Shown here: piece after piece, positions 1 to 4,292 of the stretch
How positions within the stretch are numbered: the first letter of the stretch is position 1
Layout: every line of letters starts with the position of its first letter
Source of the DNA: a virus
Taxonomy: Duplodnaviria; Heunggongvirae; Uroviricota; Caudoviricetes
Length of the DNA: 4,292 nucleotides
Strand: one strand, 5' to 3'
Virus record (IMG/VR): IMGVR_UViG_3300000059_000174
Location: 1-4,292 of that record
The notes under the pieces: model-generated
What the model saw: only the letters and a program-made list of their open reading frames with translations
The model's database searches: none
Told to the model about the DNA's origin: nothing
Made by a program: the position numbers and the translations under genes

Positions 1-48
1 TGGCACAAAGCGGACAACCACGCTAGCTCTACCCTGTGCCACAAAATG

Positions 49-507
49 TCAATTTGCATCTGAACTAATGCACTTTAATCTCGTCACTTCAATAAATACC
101 GAACATCCCCCCTGATAAAACGACAATATGCGCTGCATAACTTCGCTTTTACGACACTCAGTACAAATCATATTATGACGCCTGTCGTAACGACGTATTT
201 CTCCATCAGGTAATGACCAGATAAGGTCCGGATCAACCGCAGATGGTTTCTTCAGCTTTGCCCTTGAGAGCTTTTTACGGGCATTTTGCAAGTCCTTACG
301 CGCCTGTTCAGACGGGAATAACCCGTAACCAGAGTCGTATACATCGCCACTGGCAACCAGCTCTCTGGCCAGAACGCTCATCAGATATCTTGTTGCCCCA
401 GTTTTAGCTTCCAGTTGTCGTAACGTATCGCGCCCACTCTGGCGTACGAGTTCAACAACCTGCCCTTTAATTTTTTCCCGCTCTTCTTGTGTAAAAACTT
501 TTGCCAC
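49..507 (-). CDS. hypothetical protein (152 aa), last gene of the minus-strand early/replication operon in this window
   Basis: Uninterrupted ORF starting at GTG (505-507 on the complement), preceded by a strong Shine-Dalgarno AGGAGGG 3-4 nt upstream; stop TGA at 49-51. It begins 40 bp downstream of the initiator stop on the same strand. No Walker A motif, so it is not a DnaC-type loader. It has a C-terminal His/Cys cluster (HNMICTECRK ... GGC ... KC). Family not recognised. Confidence 0.55.
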   Translation of the reverse strand: MAKVFTQEEREKIKGQVVELVRQSGRDTLRQLEAKTGATRYLMSVLARELVASGDVYDSGYGLFPSEQARKDLQNARKKLSRAKLKKPSAVDPDLIWSLPDGEIRRYDRRHNMICTECRKSEVMQRILSFYQGGCSVFIEVTRLKCISSDAN

Positions 508-547
508 AAGCCCTCCTGAAAATTACCTCATGACCAGAAATTAACAC

Positions 548-1618
548 TTACCCCCTGAAGCCCGGCGGAATTTCGTTATCCGGTTCAGAAATATGATTCA
601 CACAACGCTGGTTGTTCGTGCCGCTTACCGGGAGCAACCAGGGGTTCTCAAAATTCCGGTCCGGTCCAAAAAACGTCGTCGCTCGCTGAACAAATTCCGT
701 TCCCGTTTTCCCGGTAGCCGCCAGGTATCTTGCGTAACGCCTCACACCATCCAGCATGGCCTCTGGTGGCACCCCCTCGCGTAATCTGGCCTTCCAGGCA
801 CTGAAAGCGGATTTCTTCGGGTTTGCCCCGGCACGCAACGGGTACTCCCGCCAGACCTGTTCGAACACATCCGGATAATCCACTCGTCCCACAGACTGCC
901 CGGTGTTTTCCGGGACTACCCGATCGGCTTCCCGCTGAATGGCGGAATCGGCTTCAGGCTGCTGCAGTTGGTGTGATTGCTCCGGCCTTGCGGTCATCAC
1001 CTGCTGCACAGCGCCCGAATCGGCTTTCAGCGCATACGCTGAATCGGCTTCCGGTGTCGTGCCTGCTGGCTGACCAGGATTGACGGTCTGAACATCCCCT
1101 GCCTGGTTCGTGGCGTTTTTTACGCCATGGATCATAGTGTTTTGATCTTCTTGATCTGTATCTTTATCTGTATCTTTATCTGTCGTGACTCGTCGTGACA
1201 TGTGCGTGACATTTCGTGACGCGCCGTGACAATCGCCATTTTGTTCCCGCTTTCTTTCCCTCTCTCGCTGCGCCCTCTTGCGCTCTGCAGGAGATTTTGC
1301 GGTTTGCGAAATATTGCCGTTGTCCTCTTTAAGCACCTGGCGTTTTTCCCATCCAGTGATTAAATCACCATCAAGTACCCGCCCCTGCATCGTCTGCAAA
1401 ATTGAATCAATTACCTCTTCTGTCACGTCGAGCGCACTTGCCAAATCTTCTGTCGTGACATCAATGTGACCTCGCGTGACATTTCGTGACGCGCTCACCA
1501 GGAGGTGGATATACACTGCCATCACTGTTGCAATTGGCTGCCCTGACACCCTGGCAATTGTTCGCCACTTAGGGTCATTTGGCATGTCATGCCATAATCT
1601 GAGCCAGGCGTTAGCCAT
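548..1618 (-). CDS. phage replication initiation protein (O / phi80 gp15-like) with a DnaT-like (primosomal protein I-like) C-terminal domain
   Basis: Long ORF (track 548..1624). I place the start at the ATG on 1616-1618 because of the SD AAGAGGTGA just upstream; the GTG at 1622-1624 lies inside that SD. The N-terminus (MANAWLRLWHDMPNDPKWRTIARV...) looks like a winged-helix DNA-binding domain. The middle is a low-complexity acidic linker (DKDTDKDTD, PEADSA repeats). The C-terminus (...YPDVF...VNHISEPDNEIPPGFRG) closely matches, from memory, the C-terminus of E. coli DnaT (...VNTVSEPDSQIPPGFRG). Phased iterons lie inside the gene. It sits where ydaU/O sits in Rac-like prophages. Confidence 0.8.
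   Translation of the reverse strand: MANAWLRLWHDMPNDPKWRTIARVSGQPIATVMAVYIHLLVSASRNVTRGHIDVTTEDLASALDVTEEVIDSILQTMQGRVLDGDLITGWEKRQVLKEDNGNISQTAKSPAERKRAQRERERKREQNGDCHGASRNVTHMSRRVTTDKDTDKDTDQEDQNTMIHGVKNATNQAGDVQTVNPGQPAGTTPEADSAYALKADSGAVQQVMTARPEQSHQLQQPEADSAIQREADRVVPENTGQSVGRVDYPDVFEQVWREYPLRAGANPKKSAFSAWKARLREGVPPEAMLDGVRRYARYLAATGKTGTEFVQRATTFFGPDRNFENPWLLPVSGTNNQRCVNHISEPDNEIPPGFRG
922..1052. repeat. four dispersed copies of the 9-10-mer (G)A(A)TCGGCTT(C) within the initiator linker-coding region
   Basis: GATCGGCTTCC at 922-932, GAATCGGCTTC at 945-955, GAATCGGCTTT at 1017-1027 and GAATCGGCTTCC at 1041-1052. They encode the repeated peptide motifs PEADSA / KADSG / READR on the minus strand. 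Confidence 0.4.
1144..1230. repeat. candidate replication origin element: two GATC sites, a 12-bp tandem repeat (2.5 copies) and five CGTGAC iterons at 10-11 bp phasing
   Basis: GATC at 1144-1147 and 1153-1156. ATCTGTATCTTT at 1154-1165 and 1166-1177, with a partial copy at 1178-1183; this block is about 70% AT by hand count. CGTGAC at 1184, 1194, 1205, 1215 and 1225, spaced 10, 11, 10, 10 bp, so all on one helix face. The whole element lies inside the initiator coding sequence, as ori-lambda lies inside gene O. Confidence 0.6.
1422..1498. repeat. second iteron cluster: (C/T)GTGAC at 1454, 1465, 1475, 1485, a degenerate fifth copy near 1494, and an inverted copy GTCACG at 1422-1427
   Basis: The 20-mer CGTGACATTTCGTGACGCGC is identical at 1205-1224 and 1475-1494. 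Spacing is again 10-11 bp. It lies in the coding region for the N-terminal domain of the initiator; the protein accordingly carries ASRNVT twice. Confidence 0.55.
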
Positions 1619-1689
1619 ACTCACCTCTTCTGATACCGAATCTTTTTACTCACGAGTTGCCGGAAGCGATTCGATATGGCTATTGTCAG

Positions 1690-2115
1690 TCAATGTACTG
1701 CCACAGCATTTCCTGCCGGACCACCACGGTTCATCTGATTGAAACCGGCGATTGCCACTGCGACAAAATCATCAGCGTCTCTCACCAGTCGCTCCCGCGT
1801 CTCCACCAGCTCCCGAAAATAAGCTGAACTGTGGCTGCGCATTCTGGCCACCAGCAAAGGTGGCATTGCCTTTTCGATTGCTGGTAACAACGCCTGAATT
1901 TTTTCAACTGCATCAGGGGTGTCTTTCTCCACCCAGCGGAAAATTTTCTGAGTATTGCGAGCCAGGGCTTCCGGATGGCTGTCGTCGTACAGTTCAGGAA
2001 ACGTCATACCCAGTTCGAAATAAGCCCTGGTTATCTCGGCTGCCGGAACTTTTTCACCGTCCGGATGCGCCCAAGCATTCATCGCCATGCGGATGTGTTC
2101 ATGCTTGATTTTCAT
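1690..2115 (-). CDS. ydaT: YdaT-like protein (cII-position early regulator of Rac-type prophages)
   Basis: 141-aa ORF beginning MKIKHEHI..., which I recall as the N-terminus typical of YdaT-family proteins. Its ATG overlaps the stop of the upstream cro-like gene (ATGA, 2112-2115), implying translational coupling. SD-like GGGAG lies 7 nt upstream. Synteny is cro-like, then this gene, then the initiator. Confidence 0.7.
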   Translation of the reverse strand: MKIKHEHIRMAMNAWAHPDGEKVPAAEITRAYFELGMTFPELYDDSHPEALARNTQKIFRWVEKDTPDAVEKIQALLPAIEKAMPPLLVARMRSHSSAYFRELVETRERLVRDADDFVAVAIAGFNQMNRGGPAGNAVAVH

Positions 2116-2372
2116 GAATCAACTCCCGCCACTTGCTGTGTGTTAGCCTGAAACTCAGCAGGCAAGCCGTCGTTTGGGTTGGGATAAATATCAGGGCGAA
2201 TTTCATGCGGGGTAACTTCCCAGCTCATTAGCTGACATAACGGAATTACCTGCTTTGGGGGAACGCCAAAGCTAAGCCATTGCCAAACAGTCTGTTGAGC
2301 GACCCCCATATAACGACCTATTTCAGCTTGAGAGAATTTCTGCCTAATTTTTTCGCGAGTGCTATCTAGCAT
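2112..2372 (-). CDS. ydaS: Cro/YdaS-like HTH DNA-binding regulator
   Basis: 86-aa ORF with a strong SD GAGGAGGG 4 nt upstream of the ATG (2370-2372 on the complement). It has an HTH segment SQAEIGRYMGVAQQTVWQWLSFGVPPK and the motif HEIRPDIYP that I associate with the YdaS/Cro-like family. It is divergent from the repressor gene across a 109-bp AT-rich intergenic region. Confidence 0.75.
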   Translation of the reverse strand: MLDSTREKIRQKFSQAEIGRYMGVAQQTVWQWLSFGVPPKQVIPLCQLMSWEVTPHEIRPDIYPNPNDGLPAEFQANTQQVAGVDS

Positions 2373-2481
2373 TTTGCCCTCCTCTAAGAACTATAGGCAA
2401 AAGACTACAATAAAAAACTGTACACAATCAACAGTTTTTTATTGTGATGCTTTTAACAGTATTTCCCTGTAAAATTAAACG
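2373..2481. promoter_or_regulatory. divergent promoter/operator region between the cro-like and repressor genes, containing the palindrome AAAACTGT-N9-ACAGTTTT (2414-2438)
   Basis: The region is AT-rich. It holds a perfect inverted repeat with 10-bp arms, AAAAAACTGT (2412-2421) and ACAGTTTTTT (2431-2440), around a 9-bp spacer. There is an extra ACAGT half-site at 2456-2460. A -10-like TAAAAT at 2470-2475 lies 7 nt before the repressor ATG. Exact -35/-10 pairs cannot be assigned with confidence. Confidence 0.6.
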
Positions 2482-2883
2482 ATGATGAACGCCTTAGAAG
2501 TATCTATGTACAGAATCAGCAAGCTTCTCCAAGAAACAGGATGGAGCCAGGCTGAGCTTGCTCGTAGAATTGGTGTGACACAACAAACTGTTCAACAATG
2601 GGTCAGCGGTAAAGCTACACCTAAAGCCTCAAGTTTGGATAAACTGGTTGAGGTTACAGGGCATCCATTGCATTGGTTTTTATTGCCTCCTGAAGAAGGT
2701 GAGCAAATCTTCACCCCTGATACGATGAAAATTGGTCCTCGCCAACGCGAACTGCTCCAGGCTTTTAGTGCGTTTCCAGAAGAAGACCAAGAAAAAATGC
2801 TTCAGGAAATCAAAGACAAGAAAAAATCAATGGAAGAAACCATTGCTCGATGGTTGGCGGCGCAAAAAATCCGCCGAGCGTGA
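2482..2883 (+). CDS. paaR2: short CI-position XRE-family HTH repressor (DicA-like / PaaR2-like), first gene of the regulator-antitoxin-toxin operon
   Basis: 133-aa ORF starting with tandem ATG ATG (2482, 2485) and no recognisable SD. N-terminal HTH: WSQAELARRIGVTQQTVQQWVSGKATPK. The C-terminal region (PRQRELLQAFSAFPEEDQEKMLQEIK...) resembles my recollection of DicA-type short repressors. There is no LexA/S24-type peptidase domain. The gene symbol rests on synteny and size only, not on an alignment. Confidence 0.8.
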   Translation: MMNALEVSMYRISKLLQETGWSQAELARRIGVTQQTVQQWVSGKATPKASSLDKLVEVTGHPLHWFLLPPEEGEQIFTPDTMKIGPRQRELLQAFSAFPEEDQEKMLQEIKDKKKSMEETIARWLAAQKIRRA

Positions 2884-2908
2884 CCAGTGAACAAAGAGGA
2901 GTTATGTC

Positions 2909-3100
2909 ATGAGTACAGCCCTTTCTCCGATAGTTTCAGAATTCGAAACTACCGAACAAGAAAACAGTTACAACGAATGGTTGCGCGCTAAAGTCGCGTC
3001 AAGCCTTGCAGATCCTCGCCCCGCAATACCGCATGACGAGGTGATGGCTGAAATGGAAAATCTTATTGCTCAAATTGCTGCGACTAGCGGGAGTGTGTAA
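2909..3100 (+). CDS. paaA2: type II antitoxin of a ParE-family toxin (PaaA2-like, 63 aa)
   Basis: 63-aa ORF with SD GAGGAG (2896-2901) 7 nt upstream of the ATG at 2909. Its stop TAA (3098-3100) overlaps the toxin ATG (3100-3102) by 1 nt (TAATG). It is small, acidic and helical in character and sits immediately upstream of a ParE-like ORF. The length matches the 63-residue PaaA2 as I recall it. Confidence 0.8.
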   Translation: MSTALSPIVSEFETTEQENSYNEWLRAKVASSLADPRPAIPHDEVMAEMENLIAQIAATSGSV

Positions 3101-3387
3101 TGCTACCCATTTTATGGCTACCATCTGCTCGCGATGATTTGCGTCAGATCGTAGCCTATATTGCCAAGGAAAATGTTCCAGCAGCTCGTAGACTAAAAAT
3201 ACGTATTGAAACGTCTGTTTTAGCCCTCTCAGAGCATCCATATCTATATCCGCCAAGTGATAGAGTATCCGGTTTGCGGGAAATTGTAGCTCACCCTAAT
3301 TATATCGTTTTGTACCGTGTAGCAGCTTCAAGCATTGAAATTGTAAATATTGTGCATGCCCGCAGACAGTTTCCCTTCCCTGCCTGA
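3100..3387 (+). CDS. parE2: ParE/RelE-superfamily toxin (ParE2-like)
   Basis: 95-aa ORF with the family-typical pattern MLPILWLPSARDDLRQIVAYIAKEN ... IVLYRV ... IEIVNIVHARR. SD GGGAG lies 6 nt upstream. It is translationally coupled to the antitoxin and followed 19 nt later by an intrinsic terminator. Confidence 0.85.
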   Translation: MLPILWLPSARDDLRQIVAYIAKENVPAARRLKIRIETSVLALSEHPYLYPPSDRVSGLREIVAHPNYIVLYRVAASSIEIVNIVHARRQFPFPA

Positions 3388-3405
3388 ACCGAAAGATTTT
3401 CACAC

Positions 3406-3429
3406 TCCCTCATACGAGGGATTTTTTTT
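3406..3429 (+). terminator. rho-independent terminator closing the repressor-antitoxin-toxin operon
   Basis: Stem TCCCTC (3406-3411), loop ATAC, stem GAGGGA (3416-3421), followed directly by eight T (3422-3429). On the minus strand there is no T-run after the hairpin, so it is unidirectional. Confidence 0.7.
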
Positions 3430-3445
3430 GCCAAAAAAACAATTT

Positions 3446-3470
3446 AAAACTGTTGACACCAAACAGTTTT
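3446..3470. promoter_or_regulatory. second copy of the operator palindrome AAAACTGT-N9-ACAGTTTT with an embedded -35 hexamer TTGACA (OL/PL-like site)
   Basis: AAAACTGT at 3446-3453, 9-bp spacer, ACAGTTTT at 3463-3470. The arms and spacing are the same as the site at 2414-2438. A consensus -35 TTGACA sits at 3453-3458. The -10 is unclear (TAGTTT-like around 3477-3482). Confidence 0.55.
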
Positions 3471-3579
3471 TAATTGTAGTTTGTTTTCACAAACCACCCC
3501 GTCCCACAGAATGCAGGGCAATACTTCGAGTTACCAGGCAGTGGTCAGGGGTTAAGTAGCCAGCCCGAGGCGTAAGAAC

Positions 3580-3813
3580 ATGACGGCAGGGTTCAACTTT
3601 AATAACTATGCAGCAGGTTTTTGTTCCGCTACCCCGGCGTTAAGGGGAAATGAGGTCAGCATGGATACTATCGATCTTGGCAACAACGAATCTCTGGTGT
3701 GCGGCGAGTTCCCCAACCAGGACGGTACGTTCACCGCGATGACATATACCAAAAACAAAACGTTTAAAACCGAATCTGGCGAGCGTCGCTGGTTAACCAG
3801 AAACACTGACTGA
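3580..3813 (+). CDS. small hypothetical protein; more likely start at ATG 3661 (50 aa) than at 3580 (77 aa)
   Basis: The ORF is on the strand expected for transcription from the PL-like promoter. The internal ATG at 3661 has SD GAGGT (3652-3656) 4 nt upstream; the ATG at 3580 has only GAGG 9 nt upstream. Stop TGA at 3811-3813. No recognisable family. Confidence 0.4.
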   Translation: MTAGFNFNNYAAGFCSATPALRGNEVSMDTIDLGNNESLVCGEFPNQDGTFTAMTYTKNKTFKTESGERRWLTRNTD

Positions 3814-3824
3814 TGAGGCTGACG

Positions 3825-3983
3825 ATGGAATTTAAAGATTTACCTCCAGACACTCAGAAAATCGCCGCAGAAACACTGAAATCTCTCATTTTGGACGAGG
3901 AGACAGAAAAGGTAGAGCCAGCTAAAAAACTGGCTCAAGAAATCAGAGAAGCCTTTATTGCTCTTTATCAGTCTTCTCCATAG
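3825..3983 (+). CDS. small hypothetical protein (52 aa), not in the supplied ORF track
   Basis: ATG at 3825 with SD GAGG (3815-3818) 6 nt upstream, 12 nt after the previous stop. It translates to MEFKDLPPDTQKIAAETLKSLILDEETEKVEPAKKLAQEIREAFIALYQSSP, ending at TAG 3981-3983. The sequence is charged and helical in character. Confidence 0.4.
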   Translation: MEFKDLPPDTQKIAAETLKSLILDEETEKVEPAKKLAQEIREAFIALYQSSP

Positions 3984-4140
3984 AGGCTTTTTTTTCTTCT
4001 TCCAATATATTGCGAATTGTAATAACTGAATTGGCCGCCTCTGAAGGGGATGACATTTTGCCAGCCCGAATTAACTCAACTGTTAAGTTCAAAGCTGCAA
4101 CAGATGGATAGGTAAATGGGTTAATTAACTTGTCTGACAT
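3955..4140 (-). CDS. small hypothetical protein (61 aa from the SD-supported ATG)
   Basis: The track ORF is 3955..4152, but the ATG on 4138-4140 is preceded by a near-perfect SD GGAGGA with a 4-5 nt spacer (ATGGAGGATAAAATG), so I call the start there. The protein is MSDKLINPFTYPSVAALNLTVELIRAGK... Its 3' end overlaps the convergent 52-aa ORF by 29 bp. Confidence 0.5.
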   Translation of the reverse strand: MSDKLINPFTYPSVAALNLTVELIRAGKMSSPSEAANSVITIRNILEEEKKASMEKTDKEQ

Positions 4141-4292
4141 TTTATCCTCCATTTAGGTTCTGGGTTAGAAATGGAGACCAACACGCTGCTACGTGTGGTC
4201 GTGCGCCGGACACGGATAAGAATCCGGCACTGACAGTTTACTGAAAGGATATTTCCCTGAAAAGTCAGGGCATAACACGAAAGCGTACGGCG

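Follow-up and report, generated by a model that had tools for sequence, protein, structure and literature searches.

A probable prophage replication origin within its initiator's own gene

Results

The locus encodes a replisome organizer-type initiator with a DnaT-like tail

The window (the whole 4292-bp stretch of DNA analysed here) contains a replication initiator gene of the replisome-organizer type on the minus strand at 548-1618, which encodes 356 amino acids from an ATG at 1618. The frame is open from a GTG at 1624 (minus-strand ORF 548-1624). The ATG is likely to be the start codon, as it matches the starts in relatives and in the annotation of phage Tritos; residues of the initiator domains are numbered here from the GTG. 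The protein matched phrog_3729 ('replication initiation protein') with an E value of 1e-257, and in the annotations of phages Tritos and vB_EcoS-640R1 the same initiator is a 'replication protein'. In Tritos, whose genome is complete (46 kb), it is the sole gene labelled as a replication protein. The NCBI family name for the protein is 'phage replisome organizer', and the gene is usually annotated either in this way or as a 'hypothetical protein'. A Pfam search with the initiator gave nothing above cut-off. Weak matches below cut-off were found to PF09681 (phage_rep_org_N; E 0.13, 12.8 bits against a cut-off of 23.3) and to TIGR01714 (E 0.016, 15.4 bits against a cut-off of 49.8), and these cover the entire model, over residues 7-127.

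An AlphaFold model of the protein predicts an N-terminal winged-helix domain (N-domain; aa 5-97, pLDDT 75-94) and a disordered linker (aa 131-245, pLDDT below 50). A basic helix is predicted between them (aa 112-128), and a helical C-terminal domain (C-domain; about aa 246-335), followed by a disordered tail, is predicted after the linker. When the model was compared with the PDB using Foldseek, no match reached E <0.001 and generic winged-helix regulators came out on top. We describe the predicted fold of the N-domain as a generic winged helix, a name that is taken from the order of its secondary-structure elements only.

The last 24 codons of the gene (551-622, minus strand; ..VNHISEPDNEIPPGFRG) encode a DnaT-like tail. 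It matched the NCBIfam DnaT model at positions 156-179 of 179 (E 7e-4) and, by phmmer, the DnaT chains 6AEP, 2RU8 and 9ZBT in the PDB (E 3e-4 to 7e-3). The same tail is also found on relatives that have other C-domains, and related initiators can carry a complete DnaT DNA-binding domain (PF17948). We rejected an identification of the C-domain with that of DnaT obtained from the profile of alignment A2, because this match was driven by those aligned relatives that bear PF17948. In the window's own initiator the tail alone matches DnaT, and the C-domain, tail aside, is a helical domain common to HTH_36-type initiators.

Two iteron arrays and an AT-rich run lie within the initiator gene

The hexamer CGTGAC occurs 10 times on the two strands of the window compared with 1.43 copies expected, and 10 or more copies were found in none of 200 dinucleotide shuffles. 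The original prediction placed the hexamers in two clusters spaced at 10-11 bp, with five copies at 1184-1230 and four or five at 1454-1498. The first cluster is as predicted. This array, which we call array B (1184-1230, minus strand), has five direct copies of GTCACG, seen on the plus strand as CGTGAC at 1184, 1194, 1205, 1215 and 1225; their spacings are 10, 11, 10 and 10 bp in ascending coordinates. Array B codes for aa 132-147 (CHGASRNVTHMSRRVT), which form the beginning of the disordered linker in the model, and it carries two extra copies (21 bp, 7 codons), relatives having three to five at this position. The second cluster, array A (1454-1490, minus strand), is shorter than was thought. 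It has four direct copies of (T)GTCACG with spacings of 11, 10 and 10 bp in ascending coordinates, three of them exact (CGTGAC on the plus strand at 1454, 1475 and 1485) and the fourth a variant (TGTGAC at 1465-1470). We set its limits at 1454-1490 because relatives carry four copies there and nothing in them corresponds to the fifth copy that had been proposed (GCGCTCAC, 1491-1498). Array A codes for aa 45-57 (ASRNVTRGHIDVT), which in the AlphaFold model are the end of a helix, a loop and a strand immediately ahead of the helix-turn-helix.

The exact word shared by the two arrays had been given as a 20-mer; it is in fact 21 nt (1204-1224 = 1474-1494). A second shared word, an 11-mer (1179-1189 = 1449-1459), has the same offset of 270. 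A single inverted copy of the hexamer, GTCACG on the plus strand at 1422-1427, lies 27-32 bp downstream of array A and codes for D-V-T. It is doubtful as a separate element and was rejected as a conserved one: it is present in many, not all, of the relatives with GTCACG iterons and in none of those with CGAACG iterons, and its synonymous conservation is moderate (0.62-0.90).

Directly after array B is a 47-bp AT-rich run (1137-1183), the proposed DNA unwinding element. Within it, 2.9 tandem copies of the 12-bp unit TCTTTATCTGTA at 1149-1183 code for DKDTDKDTD. The GC content falls to a minimum of 0.32 over 60 bp. At 1140-1180 it is 0.27, and no other 40-bp stretch of the window is less stable by nearest-neighbour energy (-44.7 versus a mean of -55.8 kcal/mol, sd 4.2). 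The 12-bp tandem repeat beside array B had been predicted, together with two GATC sites; there are three of these (at 1130, 1144 and 1153), which is 3 of the 8 sites of the window within 27 bp, the site at 1130 being just outside the run. In what was a post hoc test, this cluster is suggestive of control by Dam and SeqA. The run also has a single two-mismatch match to the oriC 13-mer GATCTnTTnTTTT, at 1153-1165, but this likeness is not meaningful because the window holds 3 such matches compared with 2.3 expected. Read in the direction of transcription, array A comes first, followed by array B and the AT-rich block, all inside the minus-strand ORF, and the predicted order of iterons followed by an AT-rich element is borne out.

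Past the AT-rich run we found an inverted repeat (1104-1134) with the core TGGCGT-TTTTT-ACGCCA at 1111-1127. Its 6-bp stem is perfect and was equalled in 12 of 200 shuffles. This repeat may, on weak evidence, be a counterpart of the palindrome beside the AT-rich region of ori-lambda. In the same place, a CCCCC-N(3-7)-GGGGG hairpin is found in many relatives. A hairpin after the run was rejected as a conserved element because no more than about a third of relatives have one that is individually unusual. It also has a terminator-like score on the plus strand, but sites of this kind are no commoner than expected by chance. The sole good match to a YdaT operator (2105-2122) falls outside the initiator gene and was discarded as a part of the origin, and an Rfam scan of the window found no RNA family.

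The layout is conserved among relatives from many hosts

The candidate origin in the initiator ORF, made of iterons and an AT-rich unwinding element, is supported by its conservation: of 40 relatives that could be analysed, about 34 keep both arrays and the AT-rich run at matching positions in the gene. The hosts of these relatives are distant from one another and include Enterobacterales, Pseudomonas, Bordetella, Acidovorax, Chromobacterium, Ralstonia, Janthinobacterium and Sphingomonas, among others. The common layout is four iterons in codons 45-57, separated by about 229 bp from a further three to five, and then a (GATAAA)n run. Most relatives have the identical four copies and spacing in array A. 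Across relatives the iterons are spaced by 10 bp 108 times and by 11 bp 32 times, and the gap between the arrays is mostly 227-229 bp, with a range of 211 to 319 bp. In nearly all relatives array B is succeeded by a (GATAAA/GATACA)n run, and the mean minimum GC content is 0.24 versus 0.55 for the genes. Six to eight relatives are without clear arrays (L032, L034, L042 and L044-L046, together with L043 and L051, which have a different linker); they have at most one or two degenerate copies ahead of the AT-rich run.

The iteron core differs by lineage (GTCACG, GTAACG, CGAACG or GCAACG), with both arrays switching together. In a search for specificity-determining residues, the recognition helix did not separate cleanly by iteron class. 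The clearest class-specific segment of the protein is the one that array A encodes; however, this segment is class-specific because the DNA forces it to be.

The arrays and the AT-rich run are under selection at the level of DNA

The coding sequence was predicted to accommodate the DNA signal, and a comparison of synonymous sites across homologous initiator genes agrees with this. At the third codon positions of the array A hexamers, conservation is 95% (90-100% at individual positions) compared with 55% in the rest of the domain (p 2e-6). Synonymous positions are 95-100% conserved within hexamers and about 35% conserved in the spacers between them. Along the first 175 codons, synonymous constraint forms runs only at the two arrays and at the start of the AT-rich run. 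When synonymous codons were permuted, the mean number of GTCACG copies was 1.53 versus 8 observed, a number reached in 0 of 500 permutations, and the outcome was similar in most relatives. Codon use in the AT-rich run is also unusual: GAT makes up 91% of D codons and AAA 88% of K codons there versus 48% and 50% elsewhere, a bias that is found in GC-rich genes (Fisher p 1e-15). Even where the host is GC-rich, codon choice thus maintains the AT content of the run.

The hexamer falls in each of the three reading frames, as SR, VT and GH/CH, and therefore a peptide repeat cannot explain it. On the basis of these alignments, we conclude that both arrays and the AT-rich run are maintained by selection on the DNA itself. 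They offer a very clean natural case of coding sequence onto which a DNA signal is overprinted in three frames.

The N-domain, arrays and AT-rich run form one inherited cassette

The element belongs to a CP-933P/Rac-like lambdoid prophage. In lambdoid phages gene O sits after cro- and cII-type genes, and the initiator gene here is placed after cro-like and cII-like genes. The next gene in the window is a DUF977 gene, and no helicase or loader gene was found in the window. Across relatives, the initiator is followed by a lambda P-like gene (Phage_lambda_P genes in L007 and L008), an IstB/DnaC-like, DnaB-like or primase-helicase gene, or none of these. The C-domains vary among relatives, with the N-domain alone staying tied to the arrays, and the mosaic junction falls in the AT-rich run. 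From the alignments, we conclude that the N-domain, arrays and AT-rich run are inherited as one cassette. In Tritos, no second iteron cluster was found in the entire genome.

The cassette of N-domain and origin is present in 2078 of 5426 complete Escherichia coli genomes, including O157:H7-type variants, with up to four copies per genome, and also in prophages of many other Proteobacteria. Knowledge of the origin would provide a marker to type prophage replication modules and a compact candidate replicon. Incompatibility or cross-activation would be predicted between co-resident prophages of one iteron type.

Discussion

We propose that the two arrays and the AT-rich run are a prophage replication origin that lies within its own initiator's gene, and we give this reading a probability of about 0.8. 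It is very probable because the repeats and the AT-rich stretch are kept by selection at the DNA level in many bacteria. The layout is that of a textbook origin, in an initiator family for which we found no published origin. Our literature search on replisome organizers, PF09681/TIGR01714, Rac oriJ and Eru-type Stx phages found no account of this origin, and the paper on Eru-type Stx phages mentions neither iterons nor origins. We likewise found no report of binding, unwinding or autonomous replication for this initiator family. The two-array form looks to be undescribed so far.

Our model addresses how the initiator might recognize and open such an origin. The N-terminal winged-helix domain would bind the 10-11 bp iterons through their GTCACG core, and we propose that the bound proteins align on one face of the DNA because the iterons are one helical turn apart. 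Binding of the repeats by the initiator is supported indirectly by the concerted change of core in both arrays and by the exclusive linkage of the arrays to the N-domain. However, covariation of the N-domain with the arrays is no proof that it is the binding factor, since the arrays lie inside the gene for the N-domain and are inherited with it. Array B, with five copies, abuts the AT-rich tandem repeat, which would be the part that melts. Array A, with four copies 229 bp upstream and within the codons of the DNA-binding domain, would be a second binding platform. Initiator oligomers formed on both arrays probably bridge the DNA between them or wrap it, and this may aid the opening of the AT-rich run or control firing.

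The last part of the model involves helicase loading. The C-domain and the DnaT-like tail might recruit the host DnaB/DnaC loading machinery, and we propose the tail as the link to it. We suggest the host machinery because no phage loader gene follows the initiator; the recruitment of a helicase is a conjecture because the window has no helicase or loader gene of its own. The absence of a loader gene, together with a DnaT-like tail, raises the possibility of a phage route to the host restart primosome for helicase loading.

Other explanations of the repeats were considered. It is possible that array B and the AT-rich run alone form the origin, and that array A, perhaps with the inverted copy, is a regulatory site for the initiator that serves autoregulation, poses a roadblock to transcription inside the gene or controls copy number by pairing of the arrays, and does not belong to the unwinding machinery. 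Only array B is in the canonical position against an AT-rich run, proven origins of this kind (lambda and SPP1 oriL) have a single array, and the gap, at about 229 bp, does not divide cleanly into helical repeats and ranges between 211 and 319 bp. On the other hand, array A matches array B in strength of conservation, whether of copy number, of spacing or of synonymous sites, and its core switches along with that of array B. The arrays were also never split by recombination in the sampled relatives. A regulatory role is compatible with all of these observations. We consider a purely regulatory array A rather improbable.

The existence of a DNA signal at all could be questioned if the repeats were a by-product of a peptide repeat that the protein needs. 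The ASRNVT...VT and DKD peptides are indeed conserved in the protein alignment. Yet this explanation is contradicted by the three reading frames of the hexamer, by the codon permutation and by the difference in synonymous conservation between hexamers and spacers. Moreover, lineages with other cores carry a different peptide in the same place (NATERGRTQ, for instance), array B and the AT-rich run sit in what is predicted to be a disordered linker, and the bias of D and K codons to GAT and AAA is confined to the AT-rich run. We find a pure peptide repeat scarcely credible. A DNA signal need not be an origin, and the two arrays could instead serve in partition or pairing, or be bound by some other protein. 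The parC site of plasmid R1 has two sets of 11-bp iterons, and a pair of arrays, each with four to five short repeats at a period of 10-11 bp, resembles centromere-like sites. However, no gene for a partition ATPase or adaptor was found in the window or in most relatives, L017 being the only relative with a downstream ParB-HTH protein. In addition, the element is always in the initiator gene beside an AT-rich run, it travels with helicase or loader genes, and its hosts are integrating lambdoid prophages. A partition site is very improbable for these reasons, and we prefer the reading of the arrays and AT-rich run as an origin.

We also considered a more specific form of the origin model, in which the origin is bipartite and self-referential. 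Here, the peptide encoded by array A would shape recognition of the iterons, and the arrays would loop the intervening DNA of about 229 bp to open the AT-rich run. A change in iteron sequence alters the DNA-binding domain because array A lies in the codons for aa 45-57. If these residues touch DNA or shape the recognition surface, the site and its reader would shift in one step. This would explain the concerted core switches and would provide a built-in path to new origin specificities, or replication 'immunity types', and the looping geometry of about 229 bp would be one that is not described for lambda or SPP1. We regard this extension as speculative and, taken as a whole, unlikely.

How does the proposed origin compare with known systems? 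The tail of the initiator resembles E. coli DnaT (primosomal protein I), with which the last 21-25 residues are nearly identical (..SEPDNxIPPGFRG), although the tail is the only part of the window's protein that matches DnaT. The binding partner of the tail is not given in the DnaT paper (PMC13377028). SPP1 oriL, which has been proven experimentally, lies inside gene 38 and consists of direct repeats together with an AT-rich unwinding element (PMC6316719). In the sequence of gene 38 we found four or five 11-bp direct repeats in mid-gene with AT-rich tandem repeats immediately after them. Thus, oriL has the same layout as array B and the AT-rich run, with short direct repeats inside an organizer gene. 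However, an hhalign comparison of our N-domain alignment with SPP1 G38P gave a probability of 1.1%, with no detectable homology. SPP1 also differs in having a second origin elsewhere in its genome, whereas Tritos is without a second cluster; in encoding its own loader and helicase; and in that no upstream array was seen in gene 38.

Ori-lambda lies in the middle of gene O and has iterons and an AT-rich tract (PMC7466680). Its iterons are about 19 bp long with internal dyad symmetry (PMC7466680, and established knowledge). The original prediction likened our element to the ori-lambda/O arrangement, and this holds for the layout but not for the parts. The window's protein is not a lambda O homologue (it has no match to PF04492, Phage_rep_O, even at E values up to 10), and its iterons, direct repeats of 10-11 bp, have a 6-7 bp core, GTCACG, that is non-palindromic, and are not 19-bp dyads. 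In addition, there are two arrays about 229 bp apart, one of them within the codons of the DNA-binding domain, and no P-type loader gene lies directly downstream in the window. The six-iteron origins of the Stx phages 933W and P27 offer a parallel to the longer array B, as their extra iterons add 13 in-frame amino acids to O (PMC7466680), compared with 7 amino acids per two extra iterons here. As in lambda, the proposed origin has a central position in the initiator gene, within the linker codons between a DNA-binding N-domain and a C-domain (array B is at codons 132-147, in the inter-domain region), and an AT-rich tract comes directly after the iterons along the direction of transcription. 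The likeness to lambda extends to the module as a whole: the N-domain and origin move together, the C-domain fits the helicase loader, and the gene has its position after cro and cII.

Results

We identify the window as the immunity and early-replication region of a CP-933P/Rac-type lambdoid prophage. Its minus strand carries a cro-like YdaS gene (2112-2372), a cII-like YdaT gene (1690-2115), the gene for a 356-residue initiator (548-1618, in a frame open from 1624) and a DUF977 ('Ren-like') gene (49-507). The initiator gene is transcribed from the early rightward operon. An HTH repressor (2482-2883), a PaaA2 antitoxin (2909-3100) and a ParE toxin (3100-3387) are encoded on the plus strand, facing ydaS and ydaT. 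The genes at 2482-3387 are a paaR2-paaA2-parE2 module of the CP-933P type; the three-gene module and its bistable switch are known from CP-933P of E. coli O157:H7 (PMC8630535). The published YdaT operator, 5'-TTGATTN6AATCAA-3' (PMC9986795), has its sole good match in the window at 2105-2122 (TTGATTTTCATGAATCAA); this match is perfect and lies where the ydaS-like gene meets the ydaT-like one.

Within the initiator gene, CGTGAC repeats form two arrays. Ten copies of the hexamer are found in the window where 1.43 would be expected, and none of 200 shuffles reached this number. Array B (1184-1230) consists of five copies spaced by 10, 11, 10 and 10 bp, and array A (1454-1490) of three exact copies and one TGTGAC variant spaced by 11, 10 and 10 bp; a single inverted copy is found at 1422-1427. 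The original prediction had allowed a fifth copy in array A, which we could not support. The identical word that it reported between the clusters is real, but is 21 nt long (1204-1224 = 1474-1494) rather than 20, and the arrays share a further 11-mer at the same offset. Adjoining array B is an AT run (1137-1183; 12-bp unit, 2.9 copies), in which the least stable 40-bp stretch of the entire window lies. GATC is rarer than expected in the window (8 sites vs 15), and three of the eight sites fall within 27 bp (1130-1156), in and beside the AT run. The two GATC sites predicted at this block are present, but they belong to a tight group of three (1130, 1144 and 1153), two of which are inside 1137-1183. 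The remaining description of the clusters, their spacing and the AT block with its 12-bp repeat proved accurate. In enterobacterial relatives, AGATCT often stands directly after a (GATAAA)n run. The GATC cluster may be a sign of Dam/SeqA control of the candidate origin.

On the coding strand, where CGTGAC reads GTCACG, array A comes first (4 x GTCACG at codons 45-57) and is separated by 229 bp from array B (5 x GTCACG at codons 132-147); the AT run follows at codons 148-162, and then a small inverted repeat at 1104-1134 with the core TGGCGT-TTTTT-ACGCCA. GTCACG clusters were not found elsewhere in the whole genome of coliphage Tritos, which argues for one origin.

We found that the hexamer is read in three frames: as G TCA CG (SR), as GTC ACG (VT) and as GG TCA C or TGT CAC (GH or CH). 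Because it occurs in all three, the 'ASRNVT' protein repeat results from translating the DNA repeat rather than the other way round. When synonymous codons were permuted within each gene, leaving protein and codon usage unchanged, the window gene contained a mean of 1.53 GTCACG, compared with 8 observed (0/500). About 34 of 40 relatives gave the same outcome; for the window and the 26 GTCACG loci the core had been set in advance, but in the other relatives it was taken as the commonest hexamer ending in ACG, so that permutation results are somewhat inflated there. When 21 GTCACG-type relatives (nucleotide identity only ~65%) were aligned by codon, third positions were 95% conserved in the array A hexamers vs 55% in the other 118 codons (p 2e-6), and about 35% conserved in the spacers between hexamers; these codon alignments are built on 20-21 related, non-independent sequences. 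Over the first 175 codons, conserved synonymous sites formed runs only at the two arrays and where the AT run starts. In the 14 codons after array B, Asp was encoded by GAT in 91% of cases and Lys by AAA in 88%, vs 48% and 50% elsewhere in the same genes. Genes with at least 57% GC displayed the same bias (91%/85% after array B vs 40%/31%; Fisher p 1e-15). These four tests (frames, permutation, third positions and GAT/AAA bias) agree that the signal resides in the DNA, not in the protein. The synonymous constraint anticipated for homologous initiator genes was borne out by permutation, third positions and codon bias, in favour of a DNA element.

The initiator matched phrog_3729, 'replication initiation protein' (E 1e-257), and no Pfam model above cut-off. 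Its matches to the replisome-organizer N-domain models PF09681 and TIGR01714 spanned the full model below cut-off (E 0.13 and 0.016, respectively), and many of these proteins already bear the NCBI name 'phage replisome organizer'. Many database entries for the protein are labelled 'partial'. Sequenced coliphages, among them Tritos, Evi and vB_EcoS-640R1, carry genes that are 98-99% identical; in the complete 46-kb lambdoid genome of Tritos, the initiator is the sole gene with a replication-protein annotation. In a translated search, phage genomes revealed that the protein is a mosaic: over residues 3-140 it shares 69.5% identity with a protein found in Pseudomonas phages phita81A and P7869, and residues 160-358 are common to initiators from Stx and other coliphages with another N-terminal domain (N-domain).

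The AlphaFold model has a mean pLDDT of 65, with 75-94 in the N-domain, and Foldseek returned no significant match for it. Helices are modelled at 5-13, 18-27, 31-47, 58-65 and 69-79, and a hairpin comes next at 80-91; this order is that of a predicted winged helix. Beyond it are a basic helix (112-128), a disordered stretch (131-245), a helical C-domain (~246-335) and a disordered tail. Array A encodes the end of the third modelled helix and the loop/strand preceding the helix-turn-helix. The codons of array B and of the AT run are predicted to belong to the disordered linker, a place in which unusual peptides like DKDTDKDTD would cost little.

The Pseudomonas phage genes, whose C-terminal halves are unrelated to the window's initiator, contain GTCACG x4 at nt 129-160 and x4 at nt 388-418, matching the window's two places. 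Phage PhiR5_2, with only the C-domain in common, contains zero GTCACG copies. Ralstonia phage Hennie (N-domain 38% identical) has 9 GCAACG copies in the same two places. Scanning the N-domain alignment against one genome per bacterial species yielded 47 loci in Enterobacterales, Pseudomonas, Bordetella, Acidovorax, Aquitalea, Chromobacterium, Janthinobacterium, Massilia, Collimonas, Marinobacter, Sphingomonas and various metagenome bins, where some taxonomic labels may be wrong. GTCACG is the gene's commonest hexamer in 26 loci; other cores are GTAACG (4 loci), CGAACG (8) and possibly ACTACG (2). The repeats always form two clusters at constant gene positions, with a (GATAAA)n or (GATACA)n run directly after array B. 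Neighbours are spaced by 10 bp (108 cases) or 11 bp (32 cases), and the inter-array gap is mostly 227-229 bp. Copy number varies in 21-bp steps, equal to 7 codons or 2 iterons: the E. albertii/O157 variant has two additional copies in array A and the window two in array B.

Six to eight loci are without clear arrays. L032, L034 and L042 (Ventosimonas/Entomomonas bins) and L044-L046 keep the N-domain with no more than one or two degenerate copies of AACG type, and the first three also retain a long (GATAAA)n run, which has eight units in L042. Their prophages may have decayed, or fewer sites may suffice for their origins. In L043 and L051 (Serratia, Pantoea), the linker after the N-domain is swapped for a GIY-YIG/T5orf172-like segment (..YVGISxNPWAR..); the usual arrays and AT run are absent and ACTACG is mildly repeated.

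Many relatives (L002, L009, L011, L012, L016, L017, L018, L026 and L028) contain a CCCCC-N(3-7)-GGGGG hairpin, encoding PPxPPxG, directly after the AT run and ~30-60 nt past array B; L015 and L021 have 9-11 bp stems, and the window has TGGCGT-TTTTT-ACGCCA in place of the CCCCC/GGGGG form. The hairpins are individually unusual in only about one-third of relatives. They, and 1104-1134 in the window, may be the counterpart of the palindrome beside the ori-lambda AT-rich region.

The cassette of N-domain and candidate origin (1100-1624) is common in E. coli, being present in 2078 of 5426 complete genomes (at most four per genome; six cases on plasmids), yet it is mostly annotated 'hypothetical protein'. 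In O157:H7, an 84-88% identical variant is joined to a DnaT-like domain; the variant's homology to the window begins in the AT run (1154-1161).

Discussion

The core varies among lineages, but within one gene every copy in both arrays has the same core. Thus, one factor must read both arrays, and its specificity has switched several times. Of all components, the N-domain alone is found wherever the arrays are. At least five unrelated kinds of C-terminal half occur, and the next gene may be lambda-P-like, IstB/DnaC-like, a DnaB-type helicase, a primase-helicase, ParB-HTH or unrelated; the homology breakpoint between variants falls in the AT run. We believe that the N-domain is the economical candidate for the reader of both arrays. 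As the arrays sit within the N-domain gene, this linkage is physical, and it is not proof.

The layout is one of iterons spaced by one helical turn, on one face of the DNA, set directly against the region's least stable DNA within the initiator gene. Because it matches ori-lambda and SPP1 oriL, we propose a model with four steps, in which all functional statements derive from sequence comparison. The initiator would coat array B and array A, the two nucleoprotein arrays would associate, the AT run would open, and the C-domain would bring in the helicase.

How the helicase arrives is addressed by the last part of our model. The initiator's last 24 residues (551-622, minus strand; ..RCVNHISEPDNEIPPGFRG) are near-identical to the C-terminal tail of host DnaT. 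The same tail is found at the end of relatives with very different C-domains (for example L017, L028 and the related initiators P0039 and P0049), and several relatives contain the whole DnaT DNA-binding domain. The manner in which DnaT recruits DnaB/DnaC is not settled in PMC13377028. No helicase or loader gene was found after the initiator in the window, where the DUF977 gene follows instead. In L002, L005, L007, L008, L021, L028 and L036, the same cassette is followed by lambda-P-like, IstB/DnaC-like, DnaB-type or primase-helicase genes. The tail, the DnaT domains in relatives and the lack of a downstream loader lead us to conjecture that the host DnaB/DnaC or restart-primosome machinery is recruited.

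An origin inside the initiator gene is a textbook arrangement. In the searchable literature, which covers older phage papers only in part, our searches turned up neither this origin nor GTCACG iterons. In lambda, the proven origin consists of iterons and an AT-rich tract in the middle of gene O (PMC7466680). The window's initiator does not belong to the lambda O family, as it has no Phage_rep_O match, and its sites are 10-11 bp direct repeats whereas lambda iterons are 19-bp dyads. SPP1 oriL, also proven, lies within gene 38, pairs direct repeats with an AT-rich unwinding element, and is bound by G38P (PMC6316719). In the middle of gene 38 (L135, 539-640), four to five direct repeats of 11 bp (AGAAACGACAC-like) lead into AT-rich tandem repeats of 9 bp (AACAATGAT). 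The layout is very close to that of array B and the AT run, although homology between the initiator and G38P is not detectable. The candidate origin probably works like ori-lambda and SPP1 oriL. The moderately interesting twist is its bipartite layout, with concerted core switches and overprinting in three frames; as far as we have read, the two-array form, with one array within the codons of the DNA-binding domain, sets it apart from both lambda and SPP1.

Follow-up and report, generated by a model that had tools for sequence, protein, structure and literature searches.

The Initiator Gene and Its Setting

How can a phage replication initiator that is followed by no helicase-loader gene bring DnaB to its origin? 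The question is raised by a gene for a 356-aa protein on the minus strand (548..1618 in the ORF list; ATG at 1618, stop codon TAA at 548-550) of a viral DNA stretch of 4,292 nt, which we analysed at its full length (the window). The earlier note on this DNA had read the protein as an iteron-binding N-terminal domain fused to a DnaT-like C-terminal part of about 100 residues. The ORF is intact and includes the segments YPDVFEQVW, FVQRATTFFG and VNHISEPDNEIPPGFRG that had been quoted in support of this reading; an in-frame GTG is located at 1624, two codons 5' of the ATG. Judged by its matches, the gene is that of a known lambdoid replication initiator, ordinary and very common in E. coli prophages. 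All 356 of its 356 residues (1-356) are covered by the 'replication initiation protein' family phrog_3729 (E = 1e-257), the NCBI name for it is 'phage replisome organizer', and its cluster (P0001) has 5786 member sequences with the ORF intact. The protein is also 99.2% identical to the 'DNA replication protein O' of Escherichia phage vB_EcoS-689R5, and a search of viral contigs with a profile of 128 aligned initiator sequences returned only near-identical E. coli prophages.

The host element is a Rac/lambda-like E. coli prophage. A cI-like gene on the plus strand of the window is followed by YdaS/cro-like, YdaT/cII-like and initiator genes, all three on the minus strand, which places the initiator in the lambdoid early-right operon, downstream of the cro/cII-type genes. 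The next gene (49..507, minus strand) encodes a 152-aa DUF977 or 'Ren-like exclusion protein' (PF06163, E = 1.4e-27; phrog_142) and not a loader, confirming that no loader gene comes after the initiator. P, DnaC-like and DnaB-like genes are missing from the window and from the 22-kb prophage region of the related locus L001. In a 95%-identical prophage and in the phage record ON470583, nothing encoded between integrase and terminase is a helicase, a loader or a primase. The 99.2%-identical initiator, equally without a loader, is in a GenBank record that was deposited as a phage and is labelled a partial genome; our literature search found no paper describing phage 689R5 or this record.

An N-Terminal Module Inherited Together with Internal Repeats

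The initiator is built of two exchangeable modules. The N-terminal one (residues 1 to about 126; 1241..1618, minus strand) is helical, with helices at residues 2-77 and 110-126 of the AF2 model (pLDDT of about 80), and is probably a winged-helix DNA-binding domain, serving in origin binding, followed by a basic helix. PHROG replisome-organiser families match residues 4-160, while the N-terminal matches to PF09681 (Phage_rep_org_N; E = 0.12, 12.8 bits at a cut-off of 23.3) and TIGR01714 (E = 0.016) are weak, and the winged-helix matches found by Foldseek are weak and non-significant.

The DNA of the gene contains two iteron-like arrays. Array A (1454..1490) consists of four copies of GTCAC(G) on the gene strand at a spacing of 10, 10 and 11 bp, and array B (1184..1230) of five copies of GTCACG at a spacing of 10, 10, 11 and 10 bp. 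Next to array B, a 12-bp unit rich in A+T is present three times (1149..1184, repeat family D3; similar to GATAAAGATACA when read on the gene strand) and is a candidate unwinding element. The window has five copies of the heptamer TCGTGAC where 0.43 would be expected, a number reached in 0 of 200 shuffles, and nine copies of CGTGAC/GTCACG are inside the initiator gene, with one in the remaining 3221 nt. A mosaic junction is located within the gene at 1143-1161: one related locus (L342) is 97.6% identical to window positions 2120..1161, the identity ending at 1161, and another (L087) is 95.6% identical to positions 1143..548 but carries a different N-domain. The N-domain and the repeat arrays have been inherited together as one mosaic block, and we infer that this domain binds the iterons.

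The Likeness to DnaT Is Confined to a C-Terminal Tail

The N-terminal module is followed by a disordered linker (residues 128-244; 887..1237, minus strand) of variable length, which is acidic, rich in Pro, Gln and Ala, and contains internal PEADSA repeats. Its pLDDT in the AF2 model is below 50, its DNA includes a direct repeat (D2; 923-958 and 1019-1054), and in-frame deletion variants within it are found among close homologues. The next part, which we call module X (residues 247-326; 641..880, minus strand), is a predicted four-helix domain of the DnaD/replisome-organiser C-terminal type: in structure comparisons, DnaD-like proteins and replisome organisers of phages scored best, and domains of this type are common to thousands of phage initiators. 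We considered whether module X could be the three-helix bundle of DnaT, and rejected it, as it has no Pfam match and its profile similarity to the bundle is weak. This ssDNA-binding bundle (PF17948; DnaT residues 84-153) is not recognisable in the initiator; scanned against Pfam and NCBIfam, whole and in halves, the protein matched no DnaT domain, and replisome-organiser models only below threshold.

What the initiator shares with DnaT is its very end. The terminus of E. coli K-12 DnaT is VNTVSEPDSQIPPGFRG, exactly as given in the earlier note. In a pairwise BLASTP comparison, initiator residues 332-356 align to DnaT 155-179 with 15 of 25 residues identical (E = 1e-7 for the pair), and 13 of the last 17 residues are the same, both motifs being placed at the extreme C-terminus. 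The DnaT chains 6aep, 2ru8 and 9zbt of the PDB match the initiator from residues 333, 335 or 336 to 356 (E = 0.003 to 0.07; 177,635 sequences searched), and the NCBIfam DnaT model NF002770 matches residues 333-356 with its positions 156-179 (E = 7e-4). The score of the latter match, 19.2 bits, is far from the family cut-off of 201 bits, and the initiator does not belong to the DnaT family as a full member. BLASTP detected no similarity to DnaT beyond the tail, and neither the N-terminal oligomerisation domain nor the acidic PriB-docking linker of DnaT is present. Thus, the predicted similarity to DnaT is real but extends over residues 332-356 or so and not over about 250-356; of the C-terminal 100 residues, those at 247-326 are probably of the DnaD/replisome-organiser type, and only the last 20 or so are DnaT-like. 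The idea of a modular phage initiator with a predicted N-terminal origin-binding module holds, as does that of a genuine DnaT-type peptide at its C-terminus.

This tail (residues 340-356, VNHISEPDNEIPPGFRG; 551..601, minus strand) follows the pattern [SP]-x-P-D-x-x-[IVT]-P-x-G-F-R-G at the C-terminus, is disordered in the predicted structure (pLDDT 46-59), and is a candidate docking peptide for a DnaC-type loader. Its motif is kept in DnaT from E. coli to Buchnera, and among the phage proteins it is kept in homologues of about 50% identity, although the linker that precedes the tail varies. The tail residues S, P, D, I, P and G are invariant, each written with 3 to 6 synonymous codons, and the residues from -13 to -4 do not change despite many synonymous substitutions, as would be expected of a tail under selection at the level of the peptide. 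Some of the conservation concerns the nucleotides themselves, because the last two codons double as a Shine-Dalgarno sequence for dnaC: the AGG GGG TAA of the last two codons and the stop (548..556, minus strand) form a Shine-Dalgarno and coupling junction for dnaC in relatives, and are a relic of it here. In 75 distinct tail DNAs, the Arg codon is AGG in 64 of 73 cases and the Gly codon GGG in 64 of 75, and the host dnaT gene ends in TTC AGA GGG TAA CG ATG AAA AAC, in which the ATG starts dnaC.

The Tail Accompanies DnaC-Type Loaders

Relatives of the tail were collected with a degenerate DNA pattern for it and by loader-centred scans. The 133 distinct tail-bearing proteins, among them YdaU of the E. 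coli K-12 Rac prophage, fell into 18 clusters with at least 10 types of N-domain and at least four different domains preceding the tail, suggesting that the tail is a portable C-terminal peptide used on at least 10 unrelated initiator architectures. We had started from the working idea that tail-bearing initiators are generally without a loader gene, and had to reject it: in most of them, the next gene downstream encodes a DnaC homologue. In 12 of the 17 evaluable clusters, the tail gene is adjoined by a gene for a full-length DnaC homologue (47-50% identical to E. coli DnaC), whose start codon is located -4 to +6 nt from the tail stop codon. Five tail-bearing clusters, including that of the window, lack an adjacent dnaC.

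In the reverse test, the tail was found on the upstream gene in 72 of 80 dnaC-like loci (44 of 52 distinct C-termini), these loci being the best 80 of at least 584 matches and phylogenetically non-independent. The control gave the opposite result: none of 78 initiators upstream of a λ P-type loader has the tail, despite the same N-domains, all of these loaders belonging to a single, nearly identical P lineage. The tail persists while the DnaCs paired with the GFRG terminus diverge to 44% identity, and an alternative terminus, ...FIPEDF, occurs at five dnaC-like loci, paired with a separate DnaC clade. The ...FIPEDF termini look more like that of SSB than the GFRG type does. Residue A84 of DnaC is invariant in host DnaC and in 10 phage DnaCs. 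Taken together, these comparisons indicate that the tail is tightly linked to genes for DnaC-type loaders, although the same linkage would be expected if tail and dnaC moved as one recombination cassette.

A tail of this kind could also aid self-association or ssDNA binding within the initiator oligomer instead of being a docking site. DnaT deprived of its tail is reported to form dimers in place of trimers (Szymanski 2013, as cited in PMC5314882), and to bind ssDNA with lower affinity (Kd of 27 instead of 9.9 µM) and lower cooperativity (Hill coefficient of 2.1 instead of 2.7; PMC4132743). Nevertheless, the domains that precede the tail are of at least four unrelated kinds (module X, the KNIMSPSKLREKWDELVIRL type, the SIANEYQGLF type and the DnaT bundle), and a contact with them, in cis or in trans, is therefore unlikely to be the common function of the tail. 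Such a role would also leave the link to the type of loader unexplained, and we consider it quite unlikely.

Loss of the dnaC Cassette from the Lineage of the Window

The 31-nt spacer behind the initiator gene (517..547) is the site at which relatives hold about 1.5 kb with a dnaC-like gene and a gene for a protein of about 250 aa. Window positions 1026..548 align to 3013..3494 of one such relative (L221), and positions 516..131 to its positions 5043..5428; the alignment to a relative of the Rac type (L201) is interrupted in the same way. By this pattern, the lineage of the window has deleted a dnaC cassette of about 1.5 kb but retained the tail, and the ancestral partner of its initiator was a phage-encoded DnaC homologue. 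The view that the phage does not rely on a λ P-type loader was correct, then, with the addition that the original partner was a DnaC homologue that is now deleted.

The tail could then be a functionless remnant of the cassette, carried with it mainly as a ribosome-binding and coupling signal, in a prophage that is replication-defective without its loader. The AGG GGG codon bias that makes a Shine-Dalgarno sequence for dnaC, the same junction in the host dnaT-dnaC genes and the missing cassette would all fit, and many lambdoid prophages of E. coli are cryptic, Rac being annotated as such. A remnant, however, would not be expected to keep residues -13 to -4 invariant through extensive synonymous change. 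The tail is intact in all window-type proteins retrieved (94 loci) and in the variants with linker deletions, a comparison with low power to detect decay, as window-type sequences are at least about 95% identical to each other. The ORF is likewise intact throughout its cluster of 5786 sequences, and the 99.2%-identical, loader-less initiator comes from a record deposited as a phage. We regard a relic as quite unlikely.

How the Tail Might Bring DnaB to the Origin

We favour, if only by a little over even chances, a model in which the N-domain binds the iterons and the tail directly recruits host DnaB-DnaC. The N-domain would oligomerise on the GTCACG iterons inside the gene and destabilise the A+T-rich segment. 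A DnaC-type loader, or the DnaB6-DnaC6 complex, would then be caught by the tail, acting as a short docking peptide, and DnaB would be delivered to the opened origin. As the phage lineage has deleted its own dnaC homologue, the loader would have to be host DnaC or a DnaC from a co-resident prophage, and PriA and PriB would not be required. The comparative data suggest that the tail is a handle for the DnaB-DnaC helicase complex; its contact with DnaC or DnaB-DnaC is deduced from gene linkage, and replication would presumably depend on host DnaC.

Several points speak against this model. Published biochemistry gives the DnaT tail other roles, in trimerisation and cooperative ssDNA binding. A 2026 cryo-EM paper prefers the DnaT N-domain as the recruiter of DnaB/DnaC (PMC13377028). 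The five tail-bearing clusters without an adjacent dnaC also fit it less well.

The phage had instead been proposed to use the PriA/PriB/DnaT restart route. In its most specific form, the tail would dock on PriA or PriB and the initiator would nucleate a PriA-type primosome, to which DnaB would come via host PriA, PriB, DnaT and DnaC. The text of the cryo-EM paper describes binding of the C-terminal domain of DnaT to PriA through a conserved hydrophobic interface but names no DnaT residues touching PriA (PMC13377028). The tail does have a hydrophobic segment, IPPGF; some loader-less phage initiators (clusters C07, C12 and C17) have a complete DnaT bundle as well as the tail, and phiX174, Mu and ColE1 plasmids are known users of the PriA/PriB/DnaT/DnaC route (PMC5778457, PMC4129139). 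The window protein, however, is devoid of the three-helix bundle and shows no similarity to the PriB-binding linker or the N-domain of DnaT, and docking on PriA gives no obvious reason for the coupling to dnaC-like genes or for the absence of the tail before P-type loaders. With the comparative data tying the tail to DnaC-type loaders, we find the PriA/PriB route unlikely.

Direct recruitment of DnaB-DnaC by the initiator tail raises the question of what the same peptide does in DnaT. We propose tentatively, as a reading that could well prove wrong, that the DnaT tail recruits DnaC or DnaB6-DnaC6 to the E. coli restart preprimosome, that the same peptide serves phage initiators of many different architectures, and that dnaT-dnaC is a domesticated phage module of initiator C-terminus plus loader. 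No contact of DnaC with PriA, PriB or DnaT has been shown (PMC11087952), and the lack of any known DnaT-DnaC or DnaT-DnaB contact is stated explicitly (PMC11087952, PMC13377028); the dnaC1331 mutation (A84Y) specifically blocks the PriA/PriB/DnaT pathway (PMC11087952). Mimicry of DnaT by the phage had also been suggested, but its direction could be either: dnaC is taken to have come from phages (Brezellec et al., PMC5509034), so that the tail may have passed from a phage initiator to DnaT and not the reverse.

The rule that emerges, which we did not find in the literature searched, would be that initiators working with DnaC-type loaders can be told by a peptide of about 17 residues in common with DnaT, irrespective of their DNA-binding domain, and that those working with λ P-type loaders have a different terminus; our search retrieved nothing relevant on DnaT-like phage initiators or the PPGFRG motif. 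The pattern bears on the handover from the PriA/PriB/DnaT preprimosome to DnaB-DnaC, a question of decades' standing, and would explain why one replication gene can be enough for a lambdoid phage. If the DnaT tail does recruit DnaC, the phage of the window offers a natural experiment, the peptide there working with host DnaC alone. For annotation, 'primosomal protein I' or 'DnaT-like' on a phage initiator may refer to the bundle or to the tail only.

Comparison with Known Systems

E. coli DnaT (NF002770, PF17948) is homologous to the initiator in its last 17-25 residues, V-N-x-[IV]-S-E-P-D-x-x-I-P-P-G-F-R-G-COOH. In both proteins this segment is at the extreme C-terminus and is predicted or reported to be disordered, and the junction of tail, stop codon and dnaC in the dnaT-dnaC operon is as in relatives of the initiator. 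Unlike DnaT, the initiator has no DnaT N-domain, PriB-docking linker or recognisable three-helix ssDNA-binding bundle, and has a predicted sequence-specific origin-binding module, which DnaT lacks; in the window it is followed by the DUF977 gene instead of dnaC.

λ O and ori-λ share with this locus the position in the early-right operon, phased iterons and an A+T-rich segment inside the initiator gene at a module boundary, and the division into an N-terminal module for DNA and a C-terminal one for the helicase-loading machinery, both predicted here. The initiator differs from λ in having no significant match to the Pfam Phage_rep_O family, a different iteron sequence, no P gene, and a C-terminus of the type that accompanies DnaC-type loaders and not P.

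The same C-terminal tail is found in YdaU-YdaV of the E. coli K-12 Rac prophage and in 'primosomal protein I'-DnaC of Shigella phage POCJ13. Both have their own DnaC homologue 6 nt past the tail stop codon (2620-3477, then 3484-4230 for YdaU-YdaV; CDS 2090-3085, then 3092-3832 for POCJ13). POCJ13 also shares module X and the downstream genes (that for about 250 aa, then DUF977/LygF), whereas in YdaU the N-domain is DUF1376 and the tail is preceded by another domain. A sister allele of the O157 type (P0068/P0098, 'DnaT-like ssDNA-binding domain-containing protein') has the same N-module and iterons (85-97% identical), and its C-module consists of a genuine DnaT bundle of three helices, at 56% identity to DnaT 82-153, ends in an acidic ...EALDCPDWCDD terminus and is followed by a λ P-type loader gene. 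Thus, this allele and the window protein match different, non-overlapping parts of the C-terminal region of DnaT.

DnaD and phage replisome organisers of the SPP1 G38P type have the architecture that is predicted for the initiator, a winged-helix N-domain and a small helical C-domain. DopC is an example of an O-like protein with DnaT-like elements at its C-terminus (Brezellec et al. 2017). The C-terminal tip of SSB (DDDIPF), which has no homology to the DnaT-type tail, resembles it by analogy only, as a short, disordered and conserved segment, acidic and then hydrophobic, that could act as a docking handle.

Gene Order around the Initiator

In a Rac/lambda-like E. coli prophage, the window corresponds to the immunity and early-right region. 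A cI-like repressor gene (2482-2883, plus strand) diverges from a YdaS/cro-like gene (2112-2372), which is followed, likewise on the minus strand, by a YdaT/cII-like gene (1690-2115), an ORF of 356 aa (548-1618) and a DUF977/'Ren-like' gene (49-507). Thirty-two complete E. coli genomes carry prophages that share 95% DNA identity with the window. The ORF matched phrog_3729, 'replication initiation protein', over its full length (E = 1e-257), is named 'phage replisome organizer' at NCBI (5786 sequences in the 90% cluster), and is 99.2% identical to 'DNA replication protein O' of Escherichia phage vB_EcoS-689R5. Helicase, loader and primase genes were all absent from the 22 kb between integrase and terminase of one such E. 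coli prophage, and the vB_EcoS-689R5 record likewise had no loader gene. The ORF belongs to the lambdoid initiator family but lacks the usual neighbouring loader gene.

Directly 3' of the repressor gene, a type II toxin-antitoxin pair is inserted, comprising a PaaA2-type antitoxin (2909-3100, plus strand; PF21217, E = 3e-22) and a ParE toxin (3100-3387, plus strand; PF05016, E = 1e-16). A perfect inverted repeat (ACAATAAAAAACTGT, 9 nt, ACAGTTTTTTATTGT; 2407-2445) lies between the repressor gene and its divergent cro-like neighbour, and a palindrome resembling it (ACAATTTAAAACTGT, 9 nt, ACAGTTTTTAATTGT; 3439-3477) lies beyond the pair. Judged from their sequence, the two look like candidate operators on either side of the immunity cassette.

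Extent of the Likeness to DnaT

The earlier note had described roughly the last 100 residues of the initiator as DnaT-like. The strings it quoted are present in the ORF, and the DnaT terminus it gave matches that of E. coli DnaT exactly, but the likeness holds only for residues 332-356; BLASTP aligned nothing else. These residues fall on DnaT 155-179 (15/25 identical, E = 1e-7). DnaT chains in the PDB and the DnaT model of NCBIfam matched no more than residues 333-356, the Pfam DnaT domain PF17948 gave no match to the initiator even at E = 10, and the protein lacks four of the five defining features of the DnaT family.

In AlphaFold models, a helical N-domain (residues 1 to ~90, together with a basic helix at 110-126) leads into a disordered linker (128-244) and then into a confidently predicted four-helix domain that we call module X (247-326, pLDDT above 90); the chain ends in a disordered tail (333-356). 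A 36-nt direct repeat (window 923-958 and 1019-1054) encodes PEADSA-type peptide repeats in the linker (residues ~188-232); close homologues carry in-frame deletions there (324-, 302- and 344-aa variants), and linker length is thus unconstrained. Module X, for which there is no Pfam model, forms 4065 clusters at 50% identity and is preceded by a wide variety of N-terminal DNA-binding domains (HTH_36, DUF1376, DnaD_N, MarR-like, lambda Phage_rep_O and Phage_rep_org_N); only ~17 of its 150 top representatives bear the tail.

The Tail as a Portable Peptide

Conservation of the corresponding DnaT motif, RD[IV][NT]..[SP].PD..[IVT]P.GFRG, spans E. coli to Buchnera, and initiator homologues at ~50% identity keep the tail while the preceding ~15 residues vary freely. 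A degenerate DNA pattern encoding P-[DE]-x-x-I-P-x-G-F-R-G-stop was run against IMG/VR. Together with the loci retrieved before, this gave at least 133 distinct tail-bearing proteins in 18 clusters, with 10 or more types of N-terminus and at least four different pre-tail domains (module X, KNIMSPSKLREKWDELVIRL-type, SIANEYQGLF-type and true DnaT bundles). In a set of 75 different tail DNAs, 3-6 synonymous codons were in use for each of the invariant residues S, P, D, I, P and G, indicating that selection acts on the peptide. The final two codons of these DNAs are almost always the rare AGG GGG, a Shine-Dalgarno sequence, and rare AGG occupies 64 of 73 tail Arg positions. Both in the host (dnaT 3' end, L003:2979-3040) and in phages, the AGR GGG tail end is the Shine-Dalgarno sequence of dnaC. 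Here, constraints on the peptide and on a translation signal clearly overlap.

Among the tail-bearing proteins is YdaU of the cryptic Rac prophage of E. coli K-12 (ydaU b1359; DUF1376, 285 aa; L205:2620-3477). It ends in RQVNTVSLPDSAIPPGFRG, almost the DnaT tail, and the DnaC-like ydaV (L205:3484-4230) lies 6 nt downstream. Thus, K-12, a laboratory strain, already has a second tail-plus-DnaC pair.

Association of the Tail with Loader Type

The working idea that tail-bearing initiators do without a loader was rejected: of the 17 evaluable clusters, 12 have a full-length DnaC homologue (47-50% identical to the E. coli protein, E = 1e-82 to 1e-92) that begins -4 to +6 nt from the tail stop. The host dnaT-dnaC junction is identical in kind (TTC AGA GGG TAA CG ATG AAA AAC). 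Other loader-less ('solo') tail-bearing initiators occur in clusters C07, C08, C12 and C17 and in Salmonella phage 118970_sal3 (L368:2039-2851), whose tail variant, ...YSQIPTGFRG, has no S-x-P-D part; some solo initiators combine the tail with a complete DnaT bundle, and a RuvC-like gene comes next.

In the reverse direction, among the best 80 DnaC-similar IMG/VR loci (2/80 being host dnaT-dnaC), the upstream gene ends in the tail at 72 (44/52 distinct C-termini) and in a degenerate tail at one more, while none of the 78 evaluable initiators from 80 loci with a lambda-P-type loader, among the matches listed, bears it; the surveyed loci are phylogenetically non-independent, and the P control is one near-identical lineage. 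All 78 end in ...EALDCPDW[CR]DD, although they draw on the same N-domains, the window's among them. At five of the 80 DnaC-similar loci (L216, L257, L263, L265 and L275), the gene upstream of the dnaC-like match, at about locus position 3500 or earlier, ends in ...FI[PS]EDF instead of the tail. The DnaC homologues beside it form a separate clade (85% identity within it, at most 53% to all others), with R40D, a charge reversal, and A88S among its fixed differences. The fuller terminus at these loci, ...R[IV].[QR]P.R...FI[PS]EDF-COOH, is reminiscent of the SSB tip.

Two annotated phages fit the tail-loader pattern. In Shigella phage POCJ13, an annotated DnaC begins 6 nt after a 'primosomal protein I' made up of module X and the tail, and Stx1a-converting phage Stx1_14744 has a module-X O protein without the tail, then its own divergent loader and a putative DnaB-type helicase. 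In the latter, the 292-aa gene annotated 'DNA helicase' (L367:2928-3806) has a DnaC-like C-terminus (...SFNWPSYRAHAGG), and the 466-aa 'replication protein' that follows was judged DnaB-like by its termini alone. Given these termini, the labels may be swapped or imprecise.

Loss of the Loader in the Window Lineage

The dnaC loader was lost from the window's lineage. Relatives align to the window as far as the tail stop (548) and resume at ~516-521, a short way upstream of the DUF977 gene. In this interval the relatives have ~1.5 kb (a dnaC homologue and a ~250-aa gene), compared with 31 nt in the window, where AGG GGG TAA persists as a relic. The tail itself could be a functionless relic in a defective prophage, which we consider quite unlikely; all 94 window-type loci retrieved have it intact, although these are too similar to one another to prove continued selection.

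Module Exchange and Candidate Origin

In the related protein clusters P0068/P0098 (O157-type prophages), the N-domain is that of the window initiator and the C-terminal half is a true DnaT bundle without the tail (56% identical to DnaT 82-153, E = 4e-23). The window protein has the tail without the bundle, so the two alleles match different, non-overlapping parts of the DnaT C-terminus. This sister allele (also L336 and L342) shares the N-domain and iterons and is followed by a lambda-P-type loader; its acidic terminus, ...FEPLD.EERGRTFEALDCPDW[CR]DD, may be a P-specific counterpart of the DnaC-linked tail.

The P-type locus L342 is 97.6% identical to window 2120..1161, and L087, whose N-domain differs, shares 95.6% identity with window 1143..548. 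The mosaic junction is sharp and lies inside an A+T-rich 12-bp triple repeat (1149-1184), which adjoins five GTCACG repeats spaced by 10-11 bp (1184-1230); a second array holds four (1454-1490). The hexamer occurs 9 times in the initiator gene versus once in the other 3221 nt of the window, and the repeats are co-inherited with the N-domain. This arrangement of repeats and A+T-rich segment matches that of ori-lambda inside gene O. Layout and co-inheritance both support the iteron-binding N-domain proposed in the earlier note, the binding itself being predicted from them.

Proposed Mechanism and Comparison with Known Systems

By analogy with lambda O and from the co-inheritance of the repeats, the N-domain would bind the phased GTCACG repeats and open the adjoining A+T-rich segment. 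The tail would then dock a DnaC-type loader or the DnaB-DnaC complex, bringing DnaB to the origin, as its dnaC linkage and peptide-level conservation suggest; for the window phage, the loader would be host DnaC or the DnaC homologue of another prophage. We regard recruitment of DnaC, or of DnaB-DnaC, by the tail as somewhat better than an even chance. The dnaC1331 mutation (A84Y) specifically blocks the PriA/PriB/DnaT pathway (PMC5778457, PMC11087952, PMC13377028), and A84 is invariant in host DnaC and ten phage DnaCs. Docking of the tail to PriA/PriB instead is unlikely. A role in self-association or ssDNA binding is also unlikely, although part of the published work ties the DnaT tail to trimerisation (PMC5314882) and other work to cooperative ssDNA binding (PMC4132743). 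Pointing away from the tail, the authors of a cryo-EM study prefer the DnaT N-domain as recruiter (PMC13377028).

Docking of DnaC by the tail would fit present gaps in the knowledge of DnaT. In the literature searched, the tail appears not to have been described as separable from the bundle, as a portable peptide or as tracking loader type. The finding is worth more for the specific, inexpensive test it offers of a long-standing question than for the gene itself. Phage-type initiators with DnaT-like C-termini are already known: 'primosomal protein I' and 'DnaT-like ssDNA-binding domain-containing protein' are GenBank/NCBI annotations in use, and Brezellec et al. 2017 noted that the O-like protein DopC has a DnaT_C motif and regarded dnaC as phage-derived (PMC5509034).

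Follow-up and report, generated by a model that had tools for sequence, protein, structure and literature searches.

Genes of the locus

The window, the whole 4,292-nucleotide stretch of DNA analysed here, contains two divergent sets of genes that are separated by a cro–repressor intergenic gap of 109 bp. Rightward (+ strand), a PaaR-type repressor of 133 residues (2482..2883) is followed in the same orientation by a PaaA-type antitoxin of 63 residues (2909..3100) and a ParE-type toxin of 95 residues (3100..3387). The repressor and paaA genes are 25 nt apart, the stop of paaA and the start of parE overlap, and a terminator-like hairpin with a T-run (3406..3421, + strand) closes the operon. Leftward (− strand) lie the genes of a Cro-like regulator of the YdaS family (86 residues, 2112..2372) and of YdaT (141 residues, 1690..2115), a functional analogue of CII.

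The repressor combines an N-terminal HTH_3 domain (PF01381, 50.8 bits against a cut-off of 23) with the conserved PaaR C-terminal domain, and it also matches Phage_CI_repr (26.3 bits). Its top PDB sequence match is the 434 repressor, and its QQTVQQW motif falls on the 434 recognition helix QQSIEQL; the HTH_3 match and the Gln-Gln pair that opens the recognition helix mark the protein as 434-repressor-like. The C-terminal 98 residues are 42% identical to PaaR2, with the highest identity in the last 45, and the N-terminal part gave no alignment to PaaR2. Pfam comparison found no Peptidase_S24 domain, the autocleavage domain of the Lambda CI/LexA-like family, in the 133-residue protein. The repressor would work like CI without belonging to that family, which unites an HTH with an S24 peptidase. 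Long repressors of the S24 type are present in other cassette types of the same backbone (L007 and L027).

The antitoxin matches the Pfam family PaaA2 (PF21217, E = 2.8e-22) and the PaaA2 structure 3zbe (E = 5.8e-23), from which its C-terminus diverges. The toxin matches ParE_toxin (PF05016, E = 1.1e-16) and is 68% identical to the CP-933P-type ParE2. The locus thus has the three-component PaaR–PaaA–ParE organization, in which a PaaA-family antitoxin precedes a ParE-family toxin and a co-oriented upstream regulator with a PaaR C-terminal domain shares their operon. For the O157:H7 systems, ParE toxicity and its neutralization by the cognate PaaA were reported by Hallez et al (2010), according to the summary in PMC4803016.

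The Cro-like protein scores 42.4 bits against the YdaS_toxin model (PF15943, cut-off 30), and its gene is intact and preceded by a strong ribosome-binding site (GAGGAGGG). An AlphaFold (AF2) model built on an 11-sequence alignment (pLDDT 87) places helix 2 at residues 15–22 and helix 3 at residues 26–35; the alignment is shallow, because the homologue search yielded just 18 clusters. A single-sequence AlphaFold model (pLDDT 61), in which helices 2 and 3 were fused, was dropped in its favour. In Foldseek comparisons, the model is closest to Xfaso 1 Cro (3bd1; TM-score 0.81, rmsd 1.3 Å) and also matches 8co2, the N-terminal domain of CP-933P YdaS; for this small domain the E-values are not significant (best 0.076), and TM-score, rmsd and probability were used instead. 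A profile of the homologues matches 3bd1 as well (E = 8e-4), and a single-sequence search against PDB sequences returned only spurious cytochrome oxidase matches. The score above the curated Pfam threshold, together with the modelled Cro-type HTH fold, places the protein in the YdaS/all-alpha Cro family (PF15943). YdaT matches the Pfam family YdaT_toxin and is 85% identical to the CP-933P-type YdaT. A predicted YdaT operator (TTGATTTTCATGAATCAA, 2105..2122), which matches TTGATTN6AATCAA exactly (0.03 chance matches expected), lies at the cro/ydaT junction; this operator was defined by footprinting, and the structure of YdaT was solved (PMC9986795). A YdaT protein and its operator at the ydaS/ydaT junction make up a CII-equivalent arm. 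The locus very probably comes from a lambdoid (Rac/CP-933-like) E. coli prophage and represents its immunity region, with a repressor/Cro switch that carries a ParE toxin–antitoxin pair.

Predicted operators and promoters

The motif ACART-N5-AYTGT occurs five times in the window, with 0.49 matches expected by chance and none of 200 shuffles reaching five. Three matches lie 24–25 bp apart between the divergent genes (OR) and two just after the toxin gene (OL), and the two regions hold this single family of repeated motifs. Within OR, the putative operator OR-a (ACAATAAAAAACTGT, 2407..2421) is an exact match that falls between the −35 and −10 of the putative cro promoter, OR-b (ACAGTTTTTTATTGT, 2431..2445) is centred 24 bp from the centre of OR-a, and OR-c (ACAGTATTTCCCTGT, 2456..2470), with one mismatch, abuts the −10 of the repressor promoter. 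Within OL, the putative operator OL-a (ACAATTTAAAACTGT, 3439..3453) is conserved in variants and is contained in a 39-nt copy of the OR palindrome that is 79% identical, and OL-b (ACAGTTTTTAATTGT, 3463..3477) lies between the −35 and putative −10 of a PL-like promoter. A palindrome had previously been noted at 2414–2438; it exists, but its extent is larger, as a perfect inverted repeat of 15+15 nt spans 2407–2445 and has these positions as its inner part.

Comparison of variants indicates which part of this repeat is the operator. OR-a is invariant in eight variants of the immunity type of the window; OR-b is likewise invariant among variants, the 9-bp spacer between the two sites is hypervariable, and in OR-c the central base alone varies. 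The OL-a/OL-b spacer measures 8 bp in four variants (L157, L160, L158 and L159), 9 bp in the window and L002, and 10 bp in L001; each 15-bp site thus behaves as a unit of its own. Alternatively, the 19-bp element ACTGT-N9-ACAGT or the whole 39-bp palindrome could be the operator unit, but both are less likely, since the OR spacer varies in sequence and the OL spacer in length while the 15-bp units stay the same. Half-site centres within the 15-bp unit are 10 bp apart, which is consistent with a 434-like dimer.

The promoters of the switch are predicted as follows. A putative PRM −10, TAAAAT (2470..2475, + strand), is followed after 6 nt by the repressor ATG at 2482, and from this short distance a leaderless mRNA is predicted. 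The repressor start of CP-933P is arranged in the same way (GATAAT, 6 nt, ATG), and its leaderless translation was demonstrated by experiment (PMC8630535). For cro-ydaT, a weak putative PR (2402..2431, − strand) would consist of a −35 TTGATT (reverse complement of 2426–2431), an 18-nt spacer and a −10 TAGTCT (reverse complement of 2402–2407); it mirrors the arrangement at PL, and its −35 is kept as TTGAT(T/C) in variants. The putative rightward PL-like promoter (+ strand), predicted by analogy, has a −35 TTGACA at 3453–3458 and a −10 TAGTTT at 3477–3482. A generic sigma-70 consensus scan of 2300–3650 called no promoter at its threshold, leaving putative PRM and PR uncalled, and the promoter assignments are therefore weak and made by analogy only. 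In a conserved block to the right of PL, Rfam and RNA folding searches found nothing.

These poor promoter scores would fit a switch that is a decayed remnant, in which the Cro-like gene has lost its function or expression and the repressor now only regulates the toxin–antitoxin pair. Such loci occur in cryptic prophages, and the annotation of the closest complete genome match (E. coli A8, 98.6%) gives cro as frameshifted, so decay of the switch is possible in such prophages. We nevertheless consider decay unlikely for the window, in which cro is intact and well supplied with a ribosome-binding site. The Cro helix residues are moreover conserved across variants, and operators that stay invariant while their spacers drift indicate ongoing selection.

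Recognition helices of the two regulators

The earlier note had claimed that the repressor and the divergent Cro-like protein share an almost identical HTH recognition segment. Both peptides that it quoted are present as given, at residues 22–48 of the repressor (2545..2625, + strand) and residues 14–40 of the Cro-like protein (2253..2333, − strand), and pairwise alignment bears the claim out: BLASTP aligned the two proteins with 25/57 identities (E = 6e-9), the 27-residue segments are identical at 16 positions, and the core GVTQQTVQQWVS of the repressor agrees with GVAQQTVWQWLS of the Cro-like protein at 9 of 12. The common segment comprises helix 2, the turn and helix 3, as the AF2 model of the Cro-like protein also places it. 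Alignment to the 434 repressor locates the recognition helix of the repressor, QQTVQQWVSG, at about residues 34–43 (2581–2610, + strand), and the modelled helices locate that of the Cro-like protein, QQTVWQWLSF, at residues 26–35 (2268–2297, − strand).

With Q, Q, T and Q at positions 1, 2, 3 and 6 of the recognition helix, the base-contacting positions, the two proteins are expected to recognize identical 15-bp sites. At position 5, the repressor has Q38 and Cro has W30, and flanking residues differ as well, differences that could produce partly different site preferences; Q38 versus W30 may set opposite orders of operator occupancy. As far as we found, the recognition helix is not mentioned in the paper on PaaR2/YdaS (Jurenas et al, 2021).

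The resemblance could be no more than generic conservation of the HTH family, with the two proteins recognizing different DNA sites and not competing. The SQAE-, G-V and W elements of the shared segment are common in HTH_3/XRE proteins, the isolated HTH segment of the repressor weakly matches the YdaS Pfam model, and the repressor scores 40 (8/12) against the Cro protein of another cassette type, L060. We compared the repressors and Cro proteins of 13 heteroimmune cassettes within one conserved backbone in a 13 × 13 matrix. The window pair scores 46 and ranks first in both directions, against 17–40 for the window repressor with the other Cro proteins. Mean scores are 35.2 for cognate and 24.9 for non-cognate pairs, and no permutation out of 200,000 attained the observed sum (p ≤ 5e-6). 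Six of the 13 cassette types have the cognate partner at the top of the ranking in both directions, which makes helix matching usual, not universal; the cognate pair of CP-933P is also matched (SYLSQLMSGRAS and SYLSQMASGRTA, 8/12).

The match between repressor and Cro thus exceeds generic family-level similarity. In addition, the repeats of both OR and OL differ in other cassette types and change together with the helices: AATAGCA-N4-CTATT accompanies TQG-VSH helices, and GTTTAGT accompanies SYLSQ helices. With one motif family present in OR and OL, and overlapping footprints reported for the paralogous pair of CP-933P, a merely generic resemblance is quite improbable.

Recent duplication or gene conversion, with helix identity as its by-product and not the outcome of selection for shared operators, is very improbable. 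The HTH segments do align without gaps and both genes lie within one exchangeable cassette, but the segments share only 49/81 nucleotides and encode 8 of their 16 identical residues by different codons, and variants with about 88% DNA identity keep the same pair of helices. Recent conversion was rejected on this codon usage.

Proposed switch and comparison with known systems

A CI/Cro-type switch on shared operators, as proposed in the earlier note, agrees with all expectations at the sequence level: the helices are matched, three OR and two OL copies are present, YdaT has its operator, and the toxin–antitoxin pair lies behind the repressor. The locus has the layout of a CI/Cro-type lambdoid switch and would by function belong to this class, with shared operators bound at differing preference and two stable states predicted from the matched helices and from their covariation with the operators, as demonstrated for the CP-933P paralogue alone. 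In the mechanism that we propose, the PaaR-type repressor, a CI equivalent that lacks a self-cleavage domain, would be transcribed rightward with the PaaA antitoxin and ParE toxin, probably on a leaderless mRNA, and the YdaS-family Cro leftward with the CII-like activator YdaT. Both regulators would read the same 15-bp sites, ACA(A/G)T-N5-A(C/T)TGT, of which three lie between the genes, spaced as lambda OR1–3, and two overlap the PL-like promoter past the toxin gene. If each regulator excluded the other from these sites, two self-sustaining states would result, and the level of toxin–antitoxin transcription would follow the state of the repressor. We infer actual binding, the order in which operators are occupied, the promoter positions and bistability by analogy with the CP-933P paralogue and phage 434. 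That the leftward YdaS/YdaT genes instead form a toxin–antitoxin module is extremely unlikely: Pfam names the families "Bacterial toxin YdaS" and "Bacterial toxin ydaT", and overexpression of Rac YdaS/YdaT is described as toxic in PMC5700373 and PMC5700377, but CP-933P YdaS and YdaT are DNA-binding regulators without toxin–antitoxin behaviour (PMC8630535), the exact operator of the structurally solved YdaT is present in the window, and the Cro-like model matches Cro structures.

The idea of a bistable CI/Cro switch at such a locus is already published for the CP-933P paralogue (Jurenas et al, 2021, mBio, PMC8630535). That study combined EMSA and DNase I footprints with reporter fusions and single-cell work, and reported that the sites bound by PaaR2 and by YdaS overlap at OR and PL, that PR, PRM and PL are repressed by both proteins, and that two heritable expression states exist, with bistability lost on mutation of either gene. 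The toxin–antitoxin operon is transcribed in both states, its level being bimodal and not on/off, and ParE2 activity was detected in neither. The HTH modules of the window are not detectably homologous to those of PaaR2/YdaS, so these experiments transfer by architecture only.

The window locus leaves the current understanding of such switches unchanged, and adds a second, heteroimmune example of a toxin–antitoxin pair wired into a prophage lysis–lysogeny switch. It yields a clean operator prediction (a 15-bp site in five copies) and a residue-level account of how both regulators would read it, helps to predict mutually immune prophages, and is of value for annotation, as the genes named "toxin YdaS" and "toxin YdaT" are here the equivalents of Cro and CII. 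As a tentative suggestion, new immunity specificities in this prophage lineage might arise by exchange of a paired module composed of the repressor HTH, the OR and OL operators and the Cro HTH; a rule of matched helices, maintained by selection, would then hold generally in at least 13 cassette types. Recombination would have its borders within both regulator genes, given that the C-terminal domain of the repressor and the C-terminal TPHEIRPDIYPNP tail of Cro stay constant. If true, this rule would predict immunity groups and operator half-sites directly from sequence.

Among known systems, lambda shares with the window the PRM–OR–PR layout, an OL/PL region past the repressor operon, three OR sites at 24–25 bp and a CII-like activator downstream of cro. 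Unlike in lambda, the window repressor has no S24 peptidase domain, Cro and the CII analogue have no sequence relationship to their lambda counterparts, and paaA-parE take the place of rexA-rexB as accessory genes.

Closely similar reading helices are the classic situation of 434 CI and Cro. In both 434 and the window, two divergent regulators with such helices (TTQQSIEQL and VKQQSIQLI in 434, where the top non-self PDB match of Cro is the repressor, E = 2e-14) face shared operators, which in the window are predicted. The 434 operator is ACAA-N6-TTGT; half-sites start with ACA in both systems, and the window sites measure 15 bp against 14 bp in 434. In contrast to 434, the window Cro belongs to the YdaS/Xfaso 1-type family and is not a 434 Cro homologue, the repressor lacks a RecA-sensitive C-terminal domain, and a toxin–antitoxin pair occupies the rexAB position.

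The CP-933P locus paaR2-paaA2-parE2/ydaS-ydaT (Jurenas et al, 2021; Hallez et al, 2010) is identical to the window in gene order and backbone, with 85% and 68% identity in YdaT and ParE, a homologous PaaA and a conserved repressor C-terminal domain. It likewise has at least three operators between the divergent genes, an OL/PL copy past the toxin gene, a leaderless-type repressor start and a recognition helix common to both members of the cognate pair. The two loci differ in that the window combines QQTV(Q/W)QW with ACART-N5-AYTGT, whereas CP-933P combines SYLSQ(LM/MA)SGR with GTTTAGT-type repeats; the window Cro has no significant sequence similarity to CP-933P YdaS, and the antitoxin C-terminus differs. 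With its DNA-binding modules and operators replaced, the window is therefore a heteroimmune type, distinct in immunity from CP-933P. O157:H7 carries two paralogous systems of the paaR-paaA-parE kind according to the literature, one of them paaR2 on CP-933P. The other locus, putatively paaR1-paaA1-parE1, is 88% identical in DNA over positions 2100–3500 of the window; its operators are the same, and its repressor and Cro helices are almost identical to those of the window. The window differs from it in about 12% of the DNA and in the C-terminal tail of Cro. By elimination, the immunity type of the window is most likely the paaR1/CP-933M type.

A lambdoid immunity region in mirror image

The window is organised like a lambdoid immunity region in mirror image, in the order O, CII-like, cro, OR, repressor, accessory genes and OL/PL. 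ORF and Pfam analysis placed a DUF977 protein at 49–507 on the minus strand, followed on the same strand by an O-like replication protein (548–1624), a YdaT-family protein (1690–2115) and an 86-residue YdaS-family HTH protein (2112–2372; Cro). A 109-bp gap separates the latter gene from that of the HTH_3 repressor (133 residues, 2482–2883), which lies on the plus strand together with a PaaA-family antitoxin (2909–3100), a ParE-family toxin (3100–3387), after which comes a terminator-like hairpin (3406–3421), and a DUF1391/ydfA gene (3580–3813). Downstream of ydfA, two small ORFs of 56 (3813–3983, plus) and 65 residues (3955–4152, minus) converge with overlapping 3′ ends; neither has a Pfam match. 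The O-like gene contains a 12-bp tandem repeat, TCTTTATCTGTA (2.9 copies, 1149–1183), which codes for DKDT repeats, and iteron-like, GTGAC-containing units of about 10 bp at 1182–1231 (4.9 copies) and 1452–1490. As in lambda, these repeats probably form a replication origin inside the initiator gene.

The window matches E. coli chromosomes, and 2100–3500 is found at a coverage of at least 80% in 507 of 5,426 complete genomes, mostly at 80–90% identity (O157:H7 and O26:H11 among them). The single match with 98.6% identity is strain A8, where the annotation lists cro as a pseudogene with a frameshift.

Matched helices of repressor and Cro

An earlier note had described a near-identical HTH segment in the two divergent regulators and read it as a CI/Cro-type bistable switch that includes the toxin–antitoxin module. 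Both peptides are present (repressor residues 22–48, Cro residues 14–40) and the likeness is significant: the segments agree at 16 of 27 residues and their cores, GVTQQTVQQWVS and GVAQQTVWQWLS, at 9 of 12, while BLASTP aligns the proteins with 25/57 identities (E = 6e-9). In the AlphaFold model of Cro (11-sequence alignment, pLDDT 87), the shared segment forms the helix-turn-helix proper, with helix 2 at 15–22, the turn at 23–25 and helix 3 at 26–35. This model superposes best on Xfaso 1 Cro (3bd1; TM 0.81, rmsd 1.3 Å), which a profile of Cro homologues also finds (E = 8e-4); further matches are 8co2 (N-terminal domain of CP-933P YdaS), N15 Cro, P22 Cro and c2, 434 Cro and lambda repressor. 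Alignment to the solved structure places the repressor's QQTVQQW on the recognition helix QQSIEQL of 434 repressor.

At the DNA level, only 49 of 81 nucleotides are alike and the codons differ for 8 of the 16 identical residues, which argues against recent gene conversion as the source of the identity. The identity is maintained at the protein level.

YdaT and PaaA were chosen as anchors because they are conserved across many prophages; they retrieved 160 related IMG/VR loci and four from E. coli genomes, with at least 13 distinct repressor/Cro pairs between the conserved flanks. Each repressor × Cro combination received the BLOSUM62 score of its best 12-residue match without gaps. The mean was 35.2 for cognate and 24.9 for non-cognate pairs, and the summed cognate score was not attained in any of 200,000 random re-pairings (p ≤ 5e-6); the window-type pair (score 46) ranked first in both directions. 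The shared helix is therefore partner-specific and not a generic HTH feature.

Putative operators, promoters and cassette edges

A perfect 39-bp palindrome at 2407–2445 recurs at 3439–3477 with 79% identity. The unit that repeats within it is 15 bp long, ACA(A/G)T-N5-A(C/T)TGT, and with up to one mismatch the window contains five such sites, all in OR (2407–2421, 2431–2445, 2456–2470) and OL (3439–3453, 3463–3477), the putative operators; 0.49 matches are expected by chance, and five occurred in 0/200 shuffles. The centres of successive OR sites are separated by 24 and 25 bp, like those of lambda. Across eight variants of this immunity type the sites are unchanged, while the 9-bp spacer separating the first OR site from the second is hypervariable and its OL counterpart measures 8, 9 or 10 bp, which singles out the 15-bp sites as the units under selection. 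Phage 434 operators also start with ACA, which a Gln-Gln pair at the helix start reads in the co-crystal structures; by analogy, the ACA-starting half-sites here may be read in the same way.

In other cassette types both OR and OL hold different repeats, which change jointly with the recognition helices: AATAGCA-N4-CTATT with TQGAVSH/TQGMVSH in locus L003, a ACACTTTTAAAGT-like repeat with QQSVQKW/PQQVVSRW in L004, and GTTTAGT with SYLSQLMSGR/SYLSQMASGR in CP-933P.

All promoter positions assigned in the window are putative. TTGACA (3453–3458), 18 nt and TAGTTT bracket the second OL site; in mirror arrangement, TTGATT, 18 nt and TAGTCT on the minus strand bracket the first OR site. A TAAAAT hexamer (2470–2475) precedes the repressor ATG by 6 nt, without a Shine-Dalgarno sequence in 2470–2484. 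A generic consensus promoter scan reported none of these elements. At the repressor start, CP-933P has the same geometry (GATAAT, 6 nt, ATG), and there a leaderless paaR2 mRNA was demonstrated (PMC8630535).

Immediately right of OL/PL, every immunity type (L001, L003, L004, L085, L138) retains a block, 3490–3580 in the window (CCCACAGAAYGCAGGGCAATACTTCGAGTTACC...GGTCAGGGG), which marks where the exchangeable cassette ends on the right. Rfam gave no match to it, and its predicted RNA folding does not surpass that of shuffled sequences (z −0.79); it could have a nut-like or leader function. The left edge lies inside cro. In the C-terminal half of the protein (2112–2260), Cro proteins with differing HTHs (window type, L003, L004, L060, L066) share a TPHEIRPDIYPNPxDGLP stretch, diverged in L063, and the final ~45 repressor residues (2750–2883) are common to PaaR2. 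Given these shared tails and differing HTH domains, both regulators have the appearance of mosaics in which a swapped HTH is joined to a constant tail. The Cro tail (window 2112–2150; L001 2500–2540; L002 2500–2773), which overlaps the ydaT start, exists in two versions, ending ...AEFQANTQQVAGVDS in the window and ...VGCKVNTSNAPELIHENQA in O157:H7. In L007, L027 and relatives, IMG/VR loci fetched with ydaT, long repressors have C-terminal halves that by eye resemble S24 peptidases (LexA-like), an extension absent from repressors with a PaaR-like C-terminus. Since both kinds share the ydaT backbone, SOS-inducible and non-inducible switches may be interchangeable at the repressor position.

Relation to CP-933P and other known switches

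The antitoxin's match to PaaA2 led to the literature on CP-933P, a cryptic prophage in which the paaR2-paaA2-parE2 operon and the divergent ydaS-ydaT encode CI, Cro and CII analogues (PMC8630535). The intergenic region is shifted and footprinted by PaaR2 as well as by YdaS, their protected stretches overlap, and either protein represses PR, PRM and a PL-like promoter; a PRE-like promoter is activated by YdaT (PMC8630535). A dual reporter showed two heritable states, lost on mutation of either regulator, with transcription of the toxin–antitoxin operon in each of them; ParE2 activity was not seen (PMC8630535). The YdaT operator, TTGATTN6AATCAA (PMC9986795), occurs exactly at 2105–2122, spanning the cro stop and ydaT start (0.03 expected by chance), where CP-933P has its PRE-like promoter.

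The true CP-933P type is L085, whose PaaR2 begins MQKKE as in the 2021 paper. Compared with it, YdaT (85% identity), ParE (68%) and PaaA, save for its C-terminus, are conserved in the window, whereas the repressor is related to PaaR2 in its C-terminal 98 residues only and Cro has no significant similarity to YdaS. The DNA-binding modules and operators thus appear to have been exchanged as one set. By elimination, we infer that the window represents the paaR1 (CP-933M) type.

Matched helices, a shared operator motif and the paralogue experiments together support the CI/Cro-type switch proposed for the window. The concept, including bimodal toxin–antitoxin transcription, is already published for the paralogue, and sharing of the recognition helix by CI and Cro is textbook knowledge; the closest non-self PDB relative of 434 Cro is 434 repressor, with a near-identical recognition helix. 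The PaaR2/YdaS pair obeys the helix-matching rule (8/12), and the term "recognition helix" did not turn up when the text of the 2021 CP-933P paper was searched. Specific to the window is a heteroimmune member for which the 15-bp operator prediction is clear, accompanied by evidence that helix matching and helix–operator covariation extend over many cassettes of its backbone.

Follow-up and report, generated by a model that had tools for sequence, protein, structure and literature searches.

Putative OR and OL operator sets around a repressor-paaA-parE operon in a prophage immunity region of CP-933M type

Direct experimental precedent for the locus described here comes from the paaR2-paaA2-parE2 region of prophage CP-933P, in which an OR/OL architecture has been established (PMC8630535). 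Footprinting, EMSA and gfp fusions showed that PaaR2 and YdaS bind OR (Jurenas et al., mBio 2021, PMC8630535). Both proteins repress PR and PL, the latter lying beyond the toxin-antitoxin (TA) operon, and PaaR2 at low level activates PRM (PMC8630535). Leaderless translation of paaR2 was demonstrated by 5' RACE and N-terminal sequencing (PMC8630535). The same architecture is established for dicA/dicBp of Qin (PMC10448788), with one operator set between dicA and dicC and a further one at the promoter into ydfA...dicB (PMC10448788, PMC3441716). DicA represses dicBp upstream of ydfA; ydfABC-dicF-dicB is transcribed from this promoter, and ydfA-like genes come first in the dicB operon (PMC10448788). 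In phage 434 the operators are of the form ACAAT-N4-ATTGT, with three 14-bp sites each in OR and OL (PMC1636474).

The window analyzed here, a whole stretch of 4,292 nucleotides, belongs to a lambdoid E. coli prophage of CP-933M type and comprises its immunity region. It matches the homolog that was placed on CP-933M in the CP-933P study, which left the CP-933M operators unstudied (PMC8630535). A first-pass annotation had noticed one palindrome on both sides of a repressor-TA operon and likened the two copies to lambda OR and OL. That comparison is supported, with the paaR2-paaA2-parE2 region of CP-933P as its precedent (PMC8630535). With high probability the palindromes represent OR and OL operator sets of a lambdoid immunity switch of PaaR/DicA type, and this lambda-like switch very probably carries a ParE TA pair. 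An OR/OL arrangement with a TA operon has already been demonstrated in the sister prophage; the window holds no new kind of thing, and its switch changes no concept. It extends the experimentally characterized PaaR2 switch to a more widespread sister immunity type and places the operators and promoters of the CP-933M type on a precise map that can be tested, which helps to annotate the regulatory circuits of prophages and to predict co-immunity among resident prophages. A full-text literature search with the operator strings found no relevant paper.

Genes of the immunity region and their relatives

The gene roles named in the first-pass annotation hold: the repressor proves to be an HTH_3 protein, the cro-like protein belongs to YdaS, and the TA genes encode a PaaA antitoxin and a ParE toxin (Table 1). 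The PaaR-PaaA-ParE order is present as three genes on the same strand with a single intrinsic terminator after parE, and a terminator in this place is also found in relatives. The window also contains the operator of YdaT, TTGATT-N6-AATCAA (PMC9986795).

The repressor combines an N-terminus with a 434-like HTH, recognition helix VTQQTVQQW, and a C-terminal domain in common with PaaR2. Among solved structures the 434 repressor matches it best (E = 2e-5), with the Q-Q-x-x-x-Q helix aligned and identity confined to the HTH. In 434 the base-contacting residues are Gln28, Gln29 and Gln33. Equivalents of all three are kept in the TQQTVQQ of the window, compared with TQQSIEQ in 434 repressor chains 2R63 and 1PER. 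Over its C-terminal 98 aa the repressor shares 42% identity with PaaR2 (E = 5e-21), while the N-terminal DNA-binding domain could not be aligned with it; PaaR2 was absent from the matches of the repressor in the PDB sequence search. Pfam analysis of the 133-aa protein found HTH families in the N-terminal part and no Peptidase_S24, and the two C-terminal matches were sub-threshold and unrelated (OpuAC, Metal_resist). The protein thus does not have the C-terminal S24 domain of a cleavable lambda CI/LexA-like repressor. The match to the DicA model of NCBIfam, NF007257, covers residues 11-129 at 52.1 bits, under its cut-off of 101.

The repressor is 97% identical to that of an O157:H7 locus, L001, which, going by its map position, is probably the CP-933M paaR1. 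The paaR1 gene was reportedly first described by Hallez et al. in 2010. Of 5426 complete E. coli genomes, 508 carry the repressor gene, O157:H7, O26 and O121 strains among them.

The window and CP-933P share the gene order ydaT, ydaS (leftward), repressor-paaA-parE (rightward), terminator, PL and ydfA-like genes. They have homologous PaaA, ParE, YdaT with its operator, and repressor C-terminal domain, and in both the OR operators recur at a PL promoter just past the TA operon. The N-terminal DNA-binding domains of the two repressors are unrelated in sequence, however, and the sites of the window are 15-bp ACA-N9-TGT elements, three at OR and two at OL, whereas CP-933P has GTTTAGT-type 18-bp repeats with four IRs/three operators at OR and three operators at OL.

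Resemblance to the dicA-dicC region of Qin lies in a short repressor of DicA type that lacks a cleavage site, a divergent cro-like gene, and a putative PL that leads into a ydfA homolog. The DicA operator Oc, TTGTTAGTCATAACTAACAA (PMC3441716), is unrelated to the sites of the window, however, and Qin has no TA pair between dicA and dicBp. With phage 434 the window shares the ACAAT half-site and an A/T-rich uncontacted center (434 reference operator, PMC1636474), a recognition helix common to repressor and Cro, and a tripartite OR with centers about 24 bp apart. It differs in the 133-aa repressor, which has a PaaR/DicA-type helical C-terminal domain and no RecA-sensitive S24 domain, in having two clear OL sites rather than three, and in 15-bp sites rather than 14-bp ACAA-N6-TTGT; the dimer geometry must therefore differ from that of 434.

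As in lambda, PR and PRM diverge, three operators lie 23-25 bp apart, a second operator set lies at PL, and a leaderless repressor mRNA is predicted from PRM. Cargo genes co-transcribed with the repressor gene lie between it and OL, and the TA pair is cargo in the position of lambda rexAB. Unlike in lambda, the cargo is a ParE TA pair, the repressor, Cro and operators have no sequence homology to their lambda counterparts, there is no S24 autocleavage domain, and octamer formation and looping are only predicted. The locus also shows ParE TA pairs to be interchangeable cargo within the OR-OL bracket of an immunity region.

Operator sites and promoters

Table 1. Positions of genes, putative operators and putative promoters in the window.
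Feature	Position	Strand	Remarks
CII-like gene ydaT	1690..2115	-	YdaT operator TTGATT-N6-AATCAA at 2105-2122
cro-like gene, YdaS family, 86 aa	2112..2372	-	recognition helix VAQQTVWQW, close to that of the repressor
putative PR	2402..2431	-	-35 TTGATT (2431 to 2426), 18-nt spacer, -10 TAGTCT (2407 to 2402)
OR1, putative operator	2407..2421		ACAATAAAAAACTGT; fills PR spacer; last base begins PR -10
OR2, putative operator	2431..2445		ACAGTTTTTTATTGT; exact reverse complement of OR1
OR3, putative operator	2456..2470		ACAGTATTTCCCTGT; within PRM spacer; last T is first base of PRM -10
putative PRM	2470..2484	+	-10 TAAAAT (2470-2475), 6 nt, repressor ATG 2482
repressor gene, 133 aa, PaaR1/CP-933M type	2482..2883	+	HTH_3 protein
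paaA antitoxin gene, 63 aa	2909..3100	+	PF21217, E = 2.8e-22; PDB 3ZBE (PaaA2), E = 6e-23
parE toxin gene, 95 aa	3100..3387	+	PF05016, E = 1e-16
intrinsic terminator of repressor-paaA-parE operon	3406..3429	+	stem 3406-3421, T run to 3429
OL2, putative operator	3439..3453		ACAATTTAAAACTGT; last T is first base of PL -35
putative PL	3453..3482	+	TTGACA, 18-nt spacer, TAGTTT
OL1, putative operator	3463..3477		ACAGTTTTTAATTGT; fills PL spacer; last T is first base of PL -10
first PL-operon genes	3580..3983	+	ydfA-like DUF1391 gene; 56-aa ORF (3813-3983)

The palindrome AAAACTGT-N9-ACAGTTTT occurs exactly twice with zero mismatches, at 2414-2438 and 3446-3470, against 0.01 matches expected (200 dinucleotide shuffles, 0 of which held at least 2); even at 2 mismatches there is no third copy in the window. 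As the first-pass annotation had stated, one copy lies between the divergent cro-like and repressor genes and the other just past the terminator; the latter copy is 10 bp away from the terminator, and its spacer opens with TTGACA (3453-3458). Each 25-bp copy is nested in a 39-bp palindrome, at 2407-2445 (perfect 15-nt arms) and at 3439-3477, a symmetry larger than the one first described.

The 25-bp element had been taken as the operator, with one in each region; it proves to be merely the inner halves of two adjacent 15-bp sites. The conserved unit is ACA(A/G)T-N5-A(C/T)TGT, a 15-bp pseudo-palindrome resembling the phage 434 operator, and therefore OR has three sites (2407, 2431 and 2456) and OL two (3439 and 3463). 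Matches to ACA-N9-TGT number 5 in the window against 1.06 expected, all 5 within OR or OL. Three of them occupy the 109-bp gap between the divergent repressor and cro-like genes (2373-2481), with centers 24 and 25 bp apart, and overlap putative PR and PRM. The other two bracket TTGACA-18-TAGTTT (3439-3482), a putative PL that reads away from the operon. Putative PR and PL are homologous cassettes. OR3 had been missed in the first pass.

Putative PR reads into the cro-like gene. Its -10 agrees with the consensus at 3/6 positions and was not called by the promoter scan; the layout TTGA(T/C)(T/C)-18-TA(G/A)NCT is kept in L001, L045, L046 and L047. OR2 lies directly between the PR -35 and a weak PRM -35 region. 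As an alternative PR -10, the minus-strand hexamer TATAGT (about 2390-2395) was weighed and rejected, since it lacks a -35 and is not kept in L045-L047. For PRM, the -10 is separated by 6 nt from the repressor ATG, ahead of which there is no Shine-Dalgarno sequence, and a leaderless repressor mRNA is therefore predicted. The paaR2 locus (L004) has the identical layout of -10, 6 nt and ATG, and in L047 the scan called PRM as ATGATA-17-TAAAAT.

The PL -10 likewise has 3/6 consensus positions and falls below the promoter-scan threshold; in relatives the scan called PL as TTGACA-18-TAGATT (10/12) in L003 and as TTGACG-17-TAGATT in L047. The first-pass expectation that a second promoter reads into the small genes past the operon is supported, in that putative PL leads to a ydfA-like (DUF1391) gene, whose true start is likely ATG 3661 (stop 3813). 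The dicB gene lies further downstream in L001. Only two clear sites are present at OL, whereas lambda, 434 and CP-933P have three; a third candidate at about 3489-3503 (ACAAACCACCCCGTC) was rejected as too weak and as lying in the shared leader. The conserved PL leader (3488-3665), when folded, showed no unusual structure (z = 0.54), and no Rfam family matched anywhere in the window at E <= 1; an RNA element in this leader is not supported.

Conservation, covariation and alternative readings

An IMG/VR scan was much more productive of relatives than a scan of genome contigs with one genome per species, which returned a single relative, from Arsenophonus. The helix TQQTVQQW is encoded by 50 sequences, the window and 49 loci. 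In helix-bearing loci with 69-100% repressor identity, 15-mers stand at -75, -51 and -26 from the repressor ATG, OR1 staying at -75 in all loci that share the helix, and past the operon TTGAC(A/G) is flanked by a pair of 15-mers. The Arsenophonus locus (49% repressor identity) has OR sites at -79 and -30, a middle site with one mismatch (ACAATAAATTCTTTT) and an OL pair. The first-pass annotation had named conservation in orthologous prophages as a check. The 15-mers pass it, holding position down to 49% repressor identity, whereas the same relatives vary in the 25-bp palindrome and in the distance from site to site. Among five diverged OR regions, 57-76% identical overall, the outer ACA/TGT columns are invariant at 18/18 positions, compared with 10/27 for site positions 4-12, 6/19 for the spacers between sites and 5/37 for the left flank.

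These comparisons bear on a simpler reading, in which OR and OL have one site each, the 25-bp palindrome being the only operator there and taking up one repressor dimer. The two copies in the window do have identical arms and identical 9-bp spacing, and the 39-bp mirror symmetry of OR is kept through parallel changes in diverged lineages, which leaves room for a larger symmetric unit. The inner arms of L046 and L047, however, no longer form that palindrome, while the outer ACA/TGT triplets are invariant, and the gap between the inner arms at OL ranges from 8 to 10 bp, which is hard to square with one rigid dimer. The reading also leaves out the outer half-sites ACAAT/ATTGT and the third site at -26, all of which are conserved. 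On geometric grounds, the ACTGT/ACAGT cores, centered 14 bp apart, would fall off one helix face; the halves of the 15-mer, 10 bp apart, would be separated by one helical turn. A single operator per region is judged unlikely, and a set of 15-bp sites is preferred.

The palindromes might instead be structural elements, such as back-up terminator hairpins, cruciforms or recombination hot spots at the edges of the immunity module. The OL palindrome of L003 was flagged as a weak terminator-like hairpin, and homology between heteroimmune prophages resumes right past OL, at about 3490, so that OL coincides with a mosaic boundary. The OR copy, on the other hand, is upstream of both predicted transcription starts and so would be left out of the transcripts, the stems consist almost wholly of A/T, and the OL regions of L045-L047 lose stem complementarity but keep the ACA/TGT triplets and promoter hexamers. 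The sites also change along with the repressor and cro recognition helices, as would not be expected of pure structure, and we regard this explanation as very improbable. Even less credence is given to occupation of the sites by another factor (the cro-like protein alone, YdaT, or a host protein such as Fis or IHF) with the 133-aa protein regulating elsewhere. Fis and IHF prefer A/T-rich DNA, and the sites are A/T-rich, but a host-factor site should not vary with prophage immunity type, the known YdaT site of the window is elsewhere and unrelated to the 15-bp sites, and the ACAAT half-site suits the 434-like Q-Q-x-x-x-Q helix of the repressor.

Covariation was seen across three immunity types that have common flanks, geometry and repressor C-terminal domain and differing recognition helices, each type having its own site at both OR and OL. 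Beside the type of the window, loci L050-L053 have the repressor helix VAQQSVQKW and the cro helix LPQQVVSRW, with ACACT-N5-AGTTA-type sites at OR and OL alike and geometry unchanged, and in the PaaR2 type OR and OL each have GTTTAGT repeats. Phage phi467, whose repressor differs in its helix and has a C-terminal domain of S24 type, served as a negative control; it has ATCAAGT-type repeats upstream and downstream of the repressor gene, and no ACA-N9-TGT in the regions around that gene. In one pair of types, the residue equivalent to 434 Gln33 is Gln in the first and Lys in the second, and operator position 4 is A/G in the first and C in the second.

Proposed regulation

For the immunity type of the window, occupancy and regulation can be reasoned from the related systems, and binding by the repressor and cro-like protein, the order of site filling, activation, looping and the transcription starts are predictions on that basis. 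Each 15-bp pseudo-palindrome is probably occupied by a single repressor dimer. Repressor on OR1 and OR2, flanking the PR -35 and filling the PR spacer, would turn off the cro-like/ydaT/replication operon, and repressor on OR2, beside the weak PRM -35, could activate the leaderless repressor-paaA-parE transcript. At high repressor level, OR3 in the PRM spacer would mediate autorepression; it would also mediate repression by the cro-like protein, whose recognition helix is nearly that of the repressor. The OL pair brackets TTGACA in like manner and would repress PL, which is predicted to read the ydfA-like genes and later dicB/kil-type genes. PaaR2 forms octamers in solution. The C-terminal domain is common to the repressor and octameric PaaR2, and looping between OR and OL over about 1 kb is therefore plausible.

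The C-terminal domain, promoter geometry and 15-bp operator format form a scaffold that is constant across types. The types could tentatively be seen as a natural series of recognition-helix swaps on this one scaffold, with single helix and operator changes tracking each other and OR1-OR2 as a concerted 39-bp unit, a proposal that we hold with low confidence. OR1 and OR2 mirror each other across lineages, central bases included. The mirroring is a hint that the 39-bp element could function as a single unit, and it is unexplained by a simple picture of independent dimers; concerted evolution of OR1 and OR2 would suggest a dimer of dimers that senses the orientation of the central A-tract, as opposed to two independent dimers.

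Operator-like sites on both sides of the repressor operon

The Pfam assignments of the genes (see table), together with the near-identity of YdaT to PDB 3C4R (~99%) and the match of PaaA to PDB 3ZBE, identify the window as the immunity and replication region of a lambdoid E. coli prophage, carrying a three-gene repressor-paaA-parE operon. The first-pass annotation reported two copies of a 25-bp palindrome, AAAACTGT-N9-ACAGTTTT, one between the divergent cro-like and repressor genes and one after the operon terminator, overlapping TTGACA. This description is confirmed. Both copies are exact, the window holds no further match with up to two mismatches allowed, and shuffled sequence contains 0.01 on average. 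A repeat finder extends both to 39 bp, the first with perfect 15-nt arms, and aligns the OR and OL regions to each other over 47 nt in inverted orientation.

The accompanying likeness to lambda OR and OL is supported, with a smaller unit, a 434-like site of 15 bp that is present three times at OR and twice at OL. The best solved-structure match of the repressor is the 434 repressor. Its TQQTVQQ aligns with TQQSIEQ of 434, so that the glutamines at 434 positions 28, 29 and 33 are all retained, and the corresponding helix of the cro-like protein reads AQQTVWQ. Operators of 434 have the form ACAAT-N4-ATTGT, with the outer bases contacted (PMC1636474); each arm of the 39-bp palindrome is a pseudo-palindrome of this kind, longer by one base pair in the centre, ACAATAAAAAACTGT. 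Exactly five matches to ACA-N9-TGT are present in the window, against 1.06 expected. Start-to-start distances are 24 and 25 bp at OR and 24 bp at OL, which is the spacing of the lambda OR sites. The two half-sites of a 15-mer have their centres 10 bp apart, facing the same side of the DNA; for the inner cores in the 25-bp palindrome this distance is 14 bp.

Features of the window. Empty cells indicate that no value is given.
Feature	Coordinates	Strand	Remarks
DUF977 gene			leftmost gene (Pfam)
O-like replication gene	548-1624	minus	
CGTGAC(A) repeats	1149-1230; 1452-1490		iteron-like
YdaT			141 aa; YdaT (Pfam)
OM, YdaT operator	2105-2122		TTGATT-N6-AATCAA
cro-like gene	2112-2372	minus	86 aa; YdaS family (Pfam)
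Putative PR	2431 to 2426; 2407 to 2402	minus	TTGATT, 18-nt spacer, TAGTCT
OR1, OR2, OR3	start 2407; 2431; 2456		ACA-N9-TGT
First 25-bp palindrome	2414-2438		39-bp form 2407-2445
Putative PRM -10	2470-2475		TAAAAT
Repressor gene	2482-2883		133 aa; HTH_3 (Pfam)
PaaA			63 aa; PaaA2, PF21217 (Pfam)
ParE			95 aa; ParE (Pfam)
Operon terminator	3406-3429		
OL2, OL1	start 3439; 3463		ACA-N9-TGT
Second 25-bp palindrome	3446-3470		39-bp form 3439-3477
Putative PL	3453-3458; 3477-3482		TTGACA, 18-nt spacer, TAGTTT
PL-ydfA leader	3490-3660		
ydfA-like ORF	3580-3813		77 aa as listed; DUF1391, ydfA (Pfam); first gene past second palindrome

We infer the operator mechanism from homology and comparative analysis. 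The first T of the putative PL -35 element belongs to OL2 as well, and OL1 fills the spacer and provides the first T of the -10; putative PR repeats this cassette on the minus strand. A promoter scan calls PL in relatives, which have TAGATT, and does not call it in the window. OR3 lies within the spacer of putative PRM, and OR2 is centred at about -44 relative to the predicted PRM start. The PRM -10 is invariant and is followed by 6 variable nt and the repressor ATG, with no Shine-Dalgarno sequence ahead of this ATG. The paaR2 gene of the O157:H7 prophage CP-933P has the same layout (-10, 6 nt, ATG); its mRNA is leaderless, and leaderless translation has been demonstrated (PMC8630535).

Conservation and covariation among relatives

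The comparison set consists of 49 IMG/VR loci, one Arsenophonus genome locus and three E. coli loci. In loci whose repressor carries the helix TQQTVQQW (identity 69-100%), 15-mers lie at -75, -51 and -26 relative to the repressor ATG, and a further pair flanks TTGAC(A/G) past the end of the operon. In the Arsenophonus locus (49% repressor identity) the OR sites lie at -79 and -30 with a one-mismatch site between them, and an OL pair is present. Across five diverged OR regions, 57-76% identical overall, the outer ACA/TGT columns are invariant (18/18), compared with 10/27 for site positions 4-12, 6/19 for inter-site spacers and 5/37 for the left flank. The gap between the OL 15-mers is 8, 9 or 10 bp, and the inner arms of the 25-bp palindrome differ in two relatives (L046 and L047). 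The conservation in related prophages that had been proposed as a check is found for the 15-mers, which keep their positions, and not for the 25-bp palindrome.

OR1 agrees with the reverse complement of OR2, central bases included, at 15/15 positions in the window, 14/15 in L046, 13/15 in L047 and 12/15 in Arsenophonus, and the two arms show parallel substitutions across lineages. Selection for a symmetric tetramer site could cause this mirror symmetry, as could homogenisation of the palindrome arms.

Loci L050-L053 from IMG/VR (67% repressor identity) share the C-terminal domain, the toxin-antitoxin pair and the flanks with the window. Their helices are VAQQSVQKW (repressor) and LPQQVVSRW (cro), and their sites are of the type ACACT-N5-AGTTA, at OR (~2410-2480 in L050) and on either side of TTGACA at OL (~3455-3495 in L050). 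Relative to the window, Lys occupies the 434 Gln33 position (QQSVQKW) and operator position 4 is C in place of A/G; in all else this heteroimmune sibling has the same geometry and cargo. Phage phi467, whose helix is different again, carries repeats of the ATCAAGT type on both sides of its repressor gene, and ACA-N9-TGT is absent from these regions. Such covariation of helix and operator is the classical mark of immunity specificity, and it is the strongest computational evidence that the sites are repressor/cro operators.

Exchangeable module and published sister systems

In most loci the interval from the repressor gene to OL contains paaA-parE. L035 and L038 lack the toxin-antitoxin genes, L047 has an unrelated 134-aa ORF and an opposite-strand 81-aa ORF, and Arsenophonus has nothing in this interval. 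OL shifts with this content, and the toxin-antitoxin pair is therefore cargo within the OR-OL bracket, as is rexAB in lambda.

The sister operon paaR2-paaA2-parE2 of CP-933P was studied by Jurenas et al. (mBio 2021, PMC8630535). PaaR2 and YdaS footprint its 97-bp intergenic region and both repress PR and PRM, low PaaR2 activates PRM, and PL beyond the toxin-antitoxin operon has three matching operators and is repressed by both proteins (PMC8630535). In the K-12 prophage Qin, dicBp lies upstream of ydfA and is repressed by DicA (PMC10448788), and operator sets flank dicA on both sides (PMC10448788, PMC3441716). Because of these precedents, the OR/OL idea is the already established architecture of this prophage family; the window is a heteroimmune member of it, and the novelty is modest.

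PaaR2, compared through the module of phage Evi, shares only the C-terminal 98 residues with the window repressor (42% identity); in the DNA-binding domain the two are unrelated. The operators accordingly differ, those of Evi and CP-933P being GTTTAGT repeats, at OR and again past parE2. Homology between the two types resumes directly past OL, at ...CCACCCCG(C/T)CCCACAGAA(C/T)GCAGGGCAATACTTCGAG, and an E. coli-wide search gives the same boundary (~3490); the operators therefore mark the edge of the exchangeable immunity module. The CII-like/PRE module matches that of CP-933P although immunity specificity differs, since the window has, across the cro-like gene end and the ydaT start, an exact copy of OM, the site footprinted for CP-933P YdaT (PMC9986795). 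The PL-ydfA leader is ~90-99% identical in ~3700/5426 complete E. coli genomes, in prophages of different immunity types. Rfam gives no match to it and its predicted folding is unremarkable; to assign it a role in antitermination, nut- or put-like, would be a guess.

Occurrence in E. coli and further features

The repressor gene occurs in 508 of the 5426 complete E. coli genomes at ~93% DNA identity, O157:H7 among them. The Xuzhou21 repressor protein is 97% identical to that of the window, and this locus is probably the CP-933M homologue named in the paaR2 paper (PMC8630535). The annotated Xuzhou21 homologue of the ydfA-like ORF begins at the position that corresponds to ATG 3661 rather than ATG 3580; ATG 3661 is preceded by GAGG and would give a 50-aa DUF1391 protein. 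The E. coli genome closest to the window repressor region is A8 (98.9% identity). Its cro-like gene is annotated as frameshifted (2227-2500 of the A8 locus), which suggests that this prophage can no longer leave the repressed state. Within the O-like replication gene lie the two CGTGAC(A) clusters, 260 bp apart, and a 12-bp tandem repeat detected by the repeat finder; this region is probably the prophage replication origin.

Follow-up and report, generated by a model that had tools for sequence, protein, structure and literature searches.

Our analysis points to a two-part composition of the small genes that follow the early-left promoter of a Qin/Rac-type lambdoid prophage, namely a ydfA gene (ORF1) and a mobile cassette of two convergent genes (ORF2 and ORF3), of which ORF3 would be a separate moron-type unit in the 'sieB slot'. 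We assign this reading as a whole a probability of roughly 0.55. The window, that is the whole stretch of 4,292 nucleotides that was analysed, ends at position 4292, short of the dicF/dicB region. The dicBF operon serves as a model of toxic-gene control and host protection by cryptic prophages, and the function of its promoter-proximal small genes is still unknown.

The first-pass annotation had proposed three ORFs, each with an SD, directly downstream of a repressor-controlled early-left promoter, and their coordinates were confirmed (Table 1). Region 3501-4292 contains four ORFs of at least 50 aa, compared to 2.2 +/- 1.3 in shuffled sequences, and the presence of ORFs of this size is not beyond chance. 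It is their conservation, and not their mere existence, that identifies the three ORFs as real genes. All three reading frames are conserved in related prophages, a check that could have refuted the earlier finding, which therefore stands, and by this comparative evidence all three small ORFs are shown to be protein-coding.

Table 1. Small genes, predicted regulatory elements and RNA structures in the early-left part of the window (window positions)
Feature	Position	Strand	Basis or remarks
Early-left (dicBp/PL-like) promoter-operator	3434..3485	+	Palindrome; predicted promoter, putative activity
ORF1, ydfA/ydaF homologue, 50 aa	3661..3813	+	Pfam, PHROG, identity, RefSeq
ORF2, 52 aa	3825..3983	+	Unnamed family of ~50-aa helical-hairpin domains; stand-alone form
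Terminator-like hairpin for the ORF3 transcript	3905..3936	-	GAGCCAG-8 nt-CTGGCTC, then TACCTTTTCT; within ORF2 codons 31-38
3' overlap of ORF2 and ORF3	3955..3983	.	29 bp, both frames coding
ORF3, 61 aa	3955..4140	-	Opposite-strand small protein, predicted helical hairpin
ORF3 SD and SD-pairing hairpin	4146..4176	-	CUCCAU (4176-4171) with AUGGAG (4152-4147)
ORF3 leader hairpins 1 and 2	4203-4230 (GCCGGAU...GUCCGGC); 4176-4200	-	Folding, conservation
Candidate sigma-70 promoter of ORF3	4235..4263	-	-35 TTTTCA (4263-4258), 17-nt spacer, -10 TAAACT (4240-4235)

The early-left operon and its first gene

The window is best explained as coming from a lambdoid prophage of the Qin/Rac type, with the immunity region made up of a DicA-like repressor, RelBE and then a dicBF-type early-left operator/promoter. 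Two HTH genes at 2482-2883 (plus strand) and 2112-2372 (minus strand) form a divergent pair of the DicA/DicC-like repressor type. A predicted operator palindrome adjoins the repressor gene (2399-2445) as well as the early-left promoter (3439-3485), which corresponds to the dicBF-type arrangement. The second of these operators, already reported upstream of the ORFs by the first-pass annotation, was recovered as a palindrome 77-79% similar to the first. Its inverted repeat arms are found at 3434-3454 and 3462-3482, a candidate -35 element (TTGACA, 3454-3459) lies inside it, and its position is that of the DicA-repressed dicBp in Qin. In the closest relative (L001, with a 94%-identical locus) RefSeq annotates the same three small CDS in the order repressor, RelB, RelE, DUF1391, hypothetical (plus strand) and hypothetical (minus strand), followed by dicB, DUF1482, exonuclease, xis and int. 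The K-12 Qin layout and the dicBF literature are consistent with this gene order. L001 carries dicB and DUF1482 and gave no Rfam match for DicF even at E<=1; the DicF core sequence is present in other cassette-bearing loci (L003, L005-L007). An Rfam search of the window at E<=1 gave no match, and hence no known sRNA or riboswitch was identified in 3580-4292.

Judged by its matches, ORF1 is YdfA/YdaF and opens an early-left operon of the Qin/Rac ("dicBF") type. It matched Pfam PF07151 (DUF1391) with an E-value of 6.2e-25 (87 bits at a cut-off of 27.3, model positions 1-47 of 48) and phrog_751 with an E-value of 5e-32. Amino acid identity was 86% to K-12 YdfA and 82% to Rac YdaF, and the RefSeq name of the homologue is DUF1391 family protein. 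The start codon is the ATG at 3661, with GAGG 5 nt upstream. A longer ORF1 of 77 aa starting from the ATG at 3580 was rejected; the DUF1391 match begins at residue 29 of this version and the RefSeq homologue starts at the equivalent of 3661. ORF1 lies about 180 nt downstream of the operator/promoter (3434-3485), and the DUF1391 gene is likewise promoter-proximal in Qin, Rac, mEp460 and L001. With Qin ydfA and Rac ydaF it shares its length as well as this position in the operon. The function of the DUF1391 family is still unknown (PMC5069750), and the practical value of our results is chiefly one of annotation, i.e. ORF1 is to be named ydfA. Compared to the Qin dicBF operon (ydfABC-dicF-dicB-ydfD), ydfB and ydfC are replaced in the window by the ORF2/ORF3 cassette, and a RelBE pair lies between the repressor gene and the early-left promoter.

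The ORF2/ORF3 cassette

Genome comparisons show ORF2 and ORF3 to form a swappable, mobile low-GC cassette of two genes. Homology of the window to K-12 breaks off at 3792 and is restored from 4200, with the corresponding points for the O157 type at 3847 and 4130, and the GC content is 0.39-0.41 in the cassette versus 0.51 in ydfA. A survey of 5426 complete E. coli genomes found the cassette in 10 of them; E. coli SC407, R1 and BCE049 are examples of carriers. The cassette adjoins different repressors, and is found in locus L034 together with ydfA-ydfB-ydfC. An IMG/VR search returned only relatives at 92-97% identity.

ORF2 is best explained, based on its predicted structure and its relatives, as an acidic two-helix mini-protein whose family is also represented in longer early-left phage proteins, as their N-terminal domain. 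Its start codon (ATG 3825) is preceded by the SD GAGG at 3815-3818, the product is hydrophilic, and the AF2 model consists of two helices (pLDDT 85). The family consensus reads MEFKDLPxDVQxIAAxTL...EPAKxLAxxIKxAFxELY. A HMMER search of 1.84 billion representatives for this family resulted in 32 clusters at E<1e-3, each match being a separate 50%-identity cluster; about half of these are stand-alone forms of 50-66 aa, and some members are the N-terminus of longer phage proteins. ORF2 is 46% identical to the N-terminus of a 212-aa protein of O157. Omega was 0.19 in comparison to L009, and a variant with an in-frame deletion of four codons is known (P0010).

ORF3 is clearly protein-coding and under purifying selection, as judged from its substitution pattern. 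Omega (dN/dS) was 0.09 versus a relative at 66% DNA identity with codon-position differences of 14/5/34, and the other frames across the gene carry stops. ORF3 reads from the ATG at 4140 to a stop at 3955, with an SD (GGAGG, 4150-4146) 5 nt before the ATG. Its family is rare, comprises proteins of 60-61 aa from E. coli and Enterobacter prophages, and has the invariant motif LxLTxELIRAGK...A..I.IR..L. Homologues at 49-67% identity were found in Enterobacter roggenkampii and in metagenomes and are full-length down to 49%. The AF2 model (pLDDT 71) predicts helices at residues 10-25 and 32-59, and the protein is devoid of a hydrophobic segment (highest 19-residue Kyte-Doolittle mean 0.95, GRAVY -0.38). 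Some strains carry a disrupted or frameshifted ORF3 (P0004-P0007, STEC005), and the gene was found neither by tblastn in 50,697 sequenced phage genomes nor in two scans of all species-representative genomes; it is thus dispensable and rare.

The earlier statement that none of the three genes can be assigned to a known family is wrong for ORF1 (DUF1391). For ORF2 and ORF3 it was borne out in searches of Pfam, NCBIfam and PADLOC, which yielded nothing above noise, but not for PHROGs. ORF2 matched phrog_9419 (E 1.5e-21, positions 1-54 of 64), and its domain occurs in phrog_9419/1363/2151/6937/33007. ORF3, for which phrog_17494/27767 were identified, showed a weaker and partial match to phrog_17494 (E 1.7e-7, residues 1-41 only). 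Both phrog_9419 and phrog_17494 are of unknown function. ORF2 and ORF3 showed no similarity to YdfB, YdfC, YdaG or SieB, and ORF3 showed none to defence families. A distant homology of ORF3 to the 69-aa convergent gene of O157 had been suspected by eye and was discarded, since no similarity was found on comparison. Sequence-profile searches of the PDB and Foldseek searches against the PDB gave no match at E<1, a comparison that is uninformative because two-helix hairpins are too simple. Both ORFs represent genuine small-protein families that are missing from Pfam, and our results are also of use in choosing small prophage proteins for testing.

The convergent 3' ends of ORF2 and ORF3 do overlap by 29 bp, as originally described. 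Overlaps in relatives measure 26 bp (L009, L027, L028, L032, L035), 23 bp (L043) and 4 bp (L034), and within the overlap CTCTTTATCAG is invariant across five aligned sequences representing three or four lineages. A convergent partner of the ORF2 family is kept in seven of the eight ORF3 lineages examined (the window, L027, L028/L009, L032, L034, L035 and L043), with overlaps of 4-29 bp; L033 is the exception, having ORF3 with an unrelated partner. ORF2-family genes are followed by unrelated convergent minus-strand ORFs in mEp460 and L010, and by no convergent gene in Stx phage PA2. Antisense regulation by means of the convergent overlap is plausible from this arrangement.

The candidate ORF3 transcription unit

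ORF3 appears to be an autonomous opposite-strand unit, with a promoter-like region, a structured leader and a terminator-like hairpin. The putative sigma-70 promoter was read from the sequence; it scores 8 of 12, i.e. under the scan threshold and hence weak, and its -35 sits in the loop of a small hairpin. Four relatives have an extended -10 (TGnTAnnAT) at a fixed distance to hairpin 1, namely TGtTAGCAT, TGaTATCAT, TGtTATTAT and TGtTAATAT. The K-12 Cappable-seq supplements, which are possibly incomplete, hold no entries near the predicted start of the conserved promoter-like segment. A DicA-type operator near the candidate promoter was considered and rejected, with only a half-site at chance level being present and the segment being conserved across different immunity types.

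The leader folds with a z-score of -3.5. Hairpin 1 is nearly invariant among lineages whose coding DNA is 66% identical, hairpin 2 is replaced by another sequence at the same place in Enterobacter-type leaders, and both hairpins and the -10 region are kept in K-12, where there is no ORF3. Region 4200-4292 is conserved in 4405 genomes, and the same leader, SD and ATG are used by the unrelated 69-aa gene in O157 prophages. The SD-pairing hairpin was found by RNAalifold and by single-sequence folds; its stems are invariant, and its loop measures 18 nt in E. coli-type versus 13 nt in Enterobacter-type leaders. No compensatory changes were found in leader base pairs, so that the support for the SD-pairing structure comes from conservation only, and conservation of the leader could reflect a function of the plus strand. 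An attenuator-like model, in which segments 2 and 3 of the leader pair and free the SD, fits the Enterobacter-type leader but fails for the type found in the window, and was abandoned.

The terminator scan, a sequence-level test only, flagged the hairpin at 3936-3915 with its T-rich tail (folding z = -2.6). A hairpin downstream of ORF3 exists at the equivalent place in almost every lineage examined, in a shifted register with T8 in L032 and with a different sequence in L033; L034 is an exception with two weaker hairpins farther from the ORF3 stop. When only residue-conserved codons are counted, stem codons are identical in 36 of 40 comparisons versus 106 of 193 elsewhere, and the terminator-like hairpin is thus kept at synonymous sites. 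It overlaps the conserved EPAxxLA motif of the ORF2 family, and part of its conservation is therefore protein-driven.

Proposed function, alternatives and similarity to known systems

According to our preferred reading, the cassette would have entered between ydfA and the spacer in front of dicF/dicB. ORF2 would be transcribed with the early-left operon and should then be made only upon lifting of repression. ORF3 would be transcribed separately, from its own promoter and through a structured leader of about 95 nt, the last hairpin of which pairs with the SD, and its transcription would end at the terminator hairpin buried in the coding sequence of ORF2. As a moron-type gene ORF3 would be expressed from the repressed prophage. 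Its transcription would run head-on into that of the early-left operon; the collision could dampen leaky read-through toward toxic downstream genes, and ORF3 transcription could in turn be shut off once the early-left operon fires. We infer promoter use and expression in the lysogen, as well as any exclusion, host-benefit or interference role that the ORF3 unit may have.

The slot had been described as typical of ydaF/ydaG/sieB/kil-type genes, in agreement with the gene order of K-12 Rac and with N/sieB of lambda. In Rac, racR-ydaG-ydaF (DUF1391) is followed by convergent sieB, kilS and kilR, with a ydaF/sieB overlap of 4 bp, and in lambda N is convergent with sieB with abutting ends (0 bp). 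It is this topology that makes a moron-type, prophage-expressed gene the most likely reading of ORF3. Like sieB in lambda and Rac, ORF3 is located on the opposite strand, converges with a promoter-proximal early-left gene with abutting or overlapping 3' ends, and lies upstream of sRNA and cell-division-inhibitor genes. SieB is a membrane protein that acts in superinfection exclusion. It comprises 162-192 aa with hydrophobic segments, whereas ORF3 is a hydrophilic protein of 61 aa with two predicted helices. BLASTP against Rac SieB found nothing and ORF3 gave no Pfam, NCBIfam or PADLOC match; by sequence comparison ORF3 is not homologous to SieB. The sieB gene of P22 is expressed from the prophage (PMC10883804).

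Morons, a concept introduced by Juhala and Hendrix, are extra genes with their own promoter and terminator and an atypical base composition that are present or absent between relatives. The cassette resembles them in its presence or absence at a fixed junction (3792/3847 and 4130/4200), its lower GC content, a promoter-like -10 and, at the sequence level, a terminator-like hairpin. It differs from morons in being a gene pair, in that the terminator-like hairpin of the unit lies within the coding sequence of the partner, and in that leader and cargo recombine independently.

An alternative that we consider rather improbable is that the products of ORF2 and ORF3 function as a pair, in which ORF3 made in the lysogen neutralises early-lytic ORF2 or both act jointly (e.g. 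as a four-helix bundle) and the convergent overlap serves to keep them linked. Such a pair would fit with the co-occurrence of the two families in seven of the eight lineages of ORF3, whose protein identities are 49-67% and in which repressors and downstream genes differ, and also with the predicted two-helix hairpins of similar size and the tandem-duplicated members in both families, which are expected for units that normally pair. However, the linkage is not obligate, given the unrelated ORF3 partner in L033 and the ORF2-family genes with unrelated convergent genes (O157, mEp460, L010) or none (PA2). STEC005 moreover has ORF2 with a gutted ORF3, and ORF2 is thus not lethal without ORF3. Toxin, antitoxin and defence models gave no match. 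A type II toxin-antitoxin pair was rejected since ORF2 and ORF3 are convergent, not co-directional, and have no Pfam or PADLOC match, and a type I system since both products are hydrophilic and purifying selection acts on the two ORFs at the protein level. Far less probable still is that ORF2 is what truncation has left of a longer early-left gene (like the relatives of 121-212 aa) and ORF3 a chance or decaying ORF, leaving only ydfA functional. ORF2 does correspond to just the N-terminal 50 aa of longer proteins, several database variants of both ORFs are frameshifted or truncated, the cassette is rare, and ORFs of such size arise by chance. This explanation is already contradicted by the substitution pattern, with an omega of 0.19 for ORF2, and an omega of 0.09 and the 14/5/34 codon-position pattern for ORF3. 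Also against it are the in-frame indel variant of ORF2, the full-length homologues of ORF3 to 49% identity, and the stand-alone ORF2 forms that make up about half of the 32 HMMER matches.

Equally doubtful as the protein pair is an explanation in which minus-strand transcription or its RNA matters and not the ORF3 protein. Convergent transcription near the lysis-lysogeny control region is known from lambda oop RNA and cII and from convergent-promoter interference in phage 186. In these systems, as would be the case in the window, convergent transcription comes with overlapping 3' ends, and control by antisense RNA or by collision could readily arise from this; they differ in that the antisense unit described here encodes a conserved protein. 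Antisense RNA across ORF2-ORF3 could form double-stranded RNA with leaky early-left mRNA, and collision with RNA polymerase from dicBp could guard against expression of toxic downstream genes of the dicF/dicB/ydfD type. The unit is placed head-on to dicBp and upstream of toxic genes, conservation is higher in its leader (and, where there is one, in the promoter-like region) than in the cargo, which is swapped among unrelated ORFs, the hairpins and the promoter-like region persist in K-12, where there is no ORF, and RNase III is known from the literature to process dicBF operon RNA. On the other hand, the purifying selection on ORF3 (omega 0.09) and its strong, retained SD indicate that the protein itself is selected, and the terminator-like hairpin would limit the antisense transcript to about 325 nt. 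A study of how dicBF is regulated reports no further promoter within the operon, and minus-strand testing is not described there.

The ydfA-dicF interval represents a recombination slot, and in several of the prophage types examined a plus-strand gene of the ORF2 family faces a small opposite-strand gene there, in the topology of N/sieB and ydaF/sieB. The genes in this position are specific candidates for new proteins expressed from the prophage with an exclusion or host-modulating role, and it is a testable idea that antisense transcription in the slot may help to silence dicF/dicB. It would be bolder, and we think the odds are well against it, to regard this as an undescribed general 'convergent cargo slot', in which an opposite-strand platform drives interchangeable lysogen proteins and also brakes dicF/dicB/ydfD, with ORF3 as an exclusion or host-modulating factor. 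The platform would consist of the promoter, the 5' hairpins and the SD-pairing hairpin, transcription would end within the ORF2-family gene, at a built-in terminator, and the new small ORF3 factor would possibly act on ORF2. The 212-aa and 69-aa genes of O157 and the 121-aa and 66-aa genes of mEp460 likewise form pairs between ydfA and dicB, in which an ORF2-family plus-strand gene is followed by a convergent small minus-strand gene. The N-terminal domain of ORF2 is common to both pairs, whereas the minus-strand genes are unrelated to ORF3 and the longer relatives of ORF2 carry extra C-terminal domains.

The immunity region and its early-left operon

Our analysis identified the 4292-bp window as the immunity region of a lambdoid prophage of the Qin/Rac type, hosted by E. 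coli or a closely related bacterium. Among complete genomes, that of E. coli SC407 is the nearest match, with 94% identity across window positions 2160-4292. Downstream, SC407 continues with dicB, DUF1482 (ydfD-like), exonuclease VIII, xis and int, and the window end therefore represents the first part of an early-left operon of the 'dicBF' type, which in K-12 Qin has the order ydfA-ydfB-ydfC-dicF-dicB-ydfD and the repressor DicA. The Rfam model for DicF gave no match in positions 4700-5400 of the closest relative's locus (L001) even at E<=1, though dicB is present; a sub-threshold STnc100 match was found there just upstream of dicB, and the DicF core TTGGCGGYATCAGTTT is present in other cassette-bearing loci.

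Three small ORFs are located downstream of the palindromic operator. All coordinates that the first-pass annotation had assigned to them, two on the plus strand and one on the minus strand with overlapping 3' ends, proved correct on re-reading of the window sequence.

Features of the window (cells are empty where no value applies)
Feature	Position	Strand	Remarks
O-like replication gene	548-1624	minus	
YdaT-family gene		minus	
Cro/DicC-like gene		minus	
DicA/CI-like HTH repressor gene	2482-2883	plus	
RelB/RelE pair	2909-3387	plus	
Terminator	3406-3421, then T-run	plus	predicted from sequence
Palindromic operator with TTGACA	3434-3485	plus	resembles operator adjoining repressor gene
ORF1	3661-3813	plus	50 aa
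ORF2	3825-3983	plus	52 aa
ORF3	4140-3955	minus	61 aa; GGAGG 5 nt before ATG
ORF2/ORF3 3' end overlap	3955-3983		29 bp
Terminator-like hairpin, GC-rich	3936-3915, then TACCTTTTCT	minus	flagged on this strand only
ORF3 Shine-Dalgarno (SD) GGAGG	4150-4146	minus	can pair with CUCCAU 4176-4171
Second leader hairpin	4176-4200	minus	
Hairpin GCCGGAU...GUCCGGC	4203-4230	minus	nearly invariant
Candidate -10 TAAACT	4240-4235	minus	six nt past hairpin 4203-4230
Candidate -35 TTTTCA		minus	17 nt farther up from TAAACT
Two small hairpins in spacer 4200-4292	4203-4230 and 4253-4272		

The genes of the RelB antitoxin (63 aa) and the RelE/ParE toxin (95 aa) separate the repressor gene from the early-left promoter, a layout also found in SC407 and O157-type prophages. 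Since they share the repressor's strand, they are probably co-expressed with it in the lysogen. In the O-like gene, TATCTTTATCTG is repeated three times in tandem and CGTGAC(A) repeats form clusters (region of ~1148-1235 and ~1436-1495), the latter resembling origin iterons located within the replication-initiator gene.

Coding status and families of the three ORFs

Four ORFs of at least 50 aa occur in 3501-4292, compared with 2.2 +/- 1.3 in shuffled sequences. As ORF size is thus unremarkable, gene status rests on conservation, by which all three ORFs were found to code for proteins. ORF1 belongs to an already known family: it scored 87 bits against Pfam DUF1391 (cut-off 27.3), also matched phrog_751, and shares 86% identity with YdfA of K-12 and 82% with YdaF of Rac. 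The ATG at 3580 merely marks its longest possible frame.

ORF2 had no matching model in Pfam, NCBIfam or PADLOC; among PHROGs it matched phrog_9419 (E 1.5e-21) and, at their N-termini, several longer families. When 1.84 billion representatives were searched exhaustively with HMMER, 32 clusters were obtained at E<1e-3, which share a domain of ~50 residues with the alignment consensus MEFKDLPxDVQxIAAxTL...EPAKxLAxxIKxAFxELY. Many members stand alone (50-66 aa) and others carry unrelated C-terminal extensions. O157-type prophages encode in its place a 212-aa protein whose first 50 residues are 46% identical to ORF2, and relatives are encoded both by mEp460, a functional phage (121 aa), and by Stx phages, e.g. 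PA2 gp25. Comparison with a homologue of 66% identical DNA gave an omega of 0.19, a variant with an in-frame deletion of four codons exists, and the AlphaFold model consists of two helices (pLDDT 85). Substitution pattern, in-frame variant, family and model together identify ORF2 as a genuine small gene; the stand-alone members, omega and the deletion variant led us to reject its interpretation as a truncated remnant. Some database 'long ORF2' proteins, e.g. P0013 (96 aa), result from fusion by read-through with the frame at 4010-4111. The 33-aa plus-strand ORF of that frame, antisense to ORF3, is not a gene, as relatives have stops in it.

For ORF3, initial searches returned only E. coli sequences of at least 89% identity plus truncated or frameshifted variants. 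A diverged copy was found beside a diverged ORF2 homologue in locus L009, a profile search gave 60-aa relatives with 57-67% identity, one of them from Enterobacter roggenkampii, and a metagenome scan yielded a further relative at 49% identity. Over 52 non-overlapping codons, window and L009 differ at 14, 5 and 34 first, second and third positions (pN 0.22, pS 0.73, omega 0.09), and every alternative frame contains stops; ORF3 thus encodes a protein on which purifying selection acts. LxLTxELIRAGK...A..I.IR..L forms its invariant core, and the hydrophilic protein, which lacks a membrane segment, is predicted to form a two-helix hairpin (pLDDT 71). Searches of PDB by structure and by sequence gave no relative, and none of 50,697 phage genomes or of the species-representative genomes contained ORF3. 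Head-to-tail duplicates of the two-helix unit occur in the ORF2 family (P0017) and in the ORF3 family (P0048, P0049), a hint that single units of both act as dimers. ORF3 is decayed in several strains (L005, E. coli STEC005, 2600-2760; P0004-P0007): one form has lost an internal segment between two AAAATGTCA repeats, in frame, and retains 33 aa, and others are frameshifted or truncated, one of them on 19 contigs. An in-frame ATG 12 nt upstream of the ORF3 start (4141-4152), kept as ATGGAGG(A/G)TAAAATG, would yield a 65-aa product; we prefer the 61-aa start because the upstream ATG itself contains the SD.

A mobile convergent cassette

The pairing of ORF2 and ORF3 is conserved, and the cassette that they form between ydfA and the spacer preceding dicF/dicB is mobile. 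A convergent ORF2-family partner was present in seven of the eight ORF3 lineages examined, with overlaps of 29 bp in the window, 26 bp in L009/L028, L027, L032 and L035, 23 bp in L043 and 4 bp in L034; in L033 an unrelated gene of 85 aa takes the partner's place. Neighboring genes vary, with repressors of HTH or S24-peptidase type and either DUF1482 and exonuclease VIII or RdgC downstream. Enterobacter-type prophages carry the pair directly after the repressor without ydfA, and L034 after a complete ydfA-ydfB-ydfC set. Homology between the window and K-12 is limited to 3623-3792 and 4200-4292, and that with O157-type prophages extends up to 3847 and resumes from 4130, which places both junctions just inside the two start regions. 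The GC content of the cassette is 39-41% vs 51% for ydfA.

The cassette was detected in 10 of 5426 complete E. coli genomes. Elsewhere the slot holds a longer ORF2-family gene opposite a small minus-strand gene other than ORF3. The respective products have 212 and 69 aa in O157 types and 121 and 66 aa in mEp460, where the two genes overlap by 32 bp; L010 is one more case.

The putative ORF3 transcription unit and its proposed role

The 107-nt leader of ORF3 shows a folding z of -3.5. SD-pairing stems are invariant in all leaders of the window type (type A), with a loop of 18 or 13 nt; the second hairpin differs in sequence between E. coli-type and Enterobacter-type leaders and keeps its position. 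Four Enterobacter-type lineages have a TGnTAnnAT extended -10 (TAGCAT, TATCAT, TATTAT, TAATAT) at the position of TAAACT. The terminator-like hairpin lies 3' of the ORF3 stop within ORF2 codons 31-38, and an equivalent follows ORF3 in almost every lineage, including L043, L032 (shifted register, T8 run) and L033 (different sequence, before a different partner gene); L034 shows this less clearly, its two hairpins being at a greater distance from the stop. Among residue-conserved codons, the four stem codons were identical in 36 of 40 pairwise comparisons vs 106 of 193 for other codons, an excess that points to constraint beyond the ORF2 protein sequence.

The leader hairpins and the -10-like segment may act on the plus strand, since no leader base pair showed compensatory changes, K-12 keeps both hairpins (4203-4230, 4176-4200) and TAAACT with ydfC in place of ORF3, and spacer 4200-4292 (K-12 L002 4103-4195) is ~90% conserved in 4405 of 5426 complete E. 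coli genomes regardless of the cassette to its left. The type-A leader, SD and ATG also precede the unrelated O157 69-aa gene (L004 4266-4429), and a second type, unrelated to the first (L033, L043, L037), is common to ORF3 homologues (L033, L043) and to the 66-aa gene of mEp460, which is unrelated to them. Leaders and coding cargo are thus exchanged by recombination independently of each other, a pattern that would fit leaders acting as expression platforms.

ORF2 and ORF3 are so far annotated as hypothetical proteins only and their families are unnamed. They are real genes of narrow distribution in a tidy, testable architecture, and of a known kind, the accessory opposite-strand gene of the lambdoid prophage early-left region. 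We did not find their conserved convergent arrangement, with its terminator-like hairpin in the partner gene, in the literature searched. By position and architecture ORF3 occupies the 'sieB slot' of lambda and Rac: in lambda, sieB (34482-35036, plus) abuts N (35037-35438, minus) convergently inside the PL operon, and Rac has the order racR-ydaG-ydaF (DUF1391), sieB convergent with a 4-bp overlap, then kilS, kilR and recE. ORF3 is, however, much smaller than SieB and not homologous to it. The P22 prophage expresses its sieB (PMC10883804). On these precedents we infer that ORF3 is an opposite-strand unit of the moron type, most likely one that is active while the prophage is repressed, and that ORF1 and ORF2 would be early-left genes made on derepression.

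The substitution patterns contradict decay of both genes. Two proteins that act together, or of which one neutralises the other, would fit the co-occurrence of both families, their matching predicted folds and the tandem duplicates in each, but this reading is weakened by examples of either gene without the other and by one strain in which ORF2 is retained and ORF3 is gutted. A role mainly at the RNA or transcription level is likewise made less likely by the strong selection that acts on ORF3 as a protein. For the moron-type unit, such an effect is possible as a secondary role: ORF3 transcription would be directed toward dicBp, the DicA-repressed early-left promoter of the Qin dicBF operon, and transcription of both strands would bring RNA polymerases into collision and give rise to double-stranded RNA, by which leaky read-through to dicF/dicB-type genes might be damped.
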